64,000 nt of DNA. Source: Candidatus Hadarchaeales archaeon (GTDB lineage: Archaea; Hadarchaeota; Hadarchaeia; Hadarchaeales; WYZ-LMO6). The notes beneath the pieces are model-generated. The model searched no databases and was not told where the DNA came from. It saw nothing but the letters and a program-made list of their open reading frames with translations. The DNA is taken from positions 32,001-96,000 of the forward strand of contig JAWCKR010000003.1 in the NCBI GenBank assembly GCA_038851755.1, given 5' to 3'. Both the position numbers and the translations under genes were made by a program. This document shows positions 1 to 64,000 of the stretch, in pieces. Positions within the stretch are counted from its first letter, which is position 1; every line of letters begins with the position of its first letter.

Positions 1-2
1 TG

Positions 3-284
3 GGTGAGGACCCCCTCTTCCACATGCTCGCGGGGGGCCTTTTCCTGGGGGCCTTCTTCATGGCCACCGACTACGTCACCACCCCCCTCACGGGCAAGGG
101 CAGGGTGATCTTTGGTCTCGGGGCGGGTCTCCTGGTGGTGGTGATAAGGATGTACGGGGGGATGCCGGAGGGGGTCACCTACTCCATCCTGATCATGAAC
201 GCCTTCACCCCCCTCATAGATAGGTACACCAGACCCAGGGTGTACGGGACGGTGAGGAAGAAATGGTGGGAAAGAAAGAAGTGA
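3..284 (+). CDS. rnfD: Rnf complex subunit D, C-terminal part (5' end outside window)
   Basis: Open frame from window start; [16 protein letters not shown] and [19 protein letters not shown] are RnfD/NqrB C-terminal motifs; first gene of rnfDGEAB run. Confidence 0.93.
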
Positions 285-781
285 AGCCGGTGGCGGTGCT
301 GGTGATCACCTGCGTGGTCTGGGGAGCCCTCCTGGGCTTCATCCACGGCGCCACGGAGGAAAAGATAGAGGAAGCGGAGAGGACCGAGCTCTACCGCACT
401 CTCTCAGAAATTTTTCCCGGCGCTCAGTTCAGTGAGGAGGATGGCCACTACGCTTGCTTGGAGAACGGTGGGGTGGTGGGGTATGCCACGGTGGTGGAGG
501 AGAGGGGATTCGGCGGGAAGATGAAGGTGGTGGTAGGGATCTCTAAGGAGGGAACGGTGGTGGGGGTCAGGGTGGTCTCCCACAGCGAGACCCCTGGTCT
601 GGGATCCAAGATAACAGAGGAGGAGTTCTTGGCCCAGTTCGGGGGGAAGAGACTGGAGGAGATACTCCTTAAGAAGGATGGGGGAGAGATAGAAGGGGTC
701 ACGGGGGCCACCATAAGCTCCCGGGCGGTGGTGAGGGCCGTGAGGTCGGGTCTGGAGAACCTGCTGGGGTGGATGGGGTGA
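263..781 (+). CDS. rnfG: Rnf complex subunit G (FMN-binding)
   Basis: N-terminal TM helix, [12 protein letters not shown] and flavinylation motif VTGATISS. Confidence 0.93.
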
Positions 782-1371
782 AGGTTCAGGAGTTCACGAA
801 GGGAATCCTGAGGAAGAACCCGGTGCTGGGACTCATCCTGGGACTGTGTCCTGTCCTCGCCATCACCACGAAGGTGGAGAACGCGCTGGGTATGTCCGTT
901 GCCTTCACCTTCGTGATTGTCCTCTCCAATCTCCTCATTTCTCTCCTCAAAAGGTTCATCCCCAGGGACGTGAGGATTCCCACCTTCATCGTTATCATAG
1001 CAAGCTTTGTGACCATCGTGGAGATGCTGATCCACGGCTACTCCCCTCCCCTCTACGAGCAGCTGGGGATCTTCCTCCCCCTCATCACGGTGAACTGCAT
1101 CGTGCTCGGCAGGGCAGAGGCCTTCGCCTCCAAGCGCCCGGTCTCGGAGACCCTGCTGGACACCCTGGGGATGAGCGTGGGGTTCTCCCTCTCCATCATC
1201 GTCATCTCCTCCCTGAGGGAGCTTTTCGGGACAGGCAAGATCGTGGTCTTCGGGCACCAGCTGGTTCCAGGCCTCCTCTCCTCCCCGGCCACAGGCATGA
1301 TCCTGCCGCCTGGGGCCTTCCTGGTGATGGGCATCTTGCTCGCCGTGATGAAGAAGGCGAGGGTGGTGTGA
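769..1371 (+). CDS. rnfE: Rnf complex subunit E (start may be GTG at 778)
   Basis: NPVL..LGLCP.LA, RIP..I..IA, LITVNCIVLGRAE, LPPGAF motifs. Confidence 0.95.
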   Translation: MDGVKVQEFTKGILRKNPVLGLILGLCPVLAITTKVENALGMSVAFTFVIVLSNLLISLLKRFIPRDVRIPTFIVIIASFVTIVEMLIHGYSPPLYEQLGIFLPLITVNCIVLGRAEAFASKRPVSETLLDTLGMSVGFSLSIIVISSLRELFGTGKIVVFGHQLVPGLLSSPATGMILPPGAFLVMGILLAVMKKARVV

Positions 1372-1372
1372 G

Positions 1373-1954
1373 ATGGAGAACCTTCTCGGAATAGTGATAG
1401 CGGCCATCTTCATCAACAACATCGTCCTGACGAAGTTCCTTGGCCTCTGTTCCTTCTTCGGCATCTCCACCAGAATAAAGACCTCGCTCATGATGGGCAT
1501 GGCCGTCACCTTCGTGGCCACCTGTTCCTCCCTCATCACCTGGCTCATCCACCGGTACTTCCTCTTGCCCTTCCACATAGAGTACATGCGGATAGTGGCT
1601 TTCATCCTGGTGATAGCCTCCTTCGTCCAGCTGGTAGAGATCACCATCAGGAAGCTCTCTCCCTCTCTCTACAGGGCCTTCGGGATCTACCTCCCCCTCA
1701 TCACCGTTAACTGCGCCATCTTGGGAGTGACCCTGATCAACGTGGATGTGGAAAGGTATTCCTTTCCGGCTGCCGTGGTCAACGGCTTTGCCACGGGCCT
1801 GGGTTACACCCTGGCCATCCTCATGATGTCCGGGATGAGGGAGAGGCTGGAGATCTCAGAAGCCCCTCCCTCCTTCCGTGGCCTCCCCCTGGCCTTCATC
1901 ACGGCGGCCCTCTTGGCCCTGGCCTTCCAGGGTTTCAGCGGGATGGTGGAGTAG
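1373..1954 (+). CDS. rnfA: Rnf complex subunit A
   Basis: NNIVLTKFLGLC, GIYLPLITVNCAILG, RERL...P..FRG.P motifs. Confidence 0.95.
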   Translation: MENLLGIVIAAIFINNIVLTKFLGLCSFFGISTRIKTSLMMGMAVTFVATCSSLITWLIHRYFLLPFHIEYMRIVAFILVIASFVQLVEITIRKLSPSLYRAFGIYLPLITVNCAILGVTLINVDVERYSFPAAVVNGFATGLGYTLAILMMSGMRERLEISEAPPSFRGLPLAFITAALLALAFQGFSGMVE

Positions 1955-2761
1955 ATGATAGAGGAGATGATGGTCCTGGGGGTGACGGGGGCTGCCTTCG
2001 CCATCATGTTGGTGGTGGCGGCCAGGAAGATGGCCGTTCAGGTGGACGAGAGAGTCGAGAGGATCCGGGAGAAGCTCCCTGGTGCTTCCTGCGGGGCCTG
2101 CGGGTTCAAGGGCGGGTGCGATGCGCTGGCGGAGGAGGTGGTGAAGGACCCCTCCCTCCTGAGCAAGTGCAGGCTGGCGGGACCGGAGGAGAAGAAGGAG
2201 ATAGGGAAGATCCTGGGAGTGGAGGTGAAGGAAGAGGAGGAGAAGAGGCTGCCGCGCGTGAGGTGCACGGGCCAGTCCAAGGTCCTCTTCGAAGCCTCCG
2301 GGGAGAGGACCTGCTCGGCCCTCTCCGACCTCGCGGGGGGGCCGCTTGCCTGCCCCTACGGGTGCCTGGGGGTGGGAGACTGCGTGAGGGCATGCCCCTT
2401 CGGGGCCCTGAGGATGGAGAACGGACTCCCGGCGGTGGACGAGCGGAGGTGCACGGGGTGCGGGCTCTGCGAGCAGACCTGCCCCAGGGGATTGATCAAG
2501 CTCCTCCCCGTGAGCACCAAGGTCCTCCTCCTCTGCAACTCCCCCGCCCCGGGGAAGGAGGTGAACGCTTCCTGCGCCAGCGGCTGCATCAAGTGCAGGA
2601 TCTGCGAGAAGGCCTGTCCTGTTCAGGCCATAAAGCTCGACCCCCTGCCCATCATCGATCAGACCCTTTGCAACGCCTGCGGGACCTGTGTGGAGAAGTG
2701 CCCGCGCAAGGTGCTGAAGCTGGGCGTGCCTGTAGCTGCCCCTGCTCCCCCCTCAGGTTAG
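1955..2761 (+). CDS. rnfB: Rnf complex subunit B (polyferredoxin)
   Basis: N-terminal anchor, LPGASCGACG..GC motif, multiple CxxCxxCxxxCP clusters. Confidence 0.93.
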   Translation: MIEEMMVLGVTGAAFAIMLVVAARKMAVQVDERVERIREKLPGASCGACGFKGGCDALAEEVVKDPSLLSKCRLAGPEEKKEIGKILGVEVKEEEEKRLPRVRCTGQSKVLFEASGERTCSALSDLAGGPLACPYGCLGVGDCVRACPFGALRMENGLPAVDERRCTGCGLCEQTCPRGLIKLLPVSTKVLLLCNSPAPGKEVNASCASGCIKCRICEKACPVQAIKLDPLPIIDQTLCNACGTCVEKCPRKVLKLGVPVAAPAPPSG

Positions 2762-4879
2762 TTTCTCTATCCGGGGAAGGTCCCAGGAGTCCGAGTACAG
2801 GATCCTCCCGTCCGAGCCCACCAGCATGGCCTTCACGGTCCTACCCGAGGAGGAGAGGTTATCGGCCAGTTCCTTCCCCTTCTCCGGTCCCAGCACGAAG
2901 AGGGTAGTGCTCAGGGCGTCTGCGTCCGTGCAGTTACTCGCTATCACCGTGACGCTCATGCATTCTCCCGCCGGTTTCCCCGTCCTGGGGTCGAGGATGT
3001 GGTGGACCCTCTGGGAGCCCAGGAGGAAGAACCTCCTGTAGTCCCCCGAGGTGGCGATGGAGAAGTTCTCCAGCTCCAGCACCAGCATCACCTCCTCCTT
3101 CCTGGGGTGCTGTACCCCTATCGTCCAGACCTTCCCGAACCCCCTTATCTCCCCCCCCACGTTCACCAACCCAGCCCCCACCCCGGCTTCCCTCAGGACT
3201 TGACAGGCCCTGTCCACCGCGTACCCCTTCGCTATTCCTCCCAGGGTCACTCCCATCCCCTCCTGTGAGAACCTGGCCCTCCCGTTCTCCACCTCCAGCT
3301 TCTCCCACCCCACCCTCGCGAGAACCTCCGAGAGTCTCTCGCCGGAAGGGAGCTTTCCCTTCTCCTTCACCTCCTTCATCCAAAGGTCCACCAGGGGCTT
3401 CACCGTGATGTCGAAAGCCCCTCCAGAGAGCTCGGAGTAATCCAGGGAGGAGCGCAGGAGGAAGAGGGTTTCCTCCGAGAGTTCCACCCAGGAGGTTCCG
3501 CCGTGGTTCAGGAGGTAGATCTCAGCCCTCTTATCCTCGGCGGACATGAGACCCTCCACCCTCTTGATTTCCCTGTAGGCTGCTCTCACAGCTTCCTTCG
3601 CCTTAGCCGTGTTCTCGTCCACCACCTGGATCTCCACGAACGTGTCCATGGCCAGACCCTCCCCCACCACCCTGTCCCCTCTGAGGTGGATGGTCAGGGG
3701 CTGCACGGTGAGGGAGCTCAGGAGGAGGGCGGTGAGGGCCGCCATCCCCAGCGAGGCCCCGGCCACCTTCCGGCTCTCCTCCCCCAGCCTGGGAAGGAAG
3801 AAGAGGGAGGAGGAAAGCACGGCCTGGGAGAGGAGGAAGCCGGAGGCCATCCCCACCACCCCGAACTCTTTCCCCAGCACCACGATCCCCGCGAGCCCCA
3901 CGGCGAGGGAGGAAAAGTAGGAAAGGAGAACGGAGGAGGTCTCCTGCCTGGAGTAGAGGCGGGAGAGCTCGATCTGGGCCACCACGGCCAGGGGGAGGGA
4001 GAGGGCCATCACGCGCAGGACCTTCGCCCCCTCCCCGAAGCCGGGGAAAAGGGAGGGGAGGAACAGGGAGAGGAGGAGGGCGGAGAGGAGGAGGGGGAAG
4101 GAACAGAAGAGGGCCTTCTTCTCCGTTCTCCCCACCCTTCTCCCCGCGGCTCTCTCCGGGAGGAGGTAGAAGAGGAGGATTTGGGGGAAGGAGGCGAAGA
4201 GGAGGAAGAACCTGTTCCCGAACTGGTACATGCCCAGCTCCTCCCTCCCGAAGAGGGGCCCTATGACCACCTTGTCCAGCAGGTTCATGGAGGCCGCCCC
4301 CAGGTCTGCCATCCAGAGGCCCAGGAGGAAGGTGGGGGGAGGAAGGGAGAGTTCCCTTCCCCGGGTCCTGAGGAGGGGGAGGGAGAAGGGAAGGTAGGAG
4401 AGGGAGAGCCCCAGCACGAGCCACCTCACCTCCTCCAGCCTGAGGTAGAGGAGGAAGGGGAGGAGGAGGGTGAGGCTCCTCGCCCCCACCCAGAGCAGGA
4501 GATACCGGCGGTAGGAGCGCCTGGAGAGCTCGAAGTGGAAGCTCAGGGAGAAGAGGGAGAGGGAGAGGAGGAGGAGACCCGTCCAGGGATCCAGTAGGAG
4601 AGAGAGGAGGGTCCCGGCGACTACGCTGGGAAGGAGACCCAGCAGGAGGCACCCCTTCAGTATCCCTTCACCTTTCCTTGGATAGAGGGCCAGGGAGGCC
4701 TTCCCCGCCCCGAGAAGGGAGACCCCGGAGAGGAGCATGGCCAGCGACACCTTCCACGCCACCTCCCCGTAGGCGAAGGGGTGGAGGAGGAGGGCCAGGA
4801 GGACCCAGAAGAGGAAGCCTGAGAGGGTGGCGAAGAGCTGCGCCACCGCCACGTGGAGCACGCCTCCCTTTGCCTCCAT
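2753..4879 (-). CDS. Fusion of Wzx/MOP-family flippase-like membrane domain and ApbE FAD:protein FMN transferase
   Basis: Likely start ATG at 4879 (MEAKGG). N-terminal multi-TM region with flippase-like LLL.P..YG and DKVVIGPLFGREELGMYQ motifs. C-terminal ApbE motifs DITVKPLVDLW, LGGIAKGYAVD, ATSGDYRR, HILDPRTG, ADALST. Single uninterrupted frame. Confidence 0.85.
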   Translation of the reverse strand: MEAKGGVLHVAVAQLFATLSGFLFWVLLALLLHPFAYGEVAWKVSLAMLLSGVSLLGAGKASLALYPRKGEGILKGCLLLGLLPSVVAGTLLSLLLDPWTGLLLLSLSLFSLSFHFELSRRSYRRYLLLWVGARSLTLLLPFLLYLRLEEVRWLVLGLSLSYLPFSLPLLRTRGRELSLPPPTFLLGLWMADLGAASMNLLDKVVIGPLFGREELGMYQFGNRFFLLFASFPQILLFYLLPERAAGRRVGRTEKKALFCSFPLLLSALLLSLFLPSLFPGFGEGAKVLRVMALSLPLAVVAQIELSRLYSRQETSSVLLSYFSSLAVGLAGIVVLGKEFGVVGMASGFLLSQAVLSSSLFFLPRLGEESRKVAGASLGMAALTALLLSSLTVQPLTIHLRGDRVVGEGLAMDTFVEIQVVDENTAKAKEAVRAAYREIKRVEGLMSAEDKRAEIYLLNHGGTSWVELSEETLFLLRSSLDYSELSGGAFDITVKPLVDLWMKEVKEKGKLPSGERLSEVLARVGWEKLEVENGRARFSQEGMGVTLGGIAKGYAVDRACQVLREAGVGAGLVNVGGEIRGFGKVWTIGVQHPRKEEVMLVLELENFSIATSGDYRRFFLLGSQRVHHILDPRTGKPAGECMSVTVIASNCTDADALSTTLFVLGPEKGKELADNLSSSGRTVKAMLVGSDGRILYSDSWDLPRIEKLT

Positions 4880-4933
4880 CCCCAGTCCTTTCCCGCTGGA
4901 AGCTATATACCGTCCCAGGTAGGAGGGCTTGAA

Positions 4934-5722
4934 ATGCTGGTTCCCTCCTCTCACGGGGAGGTGAGGGTGGTGAAGTGCGGTGCGGAACTCTCGGGCAGGG
5001 TTCCCTACTGGACGCACTTCTACCTCTACAGGGGCCTGGTGATAGACACCGGTTGCCCGCACACGGCGGGTGAGGTGGGGGAGTTCGTGGGGGGAAGGGG
5101 GAGAGTGGTCCTGCTCACCCACCATCACGAGGATCACGTGGGTGGGGCGGTGGCCCTCCAGGGCAGGCTCAGGATCTTTGCCCCCACCAGCTCACTCCCC
5201 CTGCTCGAGCATCCGCCCGAGGTCCCCGATTACCGGAAGCTGGTGTGGGGACAGCCCCAGCCCCTGAGGGCGGAGCCCCTCCCTTCTCCCCTGCGTTTCG
5301 GCGGGCTGGAGGTGGAGGTCCTCGAGACCCCCGGGCACACCTTCGATCACGTTTCCTTTCTGGTGGACCGGAAGCTCTTCGCCGGCGACCTCGTGCTGGC
5401 GCCAGGGCAGATGGTGTGCATGAGGCAGGAGGAGCTCAGGGAGACGATGGAGTCCCTGGAGAGGGTCCTGGGACTGGACTTCGACCAGGCCTACACCGGA
5501 GTGGGGGTCTTCTCCAGGGCTGAGGTGGAGGCCTACCTGGAGTACCTGGAGGGGCTGAGGGAGAGGGTGGAGGGTCTCCACCGGAAGGGGAAGAGCCCGG
5601 AGGAGATCGTGGAGGAGATCTTTCCCCATCCCCCCGAAAAGGTTGAGCTGATGGAGGTAGTGAGCGACAGGGAGTGGTCGAGGGAGAACATGGTCCGATC
5701 CCTCCTCGGCCTCCCGCGCTAG
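4934..5722 (+). CDS. MBL-fold metallo-hydrolase
   Basis: IDTG, THHHEDHVG, TPGHT.DH, FAGD motifs; AGGAGG upstream of ATG 4934. Confidence 0.85.
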   Translation: MLVPSSHGEVRVVKCGAELSGRVPYWTHFYLYRGLVIDTGCPHTAGEVGEFVGGRGRVVLLTHHHEDHVGGAVALQGRLRIFAPTSSLPLLEHPPEVPDYRKLVWGQPQPLRAEPLPSPLRFGGLEVEVLETPGHTFDHVSFLVDRKLFAGDLVLAPGQMVCMRQEELRETMESLERVLGLDFDQAYTGVGVFSRAEVEAYLEYLEGLRERVEGLHRKGKSPEEIVEEIFPHPPEKVELMEVVSDREWSRENMVRSLLGLPR

Positions 5723-5760
5723 CGTTGCCGGCGGGGATAAAAGGACTCTGGGGAAAGGGA

Positions 5761-6339
5761 ATGATGCTCGGGGAAGCGGGGAAGATCTTCGTGGCCCTTT
5801 TCGTGATTATGGACCCATTCGGTAGCATCCCGATCTTCCTCCTGGCCACGGAGGGGATGGAGGGAAGGAGGGTGAGCCGTGCGGCCGGCTACGCAGTCGG
5901 CGTGGCTGCCCTGGTCCTCTTCTTCTTCCTCTTCCTGGGAGACCCCCTCTTCCGGGTCCTGAGGATCGAGTTCTCCTCCCTGAGGATTGGAGGGGGGCTG
6001 GTGCTGGGGGTGCTGGGCATGGAGCTGGTGCTGGGCAGGAGCCTCCTGAGGGGGGAGAGGAAGGGTTCTCCCGCCCTCTCCCTGATAGGGACTCCCATGC
6101 TCACTGGTCCAGGGGTCATCGTCTCCACCATGATCTTCGTGAGGACCTACGGTTACCTCCCCGTCATCCTGGCCTCCCTGCCCCTCCTGGCTTCGAGCTG
6201 GGCCGTGCTCAGGCTTTCCTCTTCCTTCCACAGGGTGCTGGGAAGGGATGGAATAGAGATCCTGTCGAGGGTGATGGGCCTTCTCCTGGTGACGATAGCC
6301 GTGGACCTGGTCATGGGAGGGATAAGGGCGGCCCTTTGA
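5761..6339 (+). CDS. MarC family membrane protein
   Basis: LFVIMDPFGSIPIF, GTPMLTGPG, SRVMGLLL motifs. Confidence 0.9.
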   Translation: MMLGEAGKIFVALFVIMDPFGSIPIFLLATEGMEGRRVSRAAGYAVGVAALVLFFFLFLGDPLFRVLRIEFSSLRIGGGLVLGVLGMELVLGRSLLRGERKGSPALSLIGTPMLTGPGVIVSTMIFVRTYGYLPVILASLPLLASSWAVLRLSSSFHRVLGRDGIEILSRVMGLLLVTIAVDLVMGGIRAAL

Positions 6340-6348
6340 GCCTCGGAA

Positions 6349-7116
6349 ATGATTTTATGTGAGGGGCTCCAACGCCTCCCGATGAGGAGGGGTGAGGCCT
6401 TCGAGCTGGTGCTGGTCGTCCTTGCCCTGGTCAGCGTGGCCCTCCTCCTGTACGAGCTGGACCATCCCGAGACGGCTTGGTTCACCTCCTCCTGCGACTT
6501 CGTCATAGCCCTCCTCTTCCTGGGGGAGTACCTCTCCTCCACCTTCAGAGCGGAGCGCAGGCTGCGCTACGCCCTCACCCACTGGTACGACCTGCTGGCC
6601 TCCATCCCCATCCCCTTTTCCGCCGTCAGGATGTTCAGGACGATAAGGGTGGTGAGGCTGGTGAGGGTGATCCGGACCCTGAGGGTCCTGAGGCTCAGCA
6701 GGGCCTTCACCTTCCTCTCGGAGAGCAGACTGGGTACGGTGGTGGTGGCCCTCCTCATGGTCCTCCTCTTCGGTGCCACCTCCTTCCACATCCTCGAATA
6801 TGGACAGAACCCCTCCCTCCACGGGTCCCTGGACGCCCTCTACTGGGCCGCGGCCACCCTCTCCACGGTCGGCTACGGGGATATCGTGGCGGTGACCTCG
6901 GCCGGGAAGGTGCTCACCGTGGTCCTCATGCTCTTCGGGATAGGGGTGTATGCCACGCTGGCGGGTCTGCTGGCCGGTTACCTGGTCAAGGGGCGGGAGG
7001 GAGAGGAGGACCTGGAAGAAAGGATAGCCAGGATGGAGGCCGAGATCCGGGAGATCTCAGGAGTCCTTCGGTCCGGGTGGAAGGAGGATTCAGGGGGGGA
7101 ATCGAGGAACCCTTGA
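6349..7116 (+). CDS. Voltage-gated (KvAP-like) potassium channel (start may be ATG 6382)
   Basis: Selectivity filter TVGYGD, Arg-rich S4 helix, 6-TM pattern, C-terminal coiled-coil-like tail. Confidence 0.9.
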   Translation: MILCEGLQRLPMRRGEAFELVLVVLALVSVALLLYELDHPETAWFTSSCDFVIALLFLGEYLSSTFRAERRLRYALTHWYDLLASIPIPFSAVRMFRTIRVVRLVRVIRTLRVLRLSRAFTFLSESRLGTVVVALLMVLLFGATSFHILEYGQNPSLHGSLDALYWAAATLSTVGYGDIVAVTSAGKVLTVVLMLFGIGVYATLAGLLAGYLVKGREGEEDLEERIARMEAEIREISGVLRSGWKEDSGGESRNP

Positions 7117-7758
7117 GAGGTCCAGCACCTCCCCTCCCTTTCTCCTGAGGAGTTCAGCCGGCAGGTCCCACACCGCCCTTGCCCTCTCCACGATCACCCT
7201 GTCGCTTGAGGCCGAGATCTCGCAGGAGCTCACTTCCCTGTCCACTCCTCGCACCGCCCGGCACACCGCCTCCACCCCGCGCCTCTCCAGGATCTCCCCG
7301 GTCTTCCTGGCGAGTTCCCCGCTCCCGCTGGCTGGGCTGTCGAAGAAGACCCTCACCTCCCTGGGTTCCGCCTTCTCCAGGAGGAGGGCCACCTCCTCCA
7401 GGACCTCCCAGGTGTGTTCGCCCACACGGTACTTCCCGAAGACCGTCCTCAGGTCCCTCAGGAGCCCGTCGTCGCACCTTATCACGGGGTCCCCCCTCAG
7501 GAGGCTCTCGCAGGTGATGAGGACGTTGTATCCGTCCACTCCCACCGTCCTTCTCCTGACCTCCCTCCAGGAGACCAGCTTCTTCCCATGTTCCTCGGCC
7601 TCCCCCCTGGAGAAGACGCAGCGGGTGAGGAGGTGGCGCTCACGTGAGGGCAGGCAGTAGTGGTCTGAGACCACCCTCACCGCCGTTTCCCTGGGGTATC
7701 CGCGGTCGAGGAGGTACCTCAGGTCCCTGATGGCCTCCTCCGTCCTCTCACTCCACAT
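7090..7758 (-). CDS. DUF434 domain protein with PIN-like domain
   Basis: DLRYLLDRGYP N-terminus, VDGYNVLIT, DDGLLRD, SSD..I motifs. Confidence 0.8.
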   Translation of the reverse strand: MWSERTEEAIRDLRYLLDRGYPRETAVRVVSDHYCLPSRERHLLTRCVFSRGEAEEHGKKLVSWREVRRRTVGVDGYNVLITCESLLRGDPVIRCDDGLLRDLRTVFGKYRVGEHTWEVLEEVALLLEKAEPREVRVFFDSPASGSGELARKTGEILERRGVEAVCRAVRGVDREVSSCEISASSDRVIVERARAVWDLPAELLRRKGGEVLDLSRVPRFPP

Positions 7759-10606
7759 AGATGGCGGGCCTGAGGGGAAGGGCCCCCTTGCTCCTCCCCT
7801 TCGGGTCGTAGACCCCTGGATCGTCCTCCCTGAAGACCCTCACCTCCACACCCAGCTGCTTCTCCAGGTAGGAGGAGTTCTCCCTCAGGACCTCGTACTC
7901 GTCCACTCCCCTCGAGAGGAGGGCGAGCCTCTCCTCGGGCAGATCCCTGCTCCCCTCCAGGACCTTCGCCAGGAAGGGCGCCAGCTCGGCTTTGGGCTTC
8001 CCTATCGTGCCCTCCAGGTGCCTGAGGAGTTCGCTCCTGTCCTTTCTCCCGAGCGAGAGCTGCCTGAGGATCTCCCTGTGGGCCTCCCTCTTCCAGGCCG
8101 AGGGGGTGTAGAGGCAGACGAGCCTGGGCTTTACCTTCACCACCTTCACGATCTTCCCCACGTCCTCGAGCACGGAGGAGAGGAACTCCTCCTTGAACTC
8201 GGCCTCCGGGTCCTTCAGTCCCTCCTCCACCTCCGGCCAGGGGGCGAGGGAGACGAAGCCCTTCTCCCCCATCCTCTTCCAGAGCTCCTCGCAAAGGTGG
8301 GGGATGAAGGGGGCCAGGAGACGGACCCAGACGTGAAGCACCTTCTTCACCACCTCTCCCCTCGCCCCTTCCCCCCTCCAGGAGAGGTACTTCCTCACGT
8401 CCTGCTGGAGGAAGAAGAAGGAGTGCTGCAGGGCCCTCCTCGTCTCGAACCTCTCCATGGCCTGCGTGGTCTCCTCCACCCTCCTCTGGAGCCTGCTCAG
8501 CAGCCACCTCTCCGGGAGTTCGAGGGGGAGGGAGGGTGAGGGCAGGGAGAGGATCTCCTCGCAGAGGGAGTAGAACCTCTCCAGCCCCTTCACCATGGCC
8601 TCCGCCTCGACCTTCCTCCAGTTGAAGTCCTGCCAGGGCTCAGAGGAGGACATGAGGTAGAGCCTCACGGCGTCCGCCCCGTACTCCTGCACGGCCTTGT
8701 TCACCTCCACCAGGTTTCCCTTGGAGGAGGACATCTTCTGGCCCTCCAGCACCGCTATCCCGAAGCAGACGATTCCCCTGGGCAGGCGGTGGGGGAAGAG
8801 GAGCGCGTGGTGGAAGACGAAGAAGGTGAGGTGGTTGGGGATGAGTTCGCTTGCCGACATGCGGTAGTCCAGGGGGTACCAGTACTCGAACTCCTCCCTC
8901 AGGCGCTGCAGCGTGGGAAGGGGGATGCCGGAGGAGCGGGAGAGGACCTCGGGGTCTCCCTTTCCGTAGAACACGAAGTCGAAGACCTCGTCGTTCAGCT
9001 TCTCGGGATCGAGCTGCTTGAGGAGGTGGGAGAGGGGGTAGTAGGCCATGTAGATGGTGGAGTCGCTCAGGGACTCGATGATCCAGCCCGGGTCCCAGGG
9101 GGCCTTCGTGCCCATGCCCACCTTCCTGGTGCAGGGCCACTCGCGGAGCCACTCTATGGTGTGCTCGTACTGGGCCCTCGTCTCCGGGGGGACGAGTTCC
9201 ATCTTCCCCAGCACCTCCCTGGCCTTTTCCTTCCAGCCCTCGTCGGCGTAGTTCAAGAACCACTGGTCCTCCACCACCTTCACCACCACGGGTGAACCGC
9301 ACCTGCACCTCACGGGCTTGAGGGAGAACTCGTACATGATGGCCGCCTCCCCCGTGGAGAGGAGGTCCTGCTTCACCAGGTTCTTGGCCTCCGACACCGG
9401 CTTTCCACCGTAGACGGGTATCCAGCTCCTCATCCTACCCTTCGCGAACTCCGTCCTGTACACCCTGGAGGTGGCCTCCTCCAGCTTGGGGTCCAGCTGA
9501 CCCTTTATTCCAAGCCTCTCCACCTCCTCCACCGCCGGGAACTCCCCGTACCCCTCCACCTCGATCAGGGAGAGGGGCCGGAGCCTCTCCGCCTCCACCC
9601 CGAGGCGCTTCAGCTCCTCGGGTCTCCCCTTGAGCTCCTCCAGTGCCACATGGTCGTAGGGGGCGTGCGAGGGGACGGAGCCCACCACCCCCGTGGCGTT
9701 GTCCGGGTCCACGAAGTCGGCCGGAAGGATGGGCACCTTCTTCCTCGTCAGCGGGACCTCCACCTCCGAGCCGAACTTCACCCTGAAGGGTCTGACCTCC
9801 CCCACCCTGTAGCCCTGCTCCGCCAGCTTGGCCACGGCCTGCTCGCTCACCACCCACCTCTCCCCGTCCACCTCCACCTCCACGTAGTTCGCCTTCGGGT
9901 TGAGCCAGAGGTTGGTGACCCCGAAGACGGTCTCGGGCCTGAGCGTGGCGGCGGGCAGGACCTTCCCGTCCTGCCGGTACTTCAGGAGGGTGAACTCCAG
10001 CATCTCCGCCTCCTCACCCTCCAGCAGGTCGTGGTCCGTGACGGGGTTGCCGTCCCTGGGGCACCACCTCACGGGGTGCTTCCCCTTCACGATGAGCCCC
10101 GCCTCCATGATCTTGTGGTACTGCCAGGTCACGAACCTGCTGTAGGGGGGGTCCACGGTGGTGAAGTCCCTCCTCCAGTCTATGGAGAGACCCAGCCACT
10201 TCATACCCTTCTTGTAGCTGAGGTCGCTGATCTCGGCGAAGTAGGTCCCGAAGTACTTGGGGTCCTCCATCCTGGACAGGAGTTCCTGCGGGACGCCGTA
10301 GCGCCTGGTGAGGAGCTCCACGTAGGCCGGCTCCCTCCTCGCCACCCTCTTGGAGGCCCCCACGATGGGCGTGCCCGTGAAGTGGAAGGCCATGGGGAAG
10401 AGGACGTTGTACCCCCTCATGCGCTTGTACCTGGCGATCACGTCGGGGATGGTGTAGGTGCGGGCATGGCCTATGTGCATGGGGCCGGAAACGTACGGGT
10501 AGGCCACGGTGAGGTAGAACTTGGGCCTTCCATCGGGCTCGGCCTGGAAGATCCCCGCCTTCTCCCACTCCTCCTGCCACTTCCTCTCTATACCCTTGAG
10601 GTCCAT
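7748..10606 (-). CDS. leuS: Leucine--tRNA ligase (archaeal type)
   Basis: AYPY..G.MHIGH, ATLRPET editing domain, IESLSDSTIYMAYY, KMSSSKGN. Confidence 0.97.
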   Translation of the reverse strand: MDLKGIERKWQEEWEKAGIFQAEPDGRPKFYLTVAYPYVSGPMHIGHARTYTIPDVIARYKRMRGYNVLFPMAFHFTGTPIVGASKRVARREPAYVELLTRRYGVPQELLSRMEDPKYFGTYFAEISDLSYKKGMKWLGLSIDWRRDFTTVDPPYSRFVTWQYHKIMEAGLIVKGKHPVRWCPRDGNPVTDHDLLEGEEAEMLEFTLLKYRQDGKVLPAATLRPETVFGVTNLWLNPKANYVEVEVDGERWVVSEQAVAKLAEQGYRVGEVRPFRVKFGSEVEVPLTRKKVPILPADFVDPDNATGVVGSVPSHAPYDHVALEELKGRPEELKRLGVEAERLRPLSLIEVEGYGEFPAVEEVERLGIKGQLDPKLEEATSRVYRTEFAKGRMRSWIPVYGGKPVSEAKNLVKQDLLSTGEAAIMYEFSLKPVRCRCGSPVVVKVVEDQWFLNYADEGWKEKAREVLGKMELVPPETRAQYEHTIEWLREWPCTRKVGMGTKAPWDPGWIIESLSDSTIYMAYYPLSHLLKQLDPEKLNDEVFDFVFYGKGDPEVLSRSSGIPLPTLQRLREEFEYWYPLDYRMSASELIPNHLTFFVFHHALLFPHRLPRGIVCFGIAVLEGQKMSSSKGNLVEVNKAVQEYGADAVRLYLMSSSEPWQDFNWRKVEAEAMVKGLERFYSLCEEILSLPSPSLPLELPERWLLSRLQRRVEETTQAMERFETRRALQHSFFFLQQDVRKYLSWRGEGARGEVVKKVLHVWVRLLAPFIPHLCEELWKRMGEKGFVSLAPWPEVEEGLKDPEAEFKEEFLSSVLEDVGKIVKVVKVKPRLVCLYTPSAWKREAHREILRQLSLGRKDRSELLRHLEGTIGKPKAELAPFLAKVLEGSRDLPEERLALLSRGVDEYEVLRENSSYLEKQLGVEVRVFREDDPGVYDPKGRSKGALPLRPAIYVE

Positions 10607-10607
10607 C

Positions 10608-13340
10608 CTATCCCTCCAGGACCTTCCTGAGACTCTCGAACGCCTTGTCCATGGCCTCTCTTAACCCCTCCGTTCTGGGGCCTCCCCCCTGCCCGAAGTT
10701 CTTCCTTCCACCCCCTCCTCCCCCCAGGGCCCTCGCCGCCAGGGAGGCCACCGCCCCGCAGTCCACCCCCTTCTCCACCGCCTTCTCGCCCGCCGCCAGG
10801 ACCAGGCTGGCCACCCTGCCCGAGCTCCCCAGGATGACCACCGCGTGGGGGTCCCTGGCCATCTCCTCCGCCATCTTTATCATCTCCTCCGTTCTCGCTT
10901 CCCCCATCTCCTCCCTTATCACCAGGAACTCCCCCACCCTCGTTCCCTTCTCCCTCATGGTGGGAGAGGCCAGGCTCGCCAGTCTCTTCCTGAGGGCCTC
11001 CAGCTCCTTCTGCAGGAGCTTTTTCTCCTCCACCAGCTTCACCACCGCCTGCTCCAGACCCCCCTCCTGCACCCCCAGCAGGGAGACCAGCCTTCCCCTC
11101 TCCTCCTCCCTCCTCCTGATCTCCTCCAGCGCCGCCTTCCCCGCTGCGAACTCCAGCCTCTCCACCCCGTCCTGGATGCGCTCCGTGCGGAGAATCTTCA
11201 GCATCCCTATCTCCCCCGTGCTCCCGCAGTGGGTGCCGGCGCAGGCCTGCGTGTTCCATCCCACCACCTCCACCACCCTCAGCTTCTTCCCGGGGACCAC
11301 TCCCCCCTGGTAGAGCACGAAGCCGTACTTCCTCTCCGCCTCGTTCCTGTCCATGAACCGGGTCCGGATGGGCAGGTTGGCCAGGATGACCTCGTTGGCC
11401 CTCCTCTCTATCTCCGCCACCTCCTGGGGCTCCAGCCTCCTGAAGTGGGTGATGTCCAGCCTGGACCACTCCGGGTACTTCTGGGCCCCGTGCTGCCAGA
11501 CGTGGTCACCCAGCACCCTCTTGGCCGCCTCCAGGAGCACGTGGGTGGCGGAGTGGTGGCGCATGAGGGAGCTCCTCCTCTCCCAGTCCAGCTTCCCCAC
11601 CACCCTGTCCCCGGCCCTGAAGGGGTTGGAGGCAAGGCGATGGATCACCGCCTCCCCCACCTTCTCCACCTCCACCACCTCGGCCGTCTTCCCCTCTCCC
11701 TCCAAGATGCCTGCATCACCCTCCTGCCCTCCGCCCTCGGGGTAGAAGGCCGTGCGGTCCAGCACCACCTCGTTTCCCCTGCTCAGCACCACTCTTGCCC
11801 TGAACTCCCTCAGGTAGGGGTCCTCGTAGAACAGGAGCCTGGTGCGGGGTAGCCTCTCCTCCCTCCTTCCCTCCCCGGCCTCCACCTTCGCCCCCGAGGC
11901 GTGTCTCTCGGCCACCTTGATGTAGAAGTCCTCGGGGACCTCCACCTCCACCCCCATCTCCCTGCCCACTTCCCTCACGAGCTCCGGGGGCAGGCCGTGG
12001 CTGTCGTAGAACTCGAAGAGCTTCTCCTGCGGGAGGGAGGAGGCCTGCGATCTGAGGGAGGAGAGGGTCCTCTCCACCAGCCTCCTTCCCCTGGCGATGG
12101 CCTCGGCGTACCTCTTTTCCTCCAGCTCCACCACCTTCAGGATGTACCCCCTCCTCTCCTCGAGCTCGGGGTGGGAGAGGAAGTCCAGTTCCATGCTCAT
12201 GAGCTCTGGGAGGGGGAGCCTGAGCCCTGCCTCCCTGAGGAGCCTGAGGGTCCTCCTGAGCACCAGCCTGGCGAGGTACCCCTCCCTGGCGTTGCTGGGC
12301 GTGATCCCGTCCCCCAGCATGAAGGCCAGGCACCTGAGGTGATCGGCTATCGCGTACAGGGCCTCCAGCGGGACCATCCAGCGGTCCAGCTGCTCCCTGC
12401 TCATACCCGAACGCTCCGCCACCCTCTCCCTGAGCAGCGCCAGGTCCCTCCCGCTCTCCACGTCGATCAGGCCCGCTATCCTGGAATGCAGCTCCAGCAG
12501 CTCCTCCGGTGGCCTCTCCACTCCCGCCTCCCTCTCCAGCCTCCGGAGGAGGGGTCCGAACACGGCCTCGTACACGGACGTGCTCCCCTGGGAGATCCAG
12601 GAGATCCTCTCCAGCCCGTAGCCGGTGTCCACGATCTGCAGGGGGAGCTTCCTGTATTCCTTCCCCACCACCTCGTACCTCATGAAGACCAGGGTGGCCA
12701 GCTCCAGCCCCCTGGCGTTGACCTCGAAGTCCTCCCCTGCGTTCCCCCCTCCCTCCCAGAGGTCCTCCACGTAGTTGAGGTCCTCCCCCTTTATCCCCAG
12801 CTCCTTGGTTAAGAACTCATGGCAGAGTTCCACCGTCCGATCGTTCCAGTAAACCCTTTTCTCCCTGGTGTTGAAGGCGTGGTGCCCCCCCATGTGGAAG
12901 AGGGTGAGGTGTCTTCCCGACCTGCCCACGTTGTCTATGTCGTTCAGGCGGATGCTGGGCTGGCTCACCACCAGCGGGTTGGCGGGCGGGGGCACCTGCC
13001 CGCTGGTGACCCAGGGCTGGAAGTCGGCTATGGAGGCGATGGTGAGGAAGATGTCATCCCTCCACCTGGCCACCACCGGGTACCTCCTGATCACCTCGTG
13101 CCCCCTCCTTTCGAAGAACTTGAGGAAGGATCTCTCCACCTCCTTCAGGGAGAGCCTCTTCCTGGTGGGTGGCCTGCCTATGAAGGAGTACTCATCGCAG
13201 GGCGTGTCGCCGCAGGTCCTCCTCTCGGGATCCAGGGTCCAGAACCACCTCCCGCACCCGGCGCACTTCCTCCTCTCGAAGCCCTCCTCCCTGAAGAGCT
13301 TCACCCTGTAGAGGCTGCCGGCCTTCTTGGAGCCCTGCAT
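10608..13340 (-). CDS. alaS: Alanine--tRNA ligase (archaeal type)
   Basis: YPVVARWRDD, DTGYGLER, editing HSATH and QACAGTH, C-terminal GGGGG DHHA1. Confidence 0.97.
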   Translation of the reverse strand: MQGSKKAGSLYRVKLFREEGFERRKCAGCGRWFWTLDPERRTCGDTPCDEYSFIGRPPTRKRLSLKEVERSFLKFFERRGHEVIRRYPVVARWRDDIFLTIASIADFQPWVTSGQVPPPANPLVVSQPSIRLNDIDNVGRSGRHLTLFHMGGHHAFNTREKRVYWNDRTVELCHEFLTKELGIKGEDLNYVEDLWEGGGNAGEDFEVNARGLELATLVFMRYEVVGKEYRKLPLQIVDTGYGLERISWISQGSTSVYEAVFGPLLRRLEREAGVERPPEELLELHSRIAGLIDVESGRDLALLRERVAERSGMSREQLDRWMVPLEALYAIADHLRCLAFMLGDGITPSNAREGYLARLVLRRTLRLLREAGLRLPLPELMSMELDFLSHPELEERRGYILKVVELEEKRYAEAIARGRRLVERTLSSLRSQASSLPQEKLFEFYDSHGLPPELVREVGREMGVEVEVPEDFYIKVAERHASGAKVEAGEGRREERLPRTRLLFYEDPYLREFRARVVLSRGNEVVLDRTAFYPEGGGQEGDAGILEGEGKTAEVVEVEKVGEAVIHRLASNPFRAGDRVVGKLDWERRSSLMRHHSATHVLLEAAKRVLGDHVWQHGAQKYPEWSRLDITHFRRLEPQEVAEIERRANEVILANLPIRTRFMDRNEAERKYGFVLYQGGVVPGKKLRVVEVVGWNTQACAGTHCGSTGEIGMLKILRTERIQDGVERLEFAAGKAALEEIRRREEERGRLVSLLGVQEGGLEQAVVKLVEEKKLLQKELEALRKRLASLASPTMREKGTRVGEFLVIREEMGEARTEEMIKMAEEMARDPHAVVILGSSGRVASLVLAAGEKAVEKGVDCGAVASLAARALGGGGGGRKNFGQGGGPRTEGLREAMDKAFESLRKVLEG

Positions 13341-13370
13341 CCCAGAATCCTCCCCTTCCGGGAGTTAAAA

Positions 13371-14297
13371 CTACCTTCCCTTCAGCGCCCCCAGGATGAG
13401 GGGGAGGCAGAGGGTGGCGTCCCCCTCCACCGTGACGTGCTTGGCCCCCCTTCCGATCTTCCCCCAGGAGATGGCCTCGTGGGTCCTGGCCCCGGAGAGG
13501 CTTCCGTCGTACTCGTGGGCGGTGGTGAGGTAGACGGCGTAGCTCAGCCCTCCCCCGAACTGGGCCCACCAGATCAGGTGGTGCTTGCTTATCCCCCCTC
13601 CCACGATGAGGGCCCCCATCCTCCTGGAGGACCACACCCTCTCGCTCAGGAGGCTCTCGTCCTTCATGGGGTCGACCTTCAGCTCGTGGTCCTGGCAGAA
13701 GGACCAGAGCTGGTAGCCCACGGCCCCGTCCGTCACTCCAGGCACGATGACGGGGACCTTCCTCCTGTAGCACCAGTACAGGAAGGAATCGTTCTTGCGG
13801 ATCCACCTGCCCAGCTCCCAGCAGAGCTCGTGGGTGGAGAGCTCCCTCCTCCCCGACCGGTAAAGCTCCTCCAGGAACCTCTGCATCTTCTCCTCTATCA
13901 GGAGGCCGTAGGAGGAGTCGGGAACGAAGACGTTCCCCAGCCTGCTGATCCCCCTCTTCCTCAGCTCCCCGTCATCCACGTGGAAACTCCCGTGGTAGTA
14001 CTCCCGGTAGCTCCTGGCCAGGTCGTGGTCCAGCGTTCCGCAGGTGGTTATCACGAGGTCGAAGAAGCCCTCCCTCACGAAGTCCCTCAGCACGCCCCTG
14101 GTGCCCGTGGCCATGAGGCAGGCCGGGAAGGAGAGCATCTTGAAGCACTCCCGGTCGGAGAGCATCTCCCTGAGGATCTCCACCCCCCTGGCGAGGAGCT
14201 GGGCGTTGAAGCCCCCGCAGGACCCCATCTGCTCCATCAGGTCCGCTATCCTCGTGCGTGAGGAGACCCTGAGGTCCTTAACCGCTCGCCCCTTCAT
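13371..14297 (-). CDS. dys: Deoxyhypusine synthase
   Basis: RLGNVFVP, GGGISKHH, DGSLSGA..EAISWGK with catalytic Lys, EGDAT. Confidence 0.95.
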   Translation of the reverse strand: MKGRAVKDLRVSSRTRIADLMEQMGSCGGFNAQLLARGVEILREMLSDRECFKMLSFPACLMATGTRGVLRDFVREGFFDLVITTCGTLDHDLARSYREYYHGSFHVDDGELRKRGISRLGNVFVPDSSYGLLIEEKMQRFLEELYRSGRRELSTHELCWELGRWIRKNDSFLYWCYRRKVPVIVPGVTDGAVGYQLWSFCQDHELKVDPMKDESLLSERVWSSRRMGALIVGGGISKHHLIWWAQFGGGLSYAVYLTTAHEYDGSLSGARTHEAISWGKIGRGAKHVTVEGDATLCLPLILGALKGR

Positions 14298-14321
14298 GAG
14301 CTCCCGTCAGAGGAAAAGGGT

Positions 14322-14630
14322 TCAGCCGAAGAGGGAGGCCAGACCGGCCATGGCTTCCTCTTCCTTCTTCTCCTCCTCTTCCTTCTTCTCCTCCTTCTTC
14401 TCCTCGGCCTTCGGAGGAGCGGGAGCCGCCTGCGCGGCGGGTGCCACGGCCATCGCTGAGGCCCCCTTCAGGACCTCCTCGATGTTCACCCCCTCCAGCG
14501 CGGAGAGGAGGGTCTTCACCCTGGCCTCGTTCACCTCTATGCCCGCCGCCTTCAGCACGTTCGTCAGGCTCTCCTCATCGGGCTTCTTGCCCGCGGCGTG
14601 CAACAGCATCACGGCGTGCACATACTCCAA
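14322..14630 (-). CDS. rpl12: 50S ribosomal protein P1/L12
   Basis: [10 protein letters not shown] start (TTG), Ala-rich hinge, acidic tail ending GLASLFG. Confidence 0.95.
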
Positions 14631-14673
14631 TTTTCTACCTCCTGAGAGGACTCATCCCCTTACTCTTACCCCT

Positions 14674-15546
14674 TTATGAACCTTTCCCCTCCTCCAGCTT
14701 CGAGGAGAGGTGAAGGGCCTGGAGGTGCGCCCTGGCCAGGAGCTCGGGCAGGGTCTCCCTGGTGGGGAAGGCCGGGGAGAGGGCCCTGGCCAGGGCGAGG
14801 GCGTTCAGGTGGGATTTGAGGAGCAGCTGAGGTACCGTGAGTGCGGTGGGGTATTCGAGGCCCAGGGCCAGGGCGAGGGCCTGCTGGTGCGCCCTCAGGA
14901 GTTCTCCCCTCACCACCTCCTCGTCCAGCTCGAGCAGGTCCCCCGAGTAGATCAGGCCTTCACCGTAGGCTGCCCGCAGCCTGAGGAGGAGATCCACCGG
15001 CTCCACCCCGATTTTGAGGAGGAGGTCGGCGATCTCCTTCGTAATCACCTCCCCCGCCCTGATCACCGTGAAGTCCTCCGCGACCACCACCTTCCCAGCC
15101 TGCACCCTGGCCTTCACCCCGGCCCTCTGCAGCTCGCTGACCACGGGCCCGGGAGGGAAGTCCGTCTCCCCGGCCTTGATGACCACTTCCGTCGAGGAGA
15201 CCCTGCCCGGCTTGGCAGGGGCCTTCTCCCTCTCCTCCTTCAGGAGGCGGTTGAGCTTGACGGGGGGGAGGTCGGTGAAGAGGAGGGCGCTCTGGCCTTT
15301 CACGTGCTCCAGCAGCCCCTCCAGCCCCTTCCTCTCCTTGGAGGCCTCCGAGAGGGCCAGCCTGATGAGGGTGTTCTTGGCCACCAGGATCTCCCCCTTC
15401 CCCCTGAGCTTTTCCCTGAGCCTCTGGAAGAGGTGGGAGGGAAAGCCCTCGAAGTCCACCACGCCCACCACCTTGGAGGAGAGAAGCTTCTCCTTCAGCT
15501 CCTGCAGCGTCTCGGTCTTCCAGGCCGGGTAGGAGGTCCTCTTCAT
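14674..15546 (-). CDS. rpl10: 50S ribosomal protein L10/P0
   Basis: WK...KNTL..LAL, T.FPPGP motif, three C-terminal stalk-binding helices; operon position. Confidence 0.93.
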   Translation of the reverse strand: MKRTSYPAWKTETLQELKEKLLSSKVVGVVDFEGFPSHLFQRLREKLRGKGEILVAKNTLIRLALSEASKERKGLEGLLEHVKGQSALLFTDLPPVKLNRLLKEEREKAPAKPGRVSSTEVVIKAGETDFPPGPVVSELQRAGVKARVQAGKVVVAEDFTVIRAGEVITKEIADLLLKIGVEPVDLLLRLRAAYGEGLIYSGDLLELDEEVVRGELLRAHQQALALALGLEYPTALTVPQLLLKSHLNALALARALSPAFPTRETLPELLARAHLQALHLSSKLEEGKGS

Positions 15547-16196
15547 CCCTTCATCCCCAGTTTCACGGGTTTGCCCATGGTGGTCTTCAGGTAAACGGCC
15601 TTGATGCGCCCCTTTCCCTTCTGCAGGGCCGTCTCCAAGGCCTCCAGCACGCTGAGGGCGTTCTCCGCCACCTTCTCCTCGGGCATCTCCTCGCTCCCTA
15701 TCCTGGCCCTGATGGCGGGCTGGTCCCTGGTCCTGAGGAAGAGGAGCTTGCGGTACCTTTCCAGGACCTGCTGCAGGTTCACGTTCGGGGGCAGGGGCTT
15801 CGGGATCTTGTCCCTCGGGCCCAGGATGCGTCCGAGCAGCCTCCCGGCGAGGGGCATGAGGTCCGGCTGCGCCAGGAACACATCGTACTCCCTGGCCAGC
15901 CTCTTGGCCTTCTTGGGGTTCTTCCCCAGCTCCTCCAGCTCCGCCCTGGAGAGCACCAGGTCGGCTCCAGCCTCCTTCGCCCTGAGGGCCATCTCACCCT
16001 CCGCGAAGAGGGCCACCTTCCTCTTCCTGCCGTTGCCGTGGGGCAGGAGGGCCTCGAAGGAGATCCTCTCCTCCGTCTTCTTCAGGTCGAGGTTCTCCAG
16101 CGTCACCTGCAGCTCCAAACCCTGCTTGAACTTCCTACCTTTCCCGGCCTCCTTTGCCTGTTTCACGGCCTCCTTCAGGGCCTCCTTCGAGATCAT
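15543..16196 (-). CDS. rpl1: 50S ribosomal protein L1
   Basis: [26 protein letters not shown] motifs. Confidence 0.95.
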
Positions 16197-16657
16197 TTCA
16201 GTTCCTCCTCGTACTTTCCTTCCTCTATCTCCCTCTGGACCTCCCTGGGGTCCTTACCCTCCACCGTCACCCCCATGCTCTTGCAGGTGCCCAGCACCTC
16301 CTTCACCTTGCTCTTCAGGTTCTTCCCCCCCTTCTCCTTGGCGATCTTGACCACCTGTGAGAGGGAGAGGTTGCCCACGGTTTCCTTCCCCGCGGTCTTG
16401 GCCCCCTTCTCCACCCCCAGCTCCCTCTTCACCAGGACGGAGACGGGCGGGGAGCCCACCTCCACCTGGAACTCCTTGGTCTTACGGTCCACGGTGAGGA
16501 TGACGGGGACCTTCATCCCGCTGAACTTGGAGGTGGCCTGGTTTATCCTCTGGACCACCTGCCCCACGTTCACCCCCAGCGGTCCCAGGGCGGGTCCGAG
16601 CGGGGGGCCGGGGTTGGCCTTCCCGCCTTCCACCAGAAGCTTTATCCGGGCTTTCAT
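16193..16657 (-). CDS. rpl11: 50S ribosomal protein L11
   Basis: [26 protein letters not shown]. Confidence 0.97.
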
Positions 16658-16710
16658 CGAAACACCACCCTCTCATCCGCTAAAAAGCTTCCTTTCAGGG
16701 CCCTGCGAAC

Positions 16711-17193
16711 TCACTTCTCCTCGGCGCCTTTCTTCTGTATCACCTTCACGGACTCCGACTTGACGGTCACGGGTATGGGCACGGTGGCTTCGAAGAACTC
16801 CACTGTGACCTCCTCCTTCTCCTTGTCCACCTGCACGATCCTAGCCCTCTCCCCCTTGAAAGGCCCGGAGGAGATCTCCACGAGGTCCCCCACCTCCATC
16901 CTCGTCACGGAGGGTTTGGGGACGAGGTACTGCTCCAGCTCTTCCATCGAGAGCTCACCCGAGACCATGCCCCTGGCGTGCTTCACCCCCGTTCTGGCCT
17001 TCTCCACCGAGCTCCTCCCGTAGGCCTCCACGAAGAGGTATCCCGAGAGGTTGGCCGGGGCCATCACGGCCAGGATGGGGAGGTTCTGCTTCTTGGCGTG
17101 GGTGATGAGCACGTCCGCCGTGTTCTTCTCCTGCCCCACCGTGACCCTTATGGCGTAGATGGAGGGCCGCTGGGCTTCCTCCTTCTCCTCCAA
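16711..17193 (-). CDS. spt5: Transcription elongation factor Spt5 (NusG)
   Basis: GQE, GYLFVE NGN domain; KOW motif GDLVEISSGPFKG. Confidence 0.95.
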   Translation of the reverse strand: MEEKEEAQRPSIYAIRVTVGQEKNTADVLITHAKKQNLPILAVMAPANLSGYLFVEAYGRSSVEKARTGVKHARGMVSGELSMEELEQYLVPKPSVTRMEVGDLVEISSGPFKGERARIVQVDKEKEEVTVEFFEATVPIPVTVKSESVKVIQKKGAEEK

Positions 17194-17196
17194 GCT

Positions 17197-17364
17197 TCAG
17201 CCACCCCCTAGGATGAGGTAGCCCACCGACATGATGAGGAACCCCACCACGCCGATGAGCAGCACCCCCAGGCCCGTGACCTTGGAGGCCTCCGTGAACT
17301 CCTCCTGGCTGGGTTTCCTGGCTATCAGGAGGACACGCTTCATCTCGCTCAGCCTGAGGGTCAT
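17197..17364 (-). CDS. secE: Protein translocase SecE/Sec61 gamma (not in ORF track)
   Basis: Hand-translated: [55 protein letters not shown]; RVL..ARKP..EEF motif; canonical ftsZ-secE-spt5 order. Confidence 0.93.
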   Translation of the reverse strand: MTLRLSEMKRVLLIARKPSQEEFTEASKVTGLGVLLIGVVGFLIMSVGYLILGGG

Positions 17365-18473
17365 ATGCTCTTCAGCCCCAGGTCTATCTGCTCGGGTCTG
17401 AGCTTGGGAGTGGGCGGTTTCGCCTGGGAGTGCGGCGAGTACACCCCCGTGACCACCAGCAGGACCCTGAGGTTGTTCTTCATCTCCTCATAGATCTGGG
17501 CCCCGCATATCACGTACGCTTCGGGGTCGAGCACCTCCGAGACCTTGCCGAAGACCTTCCCGGCCTCGCTGAGGGTGAGGCTCGGTCCCCCCACCACGTT
17601 GATCAGGGCGCGCTTGCCCCCGGAGATGTCCGCCTCCAGCAGAGGACTGTGGATGGCCTCCTCCACCGCCTCTTCCGCCCTGTTCTCCGCGTCTGACTCC
17701 CCTATCCCTATCAGGGCAGTTCCGCTGTCCTTCAGGACGGTCTCCAAATCCGCGAAGTCCAGGTTGATGAGCCCCGGTTTCGTTATGGTCTCCGTTATGC
17801 CTTTCACGGCGTTCATGATGATCTGATCGGCCACCTTGAAGGCCGCCCCCATGGGCAGTCCTGGGGCCAGCTCCAGAAGCTTGTCGTTGGGGATCACGAT
17901 CACCGCGTCCACGTTCTGCTTGAGCCTCTCCAGCCCGGTCCTGGCGTTGAGCATCCTCCTGTTTCCCTCCACCCTGAAGGGGAGGGTCACCACGGCCACG
18001 GTGAGGGCGTCGAGCTTCTTGGCGATCTCGGCCACCACCGGCGCCGCCCCCGTTCCCGTTCCCCCTCCCAGCCCGCAGGTGATGAAGATCATGTCTGCCC
18101 CATACAGGTGGTCTTTTATCAGGTCCTCGTCCTCGCGGGCCGCTTGCTCCCCCTTGGAGGGGTCGGCCCCAGCCCCCAGGCCTCCGGTGGTCTGTTTGCC
18201 TATCAGCAGCTTCCGGTCGGCAAGCGTGTAGAGGAGGTCCTGGGCGTCCGTGTTGATGGCGATGGTCTCGGCCCCGTAAATTCCCACCTCCATCATCCTG
18301 GAGAGCGTGTTTCCCCCGCTCCCCCCGCACCCGACCACCAGGGTTTTCACTGTCGCCTTTTCCTGGATTTCCTTCAGCTCCTGATCGGTGTATCCCTTGC
18401 CCCCCGGTTTGGCCACCTTGCCCAGGTCAGAGATGCCTGGCTTCACAGGATTCGCGGAGGATGAGGCACTCAT
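17361..18473 (-). CDS. ftsZ: Cell division protein FtsZ (FtsZ1 type)
   Basis: [32 protein letters not shown]; likely start ATG 18473 (MSASSS). Confidence 0.96.
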
Positions 18474-18502
18474 CGTCTCAGTGAAGAGAGGTTTTTTTGG
18501 TT

Positions 18503-19315
18503 TTAAACCTTTTGAGAAAGAGACTGTTTCACCGTGAGTCTGGTTATCCCCAGCTCCCTCGAGGCCTCCACCACCACTTTCTTCTGCTCGGAGTTCAGTC
18601 CCTCCTCGTCCGAGAGGATGAGCCCCGCTCCCCCTCGGGTTTTTAGGACGGCCTCCCGGAGCAAAGCCCTGGTGAGGGGGGCATACTTGGGCAAGAGGTG
18701 CCCCACCCAGTACTTGGTCTTGAGGACCGCCTCCGTGTGCCTGGGGGCGTAGTGGGGCCCTCCCACCCCTACCGCCCTGAGGCACTCTGCAGGGGGTGAG
18801 AGAACGGCCCTCGCCACTGCCTCCCCTGCTTCTCCCCTGACCCACTCCTCCTTTTCGCTCCCTATCTCCACGAAGGTCACGGGCACGCTAAGGCCGGTGG
18901 GACCGTGGTGCGTGGCCTCCAGGCACACCCGGTGGGGCAGGTCCATCTCCTCCTTCACGAGCTGGAGGGAGCGGAGGATGGAGCCCACCGTCTCGGGTTT
19001 TGCCACCGCCAGCCTCCCCTCTGCGGGCTCCCCAGGGACATGCACGGAGAGGGTGGGGATGCCAGAGGTGCTGGCGTGTCTGGAGAGGACCAGCACCTCG
19101 CTGGCCGGGAAGGGGAGGGACTCCATCCTCAGGGGATCCCCCTCGAAGGGCAGGAGCACGGAGTCGCCGTACCGGTAGACCTTTCCAAGCTTTTGGAAAG
19201 GATAGAGCTTGAGGAGGTGTCGGCAGATGTTTTCCGCCGCCGGGTCCTTCAGCGAGGCCAGAAGCAGCCTGGTGCCCCTTTCTTGCCCCCTTCTCCCCTC
19301 GGAAGGAGAATTCAT
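18503..19315 (-). CDS. dtdA: D-aminoacyl-tRNA deacylase (archaeal DTD2)
   Basis: S..DPA..NI, SRH, SVH.PG, EATHHGP, FVEIGS, GGPHYAP motifs; upstream of ftsZ. Confidence 0.92.
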   Translation of the reverse strand: MNSPSEGRRGQERGTRLLLASLKDPAAENICRHLLKLYPFQKLGKVYRYGDSVLLPFEGDPLRMESLPFPASEVLVLSRHASTSGIPTLSVHVPGEPAEGRLAVAKPETVGSILRSLQLVKEEMDLPHRVCLEATHHGPTGLSVPVTFVEIGSEKEEWVRGEAGEAVARAVLSPPAECLRAVGVGGPHYAPRHTEAVLKTKYWVGHLLPKYAPLTRALLREAVLKTRGGAGLILSDEEGLNSEQKKVVVEASRELGITRLTVKQSLSQKV

Positions 19316-21204
19316 TTTCCCTTCTTCAGGAGACTCTTGAACTCATCCACCACGGCAGGGTCCTCTATGGTGGAATAGTCACCCAGTGGCTGGTCGGACA
19401 GGAGGGCCCTGATGAGCCTCCTCATAATTTTCCCGCTCCTGGTCTTGGGCAGCCTGTTCACGAAGAAGAAACCCCCGAACACTATGAGGGGGCCCATCAG
19501 GTTCCTCACCTTCTCCCTTATCTCCTCCTTGAGCCTCTCGGAGGGTGAGAAGCCTCCCTTCAGCACCACGAAGGCGCAGGCCACCTCCTTCCTCACGGGA
19601 TCAGGCATCCCCACCACAGCAGCCTCCGCCACCGCGGGGTGGGAGAGGAGGGCGCTCTCCACCTCGATGGCCCCTATCCTGTGCCCCGAGATCTTTATCA
19701 CCTCGTCCGTTCTGGCGATGAACCAGAGGTATCCGTCCTCGTCCTTCTTGGCGGCGTCACCCGTGTAGTAGTAGGGAGGAATCCTGTTCCAGTACTCTTC
19801 CACGTACCTGCCTTCAGCCCTCCACAGGGTCTGGATGAGGCCGGGGAAGGGCTTCTTGACGACGAAGATTCCCTCCACCCCGGGAGGAACGGGATTACCC
19901 TTCTCGTCCACCACCTCCCCCTCCACGCCAGGCAGGGGAATGGTGGCCGACCCTGGCTTGATGGGGAGGAGGGAGATACCGTACGGGTTCCCCACGATGG
20001 GTCCTCCCGTCTCGGTCTGCCACATGTGGTCCACCACGGGTGCCCTGTCCTTCAGCACCGTTTTCTGCAACCACTCCCAGGCAGGGGGATTGAGGGGTTC
20101 CCCGGCGGAGGCCACGAACTTGATGGAGCTGAGGTCGTGTTTGGAGGGGAGCTCATCCCCGTACTTCATGAGGGTGCGGATGAGGGTGGGCGAGACCCAC
20201 ATCTTAGTGACCTTGTGTTTCTCCACCAGCTTCCAGAGGATGTCGGGGGAGGGATAGTCTGGGGTACCCTCGTACATCAGGGTGGTGGCTCCCGCCAGCA
20301 GGGGCCCGAAGAGCACGTAGCTGGATCCCACGATCCAGCCTATGTCGGAGAGGCAGAACCACACGTCCTTCTCCTCCAGCCCGTAGACCCACTTCCCCAT
20401 GGCGTACACGTAGACCTGGTATCCTCCGTGCGTGTGCAGGGCCCCCTTGGGCTTGGCGGTGGTTCCTGAGGTGTAGAGGATGAAGGCGGGTTCGTTTGCC
20501 TCCATGGGGACCAGTTCCGCATCCTCCTTCTTTCCCAGCTTCAGGGCCTCGTCCCAGTAGAGGTCCCTTCCCTCCTTCATCTCCGCACCCTTTCCCCTCC
20601 TCAGGACCACCACCTTCTCCACCCGGTTGGGGGACTCCAGTGCCCTGTCCACGATTTCCTTCAGGTGGATGGGGGTTCCCCTGCGGTAGGCGAGGTCGGA
20701 GGTGAGCACCACCTTCGCGTCGGCGTCGGCTATCCTCTCGGCCAACGCGTGGTACCCGAAGCCGGCGAAGACGGGGGAGTAGATAGCCCCTATCCTGAGG
20801 CAGGAGAGGATTCCTATCGCCGCTTCGGGGACCATGGGCATGTAGAGGGTTACCCTGTCACCCTTCTTCACCCCCATAGCCCTCAGGACGGAGGAGAACC
20901 TCTTCACCTCCTCCAGGAGCTCTCTGTAGGTCAGAAGCTTGCTTTCTCCCGTCTCAGCTGACTCCCAGATCAGGGCGGGCTTGTTGCCCCTTCCCTTTTC
21001 CACCTGGCGGTCCAAGCAGTTGTAGGAGATGTTGGTGGTCCCCCCCACGAACCATTTGAAGAAGGGGTACTTCCCCTTCTCGAAGACCTTTTGGTATTTC
21101 TCGAACCAGTGGAGCTCCTCCGCCACCTTGCCCCACAGCTTCTCAGGGTTCTTTCTCCCCAGCTCCATCATTTTCTGGAGTTCTGGCGGTAGAGTGAGGG
21201 CCAT
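19312..21204 (-). CDS. acs: Acetate--CoA ligase (AMP-forming)
   Basis: YTSGTTAKPKG, DIGWI, WQTETGG, PKTRSGKIMRR. Confidence 0.92.
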   Translation of the reverse strand: MALTLPPELQKMMELGRKNPEKLWGKVAEELHWFEKYQKVFEKGKYPFFKWFVGGTTNISYNCLDRQVEKGRGNKPALIWESAETGESKLLTYRELLEEVKRFSSVLRAMGVKKGDRVTLYMPMVPEAAIGILSCLRIGAIYSPVFAGFGYHALAERIADADAKVVLTSDLAYRRGTPIHLKEIVDRALESPNRVEKVVVLRRGKGAEMKEGRDLYWDEALKLGKKEDAELVPMEANEPAFILYTSGTTAKPKGALHTHGGYQVYVYAMGKWVYGLEEKDVWFCLSDIGWIVGSSYVLFGPLLAGATTLMYEGTPDYPSPDILWKLVEKHKVTKMWVSPTLIRTLMKYGDELPSKHDLSSIKFVASAGEPLNPPAWEWLQKTVLKDRAPVVDHMWQTETGGPIVGNPYGISLLPIKPGSATIPLPGVEGEVVDEKGNPVPPGVEGIFVVKKPFPGLIQTLWRAEGRYVEEYWNRIPPYYYTGDAAKKDEDGYLWFIARTDEVIKISGHRIGAIEVESALLSHPAVAEAAVVGMPDPVRKEVACAFVVLKGGFSPSERLKEEIREKVRNLMGPLIVFGGFFFVNRLPKTRSGKIMRRLIRALLSDQPLGDYSTIEDPAVVDEFKSLLKKGK

Positions 21205-21242
21205 CCTCCCCCTTTTCTCCCCTCCCTTAAAAAGGTGCTTGC

Positions 21243-22307
21243 CTAACTCTTTCCAGCCTTCACTATCTTGTAGCCGGAAGCTTTCCTCAGCCTGTTCATC
21301 ACGGCCACTCCCAGTCCCCGGAGGGGCACACCCTCGGCCAGGATCACCTCCACCCCCTGAGCCTCCAGCTCTCGAAGGGCCCCGAAGAGCCTTCTGGCAG
21401 CTTCCCTCGGCTCCCCCCTTCTTCCCAGCGAGGCCGAGGCCTCGGCCCTGCAGCGGGAAAGGGTTTCCTCCGTGGCCAGGATTCCCACTTTCTTGCCCTT
21501 TCTCTTAAGCTCCCCTGCCAGCTCCGACAGCTTCTCCTCCACCGCTTCCGGCTCCCCCTCCACCACCCACATCTCCGCGCTGGGGGCGTAGTGCCTGTGC
21601 TTCATGCCCGGCGATTTGGCCCTTTCCACCTCCACCTCCCTCTCGGCCAAGGCGGAAGGATGGAAGAACACCTCCCCCAGCACCTCCTCCAGGGCCTCTC
21701 TGGGAGTTCCCCCTGGGCGGAGGATCTGGGGTGGCGTGACCGTGAGGTCGAGCACCGTGGATTCCACCCCCACCGCCGTGGGGCCCGCGTCGAGGATCAG
21801 GTCTATCCTCCCCTCCAGGTCCTGCAGCACGTGTTCAGCCCTCGTGGGGCTGGGTCTTCCCGCCAGGTTGGCACTGGGGGCGGCCACGGGGGTACCGCTC
21901 CTGCGGATGAGGGCCAGGGCCACTGCGTGGTTGGGCATGCGTAGGGCTATCGTTTCCAGCCCGCAGGTGGTGACGGAGGGAACGGAGGGCGAGCGCTTCA
22001 GGACCAGCGTGAGGGGTCCGGGCCAGAACCTCTCCACCAGCCTTTCCGCCTGCGGGGGCACCTCCACCGCCAGGCGGTGGAGTTCCTCAGGATTCCCCAC
22101 GTGCACGATGGGGGGGTTGTCCAGCGGCCTCTTCTTGGCCTCAAAGAGGGAGAGCACGGCCTTGGGGTTGAGGGCGTCGGCCCCGAGCCCGTACACGGTC
22201 TCTGTGGGGAAGGCCACGAGACCACCCTCTCTCAGCTTCTTGGCCGCCACCTCGATCTTCTCGGGGTCGGGGTTCCGTGGATCCACCTTCAGGACCAGCG
22301 TCTTCAT
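21243..22307 (-). CDS. sua5: L-threonylcarbamoyladenylate synthase Sua5 (YrdC + SUA5 domains)
   Basis: FPTETVYGLG, K.RP.DNP.IVH, PSAN, PGM..RHYAP, NRL.KA. Confidence 0.95.
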   Translation of the reverse strand: MKTLVLKVDPRNPDPEKIEVAAKKLREGGLVAFPTETVYGLGADALNPKAVLSLFEAKKRPLDNPPIVHVGNPEELHRLAVEVPPQAERLVERFWPGPLTLVLKRSPSVPSVTTCGLETIALRMPNHAVALALIRRSGTPVAAPSANLAGRPSPTRAEHVLQDLEGRIDLILDAGPTAVGVESTVLDLTVTPPQILRPGGTPREALEEVLGEVFFHPSALAEREVEVERAKSPGMKHRHYAPSAEMWVVEGEPEAVEEKLSELAGELKRKGKKVGILATEETLSRCRAEASASLGRRGEPREAARRLFGALRELEAQGVEVILAEGVPLRGLGVAVMNRLRKASGYKIVKAGKS

Positions 22308-22348
22308 CCCCGTTCCTTCTACCGTGGAGTAAAAGAAGTCAGCGAGGG

Positions 22349-22424
22349 TGGTGGGCCCGCTGGGATTCGAACCCAGGATCTTCGCCTCGTCAAGGCGACG
22401 TCATAGCCGCTAGACCACGGGCCC
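22349..22424 (-). tRNA. tRNA-Val(GAC), CCA encoded
   Basis: Reverse complement GGGCCCG...TCGCC-TTGACGA-GGCGA...GGTTCGAATCC...CGGGCCCACCA folds as a cloverleaf. Confidence 0.96.
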
Positions 22425-22449
22425 CCATCTCCTCTCTCTCCCCCCGTTT

Positions 22450-23106
22450 TTAACCCATCTCCCGGCCCTTTCCCCCCCTCCTCAGGGGGAGGGCCATCAC
22501 CACTCCTGCCAGGAACCCACCCACGTGGGCCCAGTAGGCAACACCCGAGGGGGCCCCCGCCACCAGCAGGAAGGAAGCGCTCAGGAACTGGAGCACGAAC
22601 CAGAAGCCCAGGAAGAAGAGGGCGGGTACCATGACCACGCGGATGAAGTAGAAGTACATGACGGCGGTAAGCACCCTAGCCCTGGGATAAAGGACGAGAT
22701 AGGCGCCCAAAACTCCTGAGATGGCTCCAGAGGCCCCTATGGCTGGAATGGTTGAGGAGGGATTGGAAAGGAGGTGTGAGAAGGAAGCCGCAAGCCCGCA
22801 GAGGAAGTAAAAGATCAAGAACTTCTTTCTGCCGAAGGCATCCTCTATGTTGTCCCCGAAGATCCAGAGGTAGAGCATGTTCCCGCCTATGTGGAGGAAG
22901 CCACCGTGGAGGAACATGGAGGTGAAAAGAGTATAAAGTTCCTTGCCTTGGGATACAAAAAAGGGTTTCATTCCGTATTCGTTCACGATTTCTTCGAAGG
23001 ATCCCGAAAAGTAAGACCAAAGGAAGATCCCGAAGTTCAGGATTATGAGGAGGGTGGTAAGGATGGGTCTACGGCGGGTAGGGTTTTCGTCCTTAAGGGG
23101 AAACAT
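22450..23106 (-). CDS. Rhomboid family intramembrane serine protease
   Basis: MFP.KDENP start, TSMFLHGG..H..GNM, GASG catalytic Ser, AH.GG catalytic His. Confidence 0.93.
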   Translation of the reverse strand: MFPLKDENPTRRRPILTTLLIILNFGIFLWSYFSGSFEEIVNEYGMKPFFVSQGKELYTLFTSMFLHGGFLHIGGNMLYLWIFGDNIEDAFGRKKFLIFYFLCGLAASFSHLLSNPSSTIPAIGASGAISGVLGAYLVLYPRARVLTAVMYFYFIRVVMVPALFFLGFWFVLQFLSASFLLVAGAPSGVAYWAHVGGFLAGVVMALPLRRGGKGREMG

Positions 23107-23551
23107 TCTTTCAAGAAACTTGTTCTCCGAGTTTTTCTTTCCATCGGAATCGAGAATTTTTATTGAGCCAGGTTAGTATTCTCAGGCGGGAAGAGCGTCT
23201 TTCCAGCTATTCATGGAGTCCAAGGGTTTCACCCTTATCATCTGGAATTCAAGCTCAGACCCTTTCCTTTCCCTATCTTAAAGCTCCCCGGATGGGACAG
23301 ATGAGGTTTTTTGGACGAGATCGAAGGCCAGTTCTTGCCCACACCCTGCACCTTTGTGGACATTCCCGTTCGTAGTATACCCCCCGACAGGAATTCCATT
23401 ATCCAATCCTTTCCGGTAAAAGCTTAGTCTTCCCCAGAGGGTGAAGGGTTTCATCCCCTCAGGAAGAAATATGGGCCCATCTCGATTTGAATTATAGGCA
23501 AACAAAATTTTTTTCTCGGTTTTCAGAAAACAAAAGTGAGGTTGTGGTCAC

Positions 23552-23755
23552 TTAGTCCCAAGTATTTGGATGCGAGGGGATTGGTTGCCCTTTGGAGGGA
23601 GGGCCTTTTGGCCAAGGGAATTTTGGAGGGCCGCTTACAGCCTGCGCCAAAAACTTAATCCTTTCAGGGTCAGCCGTACAAGGAGAAATCTCCCTAATCT
23701 CAATTTTCCTCACAAGAACATCTGCAAATAAGAGTTCTTCAAAATCCTCGCTCAT
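23552..23755 (-). pseudogene. Truncated putative Fe-S/metal-binding protein (N-terminal fragment)
   Basis: IEIREISPCTADPERIKFLAQ resembles the N-terminus of Fe-S proteins found next to DGC genes, then degenerates; ATGA-coupled to the DGC gene. Confidence 0.5.
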
Positions 23756-24189
23756 TTCTCCATAATCGCCTTTATAATCAATTCTTTAGCCTTCTTTATG
23801 TCTTCTTGAGAAATGTATTTTTCAACGCCTAGGCCCTTGTCAATATCCGTGTGCAAAGCCACTTTTTTCATGCCTATGTCCCTAGCAAGCACAATGCTTT
23901 TGGTTATCTTGAAGCCAGCAGCCTCTATGGTTTTTCTTGCGCACTCAAATGGGCAGCCGTCCACCGTTATTATCTTCTTCGCAGCTTTAGCTTTACCCAA
24001 AACAGGCTTTACACCAAGAGGCACCGACGGCAGACAGCCAATAGCCACCTTTTCTAAGCCAAGCTCTTTAACGACTTCTAAACACGCCAGTGCGCTTGTT
24101 AATCCTGTGTTGGACAAGCCGCCAAAACATGAGAACAAAATGTTTTCATGAGTTGGCATTCCTTCCTGCCATTCGCCTTCCTTTGCCAT
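23752..24189 (-). CDS. DGC domain putative zinc-binding protein
   Basis: FSC.G.SNTG, GCL, ITVDGCP.ECARK motifs. Confidence 0.85.
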   Translation of the reverse strand: MAKEGEWQEGMPTHENILFSCFGGLSNTGLTSALACLEVVKELGLEKVAIGCLPSVPLGVKPVLGKAKAAKKIITVDGCPFECARKTIEAAGFKITKSIVLARDIGMKKVALHTDIDKGLGVEKYISQEDIKKAKELIIKAIMEK

Positions 24190-24894
24190 TTACATCTTCT
24201 CCTCATACCATTTTTTGTTGATTTCGTATACTACACGCCTGCCTCTCTTAAGGCTTCTTTTAGGGTTTCCTCGCATCGTTTGCTGAGGGATAAAGGTGAA
24301 GTACTGGTGTCTGGCCTTGCTTAATCCCCTTCTGACCACGAGCATGGCTGGAACTTTAGTGAATGTTACACCTTCTTTATTCACTTCGGCTTCTACGAAA
24401 TCTCCAAGCCTTATGCCATCAGTTCCCGTATAGTTGCCTAGGCTTTGGGGTCTCAGCCCACTGAAGGCCATGAGGGCTATTGAAACCCTAGCCCTTGGAG
24501 TAGCCATACGGAGGATTCTGTCAAGCTCCTCCTTGCTTGGAACCCTTTCGTTGGCTATGGTTGGCGTTTCATGCTCACCCCTAACATTAACCTTGAGCCT
24601 TACATCTAAGCCGTTATAGCTGAACCAGGAGTGCAGCGTCTTCTTGAACCTTGCAATGTAGGAGCCCACCTTGCCCTCCCTCTCCAGCCTGCGGACAAAA
24701 TCGGTGAAAGCATCCCTGAAAGCCTTAGTCTTCGCAGCCTTAAGCAATGCTTTTGGATCAGTCCCATTAAGCTCGCAGTAAAACCCAAGATTCCTAAGGT
24801 AAACAGTGGCCGTCAAATAAGACTTAGCCGCCAAATTATCAAACCAGCGCCGAACATCCGCATCCTCAAGCAAATAAGCATACTTAGCCCTCAA
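24190..24894 (-). pseudogene. Truncated tyrosine recombinase/integrase
   Basis: DVRRWFDNLA N-terminus and SIALMAFSGLRP first catalytic Arg; ends after KARHQYFTFI without HxxR or the catalytic Tyr. Confidence 0.8.
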
Positions 24895-24954
24895 CCCTTA
24901 TCAAATTATGGGAAAGAACATTCCATTATTTAAGGATTCGCTTAAAAAATTAAG

Positions 24955-25029
24955 TGGACCGGGCGGGATTTGAACCCGCGACCTCCCGCATGCCAAGCGG
25001 GCGATCATACCAGGCTGATCTACCGGCCC
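24955..25029 (-). tRNA. tRNA-Ala(GGC), CCA not encoded
   Basis: Reverse complement GGGCCGG...CCCGC-TTGGCAT-GCGGG...GGTTCAAATCC...CCGGTCCA; G3:U70 identity pair present. Confidence 0.96.
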
Positions 25030-25075
25030 ACCCTACTGCATCAGGAGGAAAGGGATATAGAGGTTTTCGGCCGGT

Positions 25076-25261
25076 CTACCTCAGCCTCAGTCTGTGCACC
25101 GTCTTGGTCTTCCAGCTGTACTTGTACATCCTTCTGGTCCTGCCGAACCCGCAGGCCGCACACACCCCCTTCTGGAGGTGGAACGACCTCCTCCCGCACC
25201 TGCGGCACCTGATGTGCACGGGCTTGTGCTTCTTCCCCATCGAGGGAGTGCCCTTCGTCAT
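25076..25261 (-). CDS. rpl37e: 50S ribosomal protein L37e
   Basis: [20 protein letters not shown]...C..CGFG. Confidence 0.96.
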
Positions 25262-25266
25262 CTTCC

Positions 25267-25512
<246 letters not shown>

Positions 25513-25606
25513 TCACCCCGTTATTAATCCCTTTCTGAGGCTCCCGGGCCCAGGACTGACAGCAGGGGTTAATATAGGGCCGGAGCCAGCGAGGAGCGGT
25601 GGTGGG

Positions 25607-26077
25607 ATGGTCAGGAGGTACAGGCTGAGGAAGTCCGAGATCAGGGAGCTGAAGGAAAGGGCGGCGAGGGAGCTGGGGAAGGAGGTGGAGGGGGAGACGT
25701 TCGAGGTGGTGGAGGAGGAGGGAAGGAGGATCATCCTGGTGGATGGCTCGGTCTCCCTCCTTGAGGAGGGGGGAAAGCTCCTTCCCTTCGTGGGGGCCGC
25801 AGAGGGACTGGGGAGGAGGGTGGTGGTGGACATGGGGGCGGTCCCCTACCTAGCGAGGGGGGCGGACGTGATGTCCCCCGGGGTGGTGAGGGTGGAGGGG
25901 GAAATAAGACCAGGGGAGGTCGTGGCAGTGGTGGACGAGAGGCACGGGAAGGTGCTGGCGGTGGGGGAGGCGCTGGTGCCCGGGGAGGAGATGGTGGGGA
26001 GGAAGGGGAAGGTCGTGAAAAACCTGCACCACGTGGGGGACGCGGTTTGGAAGCTGATGGAAAAAGGATTTAAATAA
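25607..26077 (+). CDS. PUA domain RNA-binding protein (MCT-1/Tma20-like)
   Basis: VDMGAVPYLARGADVMSPG, HHVGD..W; start ATG 25607. Confidence 0.9.
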   Translation: MVRRYRLRKSEIRELKERAARELGKEVEGETFEVVEEEGRRIILVDGSVSLLEEGGKLLPFVGAAEGLGRRVVVDMGAVPYLARGADVMSPGVVRVEGEIRPGEVVAVVDERHGKVLAVGEALVPGEEMVGRKGKVVKNLHHVGDAVWKLMEKGFK

Positions 26078-26095
26078 ACGGCTTCGAGGTTTTTC

Positions 26096-26950
26096 GTGCT
26101 CCAGGTAGACGTGTTCTGGGTGTATGGGATAGGCGCGATGGCCGCCACGGCGGCCGGCAGGCAGCTGGCGGAACTTGGGAAGGCCAAGGCAGGTTTCAGG
26201 GAGGCCACCCCCTTCGGGAGCAAGTACTTCGCCCTGCTGCTCCTCTACCTCTCCCTGATCTTCGTGCCGGAGGCCCTCTGGCTCACCTGGAACTTCCCCC
26301 ACTGGGAGACCATGCACCTGGTGGGAAGCCTGGAGGAGATTCCCGCCTGGGGAATTGTCCTCTCGGCGGTGGGAGACATAGCGGTGGCGGTCTTGGGCTA
26401 CTGGGTCGCCTACAAGCTCCTCAGCCGGGGCAAGCTCTACGCCGCCCACCTGCAGTGGGTGCTGGGCTACTTCCTCTTCTTCTTCGTCCTGACCTGTGGC
26501 TGGGACGGGAGGGGGTGGGAAAGGTTCATGTACGACCCCACGGTGAAGGGAGGGGTTCTCTGGACCCCTGGCACCCACATGGGGCCTCTGGACTTCGCTA
26601 CGAGCAGGGTGGCCCTGACCCTCTACGCCATGGCGCTCCCCACCATCCTCCCACTGGTGGTCTGGGGGTACCGCTGGCTGAAGGAGGGCTTCCTGCTCCA
26701 GGAGCTCCCGCCGGAGAAGGCCTCCACCAGGGCGGCCGCGGGCGTGGGCTTCTACTTCGCAGGGGTGGGGGTGGCCCTCCTCTCCGCGGCGGTCGTCACC
26801 CTCCTCATCCACCTCCTCTCCTCACCCCTGGGTCTTCCCCTGGCGTATGTCCTGGGTTTCCTGATCTTCCTCCCCCCCGTCTACCTGCTGGGACTGAAGA
26901 AGGGGAGACCCCTCCACCTCGCCTTCAAGAAGTACTTCCTGACGGATTAG
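26096..26950 (+). CDS. Hypothetical multi-pass membrane protein
   Basis: Host-like codon usage, about 7 hydrophobic segments, conserved-looking QVDVFW.YG.GA, P.WETM and GWDG.G..RF motifs. Confidence 0.7.
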   Translation: MLQVDVFWVYGIGAMAATAAGRQLAELGKAKAGFREATPFGSKYFALLLLYLSLIFVPEALWLTWNFPHWETMHLVGSLEEIPAWGIVLSAVGDIAVAVLGYWVAYKLLSRGKLYAAHLQWVLGYFLFFFVLTCGWDGRGWERFMYDPTVKGGVLWTPGTHMGPLDFATSRVALTLYAMALPTILPLVVWGYRWLKEGFLLQELPPEKASTRAAAGVGFYFAGVGVALLSAAVVTLLIHLLSSPLGLPLAYVLGFLIFLPPVYLLGLKKGRPLHLAFKKYFLTD

Positions 26951-27024
26951 GAAGCTCAGAGACGAGTCTTCATTGGGAATCTTAAATACTTAAATAAAGG
27001 GAAGTGGATGGAGGTTGGGCGTCC

Positions 27025-27396
27025 ATGAGAGCCTTCAAGAAGATCTTCCAGAAACCCGCGGGGGGGGCGGAAGGGGTGCAGGTGGTGGAGACCGAGGTGG
27101 CCAAGGAGGAGAAGCTGGGGATAGAGCCCATCCACATAAAGAGCATGAATCTGGAGTCCTCCGAGGACCTGAAGAAGGTGGGAGACGAGCTGCGGTCCGG
27201 AAACATCGTGATCCTGAACATCACCTCCTTCATGAGCAGGGACGTGGAGGGTCTGAAGCAGGCCATAGCCCAGCTCAAGGGGATGTGCTACGCCATAGGC
27301 GGCGACATAGGCAGGCTGGGGGACTCCTGGATAGTGGCCACCCCGAAGTACGTGACCATCCAGTTCAGGGAGCAGGGGACCGGTCCGGTCACCTGA
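27025..27396 (+). CDS. sepF: Cell division protein SepF
   Basis: DELRSGNIVILNI, GGDIGRLG..WIVATP. Confidence 0.88.
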   Translation: MRAFKKIFQKPAGGAEGVQVVETEVAKEEKLGIEPIHIKSMNLESSEDLKKVGDELRSGNIVILNITSFMSRDVEGLKQAIAQLKGMCYAIGGDIGRLGDSWIVATPKYVTIQFREQGTGPVT

Positions 27397-29299
27397 GCCT
27401 TATCGCCTCCAGGTTGGGCGGGGCCCTCGTTTCCACCCTGAAGATCTTGTGCAGGGTGCTGGCCAGGTTCAGGCATCTGCTTTCCTCCCCGTGGCAGCAT
27501 ATCACCCTGGAGGGCTTGGAGGAGAGCCTCCTGACGTAGTTGAGGAGCTGGTTCCTGTCCGAGTGACCGCTGAACCCATCCACGGTTTCTACCCTCATCT
27601 TCACCTCCACCACCTCCGCCCTGCCGTCCTTCCCCCTCAGGGGCACCTCCCTCCACCCCTTCTGGATCCTGCGCCCGAGGGAGCCCTCGCTCTGGTACCC
27701 GACGAACACCAGCGTGTTCCTGGGGTCCGGGGCAAGCTGCCTGAAGTACTCCAGCACGGGTCCCCCCGTCATCATGCCCGCCGTGGCCAGGATCACGCAC
27801 GGTCCCCCGTCCACGATGGCCTGCCTGTCGTCGGGCTTCTTTACCTGGATGAAGATCTCGGAAAGGAAGGGGTTGTCGTCCTGGAAGATCAGCTTCCTCA
27901 GGACGGGGGAGAGGTACTCTGGGTAGAGGGCGTGGATGGCCGTGGCCTCCCAGATCATCCCGTCCAGGTAGACCTCCCCTTCGAACTCTCCTTTGCGGTA
28001 GGCCTCCTCCAGCAGCATCATGATCTCCTGCGACCTCCCCACCGCGAACACCGGCACCAGCACCTTCCCTCCCCCCTCCATGGTTTCCCTCACCAGCTGC
28101 AGGAACCTCTCCTCCGCCTCCGCCCTGGGGAGCTGGATGCTGTCGGGCCCTCCGTAGGTGCTCTCCATGATGAGGGTCTCCACCCTGGGGAAGGAACAGA
28201 CGGCGGGGAGGAAGAGCTTCGTCTTGTCGAACTTGATGTCCCCCGTGTAGACCACGTTGTGCAGTCCCTCCCCGAAGTGGAGGTGGACCACCGAGGAGCC
28301 CAGGATGTGGCCAGCGTTGTACAGGGCGATCTTGAGGTCGGGAGAGATGTCGGTGATTTCGCCCCACTCCAGCGTGATGCAGTGCTGCACGAAGGTGCGT
28401 ACCTCCTTCTGGGTGAAGGGGGAGGCCTTGTCCTCCTTCTCCCCCACCTCCAGGTAGTCCTGCAGCAGGAGCACGGCCAGGTCCCTGGTGGGAGGGGTGC
28501 AGTACACGGGTCCGTCGTACCCGTAGCGGTAGAGATAGGGGAGGAAGCCCACGTGGTCCAGGTGGGCGTGGGAGATCACCACCGCGTCGAGTTCGGCAAG
28601 CCTGCACTCCGGGGCCTCCAGGTGGGGATAGGCCCTGTCCTCCGAGGCCACGTTCACTCCGCAGTCGAGCATCACCTTGCTCTCCGGGGTCTGGAGGAGG
28701 AGAGAGGACCGCCCCACCTCCCTGGCACCCCCTAGCAGGGAGATCCTCAGCCAGTCCCCCCTCCCCCTGGGCTGCCTGTGGATTCTCCTCCCTATCCCCT
28801 GCAGGATCTCCAGCTTCTTTCCGCTGTTCTGCAGGAGGGAGAAGCGTATGCCCTGGATGAGGTCGGACTGGATGGGCGGGGTCCGGACCACCCTGGGGGC
28901 CCACCCTATCTCCTTCATCACCATCCTGAGGGTGGAGCCGTCCCTCCCTATCGCCACCCCAGGCCTCTGGGCCTCCACCACCACCTCTCCCGTGGTCCTG
29001 TCGAAGAGGACGGCCGTTATTCCCGCCTCGGGGGGGATGAGCTCCCTTATCCTCTTCTCCGCCTCGCCCTCCTCCAGCAGCAGCTGGGGGTCGGGCCTCA
29101 GGATGATGCGCTTGTGGAGCTTCTTGGCCAGGTCCCTGATGGCATCCCCTCCCTCCGTGAGGAGGCTGAGGTTCTTGCAGTACATCACGATCTTCGGCCC
29201 CTCGAACTCCACACCTGAAACCGACTCTCCCAGCACGGGGTCCTGCTTGATGAACTCCTTCGCCTGTTGTAGCAGATCTTCCGTCGCCATGAGCTTCAC
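27389..29299 (-). CDS. fttA: Beta-CASP ribonuclease aCPSF1 / termination factor FttA
   Basis: KH domains, LGGAREVGRS, HAHLDH, AGHILGS, FAVGRSQE, GFSGHSD, HGE. Confidence 0.96.
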   Translation of the reverse strand: MKLMATEDLLQQAKEFIKQDPVLGESVSGVEFEGPKIVMYCKNLSLLTEGGDAIRDLAKKLHKRIILRPDPQLLLEEGEAEKRIRELIPPEAGITAVLFDRTTGEVVVEAQRPGVAIGRDGSTLRMVMKEIGWAPRVVRTPPIQSDLIQGIRFSLLQNSGKKLEILQGIGRRIHRQPRGRGDWLRISLLGGAREVGRSSLLLQTPESKVMLDCGVNVASEDRAYPHLEAPECRLAELDAVVISHAHLDHVGFLPYLYRYGYDGPVYCTPPTRDLAVLLLQDYLEVGEKEDKASPFTQKEVRTFVQHCITLEWGEITDISPDLKIALYNAGHILGSSVVHLHFGEGLHNVVYTGDIKFDKTKLFLPAVCSFPRVETLIMESTYGGPDSIQLPRAEAEERFLQLVRETMEGGGKVLVPVFAVGRSQEIMMLLEEAYRKGEFEGEVYLDGMIWEATAIHALYPEYLSPVLRKLIFQDDNPFLSEIFIQVKKPDDRQAIVDGGPCVILATAGMMTGGPVLEYFRQLAPDPRNTLVFVGYQSEGSLGRRIQKGWREVPLRGKDGRAEVVEVKMRVETVDGFSGHSDRNQLLNYVRRLSSKPSRVICCHGEESRCLNLASTLHKIFRVETRAPPNLEAIRLR

Positions 29300-29309
29300 G
29301 TTGTGAGGA

Positions 29310-29975
29310 TCAGGAAAGCTTGAGGATTTCCTCGGGGGAAAGGCTCTGGATGCCGCTCTCCCTCACCACCAGCACCTCCACCTCGTTGCCGGTGGCTATG
29401 TCCCTCTTCATAGCGGTCCTCACGGCCTTCACCGCCACGGGGAGGACCTCCTTGACCTTGGCACCCTCCTTCACCTCGTTCTCCAGGACTCCGTAGGCCA
29501 CGGGTGAGCCCGATCCCGTGGCCACCATCTTCTCCTCCGTGAGGGTGCCCTCCATGCCCACGAAGTAGAGCCTGGGGCCGTCCTCGTCCACGCCCCCCAC
29601 CAGAAGATGGGCCAGGTAGGGCAGGAAGAACTGCGAGTGGAGGAGGTTGGAGGCCATCTTGGCCACGGCGCCCACCGTGATGGGTCTCCCCTCCCTCACC
29701 GTGTAGAGGGAGGCCTCCGCCCTCAGCATTCTGATCAGGGCCTGCACGTCTCCTACTCCTCCCGCCACGGTAGCGGCCACTCTCTCGGTTATCCCGTAGA
29801 GCTTCTTGGCTCTCTTGCTGGCGATGAGGTGTCCTGCCGTGGCCCTGGTGTCCGCGGCCAGCACCACGCCGTCCTTGCAGACCACTCCTACGGTGGTGGT
29901 ACCGGTGAATTTCTTTGGGTCCCTCTCCACTAGCTCAACTCCCAGAAAACGACCATCCTCTCTTTGTGATTCCAT
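29310..29975 (-). CDS. psmB: Proteasome subunit beta
   Basis: Propeptide followed by G/TTTVG, AADTRAT, TGSGS..AYGVLE, RD.ATG; adjacent to aCPSF1. Confidence 0.95.
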   Translation of the reverse strand: MESQREDGRFLGVELVERDPKKFTGTTTVGVVCKDGVVLAADTRATAGHLIASKRAKKLYGITERVAATVAGGVGDVQALIRMLRAEASLYTVREGRPITVGAVAKMASNLLHSQFFLPYLAHLLVGGVDEDGPRLYFVGMEGTLTEEKMVATGSGSPVAYGVLENEVKEGAKVKEVLPVAVKAVRTAMKRDIATGNEVEVLVVRESGIQSLSPEEILKLS

Positions 29976-30008
29976 ATTTAAATTTTCTCTTTTCGATGGA
30001 AGTCGTGC

Positions 30009-31166
30009 ATGAGCGGTTTTGAGGTGAAGAACGTCTTCGAGCACGTGGACATGCTGGCGTACGAGATAGGGCCGAGGAAGGCGGGGAGCAGGGGAGACAG
30101 GAGGACGGTGGAGTACCTCTCCTCCAAACTCAGGGAGTACGGGCTGAAGGTCCACGTGCAGGAGTTCGGGTTCGTCGGCAGGACAAGACGCCTGGCTTTC
30201 ATGCTCTCCCTGGGCCTCCTCTTCCTCTCCCTCACCCTCTTTCTCCCTCCCCTTCTCTCCCTCCTCCTCTGGTCCCTCTTCCTCCTCCTCTCTGAGTTCT
30301 CAGGGAGGATCCTCCCCGGGCAGAAGACCTGCAACCTCCTGGCGGAGATGAAGGGTGAGGGAGAAAGGAAGGTACTCCTGGCGCACAGGGACTCGGCTTC
30401 CTGTGTTTCCCGCCCGCGTCTGCTGGAGGTATCCTCCCTCTTCCTCCCCCTCTCCCTCCTGCTTCCCTCCTTCCTCCTCCTCCTCAGGCTCCTCTTCCCC
30501 CCTCTCTGGCCTTGGGGAGGCTTCCTCTCCCTCTTCCTCTTCGCCCTCTTCCCCTCCCTCCGCCTCCTTTCCCTCTCCTCCAGCGTTTCGCCAGGGGCCA
30601 ACGACAACGCCTCTGGGGTGGCCCTGCTCCTGGAGGTGGCCAGGGTCTGCTCTCAGCTCAACCCCGTGCCCCCCCTGCTCCTCGCTTTCACGGGGGCGGA
30701 GGAGGAGGGCCTCTGGGGATCGAAGGCCCTCGCCTCAGGCGGGGTGCTGAGGAGGGAAGACAGGATCCTCAACGTGGACACGGTGGGGGTGGGAAGGGTG
30801 CACCTTGTGGTGGGGAGCGGGCTCTTGCGAAGGAGGGAGACCCCCAGGGGTCTCAACGAGGAGGTGAGGAGGTGCTTGAAGGAGGAGGGCTTGAGGCCTG
30901 GAGAGTGGTGGACGGTCTTCTCCGCTCATGACCACCTTCCCCTGCTCCGCAAGGGTTTTTCGGCCACCACCCTCACCGCAGACACGGGCCTCCGCGGGGA
31001 TTCTTCCCTCTTCAGGTTCTTCCGGATCCCCAAGGCGGGCAGGAGGGGATGGAGGTACCTGCACACGGAGGAGGATCTCCCTCCCAGGCTGGAGCTATCC
31101 ACCCTTGAGAGGGTGGGGAAGGCCCTGCTGAGGTTCGCGGGTGCGGGGGAGGGACCGGCCGGGTGA
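30009..31166 (+). CDS. M28 family peptidase with transmembrane insertions
   Basis: GPR.AGS, AH.DS, GANDNASG, AEEEG, DH, H..ED motifs interrupted by two hydrophobic hairpins. Confidence 0.85.
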   Translation: MSGFEVKNVFEHVDMLAYEIGPRKAGSRGDRRTVEYLSSKLREYGLKVHVQEFGFVGRTRRLAFMLSLGLLFLSLTLFLPPLLSLLLWSLFLLLSEFSGRILPGQKTCNLLAEMKGEGERKVLLAHRDSASCVSRPRLLEVSSLFLPLSLLLPSFLLLLRLLFPPLWPWGGFLSLFLFALFPSLRLLSLSSSVSPGANDNASGVALLLEVARVCSQLNPVPPLLLAFTGAEEEGLWGSKALASGGVLRREDRILNVDTVGVGRVHLVVGSGLLRRRETPRGLNEEVRRCLKEEGLRPGEWWTVFSAHDHLPLLRKGFSATTLTADTGLRGDSSLFRFFRIPKAGRRGWRYLHTEEDLPPRLELSTLERVGKALLRFAGAGEGPAG

Positions 31167-31170
31167 GGTG

Positions 31171-32166
31171 ATGGACGTCTCCCTCCTCTTCCCCCTCTCG
31201 GCCTCCCTCCTCCTGGCAGCGGGCATGGGCGCCAGCGACACCGCCGACGCCATGGGTACGGCGGTGGGGGCCAGGATCCTCTCCTACCGGAGGGCAGTCT
31301 TTCTCTTCGCCCTCTTCCTCTTCGTGGGGGCGGTGCTGGAGGGGGGGAAGCTGGTGGAGCCCGTGGGGAAGGGGGTGGTCTCCGGACCCCTCTTCTTAGA
31401 CCATCCCCTTCCCTTCTCCCTGGTTCTGCTCCTCTCGGGCGTGGCGGTGGTGGTCAGCGCCTGGCACGGCATCCCCCTCTCCACCCATCAGCTTATCCTG
31501 GGAGGGATCATCGGCGGGGGAGTGGCGGGCAGCCTGCTGGCGGGACCCGCGGAGGCCGGGCTTCAAGGAGGGAAGGTGCTGCAGGTGGTGGTGGCCTGGT
31601 GCCTCACCCCCTTCCTCTCCCTCCTCCTCTCCTTCCTCCTCTGCCGCCTCTTCAGGCGCCTCTTCCTCTCGGTGAAGGATCCCGCGGGCCTCAATCTCCT
31701 CTTCTCCCTGGGCGTCGTTTCCAGCGGGTGCTACATGGCGTACGTGATGGGGGCCAACGGCCTGGGCACCGTAATCGGGAGTTTCTTCGCCACCAGGGGG
31801 GGAGAGCTCACCCCTTCCTTCCTCCGCACCATGGCCCTGGGAGGGGCCGTGCTGGTGGTGGCAGGGGCCTTTGTGCTGGGGGAGAGGGTGGTGAGGACCG
31901 TGGGCAGCGGTTTGGCCCCCCTTTCGCCCACCAGCGCCATAGCCTCCCAGCTCAGCGCGGGCCTCAGCGTGCACCTCCTCACCCAGTACGGTCTTCCCGT
32001 TTCCATGAGCCACGCCATCGTGACCAGCGTGGTGGGTGCTGGTCTGGCCATGGACGTCTCCACGGTGAGGACGGGGAGGGTGAGGGAGCTGGTGCTGGTG
32101 TGGATCCTCTGCCCCTTCCTCACCTTCACGCTGGGAGTGCTCTTCTACGCCCTCCACCTCGGATGA
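31171..32166 (+). CDS. Inorganic phosphate transporter (PiT family)
   Basis: GASD.A..MG..VG, GIPLST, GAN, G.RV..TVG, GLPVS.SH motifs. Confidence 0.88.
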   Translation: MDVSLLFPLSASLLLAAGMGASDTADAMGTAVGARILSYRRAVFLFALFLFVGAVLEGGKLVEPVGKGVVSGPLFLDHPLPFSLVLLLSGVAVVVSAWHGIPLSTHQLILGGIIGGGVAGSLLAGPAEAGLQGGKVLQVVVAWCLTPFLSLLLSFLLCRLFRRLFLSVKDPAGLNLLFSLGVVSSGCYMAYVMGANGLGTVIGSFFATRGGELTPSFLRTMALGGAVLVVAGAFVLGERVVRTVGSGLAPLSPTSAIASQLSAGLSVHLLTQYGLPVSMSHAIVTSVVGAGLAMDVSTVRTGRVRELVLVWILCPFLTFTLGVLFYALHLG

Positions 32167-32844
32167 TCAGACCCTGAAACCGTAGATGAGGATGAGCAGG
32201 AGGTGGCTGGCCTCCTCCGCCTGGTCCGAGATGTCCCCTATCCCGTGGATGACCTGGTCGAGCTGCATGACGGTGACGGGGTCGAGGCCCTTTTCCTTCT
32301 CGTACAGGTCCACGATCAGTCCCTGCTCTATAAGGTCCGACTCGTGTTCCCTCCTCCCCACCTCCTTGGCCTGGGCCTCCGCCAGGTCCATGTTGGAGGT
32401 GAGGGTCTTCACGGAGGAGGAGAGGGCCTCAGCGCAGCGCGTCGCCAGCTCCCCCATCTTCACCATTCCCTCCCTCAGCCTCTCCATCTTCCTTCCCGCC
32501 TTCTTCATCACCCTCCAGGTCCGCTCCCGGCTCAGGATGGTCCTGCTCACCTCCTCCGTCACGTCCGCCACGTTGTCCAGCTGGGAGCCCAGTCTGGCCA
32601 GATCCCCTCTGTAGGCGGGCAGGAAGGCCCCGCCAGCCAGGGCTCGGTTGAACTTGCCCAGCCTGTCGTCAGCCTGGCTCTCCAGAAGGGTGACCTCCCT
32701 CCCCAGGCAGCAGGCCTTTTCCCACTCGAAGGAGGAGAGGGCCTGGACCAGCTCCTCGAACTTCCTCACCACCCCCAGCACCGCCTCGGAGTGAAGCCCG
32801 AGCAGCCTGAGCGCTTCCCTCTCCTTCCCCTTCCACATCCTCAT
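32167..32844 (-). CDS. DUF47 / PhoU-like phosphate transport regulator
   Basis: LE..AD, AFLP..R.D, EHESD, IGDISD.AE repeats; adjacent to PiT. Confidence 0.85.
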   Translation of the reverse strand: MRMWKGKEREALRLLGLHSEAVLGVVRKFEELVQALSSFEWEKACCLGREVTLLESQADDRLGKFNRALAGGAFLPAYRGDLARLGSQLDNVADVTEEVSRTILSRERTWRVMKKAGRKMERLREGMVKMGELATRCAEALSSSVKTLTSNMDLAEAQAKEVGRREHESDLIEQGLIVDLYEKEKGLDPVTVMQLDQVIHGIGDISDQAEEASHLLLILIYGFRV

Positions 32845-33344
32845 CCCCCCGTCCTCTCCCCCACCTTCCTCAGCTCGGAGCCGCAGACGGAGCAGCGCAG
32901 GATCCTCACGGAGTACTTCCTCCCGCAGGCAGGGCAGACCTTCGACCACTTCAGCACCCTCCTTATCCCAGGCATCAGCAGTCCCCGGTGCGCAATCTTC
33001 ATCAAGCTGGCCACGTTCTGGATGCCGTAGTCGTCCGTGACCACCTCCACCTCCTTTCCACTCTTCCTCAGCGAGAGGGCCAGGGCGAGAAGTTCCAGGT
33101 CCGTCCCAGAGAGTCTGTCCCCAGTTTTACCGGCCAGCCTCTCCGCTTCCTTCCTCTCCCCGACAGGTGGTTCCAGGATCCTGACCTTCTTCTCCAGCAG
33201 GCCCACCTCCAGCCTGGAACGGGAGAGCCCTTCCCTGAGTTCCTCCAGAACCGAGGGCACGGTCACCTGCTCGGCCTCCTCCTTCCCTGGGGAGAAGCCG
33301 CCTATCAGAGCGGAGGTGTCCAGAACGTACACCTTCCTCACCAT
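32841..33344 (-). CDS. nob1: NOB1 family endonuclease (PIN + Zn ribbon)
   Basis: VLDTSA, LS.TD, TDDY.IQN, C..C...C..CG. Confidence 0.92.
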   Translation of the reverse strand: MVRKVYVLDTSALIGGFSPGKEEAEQVTVPSVLEELREGLSRSRLEVGLLEKKVRILEPPVGERKEAERLAGKTGDRLSGTDLELLALALSLRKSGKEVEVVTDDYGIQNVASLMKIAHRGLLMPGIRRVLKWSKVCPACGRKYSVRILRCSVCGSELRKVGERTGG

Positions 33345-34150
33345 ATCTTCTCCCTCAGCCTCTCGTAAAAGTTACCCCTCCACCTCAGGAAGGAGACGGG
33401 CCTCTCCGACTTGAAGAAGAGGATCCTCTCCCCCAGCTCCACCTCTCTAGCGAACTGCCCGTCCACCACGACCGAGGCGTGGTTGTCCGCCCTCGTCACC
33501 TCCACCTCCACCTTTCTATGGCTGGGGATGACCATGGGTGGCAGGGGCGGGGAGGTGCAGAAGGGGTTGACTATGAGCGCCTCCAGCCCGGGTTCCACCA
33601 CCGGCCCGCCCGCGGAGAGGGAGTGGCCCGTGCTTCCCGTGGGGGTGGCCACCACGAGCCCGTCCCCCCTGGCCTCGTAGAGGGTTTTCCCCTCCAGCAG
33701 CACCTTGAAGGAGATGGACTTCCCAGGTCTGAGCCAGGTGAGGCAGGCGTCGTTGATGGCATCGGGGAGCCTCTCCCCTCCCACCTTGGTGGCCAGCGCC
33801 ATCCTTCCCTCCACCTCCAGCTTCCCCGCCACCATCCTCTTGACGGCCTCCTCGGCTTCAGAGGGGGGGACCTCGGCCAGGAAGCCCCTCCTCCCCATGT
33901 GGACTCCCAGCAGGGGGAGGTGTGGGGCGAGCAAGTGGGCACCCAGCAGGGTACCGTCCCCCCCCACGGTGAGGAGGGCCTCCACCTCCATCTCCCCCAC
34001 CTCCTCTCCCTTCTCTCCCAGCCTCTCGGCCAGCTTCTTCTCGAGCACCATGGACCCCCTGGGCGCGGCCTTCAGTAGCTTGCGGACGAGCTCCAGAGCG
34101 GGAGGAAGGTCGAGACGGGCCACCACCCCCACCCTCATCTTCGTCATCAC
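33338..34150 (-). CDS. nadK: NAD kinase
   Basis: GGDGT, G.RGFL, DGLVVATPTGST..SLSAGGP, VDG. Confidence 0.93.
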   Translation of the reverse strand: MMTKMRVGVVARLDLPPALELVRKLLKAAPRGSMVLEKKLAERLGEKGEEVGEMEVEALLTVGGDGTLLGAHLLAPHLPLLGVHMGRRGFLAEVPPSEAEEAVKRMVAGKLEVEGRMALATKVGGERLPDAINDACLTWLRPGKSISFKVLLEGKTLYEARGDGLVVATPTGSTGHSLSAGGPVVEPGLEALIVNPFCTSPPLPPMVIPSHRKVEVEVTRADNHASVVVDGQFAREVELGERILFFKSERPVSFLRWRGNFYERLREKIW

Positions 34151-34225
34151 CTTACTCGGGGGAGGGCTCTTTTAACCCCACCGAAGGGAGCTCCGGCCTC
34201 CGGGGGCGCGGGAATCAAAAACCTC

Positions 34226-34231
34226 TTTAAA
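34226..34231 (+). promoter_or_regulatory. Putative TATA box for the aIF5A gene
   Basis: TTTAAA preceded by an A-rich BRE-like stretch, about 27 nt upstream of ATG 34258. Confidence 0.5.
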
Positions 34232-34257
34232 GGAGGCGGCTTAGTTAGTAGAACTCC

Positions 34258-34644
34258 ATGAAAGAGGTGGTAGAAGTAGGGAAGCTCAGGGAGGGCAGGT
34301 TCATCATCATAGACGGGGAGCCCTGCAGGATCGTGGGCTACAGCACCTCCGCCCCGGGCAAGCACGGGCACGCGAAGGCCAAGATAGATGCCATCAGCTT
34401 CTTCGACGGCCAGAAGAGGACGGTGATAAAGCCCACCAGCGCGAAGGTGGAGGTCCCCATCGTGAAGAGGGGGAACGCCCAGGTGCTGGCGGTGGTGAAG
34501 AACAGCGCCCAGCTCATGGACCTCACCACCTACGAGACCTTCGAGCTCCCCATCCCCATAGAGCTGAGGGGGGACATCAAGGAGGGTGCGGAGGTCGAGT
34601 ACATCGAGGCCCTGGGAAGGCGCAAGATAGAGAGGGTAAAGTAG
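34258..34644 (+). CDS. eif5a: Translation factor aIF5A
   Basis: PGKHGHAK hypusination loop, V.VP..., QLMD..TYETF. Confidence 0.96.
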   Translation: MKEVVEVGKLREGRFIIIDGEPCRIVGYSTSAPGKHGHAKAKIDAISFFDGQKRTVIKPTSAKVEVPIVKRGNAQVLAVVKNSAQLMDLTTYETFELPIPIELRGDIKEGAEVEYIEALGRRKIERVK

Positions 34645-34679
34645 TCTTTTAGCGTTGCAACCCCATCCGGTCTGAGAGC

Positions 34680-36254
34680 TTGAAGTTTGAGGTGGAGAGG
34701 ATAAAGGCCCAGGCCGAGGAGGACTTCGAGAGGGCCTGGAGGGAGAGCGGGAAGCTCCTGAGGGAGGGAAAGGGGAAACACCGTCACGCCCAAAAGACCA
34801 GGACCCACCCCCTCATGGACCTGCTGGTGGAGGTGAGGAAGGTGCTCTTGGAGGAGGGGTTCACCGAGGTGGTCCTCCCCATGCTCGTGGACTCAGCGGA
34901 GGTGGTGAAGCAGTACGGACCAGAGGCCCTGGTGATCCTGGACAGGGTCTTTTTCCTGGCGGGGCTGGAGAGGCCTGACATAGGCATGAGCAGGAAGGAG
35001 AGGGAGGCCGTGCTGAAGCTGGTCCCCGGGTTCAGCAGGTTCGAGGAGCTCCAGTCCATCCTCCGCAGGTACAAGAAGGGGGAGGTGAGCGCCGACGACC
35101 TGCTGGAGGTGATGGTGAGGGAGCTGGGGCTCTCTGAGGAGGAGGCCTCGGGGATCGTCCAGGGGATCTTCCCCCAGTTCAAGGAGATGAGGCCCGTTCC
35201 CTCCACCCTCTCCCTCCGCTCCCACACCACCTCCCTCTGGTTCCCTGCCCTGGCGGAGTTCCTGAGGAGGGAGCCCCTGCCCATCCAGCTCTTCTCCATA
35301 GGGCCGAAGTTCAGGAGGGAGCAGAGGCTGGACAGGACCCACCTCTACGAGTCCTGGACCGCCTCGCTGGTGGAGATGGACGAGGACCTCTCCCTGGAGG
35401 ACGGGAAGGAGGTCACCAGGAGGATCTTCAGGAGGCTGGGCTTCGGGGAGGTCGAGTTCAGGACGAAGAGGGCCACCTCCAAGTACTACGCCCCCGGGAT
35501 GGAGTTCGAGGTCTTCCTCACCTCCAGGGGTGAGGAGGTGGAGGTGGCGGACGGGGGGATGTACAGCCCCGTGGCCCTCAGCCGGTACGGCATCCCCTAC
35601 CCGGTGTTCAACCTGGGGATAGGGCTGGAGAGGCTTCTGATGATCAGGACGGGGGAGGACGACGTGAGGAGGCTGGTCTACCCCTATTTCTACGCTGAGC
35701 CCTCCTTCTCCGACCGGGAGCTGGCGGCGATGGTGAGGGTGGGGGAGCAGCCCTTGACGGAGGAGGGTAGGAGGATAGCGGAGGCCATCCTGGAGGGGGC
35801 CAGGAAGCACGCCGATGCCCCCAGCCCCTGCGAGTTCGAGGTCTACAGGGGGGAGGTGGGAGGAAGGAGGGTGGTGGTGAAGCTGGTGGAGCCGGAGGAG
35901 AAGACGAAGCTCATAGGGCCCGCGGGCTTCAACACCCTCTACGTCTTCGACGGGAACCTGGTGGGGGTCCCTCCCGAGGGATGGAAGGACGACGAGTTCC
36001 TGCGGAGGGTGAGGAGGGAGGGCGTGAACACGGGCATCACCTACATGGGGGCCCTGGCCTCGCTGGCGGCACGCAGGATAGAGGAGGCGGCGGGGGAGGG
36101 GAGGCCGGTGAAGGTGAGGGTGAGGAACGTGAAGTCCCCCTCCGACATCAACGTGGTGGTGGAGGAGGTGGCCCAGCGCTACCTGACCTCCAGGCAGAAG
36201 AAGGTGGACGTGAGGGGTCCCGTGTTCACCACTATCACCGCGGAGTTCACCTGA
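34680..36254 (+). CDS. sepS: O-phosphoserine--tRNA(Cys) ligase SepRS
   Basis: DFE.AW, KQYGPEA..ILDR.F.LAGL.RPD.G, LRSH.T, FRREQ, SKYY.P, YPV.NLG.G.ER, DVRGPVF. Confidence 0.94.
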   Translation: MKFEVERIKAQAEEDFERAWRESGKLLREGKGKHRHAQKTRTHPLMDLLVEVRKVLLEEGFTEVVLPMLVDSAEVVKQYGPEALVILDRVFFLAGLERPDIGMSRKEREAVLKLVPGFSRFEELQSILRRYKKGEVSADDLLEVMVRELGLSEEEASGIVQGIFPQFKEMRPVPSTLSLRSHTTSLWFPALAEFLRREPLPIQLFSIGPKFRREQRLDRTHLYESWTASLVEMDEDLSLEDGKEVTRRIFRRLGFGEVEFRTKRATSKYYAPGMEFEVFLTSRGEEVEVADGGMYSPVALSRYGIPYPVFNLGIGLERLLMIRTGEDDVRRLVYPYFYAEPSFSDRELAAMVRVGEQPLTEEGRRIAEAILEGARKHADAPSPCEFEVYRGEVGGRRVVVKLVEPEEKTKLIGPAGFNTLYVFDGNLVGVPPEGWKDDEFLRRVRREGVNTGITYMGALASLAARRIEEAAGEGRPVKVRVRNVKSPSDINVVVEEVAQRYLTSRQKKVDVRGPVFTTITAEFT

Positions 36255-36280
36255 GGTTTTAAAGCACGTGGAGAAGTGGA

Positions 36281-37735
36281 GTGAGGGATGAACTGAAGCT
36301 TTCCTTCATCGTTCTGCCCGAGAGCTTCTCCCTCCCCCACACCCTCAGGGACCAGCTCTCCGGGCTTTTCAGGTACTTCCGCACCGGGGAGGTGAGCGCC
36401 GGATCTTCCTGGCCTCCCCTGGGTGTGCTCTACCTGGGCACCATCCTGCAGGAGGCCGGGTACGAGGTTTCGGTGCTCGACGCCGCCTTGCGGAAATGGG
36501 ACCTGAAGAGGGTGGAGGACTGGGTGAGGAGGGAAGACCCCGACGTGGTGGGCCTGAGCACCTTCACGGGGAACTTCGTGCACGCGGCGGAGCTGGCCCG
36601 GAGGATAAAGGAGGCCTCCCCGGACGTGAAGGTGGTCATGGGGGGCCACCACGTGACCTTCACGGCCGATCGCACCCTGAGGGAGTTCCCCTTCGTGGAC
36701 CTGGTGGTGAGGGGGGAGGCGGAGGGGACCGTCTTGGGTGTCATGAGGGCCCTGGAGGGGAGGAAGGAACTGAAGGAGCTGAGGGGAGTTTCCTACGGAG
36801 AGGACGGAAGGGTGGTTCACCTGCCTCCCGCGGATCCCCTCACCGACCTGGACGCCCTCCCCATGCCCGACAGGAGCCTCATTTTGGACGAGTACCGGGG
36901 TACCGTGGGTCCGGTGAGCTTCGGCACGGGAAGGCTCACCACGGTCATCACTTCCCGCGGCTGTCCCTTCCACTGTACCTTCTGCAGCTGCACGGCTTTC
37001 AGGGGCAACCTGTGCAAGTTCAGGTCTCCGGAGAACCTCATGGGGGAGCTGGAGGTGCTGGCGGGGGAGGGGTACCGGGAAATAGGCATGGTGGACGACA
37101 GTTTCTGCCTGGTCCGGAAGAGGGTGGAGAGGATATGCGAGCTCATCGAGCAGAGGCACCTGGAGTTCACCTGGTGGTGCGAGAGCAGGGTGGATGCCGT
37201 GAGCTACGAGATGTTCCGTACGATGAAGAGGGCGGGTTGCGAGACCGTTTTCTTCGGCTTCGAGAGCGGGGTTCAGAGGATCCTGGACTACTATCGGAAG
37301 GGAATCACTCCGGAACAGTCCGTCAGGGCCGTGCGTGCGGCCAGAAAGGCGGGGATGAACACCGTCGGGACCTTCATCGTGGGAGCGCCCACGGAGACCA
37401 GGGAGGAAGTTTCGCAGACCCTGAGGTTCGCGGAGAGGCTGGGGGTGGATGTGGTGGGGATAGGTCCTCTCTGGGTGTACCCTGGCACGCAGGTATGGAG
37501 TGAGATGGTCTCCGAGAACAGGGAGCTTGAGGAAAAGTACTGGAAGACGGGGTTCGCGCCGGTGGAGCTGGGGATGTGCGGGTACTCCGCGGAGTGGCTG
37601 GGGGAGGAGATAGGGAGGACCCTGAGGAGGTTTTACCTGAACCCTCTCTACCTCTCCGGTCAGCTGGTGAGGTGCCTGAGGGACCCCTACAGGAGGAGGG
37701 CGGTCTCCGAGAGGATTAGGTCCTGGCTCTGCTAG
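36281..37735 (+). CDS. B12-binding radical SAM protein (class B methyltransferase-like)
   Basis: PPLG..YL, GG.H.T cobalamin domain; TSRGCPFHCTFC; DD.F; GFESG. Confidence 0.9.
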   Translation: MRDELKLSFIVLPESFSLPHTLRDQLSGLFRYFRTGEVSAGSSWPPLGVLYLGTILQEAGYEVSVLDAALRKWDLKRVEDWVRREDPDVVGLSTFTGNFVHAAELARRIKEASPDVKVVMGGHHVTFTADRTLREFPFVDLVVRGEAEGTVLGVMRALEGRKELKELRGVSYGEDGRVVHLPPADPLTDLDALPMPDRSLILDEYRGTVGPVSFGTGRLTTVITSRGCPFHCTFCSCTAFRGNLCKFRSPENLMGELEVLAGEGYREIGMVDDSFCLVRKRVERICELIEQRHLEFTWWCESRVDAVSYEMFRTMKRAGCETVFFGFESGVQRILDYYRKGITPEQSVRAVRAARKAGMNTVGTFIVGAPTETREEVSQTLRFAERLGVDVVGIGPLWVYPGTQVWSEMVSENRELEEKYWKTGFAPVELGMCGYSAEWLGEEIGRTLRRFYLNPLYLSGQLVRCLRDPYRRRAVSERIRSWLC

Positions 37736-37736
37736 G

Positions 37737-38555
37737 TCACCGGAAGTACCTGCGGAGGCTCTCCATTCCTTTCCTGGCCACCTCCACGGGATGCTCGGGG
37801 TCCCAGAGCTCCGCTATGACCATCCCCCTGTAGCCCGCTTCATGCAGAGAGGAGGAGAGGGAGGAGAAGTCGATTTCCCCTTCACCCGGCACCAGGTGGT
37901 CGTCGTCCCCTCCCCTGTTATCGTGCACGTGCAGGTGCAGGAGGCTTTTTCCCATGGCCCTGATCTGGGAGCGCACGTCGAGCTTCCTTCCCTCAGCCTT
38001 CTCCCTCAGGTTGGCGTGCCCCACGTCGTAGGTTATGCCTGCCCCCACCTCTTCCACCACTTCCCTCAGCTCCGCGGGTGTGGAGAAGGGGCTGGAGGGT
38101 GTCATCCCGTTCTCCACGGCCAGCTTCACCCCCACCTCCCTTGCCCGGGAGGCCAGGGAGCGAAGGAGGGAGAGGCATTTCTGCTTGGTCAGCTCGAAGA
38201 ACTCCCGGGTGGGCACCCTGCAGGACCCGGTGTGCACCACCACGATTTCACCCCCCAGGAGGCTGCAGGCCTCCATCCCTTTCCCGGCCAGCTTTCGGTT
38301 GAGCTCGAAGACCTCGGGCAGGTGGCTCACTGGGTTCAGGTCCACGAAGCTGGTGTGGACGGAGGGCTCCAGTCCCCTCTCCTCCAGTTCCCTTCTAAGC
38401 CTCCTCAGCCTCTCCCGGTCCTCTTCCCACTGGAGGGAAAAGTGAGGGACCTCGTAGATTACCTCCAGGCACTCGTACCCAAGTTCCTGTACCAGAGGCA
38501 GGGCCTCTTCCAGCTTCCCCTTCACGAAGAGCAGGCTGGAGAGTCCGAGCTTCAT
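37737..38555 (-). CDS. Sugar phosphate isomerase/epimerase (AP endonuclease 2 TIM barrel)
   Basis: VVHTG, AVEN, DVGHA, H.HDN.G..D.HL.PG.G.ID motifs. Confidence 0.85.
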   Translation of the reverse strand: MKLGLSSLLFVKGKLEEALPLVQELGYECLEVIYEVPHFSLQWEEDRERLRRLRRELEERGLEPSVHTSFVDLNPVSHLPEVFELNRKLAGKGMEACSLLGGEIVVVHTGSCRVPTREFFELTKQKCLSLLRSLASRAREVGVKLAVENGMTPSSPFSTPAELREVVEEVGAGITYDVGHANLREKAEGRKLDVRSQIRAMGKSLLHLHVHDNRGGDDDHLVPGEGEIDFSSLSSSLHEAGYRGMVIAELWDPEHPVEVARKGMESLRRYFR

Positions 38556-38798
38556 CTGGAAGGCATCGCTGCCCGGTGCTTAAATAGTATCTTCGGTGGA
38601 GGGTGTACTTCCCCGTGCGGGAAGTGGGTACGTGGAAACGGTGGGGAGGACTCGTGGGGGTGCGAGGTCAGGGCTTGGTTTTTTTCTCGAGAAAACAGGC
38701 CCCTCGCCCCCAAAGAACAGGACCAGCCCTCCTATGATGGTCGCGAAGAGGCCGCTCCCGACCTCGATCTCTATTCCACGGTTGCCGGGATTTGCGGG

Positions 38799-39965
38799 TC
38801 AGAAACGCTTGGGGATTTCCTTGGGCCATCTGCTGAAGAGGAGGGAGGAGAGGGGGGCCCCGAGGAGGAAGAGCAGGAAGGAGGCCCACATCACCGAGGG
38901 AGGGGAGAGGGAGTACAGGTAGCCCCCCGCCGCGGTTCCCACCGAGGAGCCCAGGTAGAAGGAGAGGTCCACGAAGGCCTCCGCCCTCCCCCTCTGGGGT
39001 TGGGGGGTGAGGAGGGCCACCGAGCCCCTCTCCACCCCGTAGGTGAGGGAGCCACACAGGTTGATGATGATCAGGGAGAGGAAAATCCATGGGACGGAGC
39101 GGGTGAGGACGAGGAGGGGGGAGAGGCTCTCCACGAGGAGCAGGTGGCTGTAGAGGAAGGAGGGTGGTACCCGGCTGAGCCTCCGGCTGAGGGGGAGGGC
39201 CAGGGGATAGGCGAGGGAGGAGAGGGCCACGGCCAGCCCGAACTCCGTGAAGCTCATCAGCCCCAGGTCCCTCACCGCGTACAGCACCAGGAAGAAGTTG
39301 AACATGGCGAGGGCGCTGATGAGGAGGAAGACCCGCAGGAGGATCAGGCCCTTCAGCAGGCGGTGGAGGGAGAGGAAGTCCCTCAAGGGGTTCCAGGTCA
39401 TCCTTCCCCCCCTCCGCAGGGTCTCGGTGAGCGCCAGGAACCTCGCCGCAGCCACGGCCAGGGTCACGGCTCCCCCCATCAGGAAGGCGGTTCTGAGCCC
39501 TGGGAGGCCCCACGCGTCCCTCATCACTCCGCCCAGCACGGGGGAGAGGGAGTAGGGAAGGTGCTCGGCCACCACGGCCAGGGTGAACACTCCCAGGAAA
39601 CCCCTCCTGGCGGAGTCCATGATCATCGCGTTGAAGGCCGGCACGTAGAAGTAGGCGGCCCCCTCCAGCAGGGCGGCCAGCACGAGGTCGAAGGTACTGC
39701 GGGCCAGAGAGTAGAGGAGGAGGGAGAGGCCGAGCAGGACGGTGCCCCACACGATGGGCCTCTTCCTGCCAAACCTATCGGCCGCCAGCCCCCCTGCCAG
39801 GAAGGAGAGGACGCAGGTGAGGCTGCGCAGGGAGCTGATCATCCCCGCGAGCAGAGGGTTTCCCGTGAGGGAGTAGGCGTACTCGGAGAAGTAGGGGTAG
39901 GCCAGACCCATGGAGAAGCTCACGGCGGCGGCGGAGAGGAGGAGGGTCCTGATGTTACTCCTCAT
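38799..39965 (-). CDS. MFS transporter
   Basis: Motif A GGLAADRFGRK; 12-TM pattern. Confidence 0.88.
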   Translation of the reverse strand: MRSNIRTLLLSAAAVSFSMGLAYPYFSEYAYSLTGNPLLAGMISSLRSLTCVLSFLAGGLAADRFGRKRPIVWGTVLLGLSLLLYSLARSTFDLVLAALLEGAAYFYVPAFNAMIMDSARRGFLGVFTLAVVAEHLPYSLSPVLGGVMRDAWGLPGLRTAFLMGGAVTLAVAAARFLALTETLRRGGRMTWNPLRDFLSLHRLLKGLILLRVFLLISALAMFNFFLVLYAVRDLGLMSFTEFGLAVALSSLAYPLALPLSRRLSRVPPSFLYSHLLLVESLSPLLVLTRSVPWIFLSLIIINLCGSLTYGVERGSVALLTPQPQRGRAEAFVDLSFYLGSSVGTAAGGYLYSLSPPSVMWASFLLFLLGAPLSSLLFSRWPKEIPKRF

Positions 39966-41158
39966 CTTCTCACCAGGCGGAGGAGGAAGGGAAGGGAGAG
40001 GAGTTCTGCCGTGACCGAGAAGGAGACCAGCAGGAGGGGGGAGGGGTAGAGCAGGCCCATCAGGGCGTTGCCAGCGAAGCCCGAGAGCCCGTAGAGGGAG
40101 GAGAAGAGGCCGTAGGCGGTGCCCCTCTTACCCGAGGGGACCATCTCACCCACGGCGGCCCTCATCACGGTCTCCTGCGTGCCCATGGCTGCTCCCCAGA
40201 AGAGCACGCCTAGGAGGCACGCCCCCCTTCCTCCCCACAGGAAGGTCAAGGGGGTGATGGGGAGGGAGAGGAGGGGGATGAGGAGGAGGGAGGAGAGGCC
40301 CCTCCGGTCGTAGGTCCTTCCCGCCCAGAGGGCCAGGAGGGCGTCCGTGCCCATGGCTAGGGCGTACAGGAGGGGGACCTCGGCTTCTGAGAAGGAGGAG
40401 GTGAGACGGTAGGCCAGAAGGGGGAAGGTCAGGAAGCCGCAGGTGGAGAGGATCACGAAGAGGAGGTAGAGCCTGAAGCCTTCCTTGACCTCTTCCCTTC
40501 CCCTCTCCCTCTCCAGCCTCGAGGGGTGCGGGTAGAGCCTCCAGCTCAGGAGAAGGAAGACCAGCAGCAGGGAGGCCGGGAGGAAGAGGAAGGAGAAGGC
40601 TTCCCTGTAGCTCCTGAGGGAGAGCAGCAGGGCGAGGAGGAGGGGCCCGATCACCGCTCCCACCTGGTCCAGGGCCTCGTGCAGGGCGAAGCCCCATCCC
40701 CTTCCCACCCTGGAGGCCGCGTGGGAGAGCATGGCGTCCCTGGAAGGGGTCCTCACGGCTTTCCCCATCCTCTCCACCAGGAGGAGGAAGACGGCCAGCT
40801 CCCAGGAGCCCACCAGGAATAAGAACGGGAGGGAGAGGAGGGCCAGGTAGCCCGCGAGCGTGAGGGGCCAGTAACCTCCCCAGCGGTCGGAGAGGTAGCC
40901 TGAGAGGGGACGTAGGCCGTACCCCAGGAACTCGCCCAGGCCGGAGGCCGCCCCCACCACGGCGGCGCTCGCCCCCAGGGAGGCCAGGAAGGGACCGGCC
41001 ACGCCCCTGACCCCCTCGTAGACGATGTCCCCCAGCAGGCTCACCACTCCCAGCAGGAGGATGAACCTCAGGGCCCTCTCTTTGGCTTCTGGCACTTTTC
41101 TCCTTTCCCTAGCCGGTATAGGAGCTTTTTCCCAAGCCCATTCGAAAGCACTTTTCAA
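39962..41158 (-). CDS. MFS transporter (start uncertain)
   Basis: SL.GD..YEG, G..SDR.G, GKAVRTP.RD, ALDQ.GA, RGTAYG motifs. Confidence 0.88.
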   Translation of the reverse strand: MKSAFEWAWEKAPIPARERRKVPEAKERALRFILLLGVVSLLGDIVYEGVRGVAGPFLASLGASAAVVGAASGLGEFLGYGLRPLSGYLSDRWGGYWPLTLAGYLALLSLPFLFLVGSWELAVFLLLVERMGKAVRTPSRDAMLSHAASRVGRGWGFALHEALDQVGAVIGPLLLALLLSLRSYREAFSFLFLPASLLLVFLLLSWRLYPHPSRLERERGREEVKEGFRLYLLFVILSTCGFLTFPLLAYRLTSSFSEAEVPLLYALAMGTDALLALWAGRTYDRRGLSSLLLIPLLSLPITPLTFLWGGRGACLLGVLFWGAAMGTQETVMRAAVGEMVPSGKRGTAYGLFSSLYGLSGFAGNALMGLLYPSPLLLVSFSVTAELLSLPFLLRLVRR

Positions 41159-41279
41159 GTCTTAAGCCTAGAATTAAAGCAGCGAGAGGCCCAGAATCCG
41201 GCAGTTGCGCTGGGCTGAAAGGTGTGAAAATCCCAAATGAATAAATAATCATGAAGAGTGTTTGAGAAGAGGTTGGGTC

Positions 41280-41655
41280 ATGAGGAAGGAGGTTTACTAC
41301 TGGATGGAGCAGGCTAAGGCGGACTTCAAGAGTGCGGTTGACCTGTTGAAATCAAAAAATTTTTATGCTTCGGTGTTTTTTTCCAACCAGAGCGCCGAGA
41401 AATCACTGAAAGCACTCTACCTCAAGGAAAAAAAGAAGAGTGTCAGAACTCACAATCTCGTTTTTCTCGCGAGGGAGTTGAAAGCACCTGAGGACATTGT
41501 TAACCACTGCGCCGAACTGACGCCAGACTACCTCACCACGCGGTATCCCGATGCCGCCACCGGGCCACCTTTCGAGAGCTATACTAAGCGCCAGGAGACA
41601 TCTCGGGATGGCTGAGGAGGTGTTGAGGTGGGTGGAGAGGAGAATGAAGAAGTAA
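41280..41655 (+). pseudogene. HEPN domain protein, frameshifted near the C-terminus
   Basis: W..QA..D, F...Q.AEK.LKA, THNL, TRYPD; last helix ARRHLGMAEEVLRWVERRMKK* is in the +1 frame from 41590. Confidence 0.75.
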
Positions 41656-41942
41656 GGAGATTCGTGAAAAAGCTAAGGGAAAAGATAAGGGTCGAAAAGG
41701 TCATCCTGTTCGGCTCACGGGCGCGCGGAGATCACTTGGAGGACAGCGATGTGGATCTGATAGTGGTATCGAGGGACTTTGAGGGATTACCCTTCTTCGA
41801 GCGGATGGACAAACTGATCCTCCTATGGGAAAGTCCGCTCGATCTAGAGCTTCTTTGCTACACCCCAGAAGAATTCGAGAGAAAAAGGAAGGAAATAGGC
41901 ACGGTGAGGCAGGCTGTGAAAGAGGGGGTAGAAGTGGTTTAG
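41628..41942 (+). CDS. Minimal nucleotidyltransferase (MNT)
   Basis: LFGSRARGD...SDVDL, YTPEEF; coupled to HEPN. Confidence 0.9.
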   Translation: MGGEENEEVRRFVKKLREKIRVEKVILFGSRARGDHLEDSDVDLIVVSRDFEGLPFFERMDKLILLWESPLDLELLCYTPEEFERKRKEIGTVRQAVKEGVEVV

Positions 41943-42149
41943 AGGCATAGGGGGCGACAGGTGAGTCCCCCTCGAGACTCCCACAGAAGATTCTCTCACA
42001 TTCTTGAGGCCGACCGGCAATACACCTGGCTCCGACCTCCTCAAGCTCCTCGAGGTGTGCGCTCTGAAGTGACTTATTTGAAAGTGTTTTAGCTTATCCC
42101 GCCTTTTTCTCGATGTGCGTAGTCACTCGAGCTCGTGAGCTTTCTAGAC

Positions 42150-42324
42150 CTAGGAACCGAGGAGCCATCTCCAGAGAGGAGTGAAGTGAATCCTGCTTCC
42201 CCTGAGTTCTGCCGAGTCCTCATAGTCCCAGGTGAGAACTTCCAGCTCCTTGCATCTCAGCGTTTCCCCAGCCCGGAGTAGCCCATCAAGCTCTCTTTTC
42301 TCTACCTCGTCCTTTTCGCTAGCA
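42150..42324 (-). pseudogene. C-terminal remnant of an AAA+ ATPase (AAA_14/DUF4143 type)
   Basis: ASEKDEVEKREL..L....L.C..L.V.TWDYE...I.F.PLW.WLL matches the typical C-terminus; no Walker motifs upstream. Confidence 0.65.
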
Positions 42325-42556
42325 TTTTTACAAAAACCACGACAAAAGGTTCCAAGAGGATTAGCACTTTCAGCAAGTCTAAAAAAGATTGGGATAATTC
42401 CAAAGTAGGTTTCCACTCAGCTTCTGTTGTGACCGAGTTTTCTAATTGATTTAAGATTTCCTTCCCGAGTTCTATCTCCACCTCGTTTGAATCTGGTATC
42501 ATCAATCCGATGATTATAGCGGTCATTAAGCCCATTATTCCGATTACGTGCTTCAT
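42302..42556 (-). CDS. Small AT-rich hypothetical membrane protein
   Basis: 84-aa ORF with ATG start and two hydrophobic segments; atypical composition. Confidence 0.4.
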   Translation of the reverse strand: MKHVIGIMGLMTAIIIGLMIPDSNEVEIELGKEILNQLENSVTTEAEWKPTLELSQSFLDLLKVLILLEPFVVVFVKMLAKRTR

Positions 42557-42602
42557 GTCAATAATTCTCTTTTTTCAGTATTAAGCGCGAAAAAATATTC
42601 AG

Positions 42603-43850
42603 TTATTCCTTCTCCCCGAACGGATTCCCCGTCCTTCGTATGTTCTCCGCCACCGAGGCGTGGGGAGGGAGGACCAATCCCCTCGCGCACGTCTCCGCCC
42701 TCAGCCTCTCGATGATCCTCGGGAAGTCTATGGAGCCGGGGCAGATCTCCCTGCAGGCCCCGCAACCCGTGCAGGCGAAGAGCCCTGCCCTCACCGCCTC
42801 CTCGGGCCCCAGCACGAACCAGGTCCTGACCACCCCTATGGGTCCCGCCCCCACCCTCGAGGAGAAGGCGTGGGCCGTCTCCAGCAGGACGGGGCAGACC
42901 GAGAGGCAGGCCCCGCAGTTGCAGCAGTACAGGACCTCCTCCAGCCCCATCCTCGCGGCCTCCCTCCTCCACCCGTCCAGCAGGATCACGTGCACCTCCT
43001 TGGCCCCGTGCATCCCGAACTGCTCTATCCCCATCACGTCCGCCGTCCTGGAGGGCCCCTTGATGAAGGAGTGGTAGGCCCCGGTCACGGTCAGGAAGGT
43101 CTCGCAGGTCTTCATCACCGTGGCGGCCTCCTCCAGCGTGGGTACGATCTTCTCTATCCCGGCCACCGCCAGGTGCTTCTCCGGCAGCCTGGTGATGAGG
43201 CTGATGTTCCCCTCGTTCTCCACCAGCCCCACCGCCCCCTCCTCCGCCGCGATGGCGTTGGCTCCGGTCAGTCCTACCCTCGCCCCCAGAATCCTCTCCC
43301 TGAGCTTCCCCCTGGAGGCCCTGATGATCTCCTCCACATCCGCGGGCAGCTCCCTTCCCACCTCCTTCGAGAGGGACCTCGCCACCTCCTCCAGCGTGAG
43401 GTGAACGGCTGGGCCCACGGGGTGCAGCGGTTCCTCTCCCGCCAGCTGGATGATCCTGTCCCCCAGGTCGGTCTCCACCACCTCCACCCCTTTTTCTTCC
43501 AGCCTCTCCAGCAGGTCGAGCTCCTTCAGGGTGTTGGACTTCGACTTCACCACCACCTTCTCCCCTTCCGTTTGCTTCAGCAGGTACTCCACCGCTTCCC
43601 CGCCCGTCCTGGCTTCGAAGACCTCGCACCCCACCGCCCTCAGGGAGTCCTTCGCCTGGCCCACCAGCTCCTCCAGCCTCCCCACCGCCTCCTCCTTGAT
43701 CCCCCTGTACCTCTCCTTCATCCTCCTCAGCTTCCCCTCGTCAGCCCTCAGCCTGGAGAGGACCACCGAGGCGATCACCTTCAACGTGTCCGCCCTCCCG
43801 CTCTTCATTTCCCTCCCGAACCTCTCCCTGGTCTCCTCGTACAGGCCCAT
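42603..43850 (-). CDS. LUD-domain Fe-S protein (LutB/LldF-like)
   Basis: VKSKS..., ETDLG..I.QL...P.H...PA.H, G.TGAN..AA..G, ENEGN, GPS.TAD, two 4Fe-4S motifs, GNP.G. Confidence 0.88.
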   Translation of the reverse strand: MGLYEETRERFGREMKSGRADTLKVIASVVLSRLRADEGKLRRMKERYRGIKEEAVGRLEELVGQAKDSLRAVGCEVFEARTGGEAVEYLLKQTEGEKVVVKSKSNTLKELDLLERLEEKGVEVVETDLGDRIIQLAGEEPLHPVGPAVHLTLEEVARSLSKEVGRELPADVEEIIRASRGKLRERILGARVGLTGANAIAAEEGAVGLVENEGNISLITRLPEKHLAVAGIEKIVPTLEEAATVMKTCETFLTVTGAYHSFIKGPSRTADVMGIEQFGMHGAKEVHVILLDGWRREAARMGLEEVLYCCNCGACLSVCPVLLETAHAFSSRVGAGPIGVVRTWFVLGPEEAVRAGLFACTGCGACREICPGSIDFPRIIERLRAETCARGLVLPPHASVAENIRRTGNPFGEKE

Positions 43851-43851
43851 C

Positions 43852-44547
43852 TCATCCCTCCATCAGGTCCCTCACCAGCAGGGAGAGGTCCCTCACCTCC
43901 ACCCTGCCGTCCGCGACCTCCCTCAGGTGATGATAGCAGAAGGGGCAGGAGGTCACCAGCAGCTGCGCGCCAGCTTCTAGGGCGTCCCCCACCCTGGTGC
44001 TCGAGACGGCCGAGGAGAGTTCCCGGAAGGCCGACCTCACCCCTCCACCCGCCCCGCAGCACCTGGAGAACCCGCGGGAGAGGGACATCTCCACGAGCTC
44101 CAGCCCGGGTACGCTCTTCAGGACCTCCCTGGGTTCCTCGTACAGCCCCCATTCCCTGCCCAGGTGACAGGAGTCGTGATAGGTGGCTCTCACTTTCCTC
44201 TCCCCGAGTCTCAGCCTTCCCTCCCGCACCATGTCGCGCAGGAGCTGGGTGAGGTGGAGCACCTCCACCCCCGGCAGGGAGTACTCTTTGCGGAAGGTCG
44301 AGTAGCAGCCCGGGCAGGCCGTCAGGAGCCTCCTCACTCCAAGCCTGGAGAACTCCTCCTCGTTCTTCTTCCTCACCTCCTCCGCCTCCCCCACCTGCCC
44401 CGTTCTGAAGAGCACGGAACCGCAGCAGGTCTCTCGGTCGAAGAGGCGGAAGGGCAGGCCCAGCCTCCTGAGGATTTCCACCGTGGCCTCCGCTATCTCC
44501 CTCTCCCTGAAGGTGCTCATGCATCCCCTGAAGAACCAGAGCTCCAC
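43852..44547 (-). CDS. CCG-domain Fe-S protein (HdrD/LutA-like)
   Basis: F.GC, CCG, CPGC, YHDSC.LGR, CCG.GGG, CPFC. Confidence 0.88.
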   Translation of the reverse strand: MELWFFRGCMSTFREREIAEATVEILRRLGLPFRLFDRETCCGSVLFRTGQVGEAEEVRKKNEEEFSRLGVRRLLTACPGCYSTFRKEYSLPGVEVLHLTQLLRDMVREGRLRLGERKVRATYHDSCHLGREWGLYEEPREVLKSVPGLELVEMSLSRGFSRCCGAGGGVRSAFRELSSAVSSTRVGDALEAGAQLLVTSCPFCYHHLREVADGRVEVRDLSLLVRDLMEG

Positions 44548-45687
44548 CTATCCCCACCTCTCCAGCAGGAACTCCACCAGGTCCATCACCCTGAGGTTGT
44601 AACCGAAGGCCTCGGCCGCCTCCTTCAGCTGCCGCAGGCAGAAGGGGCAGGCGGTGACCATTACTTGGGCTCCAGTCTCCCTCGCCTCTTCCAGCCTCCC
44701 CCTGGCCACCTGCTTGGAAGCGTCAGGATAGCCGGCCCTGAAGCCACCTCCCGACCCGCAGCACCAGGAGTTCTCCCTGTTCCTGGGCATCTCCACGAGT
44801 TCCACCCCGGGGAGGGAGGAGAGCAGTCTCCTCGGCTCCTCGTACACGCCCATGTGCCTCCCCAGGTGGCAGGGATCGTGATAGGTCACCCTCACCTCTT
44901 CCCCCCCCTCCAACCTCAGCCTCTTCCTCTCCCTTTCAAGTAGCTGCACGAGGTGCAGGACCTCCACGTCCGGCTCCACCCCCAGCTCGGGGTAATCGCT
45001 CCTCCAGGCCCTGTAGCATCCGGGGCAGTTCACCACCACCGTCTTCGCCCCCCTCCTCCTCACCTCCTCCAGGTTGTGCCTGGCTATTCCTTCCACCCTC
45101 TCCCCGTCCACCTCCCCCTGCCCCGTCCTGAGGAGGAAGGAACCGCAGCACCACTCGTCCCTGGGGAGCGTGAACTCCATCCCCATCCTCCCCAGCAGCT
45201 CCACCACCCCCCTCGCCAGTTCCTTCTCCCGGTAGGAGGAGGTGCAGCCCACGAAGTAGACCAGGGGGGCCTTCTCGGGGAGGTTCGTCCCGGGGGGGAG
45301 CCAGGAGAACCTGCCGGCGTGGGGCTCCAGGTAGGGGTTGTGCTCCTTCGCCACATGACCTCCCCTCTCCGCGTACTTGGGGGGAAGGAACCCCCTTTCC
45401 CGCAGTCTTCCCCTGGCCGCTTCTATCGCTTTCGAGGGTCCCGCCCCCACGGGACAGACCGCGTCGCAGTTCCCGCACAGGATGCAGGAGAACATCCTCT
45501 CCGCCAGGGAGGGTGAAGGGGAGAGGTCCCCGCGGAGCAGGTGGGCGCAGAGGGCCATCCTCCCCCGCGGTGCCTTGGATTCGATCCCCCAAAGCTCAAG
45601 GGAGGGGCACTGGGTGCGACAGAGACCGCAGGCGGTGCTGGAGCTCATGCAGGCGTTGACCTTGGTGCGAAGCTCCTCCAGCCTCAT
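44548..45687 (-). CDS. HdrD/GlcF-like Fe-S oxidoreductase (2 ferredoxin motifs + 2 CCG domains)
   Basis: Ferredoxin motifs, NPY..., two CCG domains; start ATG 45687 overlaps the upstream stop. Confidence 0.88.
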   Translation of the reverse strand: MRLEELRTKVNACMSSSTACGLCRTQCPSLELWGIESKAPRGRMALCAHLLRGDLSPSPSLAERMFSCILCGNCDAVCPVGAGPSKAIEAARGRLRERGFLPPKYAERGGHVAKEHNPYLEPHAGRFSWLPPGTNLPEKAPLVYFVGCTSSYREKELARGVVELLGRMGMEFTLPRDEWCCGSFLLRTGQGEVDGERVEGIARHNLEEVRRRGAKTVVVNCPGCYRAWRSDYPELGVEPDVEVLHLVQLLERERKRLRLEGGEEVRVTYHDPCHLGRHMGVYEEPRRLLSSLPGVELVEMPRNRENSWCCGSGGGFRAGYPDASKQVARGRLEEARETGAQVMVTACPFCLRQLKEAAEAFGYNLRVMDLVEFLLERWG

Positions 45688-47159
45688 CCTTCCCTCCACC
45701 ACCTCTCCATCAGGGCCACCCTGGGGATGCCCTCCAGGGCCATTTTCCCAGGGTTCAGGATTCCCTGCGGGTCCAGGAGCTTCTTCAGGGAGCGCATGAG
45801 CTCCAGCGCGTACCCGTGCTCCTCCTCCAGGTAGGGGGCTTTCCACAGTCCCACCCCGTGCTCCGCGGTGAGGGTTCCGCCCAGAGAAAGGGCAAGCTTT
45901 ATGGCCTCCTCCTGGAAGGACCTGGCCCTCTCCACCTGCTCGGGAGACTCCGGCACGAAGGTGGAACCTATGTGTACATTACCGTCACCGACGTGACCAA
46001 AACATACCCCCATGATGCCTTTCTCCTCCATGAGGGCCTTGACTCTCCTCACGTATTCCAGCATCCGAGAGAGGGGCAACCCCACGTCCACGGAGGCCTG
46101 AAAGACCAGCCTGGGGGTCTCGGGCGGGGGAAGGAGCTTGGTGAGGGAAGCGCTGATCTTTTCCCTGGCCTCCCACAGCCTCCTTCCCAGGGCCTCGTCC
46201 TCCACCCCCAAAATTTCCGCTCCTTTTCCCCTGCACACGCTCACCATCTCTTCCATCTCCCCCTCCACCGCCTCCAGGTACCTTCCATCCGAACGCAGCA
46301 TGAGCGCTCCCTTCCCCTCTGGTAGGGAAAAGCCGCTCATGTTCAGGGCGAGGAGGCAGAGCTCGTCCAGCAGCTCCAGGGAGGCCGGGGTGATGCCCCT
46401 TCCCAGAATCTCCATGGCGGCCTCGAAGGCCCCCTCCAGCGAGGGGAAAATGGCCAGGTTGGTCCTGCGGATGGGGGGATAGGGCTCCACCCTCAGGGTT
46501 ACCTCCGTGATCACCCCCAGCGTGCCTTCCGACCCCACGAAGAGGTCCTTCAGGGAGTAGCCAGAGGCAGACTTCGCGACCTTCCTCCCCAGCCTCACCA
46601 CCTCCCCCCCTGCCAGCACCACCTCCAGGGAGAGCACGTAGTTCCTGGTGGCCCCGTACTTCACGGCCCCCGAGCCGCTGGCGTTGGTCGAGACCATACC
46701 TCCTATGGTGCAGGCCATGGCGCTCCCGGGCTCCGGAGGGAAGAAGTACCCCCTGCGCTCCAGCTCCCGGTTCAGCTCCGCGTAAGTGGCCCCCGGTCCC
46801 GCCACCACCATGCGGTCCTCCACCCTGGGCTCGATCCTGTTCATCTTCTTGAGGTCCAGCACGATTCCCCCCTCCACCGGGATGAGCTGCCCCGCCAGGC
46901 TGGTCCCCGCCCCCCGGGGGATGATGGGTATGCGGTGGAGGGAAGCGAACCTGAGGATCCGGGAGACCTGGGCCGTGTCAAGGGGGGTGACCACGGCGTC
47001 GGGTAGGAACCTGAACTGCGGGAGGTACTGCTGGAGGCCCCTCAGGAAGTGATCGGCGGAGTAGGGGAGGAGGTCAACCTCTTCCGTGAGGACGTTCTCC
47101 CTCCCCACCATTCCTGCCAGTTCCCTCTCCAGTTCCTTCCTTCCCGGCCGGGAGCTCAT
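45684..47159 (-). CDS. FAD-binding oxidoreductase, GlcD/D-lactate dehydrogenase family
   Basis: PRGAGT.L.G, TIGG..STNA.G, GSEGTLG.ITE, GH.GDGN.H, EHG.G, DP..ILNPGK. Confidence 0.92.
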   Translation of the reverse strand: MSSRPGRKELERELAGMVGRENVLTEEVDLLPYSADHFLRGLQQYLPQFRFLPDAVVTPLDTAQVSRILRFASLHRIPIIPRGAGTSLAGQLIPVEGGIVLDLKKMNRIEPRVEDRMVVAGPGATYAELNRELERRGYFFPPEPGSAMACTIGGMVSTNASGSGAVKYGATRNYVLSLEVVLAGGEVVRLGRKVAKSASGYSLKDLFVGSEGTLGVITEVTLRVEPYPPIRRTNLAIFPSLEGAFEAAMEILGRGITPASLELLDELCLLALNMSGFSLPEGKGALMLRSDGRYLEAVEGEMEEMVSVCRGKGAEILGVEDEALGRRLWEAREKISASLTKLLPPPETPRLVFQASVDVGLPLSRMLEYVRRVKALMEEKGIMGVCFGHVGDGNVHIGSTFVPESPEQVERARSFQEEAIKLALSLGGTLTAEHGVGLWKAPYLEEEHGYALELMRSLKKLLDPQGILNPGKMALEGIPRVALMERWWREG

Positions 47160-47752
47160 CTCCTCCCCCCGGCCATCCCGAGCTCCAGCGCCCTAAGGTT
47201 GGGGCTGTTTTCCCCGAAGAGCTCCACCACGACCTTCCTGAAGCTTTCTGGCCTGAGGGGTAGCCAGCCCGAGGCCGCCAGGCGCCCCACCATCACCACG
47301 TTCTGCATCCTGGCGTCCCCGGCCTCCCTGGCCAGCTCGGTGGCCTCCACCACCACGACCTCCCTCGAGAGCTCCCTTATGGCCTCCAGAACCTTCTCCA
47401 CCTCGGGGTACTTTGTCTGCCCGGAGAGGACCTCGAGCGGGTAGACAGGCCTCGGGTTCACCATCACCCTTATCCCAGGGTTGCCGTAGGTGCCCAGGGC
47501 CCTGAGGGTCTCCACGGGTTCAAACCCCAGCAGCACATCTCCCGTCCCCTCGGGCATGAGGGGGCTGTAGGTTCTCCTCCTGGAGAGCCTGAGGTGGCTC
47601 ATCACCGGGCCCCCCCTCTGGGTGGCCCCGTAGGTCTCGCCCACGGACACCTGGAAGCCTTCCTCCGTGGCGGCGGAGCCTATGAGCAGGGAGGCCAGCA
47701 GGTTCCCCTGTCCCCCCACACCCACCACCAGCACGTTCAATGGGTCCTTCAC
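47156..47752 (-). CDS. iorB: Indolepyruvate:ferredoxin oxidoreductase beta subunit
   Basis: GVGGQG, G.TQRGG.V.SH.R, EPVE..R, NVVM.G; GTG start 47752 overlaps iorA stop. Confidence 0.9.
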   Translation of the reverse strand: MKDPLNVLVVGVGGQGNLLASLLIGSAATEEGFQVSVGETYGATQRGGPVMSHLRLSRRRTYSPLMPEGTGDVLLGFEPVETLRALGTYGNPGIRVMVNPRPVYPLEVLSGQTKYPEVEKVLEAIRELSREVVVVEATELAREAGDARMQNVVMVGRLAASGWLPLRPESFRKVVVELFGENSPNLRALELGMAGGRR

Positions 47753-49671
47753 CCTCCCTCCTCCACCACGATGGCCCCTGCCGGGCAGAGCTCCGCGCAG
47801 AGCCCGCAGCCCGTGCAGAGGACCTCGTCTATCTTGGCCTTGTTCTTGGAGTAGTCCCAGATGTTGGCGGGACAACCGAGTACCCTGGAGCAGAAGGCCA
47901 TGCAGCCGCACTCCTCCCCTATGCACTTCTCCTGGTCCACGTACACCCTCGGCTTCTTCTTCCTCTTCTCGCTCTCGGTGAGGGGACAGGGGTGCCTGAG
48001 CACCAGGACCCTGGGACCCCTCCCCTTCAGCATTTGGTGGAGGGTCTTGGTGGCCTCGTCCACCTCGAAGGGGTCACAGACCCTCACCTCCACCCCTATC
48101 CCCCTGCACAGGTCCTCCACCCTTATGGGGGGAGAGGGCTCGCCCGAGGCCGTCATCCCCGAACCGGGGTGGGGCTGGTGGCCCGTCATCCCGGTGGTGG
48201 AGTTGTCCAGCACCACGTGCAGGAGGTTGGAGGAGTTCCACTTCGCGTTGATGAGGGCAGGGATGCAGGCGTGGTAGAAGGTAGAATCACCGGAGACGGA
48301 GACCACGGGCCTTTCGAAGCCGAACCTGTCGAGCTTCCCGAAGCCACAGGCCGTCCCTATTCCCGCCCCCATGCAGTGGAGGGTCTGCTCCACGGAGAAG
48401 CCCGTGGGAAGGACCGCCATGCTGTAGCACCCTATGTCCCCCGCCACCACGGCCTCCCTCCCGTCCCACTTCAGGGCCCTCTTCATCACCCAGAAGGAGG
48501 CGCGGTGGGGGCATCCAGGGCAGAAGGCCATGGAGCGTCCTGGCACGTACCCGCCCACCAGCTCCTCCGCCCTGCTCGCGTACTCCGGGGGCCTGGGGGA
48601 GTAGCCCACCCCCCTCAGGCCGGAGAGTGCCCTCAGGACCAGCTCCGTGTTGAGTTCTCCCACGGCGGGGATGTGGCCGCTCTTCTTCCCGTAGAACTGG
48701 AGGGGCCCCAGTCCCCTGGACGCGAACTCCGCGGCCAGCGCCTTCACGTTCTGCTCGAGGAAAGGATCTATCTCCTCCACGAACAGGACCTCCCTGGTGC
48801 GGCTGAGGTGCTTGAAGAGCAGCTCCTCGGGCAGGGGCCAGGTGGTTCCCAGCTTCAGGATCCCCACCGAGTCCTGGAGGCCCAGGAGCTCCACCGCCTC
48901 AGCGGAGTAGGTGTAGGAGGGTCCGGAGGTGAGGAGGAGGAGCCCCGGGTGCTCGGGTCCCTCGTACCGGTTAAAGGGGGAGGTCTCGAACTTCTCGGCA
49001 GCCGTCCTCATCTTCTGATGTAGCATGTCGTGGAACATGCAGGCGAAGGTGGAGCTCCCCGAGGTCCAGGGGGGAGGGACCACGAACTCGGGCTTCCTTC
49101 TTTCCCTGGAGAGGGGCCCCAGCTCCACCACCCCCCTGGAGTGGGAGAGCCTGGTCACGCTCCTCACCATGCAGAGGAGGCCCAGCTCCTCCGAGAGCTC
49201 AAAGGCCCACCGCGTCATCTCCTTAGCCTCCTGCGGGGTGGAGGGCTCCAGGAGGGGAATGTCCGCGAGCCTGGCGTAGTTCCTGGTGTCCAGCTCCGTG
49301 GTGGTGGAGTGGGCTGCGGGGTCATCACCGGTGACCAGCACGAAACCCCCCTTCGTCCCCGACAGGTTCACGGTCATCAGGAAGTCGGAGCACACGTCCA
49401 CCCCCAGGTTCTTCATGGCGGTGAGGGCGCGCAGGCCCGTGGCAGCGGCTGCCCCCGCCACCTCCAGCGCCACCATCTCGTTGGTGGACCACTCCACGTA
49501 GAGGTCGAACTCCCTCGAGGCCTCCAGCAGGGCCTCCACCACCTCGGAGGCGGGGTTCCCGGGATAACCCGAACAAACCTGCACCCCGGCCTCCAGGGCC
49601 CCTCTGGCTATGCCCTCGTTGCCGCTGAGCAGCAGCTTCTTCCCCGGTCTGTCCAGCCCTATCCTGCTCAT
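47749..49671 (-). CDS. iorA: Indolepyruvate:ferredoxin oxidoreductase alpha subunit
   Basis: GNE.IARG, YPG.P, EWS.NE, CPGCPHR, GDIGC, GDSTF.H TPP motif, C-terminal ferredoxin. Confidence 0.92.
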   Translation of the reverse strand: MSRIGLDRPGKKLLLSGNEGIARGALEAGVQVCSGYPGNPASEVVEALLEASREFDLYVEWSTNEMVALEVAGAAAATGLRALTAMKNLGVDVCSDFLMTVNLSGTKGGFVLVTGDDPAAHSTTTELDTRNYARLADIPLLEPSTPQEAKEMTRWAFELSEELGLLCMVRSVTRLSHSRGVVELGPLSRERRKPEFVVPPPWTSGSSTFACMFHDMLHQKMRTAAEKFETSPFNRYEGPEHPGLLLLTSGPSYTYSAEAVELLGLQDSVGILKLGTTWPLPEELLFKHLSRTREVLFVEEIDPFLEQNVKALAAEFASRGLGPLQFYGKKSGHIPAVGELNTELVLRALSGLRGVGYSPRPPEYASRAEELVGGYVPGRSMAFCPGCPHRASFWVMKRALKWDGREAVVAGDIGCYSMAVLPTGFSVEQTLHCMGAGIGTACGFGKLDRFGFERPVVSVSGDSTFYHACIPALINAKWNSSNLLHVVLDNSTTGMTGHQPHPGSGMTASGEPSPPIRVEDLCRGIGVEVRVCDPFEVDEATKTLHQMLKGRGPRVLVLRHPCPLTESEKRKKKPRVYVDQEKCIGEECGCMAFCSRVLGCPANIWDYSKNKAKIDEVLCTGCGLCAELCPAGAIVVEEGG

Positions 49672-49672
49672 C

Positions 49673-50725
49673 CTAAGCCTCCTTCAGGTAGCGGGCCCCC
49701 AGCCTCTCCCTCTCCTCCGCGCCCCTCCTCTTCTTCGTGAGGCTGGCCTCCCTCAGGTGCTCCAGCCTCTCCCTCTCCAGGGGTGCCGTCTCCACCTCAC
49801 CCTTCCTTCTCGCCCCCTCGAAGAGCTCCCTTCCTCTCTCGCTCCTGAGGATCACGGTGTTCCATCCCTCCTCCCCCTCCACCATTCCCACGGAAAGGTC
49901 GGCCAGCTCCGCCGTCATGTCGAAGCAGATGCGGCAGGAGGGGGGGATGAAGCTCCTCACCTCGTCCAGGGAGAACTCCACCCTCCCGTCCTCCGTCTCA
50001 GCCACGAAGAGGTTGGCGGGAGGGGGAGGAATGTCGAACCTCCTCACCTTTCTTCCCCCCAGCTTCGCTTTCAAGAGGGCCCCGGCCTGGTGGGAGAGGG
50101 CCCAGGTGCAGAAGAGCCCCACCACCAGCCCCACCCTCGACACCTCCCACTCCTTCTCATAGGCCTGGATCTTCCTCAGGGCCAGCACCTGGCAGGGCGT
50201 GCCCACGAAGGCCACCCTTCCTCCCTCTTCCTTCCTCAGCAGCCTCACCACCTCCCCCACCGAGGGCGAGAGCAGGTACCTGGAACCCGCACAGCGGAGC
50301 ACCTCCTCCTCCGTCCTGGCCACCGTGGGCTCCGGGTAAACCCCGTCGGGAGATCCCGTGAGGACCACGGAGTCCACCTCCCCTTCCCTCAGGGCGTGTA
50401 GCAGGAGGGAGGAGACCGTCCCACCGTACTGGGCCCTCCTCCTCACCCCTTCCCTCCAAGCCCTGGCCTTGAGCACGGAGGAGTGGACCCCGAGCGAGGA
50501 ATCGGTTCTGCGGGTACCGAAGACCCTTTCCTCCAGGCCGGGAAGGTCCACCTCCGTCCTGGGGCAGAAGAGGTAGCACCTGCCCTCCTCCCTGCCGCAG
50601 GGTTCCAGCATGACGGCCTTGCCCTCCACCGCGTTCAGGTAGGGGCAGATGGAGGTGCAGGCCCCGCAGCCGGCGCAGAGGCCGGAGGAAAGGACCTTGG
50701 ACTGGAGTTCCAGGGGCCCGCCCAT
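49673..50725 (-). CDS. FrhB/FdhB-family (F420-binding type) Fe-S flavoprotein
   Basis: N-terminal C..CG.C...CP, AQYGG.VS.L, GSRY, VG.PCQ, GLFC, C..C.D.TAE.AD.SVG. Confidence 0.88.
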   Translation of the reverse strand: MGGPLELQSKVLSSGLCAGCGACTSICPYLNAVEGKAVMLEPCGREEGRCYLFCPRTEVDLPGLEERVFGTRRTDSSLGVHSSVLKARAWREGVRRRAQYGGTVSSLLLHALREGEVDSVVLTGSPDGVYPEPTVARTEEEVLRCAGSRYLLSPSVGEVVRLLRKEEGGRVAFVGTPCQVLALRKIQAYEKEWEVSRVGLVVGLFCTWALSHQAGALLKAKLGGRKVRRFDIPPPPANLFVAETEDGRVEFSLDEVRSFIPPSCRICFDMTAELADLSVGMVEGEEGWNTVILRSERGRELFEGARRKGEVETAPLERERLEHLREASLTKKRRGAEERERLGARYLKEA

Positions 50726-50797
50726 CCCTCCCCCTTCCTCTCCCAAAATTTAACCATGTTTCCGAAGGTGTTTAAGTTTTGAAACTGAAGGAAGCTG

Positions 50798-51832
50798 ATG
50801 AACTTCCTCGAGTGGTGGGTGCTGAGGGTCTTGCTTATCTTCGTGGTCTTCCTACTGGGCGGTCTGATTTTCAGAAAGGTCTTGGACTCCTACCTGCGCA
50901 AGCTAACGGCCAGGACCAAGCTGGGGGAGGTCATCCTCTCCGCCCTCAGGACCCCCGTGCTGCTGATTTTCATATTGGTGGGCCTCAACTTCGCCCTCCC
51001 GGAGGTCCCCTCCATCCCCCCGGAGGTGGAGGAACGCCTCCCTCTGCTCTTCTCCCTCCTCCTCATCCCGGTGGGGGCCCTAGCCGCGGTGAGGTTGGTG
51101 ACGGGTCTCCTGAGGTACTACTTTACTAAACATCCTGAGAGCAGGGTTGCCGTCCCCATTTTCTCAAGGGTCATAAAGGTCTTCGTTTATCTCGTGGCTT
51201 TCTTGCTCATTCTTCACCTCATGGGCATAGATATCACGGCCCTCGTGGCCGGTCTGGGCATAGCGGGCATCGCCATAGCCTTTGCCCTGCAGGAGACCCT
51301 CTCCCATTTCTTCGCGGGGCTCTACCTCATGTCGGAGAGGCCCATCAGGGTGGGGGATTTTGTGGAGCTGGAGACGGGACAGCAGGGATACGTGGTGGAT
51401 GTAGGGTGGAGGAGCACCAGGATCAGGGAACTCCCCAACAACATCATCGTGGTCCCCAACTCCAAGCTGGCCGGGATGGTGGTGAAGAACTATTCCCTCC
51501 CCGAGCCTGAGATGGCCTGCCTGGTGAACGCGGGTGTGAGTTATGACAGCGACCTGGAGAAGGTAGAGAGGGTCACCATAGAGGTAGCCAAAAATACCAT
51601 GAAGAGACTGGGCATGGAGTTCCCGGGCTTCGAGCCCTTCATCCGCTATAACTCCTTTGGGGAATTCAGCGTCAACTTCACGGTCGTCATGAGGGTGAGG
51701 GAGTTCACCGATAAGTATCTGCTCACCCACCAGTTCATCAAGGAACTGCACAAAAGGTACAGAGAGGAGGGAATAGTGATACCCTTCCCCATAAGGACGG
51801 TCTATCTGCGGGATGGTAAGAAGGAGAATTAG
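50798..51832 (+). CDS. mscS: Small-conductance mechanosensitive channel
   Basis: AGLGI.GIAIAFALQ.TL..FFAG, P..VGD, WRST.I, PNS, IPFP. Confidence 0.92.
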   Translation: MNFLEWWVLRVLLIFVVFLLGGLIFRKVLDSYLRKLTARTKLGEVILSALRTPVLLIFILVGLNFALPEVPSIPPEVEERLPLLFSLLLIPVGALAAVRLVTGLLRYYFTKHPESRVAVPIFSRVIKVFVYLVAFLLILHLMGIDITALVAGLGIAGIAIAFALQETLSHFFAGLYLMSERPIRVGDFVELETGQQGYVVDVGWRSTRIRELPNNIIVVPNSKLAGMVVKNYSLPEPEMACLVNAGVSYDSDLEKVERVTIEVAKNTMKRLGMEFPGFEPFIRYNSFGEFSVNFTVVMRVREFTDKYLLTHQFIKELHKRYREEGIVIPFPIRTVYLRDGKKEN

Positions 51833-51839
51833 ACCCGAA

Positions 51840-52895
51840 TCAACCTGACGGGATGTGCTCGGGGGGTCTGACCAGCTTGAACTTCATCGCCCCGTCCTCG
51901 CACCCCACCACGCAGACCCCGCAGCCGAAGCACTTCTCCGGGATCACCCTGGCCTTGTACTTTTTGCTCCCCTCGGGCCTCACCAGCTCCACGGCCTCGA
52001 AGGGGCACCTCTCCAGACAGGTCTGGCAGCCGGTGCACCTCTCCTGGTCCACGTAGGCCTCGAACCTGCTCTTGGCGGTGAGCTTCTCGGGGGAGACCCC
52101 TCCGTACCTGTAGAAGTTGAAGAACTCGCAGCAGTCCGGACAGCAGTTGCAGATGGTGTTGATGGTGAGCTTGGAGTGGTTGGGCCCCATGTGCACCAGT
52201 CCATCCCTTTCCGCCTTCTCCAGCACCCTCAGGGCCTCCTCCTTCGTCAGGGGCTTCCCCGAGCCCCTCTTCACCACGTACTCCGCCCCCCTGTGGAACT
52301 GGGTGCAGTGCCAGGTCTCCCTTTCCTTGGTGTACTTGCAGGGCTCCCCCACTCCCTCCTGCACCAGCCTGCAGGAGCAGGGGACCGCCGCAAGCTGGGT
52401 CTGGGAGCTGACGATTTGCACGATGTCCTCACACGGTAGCACCCCCTCGAGTCCCTTGAGGGCGCCACCCGCAGGGATGACCCTCCAGATGGGCTCCGTG
52501 AAGATGGCACCCAGGAGCTCGCCCATGCCCTTGTAAAATTCCTTCCTCCCGAACTCGTACCACAGCCGGAAGTACTTCTTGTCCCTCTCCAGGTCGAGGT
52601 GCTGGGTGGCGAGGGTGGCGTCGTGGAGCTGTACCAGCTCCCTGGCAAACCTGAACTGCTCCCTCTTATCGAAGTCCTTGGGGAAAACCACCCCCTTCCT
52701 CCACAGGTCCTCCAGGATCTCCCTCACCCTCTCCTCGGGCATGCCGAGGTTGTTCGCCACATCCCGAACGCTCCCGGGGAGGGCGGCGGCCACCCTCGCC
52801 TGCTCGGGGGTCATCAGGTACTCCAGGATCTGCCTGAGAAAGGGAGACTCAGGAAAGCCCAGGCCCTCCATCAAAGGGCGAAAAGGGTCCTCCAT
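51840..52895 (-). CDS. 4Fe-4S binding protein with N-terminal HTH-like region and Cys-rich domain
   Basis: CSCR...C...C, ICNCC.DCC, C-terminal 2x CxxCxxCxxxC. Confidence 0.8.
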   Translation of the reverse strand: MEDPFRPLMEGLGFPESPFLRQILEYLMTPEQARVAAALPGSVRDVANNLGMPEERVREILEDLWRKGVVFPKDFDKREQFRFARELVQLHDATLATQHLDLERDKKYFRLWYEFGRKEFYKGMGELLGAIFTEPIWRVIPAGGALKGLEGVLPCEDIVQIVSSQTQLAAVPCSCRLVQEGVGEPCKYTKERETWHCTQFHRGAEYVVKRGSGKPLTKEEALRVLEKAERDGLVHMGPNHSKLTINTICNCCPDCCEFFNFYRYGGVSPEKLTAKSRFEAYVDQERCTGCQTCLERCPFEAVELVRPEGSKKYKARVIPEKCFGCGVCVVGCEDGAMKFKLVRPPEHIPSG

Positions 52896-52925
52896 CTCTA
52901 GAATTCCCTCTGCTGGGTTAAAAGA

Positions 52926-53744
52926 TTAGGGGGAGAGGAGGAACTCCAGCACGGTTTCCGTGACCTTTTCTATTTCCTCCTGCAGCTCGTGGGCCGAGTT
53001 CTCGAAGTAGACCAGCCTGGCTTTGGGGATGCGCTTCGCCATGACCTCGGCGTTCTCGGGAGGGATGTACTTGTCCTTCTTCCCAGCCAGGATGAGGGTG
53101 GGGGCCTTTATCTGGGGGAGGCGGTCGCAGGCATCGAAGCTCAGGATGGCCCCCACCTGCCTCACGATCCCTTCCGGAGGGGTGGGGGCTACGAGGAGGA
53201 GGTCGGCGGCCACCTCCACCAGGCCCGGGTTCTCCCTCATGAACTCCTCGGTAAAGATGAAGGGGAGGAGCTTGAAGGCGGTCTCCCTGTCCCATCCCTT
53301 CTGGGAGAGGAGTCCCATGATTTCGGTGACCATCGCGGCAGCCTCCCCAGGAATGGGCACCGCCTTGGGCCCTCCGCAGAAGGTGGAGGCCAGCACCAGC
53401 TTTTCCACCTTCTGGGGGTGGTTGATGGCCAGCTCCTGTGCGATCATCCCCCCCATCGAGATGCCGAGCACGTGCGCCTTCTTTATCCCCAGGGCGTCCA
53501 TGAGGCCCGCCGTGTCGTCGGCCATCATCCTTATGGTGTACTCCTCCTTGTCCGAGACGTCCGTCCTCCCAGCTCCTCTGTTGTCGAAGACGATGACCTT
53601 GAAGCGCTCGGAGAGCTTGGGTATGAAGTACACGGGATCCCAGCAATCCGCGTTTCCCATGAAGCCCATGATGAGCACCAGCGGGAAGCCTTCCCCGCGG
53701 ATGTCGTAGTACATCTGGATGTCGCCAACCTTTACCTTTGGCAC
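52926..53744 (-). CDS. Alpha/beta hydrolase
   Basis: DNRG.GRT, G.SMGG nucleophile, D and H of triad. Confidence 0.9.
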   Translation of the reverse strand: MPKVKVGDIQMYYDIRGEGFPLVLIMGFMGNADCWDPVYFIPKLSERFKVIVFDNRGAGRTDVSDKEEYTIRMMADDTAGLMDALGIKKAHVLGISMGGMIAQELAINHPQKVEKLVLASTFCGGPKAVPIPGEAAAMVTEIMGLLSQKGWDRETAFKLLPFIFTEEFMRENPGLVEVAADLLLVAPTPPEGIVRQVGAILSFDACDRLPQIKAPTLILAGKKDKYIPPENAEVMAKRIPKARLVYFENSAHELQEEIEKVTETVLEFLLSP

Positions 53745-53779
53745 GTTTTTTCTTCTCGAGGTTGGATAAAAAGCCTATC

Positions 53780-54712
53780 TCACAGCTCCAGCACCCTGGC
53801 CGCGTTCTTGCCCAGGATGGCCTCGATCTCCTCCGAGGTGAACCTTATGCCCGCGGCCTCCACCTGCGGGGGAGGGCTCCTGACCTTGTCCACCCATCCG
53901 GCCTCGCTCAGGAGGGGCTTGGGGGTCATGGGCCAGTCGCTCCCGAAGAGCACCCTGTCGCTCCCCACCACGTCGCAGATGGTCCTGAGGACCCTGTAGA
54001 AGTAGGTGGAGGGCTCGCAGTAGTTGCCCCATGCGGCCGTGTCCAGGTACACGTTGGGCTTCATCATGGCCACGGACATGGCCTCCTCCCACCACCCGAA
54101 CCCCATATGGGCCATGATGATCTTCAGGTCGGGGAAGTCCGCAGCCACATCGTCCACGTACACCGGGCGGGCGAACCTGCTCAGGAGGGGAGGGAGTTCG
54201 GTGCCGGTGTGGATGAGCACGGGGACCCCGTACTCCTCGCACTTCCTGTAGAGAGGGTAGCAGACGGGATCGTTGGGGAAGAAACCGGAGGTGGGATGTA
54301 GCTTGAGTCCCCCCATCCCCCACTCACCCAGCCCCTTCTCCAGGAGCTCCGCGGCGTTCTTCCTTCTGGGGTCCACCCCTGCGAAGGCGATGAAGCGGTC
54401 GGAATAGTTCCTGGCGACCTCGGCGAAGAAGCGGTTCTGCTCCTCTATGGGGACCTTCGGTTCCCCCAGCCTCAGCCCCCAGTCCAGCGGGAGGATGACG
54501 GCCTTCTCTATGCCTGCCTCGTCCATCTCCGCGAGCAGCTCCTCGGGAGGGGCGTGCCAGAAGCTGGGCATGACCGTTTCCCAGACCTCCCCCTCGCTCA
54601 GGCTGGGTATCATGTGCCGGATCACGGAGGCAAGCCCCTTCCAGAAGGGCTCGGGGAGCCAGTCCTTCTCCCACAGGTGCGTATGTGCGTCGATGATCAG
54701 GGGAATCCCCAT
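53780..54712 (-). CDS. Amidohydrolase_2 family protein
   Basis: IDAHTH, G.KLHP, HTG, AHMG, FGSDWP. Confidence 0.9.
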   Translation of the reverse strand: MGIPLIIDAHTHLWEKDWLPEPFWKGLASVIRHMIPSLSEGEVWETVMPSFWHAPPEELLAEMDEAGIEKAVILPLDWGLRLGEPKVPIEEQNRFFAEVARNYSDRFIAFAGVDPRRKNAAELLEKGLGEWGMGGLKLHPTSGFFPNDPVCYPLYRKCEEYGVPVLIHTGTELPPLLSRFARPVYVDDVAADFPDLKIIMAHMGFGWWEEAMSVAMMKPNVYLDTAAWGNYCEPSTYFYRVLRTICDVVGSDRVLFGSDWPMTPKPLLSEAGWVDKVRSPPPQVEAAGIRFTSEEIEAILGKNAARVLEL

Positions 54713-54758
54713 CGGTCTTCTCCTCTCATCCTTTAATCCTACCGAAACTCTTTTCGGC

Positions 54759-55997
54759 CTAAAGAAGGGAGAGGAAGACCCAGTATACGAGGAGGTTGAC
54801 GAGGGTGAGGGGCACCCCCACCCTGACGAACTCCCAGAACCTCAGGGTCTCCCCCCGTTTTTCCGCGTTCTGGATGATGATGACGTTGCTGGCAGCTCCC
54901 AGGATGGAGAGGTTCCCGGCGATGGTGCTCCCCGCTGCCAGGGTCACGAGCTCACGGGTAGAGGCTCCAGCATGTTTCAGCATGGGCAGGTAGAGGGCGA
55001 CCAGGGGAACGTTGGAAAGGAGCTGGCTTAGGAGGACGCTCACGGTGAGGATGGCGGGAAGGGAGAGGGGGTTGAAGACCCCTTCCTCGAGTTTCGACTG
55101 GAAGAAGCCCGTGTCCCAGACGCTCCTCATCAGCACGAACATGGAGGCGAAGAAAACCAGCGTGTGCCAGTCCACCCCGCGGAGGACCCTCCTTCTCTGG
55201 GGACCCAGGGAGAGGACGAAGAGAGCGGGAACCAGGGCGATGTAGGTGAGCCTGAAGTCCAGGGAGGGAACAAGCGAGACCAGCACCACCTTCGCCACCA
55301 CCATCGCCCCCAAGAGGAGGAGGGAGATCTTGGAGGTCCTGGCGAGCTTCGGGTCCCTTATCGGGTCCCTCGAGTGGGTGAGGGGGAAGGAGTGAAACTC
55401 CCTCCTGTAGAAGAGCTTCAGCAGGAGGTAGGCCAGGAAGAGGTTCAGGGCGGTGGGGAGGAGGAGGTACCTGGAAAAAGTGAGAAAAGGTCTTGGTACC
55501 TCGCCCCTCACGGCTATCAGGAGATTCTGCGGGTTCCCTATGGGACTCGTCACGCTGCCTATGGTGACGGCGAAGGCCAGGGCGAGGAGCATAAGCCTTG
55601 GGGAAATTCTGTGCTGGCGGGCGAGGAGCAGGACCACCGGCGTTCCGATGATGGCGAGGGTGTCGTTCATGAGGAAGGCCGAAAGGAACCCCACGCCGAA
55701 AAGGATCAGCAGGATGAGGGAGTCCACCGATCTGGTCCTTGCGAACATCCTGTAGGAGAGATGGGAGAGGTATCCGCTCTCCTCCAGTGCCCCCCCAACC
55801 AAGAACATGCCGAAGAGGAAGAGCATCACGTCCGGGTCTATGGAGTGCAGGGCATCTGCCGGCGGAATCTGTCCGGTGAGCAGGACGGCCAGGGCCCCCA
55901 AAGACATGATTTGCCAGATCTGGAACCTGAGGTTCCCCACCTGCCTCACCGCCACGAGCAGGAAGACGGCCGCCAGCACCGCCAGGGGGATGACCAT
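54759..55997 (-). CDS. ArsB/NhaD/SLC13-type anion permease
   Basis: SAFL.ND, IGS..SPIGNPQN, LSNVP, ST.AGN....G.ASN. Confidence 0.88.
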   Translation of the reverse strand: MVIPLAVLAAVFLLVAVRQVGNLRFQIWQIMSLGALAVLLTGQIPPADALHSIDPDVMLFLFGMFLVGGALEESGYLSHLSYRMFARTRSVDSLILLILFGVGFLSAFLMNDTLAIIGTPVVLLLARQHRISPRLMLLALAFAVTIGSVTSPIGNPQNLLIAVRGEVPRPFLTFSRYLLLPTALNLFLAYLLLKLFYRREFHSFPLTHSRDPIRDPKLARTSKISLLLLGAMVVAKVVLVSLVPSLDFRLTYIALVPALFVLSLGPQRRRVLRGVDWHTLVFFASMFVLMRSVWDTGFFQSKLEEGVFNPLSLPAILTVSVLLSQLLSNVPLVALYLPMLKHAGASTRELVTLAAGSTIAGNLSILGAASNVIIIQNAEKRGETLRFWEFVRVGVPLTLVNLLVYWVFLSLL

Positions 55998-56109
55998 GTT
56001 CCACTCCCTCCTCTTCCGAAGAGTTGAGGGATGGCTGGGGAAGTTAAGAACTTTCGGTCGGGGAGAGCGGAACTGGCCCTGCCGGAGGTTACAACCCCTG
56101 CGTTAGAAA

Positions 56110-56117
56110 TTTTTAAA
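56110..56117 (+). promoter_or_regulatory. Putative TATA box for the surface protein gene
   Basis: TTTTTAAA preceded by GAAA, about 30 nt upstream of TTG 56148. Confidence 0.45.
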
Positions 56118-56147
56118 AAGGGGGAAAAGAAAGGCGGCGGTAATCGA

Positions 56148-59100
56148 TTGAGCAGAAGACGGGGCAATACCTGGTTTATCTTCCTGGTGATCTTGGGCAG
56201 CCTGTTCCTGCCCCTACTGTTTCTTTCTGCTGAGGTTTCAGCATCGCCAGGAGAGAGCCACGCCCCGATTTGCATACTGGGCGATAGTGGCTTCACGCTC
56301 GAGAATGGTGTGAACGGGGGAGGATCGGGCACGGAGGATGACCCTTACATCATCGAGAACTGGGTCATCAGTGCTGCTTCCGAGAACGGGATTACCATCA
56401 AGAACACCACGAAGTACTTCATCATCAGGAACTGCCTGGTGGAGAACGGTGGTTCGAACTTCCGGGGAATTTACCTTCAGAACGTGAGAAACGGAAGGGT
56501 AGAGAACTGCAGAGTTGAGAACCACTACTACAGCATCCGTCTCGACTCCTCCAAGAACTGTGTCCTCTCAGGCAACATCGTGGAGAACAGTTTTTACGGT
56601 ATCTACCTCACCTCTTCCGACAACAACACCCTCTCCAACAACCTGGTGGAGAACAGCGCGTACGGTATCTACCTCTACAACAACTCCGACAACAGCCTTC
56701 TCTGCGGTAACACGGTGGAGAATACCAGTCATGGCATCGTCATCAGCTCCTCCAAAAACTGCACCCTTTCCGGCAACCTCGTGGAAAACAACTCCCGTGG
56801 CATCAGCCTATCTTTGTATACGGATAATAACTTCCTCCTCGGCAACACTGCGGAGAATAACACTTATGGCATATACCTCTATTCTTATTGCGACAACAAC
56901 CTCATCTCCGGCAACATCTTGAAAAACAACTCGTGGGGGATTCACTTGGAACCCAACAGCACCACCAACCTCATCTCCAACAACACCTTGGAGAACAACT
57001 CGTATGGGATTCGCTTGTACTCTTCCACCAACAACAACCTCATCTCCGGCAACACCGTGGAGAACAGCAAGGATTATGGTATCTACCTCTACAACAACTC
57101 CGAGAAAAACACCCTCTCCAATAACACGCTAAACAGGAACTACTATGGCATCTACTTATGCCCCAGCTCCAAAGCCAACATCGTTTCCAACAATACCATC
57201 GACAACAGCACCAACAGTGGTATTTACCTAGATGACTCCGACAACAATACCCTCTCCAACAACCTCGTGAGGAGGAGTTCTTACGGCATTTATCTCAAAA
57301 ACTCTTCTGACAACAATACCCTCTCAAACAACACCTTGGAGAATAACTCGTATGGGATTTACTTGCACTCCTACAACACCGCCAACCTCATCTCCGGCAA
57401 CACCTTGGAGAACAACTCGTATTATGGTATCTACCTCTATCTCAGCACCACCAACCTCATCTCCGGCAACACCTTGGAGAACAACTCGTATGGTGTCTGC
57501 CTACAATCCTCCCATAACAACACCCTCTCCGGCAATCTAGTGAAAAGAAAATTCCCAGCGAGTGATAAAACAGGCATCTATCTCTACTTCTCCGACAACA
57601 ACCTCATTTCAGGAAACACAGTGGAGAATAATTCGCGTGGTATAGGGATAGAAACTTATTCCGATAACAACACTCTCTCAGGCAACTTGGTGAAGAACAG
57701 TTCAGGCTCTGGTATTCATCTCATTGGCGGCGAAAACAACACCCTCTCGAACAACACCGTGGAGAACACAGGCGAAGAATCTTACCAAGCAGGTATTCTT
57801 CTCTGGAACACCAAAAACAACACCCTCTCGAACAACACCGTGGAGAACAGCTTTTATGGTATTCGTCTCTTCTCCGATGCCGATAACAACACCCTCTCGA
57901 ACAACACCGTGGAGAACAGCACGTACGGTATCTACCTCGAAGGTTCCGACAACAACACCCTCTTGAACAACACCAGTAAAAACAACAGCACCTGCAGCTT
58001 CTACCTCAAGAATTCCTACAACAACACCCTCATGGCTAACGTGTACGACAGCTCTTACGGAATTCCACGTGTTGAGAACGTGAGCCATTTTGGTATCACC
58101 GAGAACTCCGCCTGGGTGGCCTGGTCCACGGCAGAGAACTCCACAAGCACCGTGGAGTACGGTATTACCCCTGAGTACGGCTCCACCGTGTGCGTGGCGG
58201 AGATGGTCAAGAACCACTCCGTCCCTCTTCAGGGTCTATCCCCAGCCACCACCTATCACTACCGGGTGGCTTCCAAGAACGGCGACAACAATACGGAGAT
58301 TTCGGGAGATTTCACCTTCACCACACATGTGGGGTGGATGGCCTCGGAGGGATGGCTGGGAGGGGGCTGGACGGCGTCCGCCTATGAGATCTCGGAGTCC
58401 TGGTGTCTAGAGGCTTATGCCCCCTCGGTCTGGTTCGTGACGGAAGGGTGGATTCTCTTTCCGGCCGGGAGGGCTGAGTGGTTTGAGCTGGGAGAATGGA
58501 CGGGAGGGGCATCCTCGCCCACCCCACCATCCCCACCTCCGGCGATGCCCACCCCCGCTGCCACCTTCATCTCGATTTACCCTTCAGCCTTTACCCTAGT
58601 TTCAGGGGATTTCCTCACCCTCACGGCCGTCCTCGTGGACCAGGACAACCTCCCCCTGGCCGACAAGGTGGTGGAGTGGAGCGCAACCTTCGGGACCCTC
58701 ACCCCCTCCCCGAGCAAAACCGACGCTTCGGGCAGGGCGAGCGCCGTTTTCAAGGCTCCAGAAGCCGAGAGCAGGTTAGATGTGACGGTCTTCATCCGCT
58801 TCCCCGGTGACGACCAGCACCAGCCCTCCGAGGCGCAGGCTGGCGGTCAAGTCCTTCCAAAGGCCCTGGGGGGGGCCCTGGAAAGGCTGGAGAATCTCAG
58901 GGTTCAACTCGACTTGGTAGAGCCCGTCCCTACTGAAGCCCTCGTGCGGGCGATCGAGGAGAACAGGCTGGTTCTGGTGGTGACGATCAGAGAGTCCCAG
59001 CCTCCTTCGGTCCCGGAGTACGGCTCGCCAGCCATAGGGAGCCGGGTGGTGGTGGGAGCCGCCGAGATAAAGGTCGAGATAGCTTCCCCCACTCCTGAGG

Positions 59101-59507
59101 GGAAATCGGTCTTGATCAATCTCGACAACCGGACGCTGGAAGGGCTGGGCTCGAAGGAAATGAGGATTTTTGTGGACCAAGTGGAGGCCCTCCCGGCGGA
59201 AGACTACGTCGATGTTCTGGATCCTACCAACGACGGCGACAGGTGTGAGTATCTCATTCTTCTTGGGACCAAAGGTGCGCAGGTCCTCGTGTCCATCCCG
59301 CACTTCTCCCTCAGGGTCATTTCCGTCAGGGCTTCGGTAGTCCCTTCAGTCCCACGCTCCCGCCACCTTCCACTTGCGATAGGCTTGGTAATCTTCGTCG
59401 TTCTCGCCCTCCTCCTGATCTTTTGCAAGAGACCCTCCAGGTTGAAAGCACGGGCCCGTCGGAAGAGGAGGTTGACTGGGAGAGGAAGGAGGGCACTCCC
59501 CCGATAA
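56148..59507 (+). CDS. Large membrane-anchored surface protein: NosD-like parallel beta-helix, FN3-like, Trp-rich repeat, Ig-like (Big) and C-terminal HFS-ending domain
   Basis: Signal peptide, HAPI.I and GSGT.DDPYIIENW, many GI.L..S.NN.LS.N repeats, L.P.TTYHYRV, TDASG.A, TM helix plus basic tail; start TTG 56148 inferred. Confidence 0.85.
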   Translation: MSRRRGNTWFIFLVILGSLFLPLLFLSAEVSASPGESHAPICILGDSGFTLENGVNGGGSGTEDDPYIIENWVISAASENGITIKNTTKYFIIRNCLVENGGSNFRGIYLQNVRNGRVENCRVENHYYSIRLDSSKNCVLSGNIVENSFYGIYLTSSDNNTLSNNLVENSAYGIYLYNNSDNSLLCGNTVENTSHGIVISSSKNCTLSGNLVENNSRGISLSLYTDNNFLLGNTAENNTYGIYLYSYCDNNLISGNILKNNSWGIHLEPNSTTNLISNNTLENNSYGIRLYSSTNNNLISGNTVENSKDYGIYLYNNSEKNTLSNNTLNRNYYGIYLCPSSKANIVSNNTIDNSTNSGIYLDDSDNNTLSNNLVRRSSYGIYLKNSSDNNTLSNNTLENNSYGIYLHSYNTANLISGNTLENNSYYGIYLYLSTTNLISGNTLENNSYGVCLQSSHNNTLSGNLVKRKFPASDKTGIYLYFSDNNLISGNTVENNSRGIGIETYSDNNTLSGNLVKNSSGSGIHLIGGENNTLSNNTVENTGEESYQAGILLWNTKNNTLSNNTVENSFYGIRLFSDADNNTLSNNTVENSTYGIYLEGSDNNTLLNNTSKNNSTCSFYLKNSYNNTLMANVYDSSYGIPRVENVSHFGITENSAWVAWSTAENSTSTVEYGITPEYGSTVCVAEMVKNHSVPLQGLSPATTYHYRVASKNGDNNTEISGDFTFTTHVGWMASEGWLGGGWTASAYEISESWCLEAYAPSVWFVTEGWILFPAGRAEWFELGEWTGGASSPTPPSPPPAMPTPAATFISIYPSAFTLVSGDFLTLTAVLVDQDNLPLADKVVEWSATFGTLTPSPSKTDASGRASAVFKAPEAESRLDVTVFIRFPGDDQHQPSEAQAGGQVLPKALGGALERLENLRVQLDLVEPVPTEALVRAIEENRLVLVVTIRESQPPSVPEYGSPAIGSRVVVGAAEIKVEIASPTPEGKSVLINLDNRTLEGLGSKEMRIFVDQVEALPAEDYVDVLDPTNDGDRCEYLILLGTKGAQVLVSIPHFSLRVISVRASVVPSVPRSRHLPLAIGLVIFVVLALLLIFCKRPSRLKARARRKRRLTGRGRRALPR
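56480..58040 (+). repeat. Intragenic ~66-69 bp AAC-rich tandem repeats encoding beta-helix coils
   Basis: Exact 41-bp copies at 57382-57422 and 57451-57491; exact 34-bp copies at 57735, 57816 and 57885. Confidence 0.85.
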
Positions 59508-59525
59508 TTCATTCCACGAAGGTTG

Positions 59526-59600
59526 TGGAGCCGGGGGCCGGAATCGAACCGGCGTAAAGCGGGTCTGCAGCCCACCGCCTAACCACTAGGCTACCCCGGC
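59526..59600 (-). tRNA. tRNA-Cys(GCA), CCA encoded
   Basis: Reverse complement GCCGGGG...GTGGG-CTGCAGA-CCCGC...GGTTCGATTCC...CCCCGGCTCCA; U73 discriminator, G37. Confidence 0.95.
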
Positions 59601-59667
59601 TCAACCCCCTCCCCCTTCCCCGATAAATCCTTTTGGGAGCCTTTTTAGGTCCCCTCCCCCTTTCCAG

Positions 59668-59940
59668 GTGATGTACAGGGTGATCCTGGAGGTGAAGGAG
59701 GTGAGGGGCCTCTGCTCCGCCGGCTACAAGCCTGGGGACAGGCTGGTGATACAGGAGCCCTCCGTTCTATCGAAGGAGAGCGCGGATGTCTGCCTCTACA
59801 CCATAGGTGCCTTCCTGCCCTACCTGACCGCCCTCTACAGGGATACTCCTGACGAGGATTGGATAAACCAGGTCCAGGAACTCCAGTGCCCAGATGTTCG
59901 CAACACCGTGGTCTTCAGGGTGCTCAGGGAAAAGCTCTGA
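59668..59940 (+). CDS. TIGR04076-like small Cys protein
   Basis: V.EV.G.C..GYK.GD, C...., QCPD..N.VVF. Confidence 0.75.
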   Translation: MMYRVILEVKEVRGLCSAGYKPGDRLVIQEPSVLSKESADVCLYTIGAFLPYLTALYRDTPDEDWINQVQELQCPDVRNTVVFRVLREKL

Positions 59941-59984
59941 GTCCCAAAGGCTTTAAGGCGGGTGCTGGAAGTGGGACGAGCGAC

Positions 59985-60449
59985 ATGAGGAGAGCCAACC
60001 GCGGGATTCTCAACTCCAAGATCCTCCATGGTCTGAAGGTAAAGGAGGTGATGAACCGGAAGCCACCGACGGTGCCGCCCGAGGCTCCCCTGGAGGATCT
60101 CTTCGAGCGTTTGCTTACCCAGGCTGAGGACTTTCTCCTGGTGGTGGACGAGAGAAAGAGACTGCTGGGGGTGATCACGGAGAGCGATGTGCTTCAGGCC
60201 CTCCACCCCCATGTCCCTGGGACGGTGGTGGGTTCCCTGTGGAAGGAAACCAGAAAAACGGTGGCCAGGACTGCAGGGGAGATCATGACCGAGAACCCCG
60301 TCACGGCCACCCCGGACATGACCGTCCACCAGGCCCTCGACCTGATGCGGGCGCACAAGGTCCGCCGTCTGCCGGTGGTGGAGGGTCAGAGGCTGGTGGG
60401 GCAGCTCTCGGTGAAGAACATCCTGGAAATCCACAAGTTCGTGAGGTAG
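59985..60449 (+). CDS. CBS domain pair protein
   Basis: V.EVM, VVD....LLG.IT, IMT..P, LPVV....LVG. Confidence 0.9.
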   Translation: MRRANRGILNSKILHGLKVKEVMNRKPPTVPPEAPLEDLFERLLTQAEDFLLVVDERKRLLGVITESDVLQALHPHVPGTVVGSLWKETRKTVARTAGEIMTENPVTATPDMTVHQALDLMRAHKVRRLPVVEGQRLVGQLSVKNILEIHKFVR

Positions 60450-61706
60450 GTGCCTGACTTGGAGGCAGAGTTCTCCCGCTTGCTCCTCTACCTCTCACTC
60501 TGCCTCCTAGCGGCCAAGCTGGGGGGTCTCCTGGCCCTCAGGCTCAGGCAACCAAGTGTCTTTGGAGAGCTACTGGTGGGCATCCTCCTGGGCCCCTCCG
60601 TGGTGGGCTGGGTTTCGAGGGAGTTCTGGGGGAGTTGCTGGTGCCTGGACCCCCAGAGCCAGGCAGGGATTTTCATCCACTCGCTGGCGGAGATAGGGAT
60701 CATCACCCTCATGTTCCTCGCCGGTCTCTCCATAGACGTCGATGAACTCAGGAAAGCCGGGAGACCAGCCACCATCGTGGCGACGCTGGGGGTGTTGGTG
60801 GCGTTCCTCTTCGGCTTCTCACTGGCATCGGTCTACAAATGGTCCTGGAAGGAGGCGGCCTTCGCCGGTGGCATTCTGGTGGCCACGAGCGTGGGGCTGA
60901 CCGTGAGGTCCCTCCTCGATCTCCATCGCCTGAGCACGAGGGCGGGAATGGTCATCCTAGGGGCCGCAGTCATAGACGATGTTTTCGGCATCATCATCCT
61001 GAGCCTTCTGGTGGGCCTGGTCTACGGGGGAATCTCGGCTTTCGGGCTCTTCCAGTCCCTGGCCCTCATGGCCGCCTTTTTCATCCTCGTGCTGGTGGGG
61101 GGCATGAGAGTGGGGCCCAGAATCCTCGCCCGCGTGAGTCACTGGAGGGTGGAGGAGGCCACCCTCTCGGTGGGGATGGCACTGGCCCTGCTGGTGGCAG
61201 CTCTGGCGGAGACGGTGAACGTGGCAGCCATCACCGGGGCCTTCCTGGTGGGGCTTGTGCTTAGCCGATCCCCCGTGGCGGGATTCCTGAGGGATAGGGT
61301 CTCCACAGTAGGTTACGGTTTCCTCATCCCCCTCTTCTTCGTGGACACGGGGATTCAGACCGACCTGGGTGCCCTGCGGGGGCTGGGTCTGCTGGCTCTC
61401 CTGCTCTTTCTGGCGGTCTCCGTGGTGAGCAAGGTTGTGGGATGCGGGCTGGGAGGGTTGCTGGGAGGGCTGGGGAAGAGGGACTCCGTGAGGGTGGGAG
61501 TGGGAATGATACCCAGGGCGGAGGTGGCCCTCATCATCGCGGCCATTGGGGTGAGGGCGGGGGTGGTGGGGGGAGAGCTTTTTTCCCTCACGGTGCTGAT
61601 GGTGCTCTTCACCTCCCTCCTCACTCCCCCGCTTCTGAAGTGGGCCTTCTCGGAGGGGGAAGCTCCATCCGTTCGCAGGGGTTCTCGCAAGGTCGGTGGG
61701 GTTTGA
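60450..61706 (+). CDS. Cation:proton antiporter (CPA2, NapA-like)
   Basis: QP.V.GELL.GILLGP, ATSV, GAAVIDD, GAF..G, P.FF, PRAE. Confidence 0.9.
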   Translation: MPDLEAEFSRLLLYLSLCLLAAKLGGLLALRLRQPSVFGELLVGILLGPSVVGWVSREFWGSCWCLDPQSQAGIFIHSLAEIGIITLMFLAGLSIDVDELRKAGRPATIVATLGVLVAFLFGFSLASVYKWSWKEAAFAGGILVATSVGLTVRSLLDLHRLSTRAGMVILGAAVIDDVFGIIILSLLVGLVYGGISAFGLFQSLALMAAFFILVLVGGMRVGPRILARVSHWRVEEATLSVGMALALLVAALAETVNVAAITGAFLVGLVLSRSPVAGFLRDRVSTVGYGFLIPLFFVDTGIQTDLGALRGLGLLALLLFLAVSVVSKVVGCGLGGLLGGLGKRDSVRVGVGMIPRAEVALIIAAIGVRAGVVGGELFSLTVLMVLFTSLLTPPLLKWAFSEGEAPSVRRGSRKVGGV

Positions 61707-61713
61707 GAGGGTG

Positions 61714-61789
61714 TGGTGGGCCCGCTGGGATTCGAACCCAGGATCTGCGGTGTGTGAGACCGCCGTCATAGCCGCTAGACCACGGGCCC
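61714..61789 (-). tRNA. tRNA-Val(CAC), CCA encoded
   Basis: Reverse complement GGGCCCG...GCGGT-CTCACAC-ACCGC...GGTTCGAATCC...CGGGCCCACCA. Confidence 0.96.
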
Positions 61790-61887
61790 GTAGAACCTCA
61801 CTACTTATCCCATAAAGCGTTTATCCCACTTCTCCAAACCCACACCTCCACCGAAAGTTAAAATTTCTCCCCCTCTCAGGGAAACAC

Positions 61888-63750
61888 GTGGAGGAGTGGA
61901 AGAGGAAGTACCCAGAGAAGTTCCTGCCGGAGGAGGAAATTTTCAGGCAAATCCGCCGGGGGAGCCGAATCTTCGTGGGCACGGGGTGCGGGGAGCCCCA
62001 GCACCTTCTCTCCTCCTTCGTGAGGTGGGTGGAGGCCCACCCCAAGGCCCTTCCAGGGGCGGAGATCTTCCAGGTCTGGTCCTTGGGGGTCTCGGCCTAC
62101 ACCGAACCCAAGTTCAGGGACAACTTCAGGGCCAACTCCTTCTTCGTGGGGCCCAGCACTAGGAGGGCCGTGAACGAGGGAGAAGCGGACTATACCCCCG
62201 TCTTCCTCTCCAAGGTGCCTGAGCTCCTCAGGGAGGGCTTCATCCCCATGGATGTGGCTTTCGTGCAGGTCTCTCCACCCGACTTGCACGGGTATGTCAG
62301 TCTGGGTGTAAGCGTGGACATCACCAAAGCTGCCGTGGAGAGTGCGGAGCTGGTGGTGGCGCAGATCAACAGGTACATGCCCAGGGTTCACGGTGACGGT
62401 TTTTTCCACCTGGAGGAGGTGGATTTCTTGGTTCCCTGGGACGAGCCCCTCTTGGAGTACGAGGAGAGGGTGTCGGACGAGGCCTCCCAGAGGATAGGAA
62501 AGCACGTCTCGAGGCTGGTGGAGGATGGGGATACCATCCAGGTGGGCTACGGGAGCATCCCCAACGCCATCCTCTCCAACCTGGGGGACAAGAGGCACCT
62601 GGGGATTCACTCGGAGCTCTTCACGGATGGAATGGCGGAGCTGATGAAGAACGGGGTGGTAGACAACTCCAGGAAGAGGGTGGACCGGGGGAAGGCCGTG
62701 GCAAGCTTCTGCATGGGCAAAAGGTCAACCTACGACTTCCTGAACGACAACCCGACGGTGGAGTTCAGAACGGTGGACTACACCAACGACCCCCTCATCA
62801 TAGCCAGGCAGCATCACATGGTGGCCATAAACAGCGCCCTGGAGGTGGATCTCACGGGGCAGGCCACGGCTGAATCCCTGGGGGGCTTCTTCTACAGTGG
62901 GCTGGGTGGACAGGCCGACTTCATGAGGGGGGCGGCTTTGGCCAGGCACGGGAAGGCCGTTCTGGTACTCCAGTCCACGGCCCAGGATGGAAAGGTCTCA
63001 CGTATAGTACCACACCTGAAGGAGGGGGCGGGGGTGACCCTTAACAGAGGGGACGTGCAATACGTGGTCACCGAGTATGGCGTGGCCTACCTGCACGGGA
63101 AGAGCGTGAGGGAAAGGGCCATGGAGCTCATCCGCCTGGCACACCCCAGCTTCAGGCCCTGGCTCATCGAGGAAGCCAAGAAGCTGGGCTTGATCTTCAA
63201 GGACCAGACTTACATTCCTGGGGAGTACCCCGAGGAGCTGGAGACCACCAAGAGGACGAAAACGGGGCTCGAGATCTTCCTGCGCCCCGTGAAGCTCAGC
63301 GACGAGCCCCTCCTGAAGGAGTTCTTCTATTCCCTCTCCGACGAGAGCATGTACCGCAGGTTCATGTCCCCCCGCAAGGACATGCCTCACGAACACCTGC
63401 AGAAGTTCGTGGTCGTCGACTACATCAGGCAGATGATCCTCTTGGCCGTCCTGAGGAGGGAGGAGAGGGAGGAGGTGATAGGAATGGCCCAGTACGTGCT
63501 GGACGAGACCACCAACTTCGCGGAGGTGGCATTCGCCGTGAAGGACCAGTACCAGAACCAGGGGGTGGGGAGGGAACTGCTGAAGCAGCTCACCTACATA
63601 GCCAGGAGGCGCGGTATCTTCGGCTTCACGGCCCAGGTGTTGGCCACCAACCGCCCCATGCTCCGTCTCTTCAGCAGCATGAACGTTTCCACGGAGAAGA
63701 AGGTATCGGAAGGGGTGGTGGAGCTCAAGATGAGGTTCAGAAGGTCATGA
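61888..63750 (+). CDS. Acetyl-CoA hydrolase/transferase fused to a Pat-like GNAT acetyltransferase
   Basis: GCGEP, Q.G.G.IP, GIHSE catalytic Glu, GGQ.DF.RGA, VVTEYG; C-terminal LS.ES.Y.RF, AEVAF.V.D.YQ..G.G. Confidence 0.9.
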   Translation: MEEWKRKYPEKFLPEEEIFRQIRRGSRIFVGTGCGEPQHLLSSFVRWVEAHPKALPGAEIFQVWSLGVSAYTEPKFRDNFRANSFFVGPSTRRAVNEGEADYTPVFLSKVPELLREGFIPMDVAFVQVSPPDLHGYVSLGVSVDITKAAVESAELVVAQINRYMPRVHGDGFFHLEEVDFLVPWDEPLLEYEERVSDEASQRIGKHVSRLVEDGDTIQVGYGSIPNAILSNLGDKRHLGIHSELFTDGMAELMKNGVVDNSRKRVDRGKAVASFCMGKRSTYDFLNDNPTVEFRTVDYTNDPLIIARQHHMVAINSALEVDLTGQATAESLGGFFYSGLGGQADFMRGAALARHGKAVLVLQSTAQDGKVSRIVPHLKEGAGVTLNRGDVQYVVTEYGVAYLHGKSVRERAMELIRLAHPSFRPWLIEEAKKLGLIFKDQTYIPGEYPEELETTKRTKTGLEIFLRPVKLSDEPLLKEFFYSLSDESMYRRFMSPRKDMPHEHLQKFVVVDYIRQMILLAVLRREEREEVIGMAQYVLDETTNFAEVAFAVKDQYQNQGVGRELLKQLTYIARRRGIFGFTAQVLATNRPMLRLFSSMNVSTEKKVSEGVVELKMRFRRS

Positions 63751-63840
63751 GTTTGGGTTAGGGGTTCCTAAACGGATAGGTGAAACGTGGTGCATTTTTG
63801 AACCCCTTCGTGAGTTAGAAGGCTTCCTTGAGTCGCAATC

Positions 63841-63852
63841 TTTTTATATATA
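63841..63852 (+). promoter_or_regulatory. Putative TATA box
   Basis: TTTTTATATATA about 20-30 nt upstream of ATG 63873. Confidence 0.5.
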
Positions 63853-63872
63853 AGGGGGGAAACATCTGCTGG

Positions 63873-64000
63873 ATGGATACCAAGTGGGGGATAGGGATTC
63901 TCGCCATCCTTGGTGGTATCCTACTCTTGACAGGACCTTTTCTGAATTCCTTCACCACTACCGGCAAAATAGGCGCATTAGAAACGAAAGGGGAGATGAT
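63873..64000 (+). CDS. Hypothetical membrane protein, 5' part (runs off window)
   Basis: Hand-translated MDTKWGIGILAILGGILLLTGPFLNSF..., open to window end. Confidence 0.55.
   Translation, partial: MDTKWGIGILAILGGILLLTGPFLNSFTTTGKIGALETKGEM

Follow-up and report, generated by a model that had tools for sequence, protein, structure and literature searches.

How does FAD reach an ApbE flavin transferase on the far side of an archaeal membrane? The question is raised by a stretch of 64,000 nucleotides from a Candidatus Hadarchaeales archaeon (hereafter the window), in which an rnf operon is abutted by one gene that joins a multi-helix membrane domain to an ApbE domain. ApbE enzymes are described as taking FAD as their FMN donor (PMC12052999, PMC8238504), and they work outside the cytoplasmic membrane, so that FAD must reach the outside. 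A preliminary description of the window had proposed that the membrane domain exports FAD and hands it to the tethered ApbE; such a fusion may reveal how the FAD of ApbE crosses the membrane.

The fused gene and the adjoining rnf operon

The gene occupies positions 2753..4879 on the minus strand as a single open reading frame of 708 aa from an ATG, as read from the ORF list and its translation. The frame stays open further upstream to a GTG at 5137 (794 aa), and the choice of the ATG at 4879 agrees with the N-termini of 11 full-length homologues. Because full-length relatives (42–86% identity) retain both halves, the gene is not a chance ORF. Its product consists of a 12-TM MOP-fold transporter core (residues 1–364; 3788..4879, minus strand), assigned from AlphaFold, the Foldseek match to WzxE and Pfam matches in the family; an extra helix, TM13, predicted to run from inside to outside (residues 367–390; 3710..3781, minus strand) and identified by hydropathy and as a helix at 367–389 or 367–390 in both models; and an ApbE (FAD:protein FMN transferase) domain (residues 411–675; 2855..3649, minus strand). 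The ORF, Pfam, the structure search and the homologues all agree with the uninterrupted frame of about 708 aa in two halves that had been described earlier. An AlphaFold model of the full-length protein (pLDDT 90.7, pTM 0.85) suggests a fixed packing of the MOP/Wzx-type half and the ApbE half.

The rnf operon lies on the plus strand and enters the window with the 3' end of rnfD (3..284), rnfC and the remainder of rnfD being just upstream. It continues with rnfG (263..781; FMN_bind PF04205, TIGR01947), rnfE (769..1371; PF02508, E 1.8e-64), rnfA (1373..1954; PF02508, E 1e-57) and rnfB (1955..2761; Fer4 and FeS domains, NCBIfam rnfB models). At locus L060, RnfC and RnfD were located at 6036–7346 and 7253–8284, respectively. 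The stop codon of the fused gene (2753–2755, minus strand) and that of rnfB lie in a 9-nt tail-to-tail overlap of the two genes (2753..2761), an arrangement noted earlier and recovered here from the ORF coordinates and the sequence. RnfG, the predicted ApbE client, has the sequence GVTGATISS at residues 145–153, in which the TGAT flavinylation motif claimed for it is found at residues 147–150 (701–712, plus strand), and RnfD contains STATPL. In this 93%-complete genome, RnfG is the sole FMN_bind match and the fused gene is the sole ApbE match. It is also the sole Wzx-like gene found there; a glycan role is possible on this count, which speaks against FAD export.

The C-terminal half had been called a complete ApbE domain, and it is one by both its profile match and its alignment with solved enzymes. 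The match to PF02424 (E 3.7e-84; 282.8 bits, the cut-off being 25.6) extends over profile positions 1–258 of 266. Alignments with the solved ApbEs T. maritima TM1553 (1VRM, E 6e-49) and E. coli ApbE (4XGW, E 2e-35) span 268–274 of the 312 residues of the domain, the range being that of the two together, and the blocks GGIAKGYA, TSGDY, HHI.DP.TG and DADALST, which we take to bind FAD and Mg, are identical or near-identical in them.

Topology, fold and ancestry of the membrane half

Residues 1–395 form 13 hydrophobic helices according to hydropathy and the models. The predicted inner loops carry 14–21 K+R vs 3–10 in the outer loops, a bias consistent with an N-in topology in 12/12 relatives, and the loop preceding TM13 (PRLGEESRK) is basic. 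From the 13 TM helices and the positive-inside bias, we predict an extracellular location for the ApbE domain, on the client's side of the membrane and not in the cytoplasm, where it would have been at odds with the preliminary proposal. TM13 would keep the C-terminal ApbE at the membrane's outer surface, where the enzyme would transfer FMN from FAD to the threonine within the RnfG TGAT motif and probably to RnfD as well; these are the better-supported steps of the proposed mechanism, on computational grounds.

Profile searches gave few direct pointers to the family of the membrane half. Scanned alone, it matched PF13440 (Polysacc_synt_3) with an E-value of 0.025 and 14.3 bits, under the cut-off of 23, and neither Wzx/PST Pfam model (PF01943, PF13440) had an above-cut-off match in the window's own protein, in which MatE (PF01554) had no match at all; NCBIfam models did not match the membrane half. 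Among 100 family members scanned, PF01943 matched 57 and PF13440 matched 40 (E ≤ 1e-3). Searching PDB sequences with the profile of the family returned ApbE chains only and no MOP protein, and the fold was therefore shown by structure search. The AlphaFold model of the membrane half (pLDDT 94.1, pTM 0.92) had the WzxE flippase 9g9p_A as its top Foldseek match in the PDB (E 3.8e-8, TM 0.75/0.73, rmsd 4.1), followed by MurJ and MATE transporters, including drug and citrate MATE proteins; there were 58 PDB structure matches at E ≤ 0.001, and the best 46 of the 58 were all of the MOP superfamily (WzxE, MurJ, MATE). As modelled, the membrane half is a 12-TM MOP fold of two six-helix lobes, of Wzx/PST type and not MATE, which upholds the Wzx/MOP flippase-like N-terminus of the preliminary description.

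The fused proteins formed one clade in the tree (SH-aLRT 89), joined by a short branch of 0.19, and appear to have originated once, from short Wzx-like proteins of glycan gene clusters, with moderate support for the grouping. Both the short branch and the moderate support count against FAD export. The nearest standalone sister, in G039 (37% identical), sits in a glycosyltransferase cluster, as do the Nitrosopumilales relatives, and sister flippases are paired with a PMT-like GT-C, either as the gene that follows or within one protein (a 932-aa fusion at L029:7001-9799), which would be the outer-face enzyme that uses their flipped substrate. The preliminary description had held that a membrane domain grouping with glycan flippases and not transporting flavin would tell against it; the grouping is what we found, the domain being closest to lipid-linked glycan flippases with standalone relatives in glycan clusters, and this weighs against FAD export.

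The clade is further marked by residues of its own. Position 223 in TM8 (codon 4211..4213, minus strand) is R in 80/80 full-length fused proteins and Q in 83/85 standalone relatives, the three nearest sisters among them. H33 at the outer end of TM1 (codon 4781..4783, minus strand) is kept in 79/80 fused proteins, while the position varies among standalone relatives (the three sisters have E, K and V), and F237 is present in 78/80. TM8 is described as lining the cavity of WzxE (PMC11706664), and we infer that R223 faces the cavity. Core residues shared with standalone flippases (W25, G38, G57, D202, K203, Y218, P232, Y238, F278 and G343) are retained in 78–80 of the 80. The MOP-fold model, these core residues and the intact frames mark the membrane half as a genuine transporter domain under conservation.

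This conservation bears on the idea that the membrane domain has ceased to transport and serves ApbE as a bulky anchor or docking platform, perhaps on the membrane subunits of Rnf, with FAD leaving by another way. Bacterial ApbEs are reported to need a lipid anchor only, their truncated forms being active (PMC12052999), and the pTM of the full-length model is compatible with any fixed packing of the halves. A single helix, TM13, would however suffice as an anchor, and the transporter-core residues are near-invariant in 80 fused proteins that are 35–86% identical. Nor was any known FAD exporter family found in the genome through which FAD might leave otherwise: EetB (PF07456) had no match in the 93%-complete assembly, and the best MatE match, away from the fused gene, scored 15.5 bits, under the cut-off. 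We regard a non-transporting platform as unlikely.

Distribution and gene neighbourhood

Of 66 Hadarchaeota genomes, 17 encode a true ApbE, always as the fusion (17/17), and these are 17 of the 18 Rnf-Nqr-bearing genomes; the fusion was present in none of the 48 rnf-less ones. The nearest rnf gene lay within 1.3 kb of the fusion in 14 of the 17 genomes and at 6.7 kb in one, contig breaks obscuring the relation in the other two, and the rnf linkage claimed for the window thus extends to related genomes. In the metagenomes, rnf adjoined the fusion in 10 of the 14 loci whose downstream flank reached 2 kb or more, and three distinct gene orders occurred; 18 of 19 loci had a single open frame, and the split, two-gene form was seen in none of the 19. 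The architecture was common to at least 83 protein clusters, some of them with bacterial labels. With 17/66 Hadarchaeota genomes, these clusters and the metagenome loci, the fusion is not peculiar to one assembly, a possibility that the preliminary description had raised against itself. Its standing as the only ApbE found, the single FMN_bind client in the genome and the tight co-occurrence and proximity with rnf favour the conclusion that the fused protein acts as the ApbE of the cell, with Rnf as its target.

The earlier wording of an archaeal Rnf system is too narrow, given the bacterial source names of some fusion clusters, which were only weakly checked, and the occurrence of the fusion in 2/401 genomes of one Chloroflexota class, a class-level sample in which both copies were cut by contig ends. 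No fusion was found in a Chloroflexota sample of 401 genomes.

Two genomes depart from the pattern. G653 has the fusion and no Rnf-Nqr match, and G057 (85% complete) has rnf, with no ApbE found. A contig break was considered as the cause of the G057 exception and rejected, the 550 nt past rnfB containing no fused gene; elsewhere in that genome, the N-terminus of the fusion had a match of just 46 aa. Weak ApbE matches in rnf-less Hadarchaeota were ORFs of ∼255 aa with E-values of 1e-4 to 1e-6 and were not counted as ApbE, all but one being under the cut-off and that in G022 reaching it only by summing neighbouring matches.

Neighbours of the fused genes were rnf, an FMN_bind client or Mrp-like genes. 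At L105 the neighbour was another flavinylation client, a 1-TM protein carrying a pair of VTGAT repeats, and in the subclade of L103, L108 and L113 neither rnf nor a visible client adjoined. These three loci without a client, G057 without ApbE and G653 without Rnf-Nqr are observations that count against FAD export. The close following of rnf (17/18 vs 0/48) would also suit a platform docked on Rnf, but the occurrence of the fusion away from rnf at L103, L105, L108 and L113 argues against docking that is specific to Rnf.

The same distribution bears on whether the membrane domain has kept the role of a lipid-linked glycan flippase, in which case two unrelated envelope functions would have been joined or ApbE would be borrowing an anchor. 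Such a role would fit the Wzx/PST-type fold and sequence, the sisters within glycan clusters, the standing of the fusion as the sole Wzx-like gene found in the genome and the presence of AglB there. The fused clade, however, occurs in Hadarchaeota genomes only where rnf is, while AglB occurs in 51/66 of them, including 35 of the 48 rnf-less ones, and N-glycosylation in the phylum is therefore independent of the fusion. A separate Wzx-like ORF of ∼515 aa is present in four fusion genomes (G003, G008, G046 and G059), no glycosyltransferase was next to the fused gene at any locus examined, and the change from Q to R at position 223 is fixed. A retained glycan role thus seems to us distinctly improbable.

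A proposed coupling of FAD supply and use, and comparison with known systems

Our preferred reading, to which we give an even chance, is that the gene encodes an Rnf-maturing flavin transferase whose 12-TM domain exports FAD to the tethered ApbE, so that supply and use are coupled. The N-terminal domain, a probable descendant of short Wzx-type glycan flippases, would have been re-tuned and would carry cytoplasmic FAD across the membrane, releasing it at its outer mouth beside the tethered ApbE, and one polypeptide would couple the supply of FAD with its use. A change of substrate would be signalled by the single fused clade, by R223, H33 and F237 and by the context of rnf or other flavinylation clients. 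The reading is also favoured by the lack of any EetB match or above-cut-off MatE match in the genome, and by the precedents of Bfe, of EetB/FmnA and of the sister flippases paired with an outer-face enzyme. A pyrophosphate is common to FAD and lipid-PP-glycans. Wzx/PST-type proteins are not known to carry soluble nucleotides, which weighs against FAD export.

The solute might also be another small molecule linked to the reaction, with riboflavin or FMN exported or the released AMP or flavin taken up. MOP transporters have broad substrate ranges, as illustrated by the drug and citrate MATE proteins among the Foldseek matches, and some ApbE/Ftp proteins are reported to hydrolyse periplasmic FAD (PMC4767422). 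Yet FAD is the FMN donor of ApbE (PMC12052999, PMC8238504) and hence the one solute obliged to exit, and the sequence gives no sign of a different solute, which makes a different cargo very unlikely in our estimation. Returning to FAD export, a wider form of the proposal is that a Wzx-type lipid-glycan flippase lineage became a dedicated FAD exporter, welded to ApbE for direct handover from cavity to enzyme, and that this unit accompanies rnf and further flavinylated systems and has moved across the divide between Archaea and Bacteria; we put this at slightly below even.

We found no published description of the fusion in the literature, where the supplementary genome tables of PMC8238504 and PMC9973259 might list such genes. 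In the cited literature, dedicated FAD routes are confined to Shewanella (Bfe) and to Listeria and other Firmicutes (EetB/FmnA) (PMC3551548, PMC9973259). A conserved fusion of ApbE with a transporter domain offers a 'Rosetta stone' hint of an additional route. If FAD export is true, the fusion would be the third independent kind of FAD exporter, after the MATE protein Bfe and the ECF system EetB/FmnA, and the first for archaea; it would fill the missing step of Rnf maturation in subsurface archaea and be a case of a glycan-flippase scaffold adapted to a soluble nucleotide. Sharp predictions would also follow for R223 and H33 mutants and for full-length vs TM13-anchored ApbE.

With ApbE/Ftp/FmnB (PF02424) the fusion shares a complete domain in the C-terminal 300 aa, linkage to rnf and a TGAT-bearing FMN_bind client. 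Known ApbEs are described as lipoproteins, secreted or soluble proteins of ∼330–350 aa (PMC12052999), whereas this ApbE stands behind a 13-TM domain without a signal peptide, and ApbE surveys that screen by signal peptide miss fused forms of this kind. ApbE is likewise fused in the FMN_bind-ApbE proteins (anammox, Planctomycetota names) and in the trypanosomatid ApbE-fumarate reductase (PMC12052999), but the partner there is the client and not a transporter.

On the membrane side, the fusion resembles WzxE and other Wzx/PST flippases (PF01943, PF13440; 9g9p) in its 12-TM two-lobe fold and in the Polysacc_synt matches of its family, and differs in being shorter (∼365 aa for 12 TM), in its 13th helix and fused ApbE, in the clade-specific R223 and H33 and in having no glycosyltransferase neighbours in the genes examined. 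The short Wzx-like flippases of Nitrosopumilales belong to the same family (23–30% identity; shared motifs DK, G..LG.YQ and P....Y) and have the same design logic of a transporter joined to an outer-face enzyme, but their partner is a glycosyltransferase, their context is one of sugar-nucleotide and glycosyltransferase genes and they have Q at position 223.

Among FAD exporters, Bfe (SO_0702) of Shewanella oneidensis, which the preliminary description had cited as a precedent, is indeed reported as a MATE-family exporter of FAD across the cytoplasmic membrane (PMC3551548). It shares the MOP superfamily with the membrane half, but is a MATE protein (PF01554) encoded by a free-standing gene without an ApbE fusion. 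In Listeria, EetB/FmnA are described as exporting FAD to the ApbE FmnB, eetB colocalising with apbE (PMC9973259); like the fusion, the EetB/FmnA/EcfA/EcfA' system feeds an extracytosolic ApbE and has subunits that occur as fusions (PMC9973259), but it has an unrelated fold and is driven by ATP.

The fusion protein and its rnf neighbourhood

The fusion gene (2753-4879, minus strand) is a single open frame of 708 aa, in agreement with the uninterrupted ORF of about that length in the preliminary description. The frame is open as far as a GTG at 5137, and the ATG at 4879 fits the N-termini of 11 full-length homologues. The close homologues carry the source name Candidatus Hadarchaeales, and the NCBI product name for the fusion proteins is plain 'FAD:protein FMN transferase'. 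The complete C-terminal ApbE domain claimed earlier was confirmed at residues 411-675 (PF02424, E 3.7e-84) and by near-full alignments with the solved ApbEs of T. maritima (1VRM, E 6e-49) and E. coli (4XGW, E 2e-35), which cover 268-274 of the domain's 312 residues and show the blocks GGIAKGYA, TSGDY, HHILDPRTG and DADALST to be retained. Upstream of the fusion gene, domain matches identified rnfG, rnfE, rnfA and rnfB on the plus strand, and rnfC and rnfD immediately precede the window. As described, the fusion gene overlaps rnfB tail to tail, their stops sharing 9 nt, and RnfG carries a flavinylation motif (GVTGATISS); the RnfD motif is STATPL.

A divergent metallo-beta-lactamase-fold gene (4853-5722, plus strand) would, if its longest frame is taken, extend 27 nt into the beginning of the fusion gene; the match to Pfam starts at residue 61, so the true start is probably further downstream. 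Another overlap, of 11 nt, was found between a DUF434 + DUF5616 protein gene (7090-7758, minus strand) and the start of the interval 7748-10606 (minus strand), the adjoining upstream gene on the same strand, which codes for a class I aminoacyl-tRNA synthetase with a leucyl-type editing domain.

Hydropathy and two AlphaFold models placed 13 helices within residues 1-390. The membrane half had no match in NCBIfam. Exhaustive searching with HMMER retrieved 364 relatives at E ≤ 1e-3, 238 of them at E ≤ 1e-10; among 100 relatives scanned, 57 matched PF01943 and 40 matched PF13440. The model of residues 1-400 (pLDDT 94.1, pTM 0.92) best matched the lipid III flippase WzxE (9g9p_A, E 3.8e-8, TM 0.75/0.73, rmsd 4.1), with MurJ and MATE transporters also among the structural matches after it. 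Given the Pfam matches of the relatives and the WzxE match, the membrane half was assigned to the Wzx/PST kind of the MOP superfamily, and a MATE identity was rejected. The Wzx/MOP flippase-like domain proposed earlier thus holds for the fold, from the model and the relatives, while the window protein's own match to Polysacc_synt_3 (E 0.025) falls below the cut-off. In all 12 aligned relatives, the loops that are inside under an N-in topology contain 14-21 Lys+Arg and the other loops 3-10. Since the 13th helix (residues 367-390), following a 12-helix transporter core, leads the chain outside, the predicted location of ApbE is extracytoplasmic, on the same side as the RnfG flavin domain. The full-length model reached a pTM of 0.85 (pLDDT 90.7), a high value for a chain with two domains and a hint that ApbE packs against the transporter in a fixed way.

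Distribution and genomic contexts of the fusion

In the host genome (1.25 Mb, 93% complete), the fusion gene was the only match to ApbE and to its own membrane half, RnfG was the only FMN_bind match, and there was no match to PF01943 or EetB (PF07456) and none above the cut-off to MatE. The fusion and its linkage to rnf recurred in related genomes. True ApbE was detected in 17 of the 66 Hadarchaeota genomes, in fused form in all 17 (two interrupted by contig ends), while the 18 genomes with Rnf-Nqr subunits were these 17 and G057, and neither ApbE nor the fusion was found in the 48 without rnf; these counts are not independent owing to kinship among the genomes. Occurrence within genera was patchy, e.g. 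2/6, 2/4 and 1/7. In 14 of these 17, at most 1.3 kb separates the fusion gene from an rnf gene; in G059 the distance is 6.7 kb, and in the remaining G008 and G062 contig breaks hide the arrangement. The exception, G057 (85% complete), has rnfCDGEAB, with no ApbE found in the genome and nothing within 550 nt after rnfB. A 46-aa stretch in this genome (L062:5463-5600, contig C14), inside an 86-aa open frame, is 48% identical to the fusion N-terminus and may be a remnant of the fusion.

Rnf-less Hadarchaeota also contain ORFs of ∼255 aa that weakly match the central part of that profile for ApbE (E 1e-4 to 1e-6; G005, G007, G013-G016, G019, G021-G026, G030, G034, G035 and G056), which are below the cut-off in all but G022, where the threshold is passed only by adding in neighbouring matches; none was counted as ApbE.

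When the ApbE half was used to look for longer proteins, 332 matches came up at E ≤ 1e-10, with source names including Hadarchaeales, Hadarchaeota, Dehalococcoidia, Acetothermia, Chloroflexi and Atribacteraceae. From 120 proteins tested (104 new ones listed by this search and 16 fused ones from earlier searches, most of the 16 also being in its list), 83 had the membrane domain, 80 at full length, and the other 37 were FMN_bind-ApbE and other fusions. The fusion was found in none of 401 sampled Chloroflexota genomes (including the unpublished G293 and G104), and in 2 of 401 sampled genomes of one Chloroflexota class: G653, where the gene is interrupted by a contig end and Rnf-Nqr was not found, and G750, where it is split across two contig ends with rnf on another contig.

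The membrane domain matched 27 metagenome loci, and all 19 that reach beyond it run straight into ApbE, with no split form seen. Eighteen are single open frames; the other (L092:1211-3109) has two in-frame stops, which may reflect pseudogene status or an error in sequencing. Among the 14 metagenome loci whose downstream flank measures 2 kb or more, rnf adjoins the fusion in 10, and three gene orders were observed: the fusion faces rnfB convergently, lies upstream of rnfC in L114, or precedes rnfG in L116. Of the other four, three form a subclade (L103:5833-16724, L108:2130-8243 and L113:116-7068) with a conserved neighbourhood in which an AMP-binding enzyme is followed by the fusion, PsiE and Mrp/Mbh-like antiporter subunits, with no rnf or FMN_bind gene in view. 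A non-Rnf client is found in L105 (10420-11310, minus strand), a 296-aa, 1-TM protein with two FMN_bind-like repeats, each with VTGAT, convergent with a 796-aa fusion on a contig that also codes for aRF1. Between rnfA and the fusion in L098 (7451-7708), and also in G003 and G053, where this gap is ∼300 nt, only the first ∼87 RnfB residues were matched, which suggests a much shorter RnfB in these lineages.

Origin and candidate role of the membrane domain

The standalone relatives (375-397 aa) are mostly from Nitrosopumilales (35 loci), and in all four annotated loci they lie among glycosyltransferases, sugar epimerases and DegT aminotransferases. A ∼520-aa membrane protein directly follows the flippase in three of these (L029:7001-9799, a Nitrosotalea record; L047:6983-9765; L036:7001-9711); the one in L036 is recognised by the Pfam model for PMT (GT-C), and in L029 flippase and membrane protein form a single fusion of 932 aa. 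In L030, a PMT-like gene is upstream of the flippase instead. Two further proteins, P0035 (922 aa) and P0040 (911 aa), look like the L029-type fusion. Among the Hadarchaeota genomes, only G039 has a standalone copy; this genome is without rnf and ApbE, and the copy precedes GT2, GT4 and two DegT genes. A maximum-likelihood tree of 101 membrane domains, obtained by a quick search and with many fused rows of odd amino-acid make-up, grouped the 16 fused rows in one clade (SH-aLRT 89), whose sister was G039 plus P0018 (96), the next sister being P0023 (99). This single clade with standalone sisters indicates that the fusion arose once, from a glycan-flippase lineage.

That the membrane domain is still a glycan flippase, as this ancestry might suggest, is quite improbable, given that AglB occurs in 51 of the 66 Hadarchaeota genomes, including 35 of the 48 without rnf, and that four fusion-bearing genomes also have a separate Wzx-like ORF of ∼515 aa. 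A role as an anchor only, holding ApbE outside, is unlikely; the fused clade retains the core residues of the family. It also has signatures of its own: R223, within TM8, is present in 80/80 fused proteins, with Q at this position in 83/85 standalone proteins, while 79/80 fused proteins have H33, where TM1 ends on the outer side, and 78/80 have F237. TM1-2 and TM7-8 of WzxE are reported to form the central cavity, where arginine pairs were proposed to bind pyrophosphate (PMC11706664), and by analogy R223 may face the cavity in the fusion protein.

It is well supported that the fusion protein matures Rnf as a flavin transferase kept on the outer side of the membrane. For the membrane domain, FAD export is the best-fitting candidate role, with about an even chance of being correct, because an ApbE on the outside must be supplied with FAD, the host genome yielded no known exporter family, selection has kept the domain as a transporter, it is fused in every lineage seen, with different clients, the glycan context was lost and a fixed arginine gained, and MOP proteins can export FAD, as reported for Bfe (PMC3551548).

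A literature search at the level of article listings and main-text passages returned no description of a transporter-ApbE fusion, and in a 2025 ApbE review (PMC12052999) 'fused' is used only for a trypanosomatid enzyme, with no mention of fusion, flippase or export. A survey filter selecting ApbE by signal peptide would probably drop the window's fusion protein. The fusion protein would follow the same plan as its sister flippases, with a transporter linked to the outer-face enzyme that consumes its cargo.
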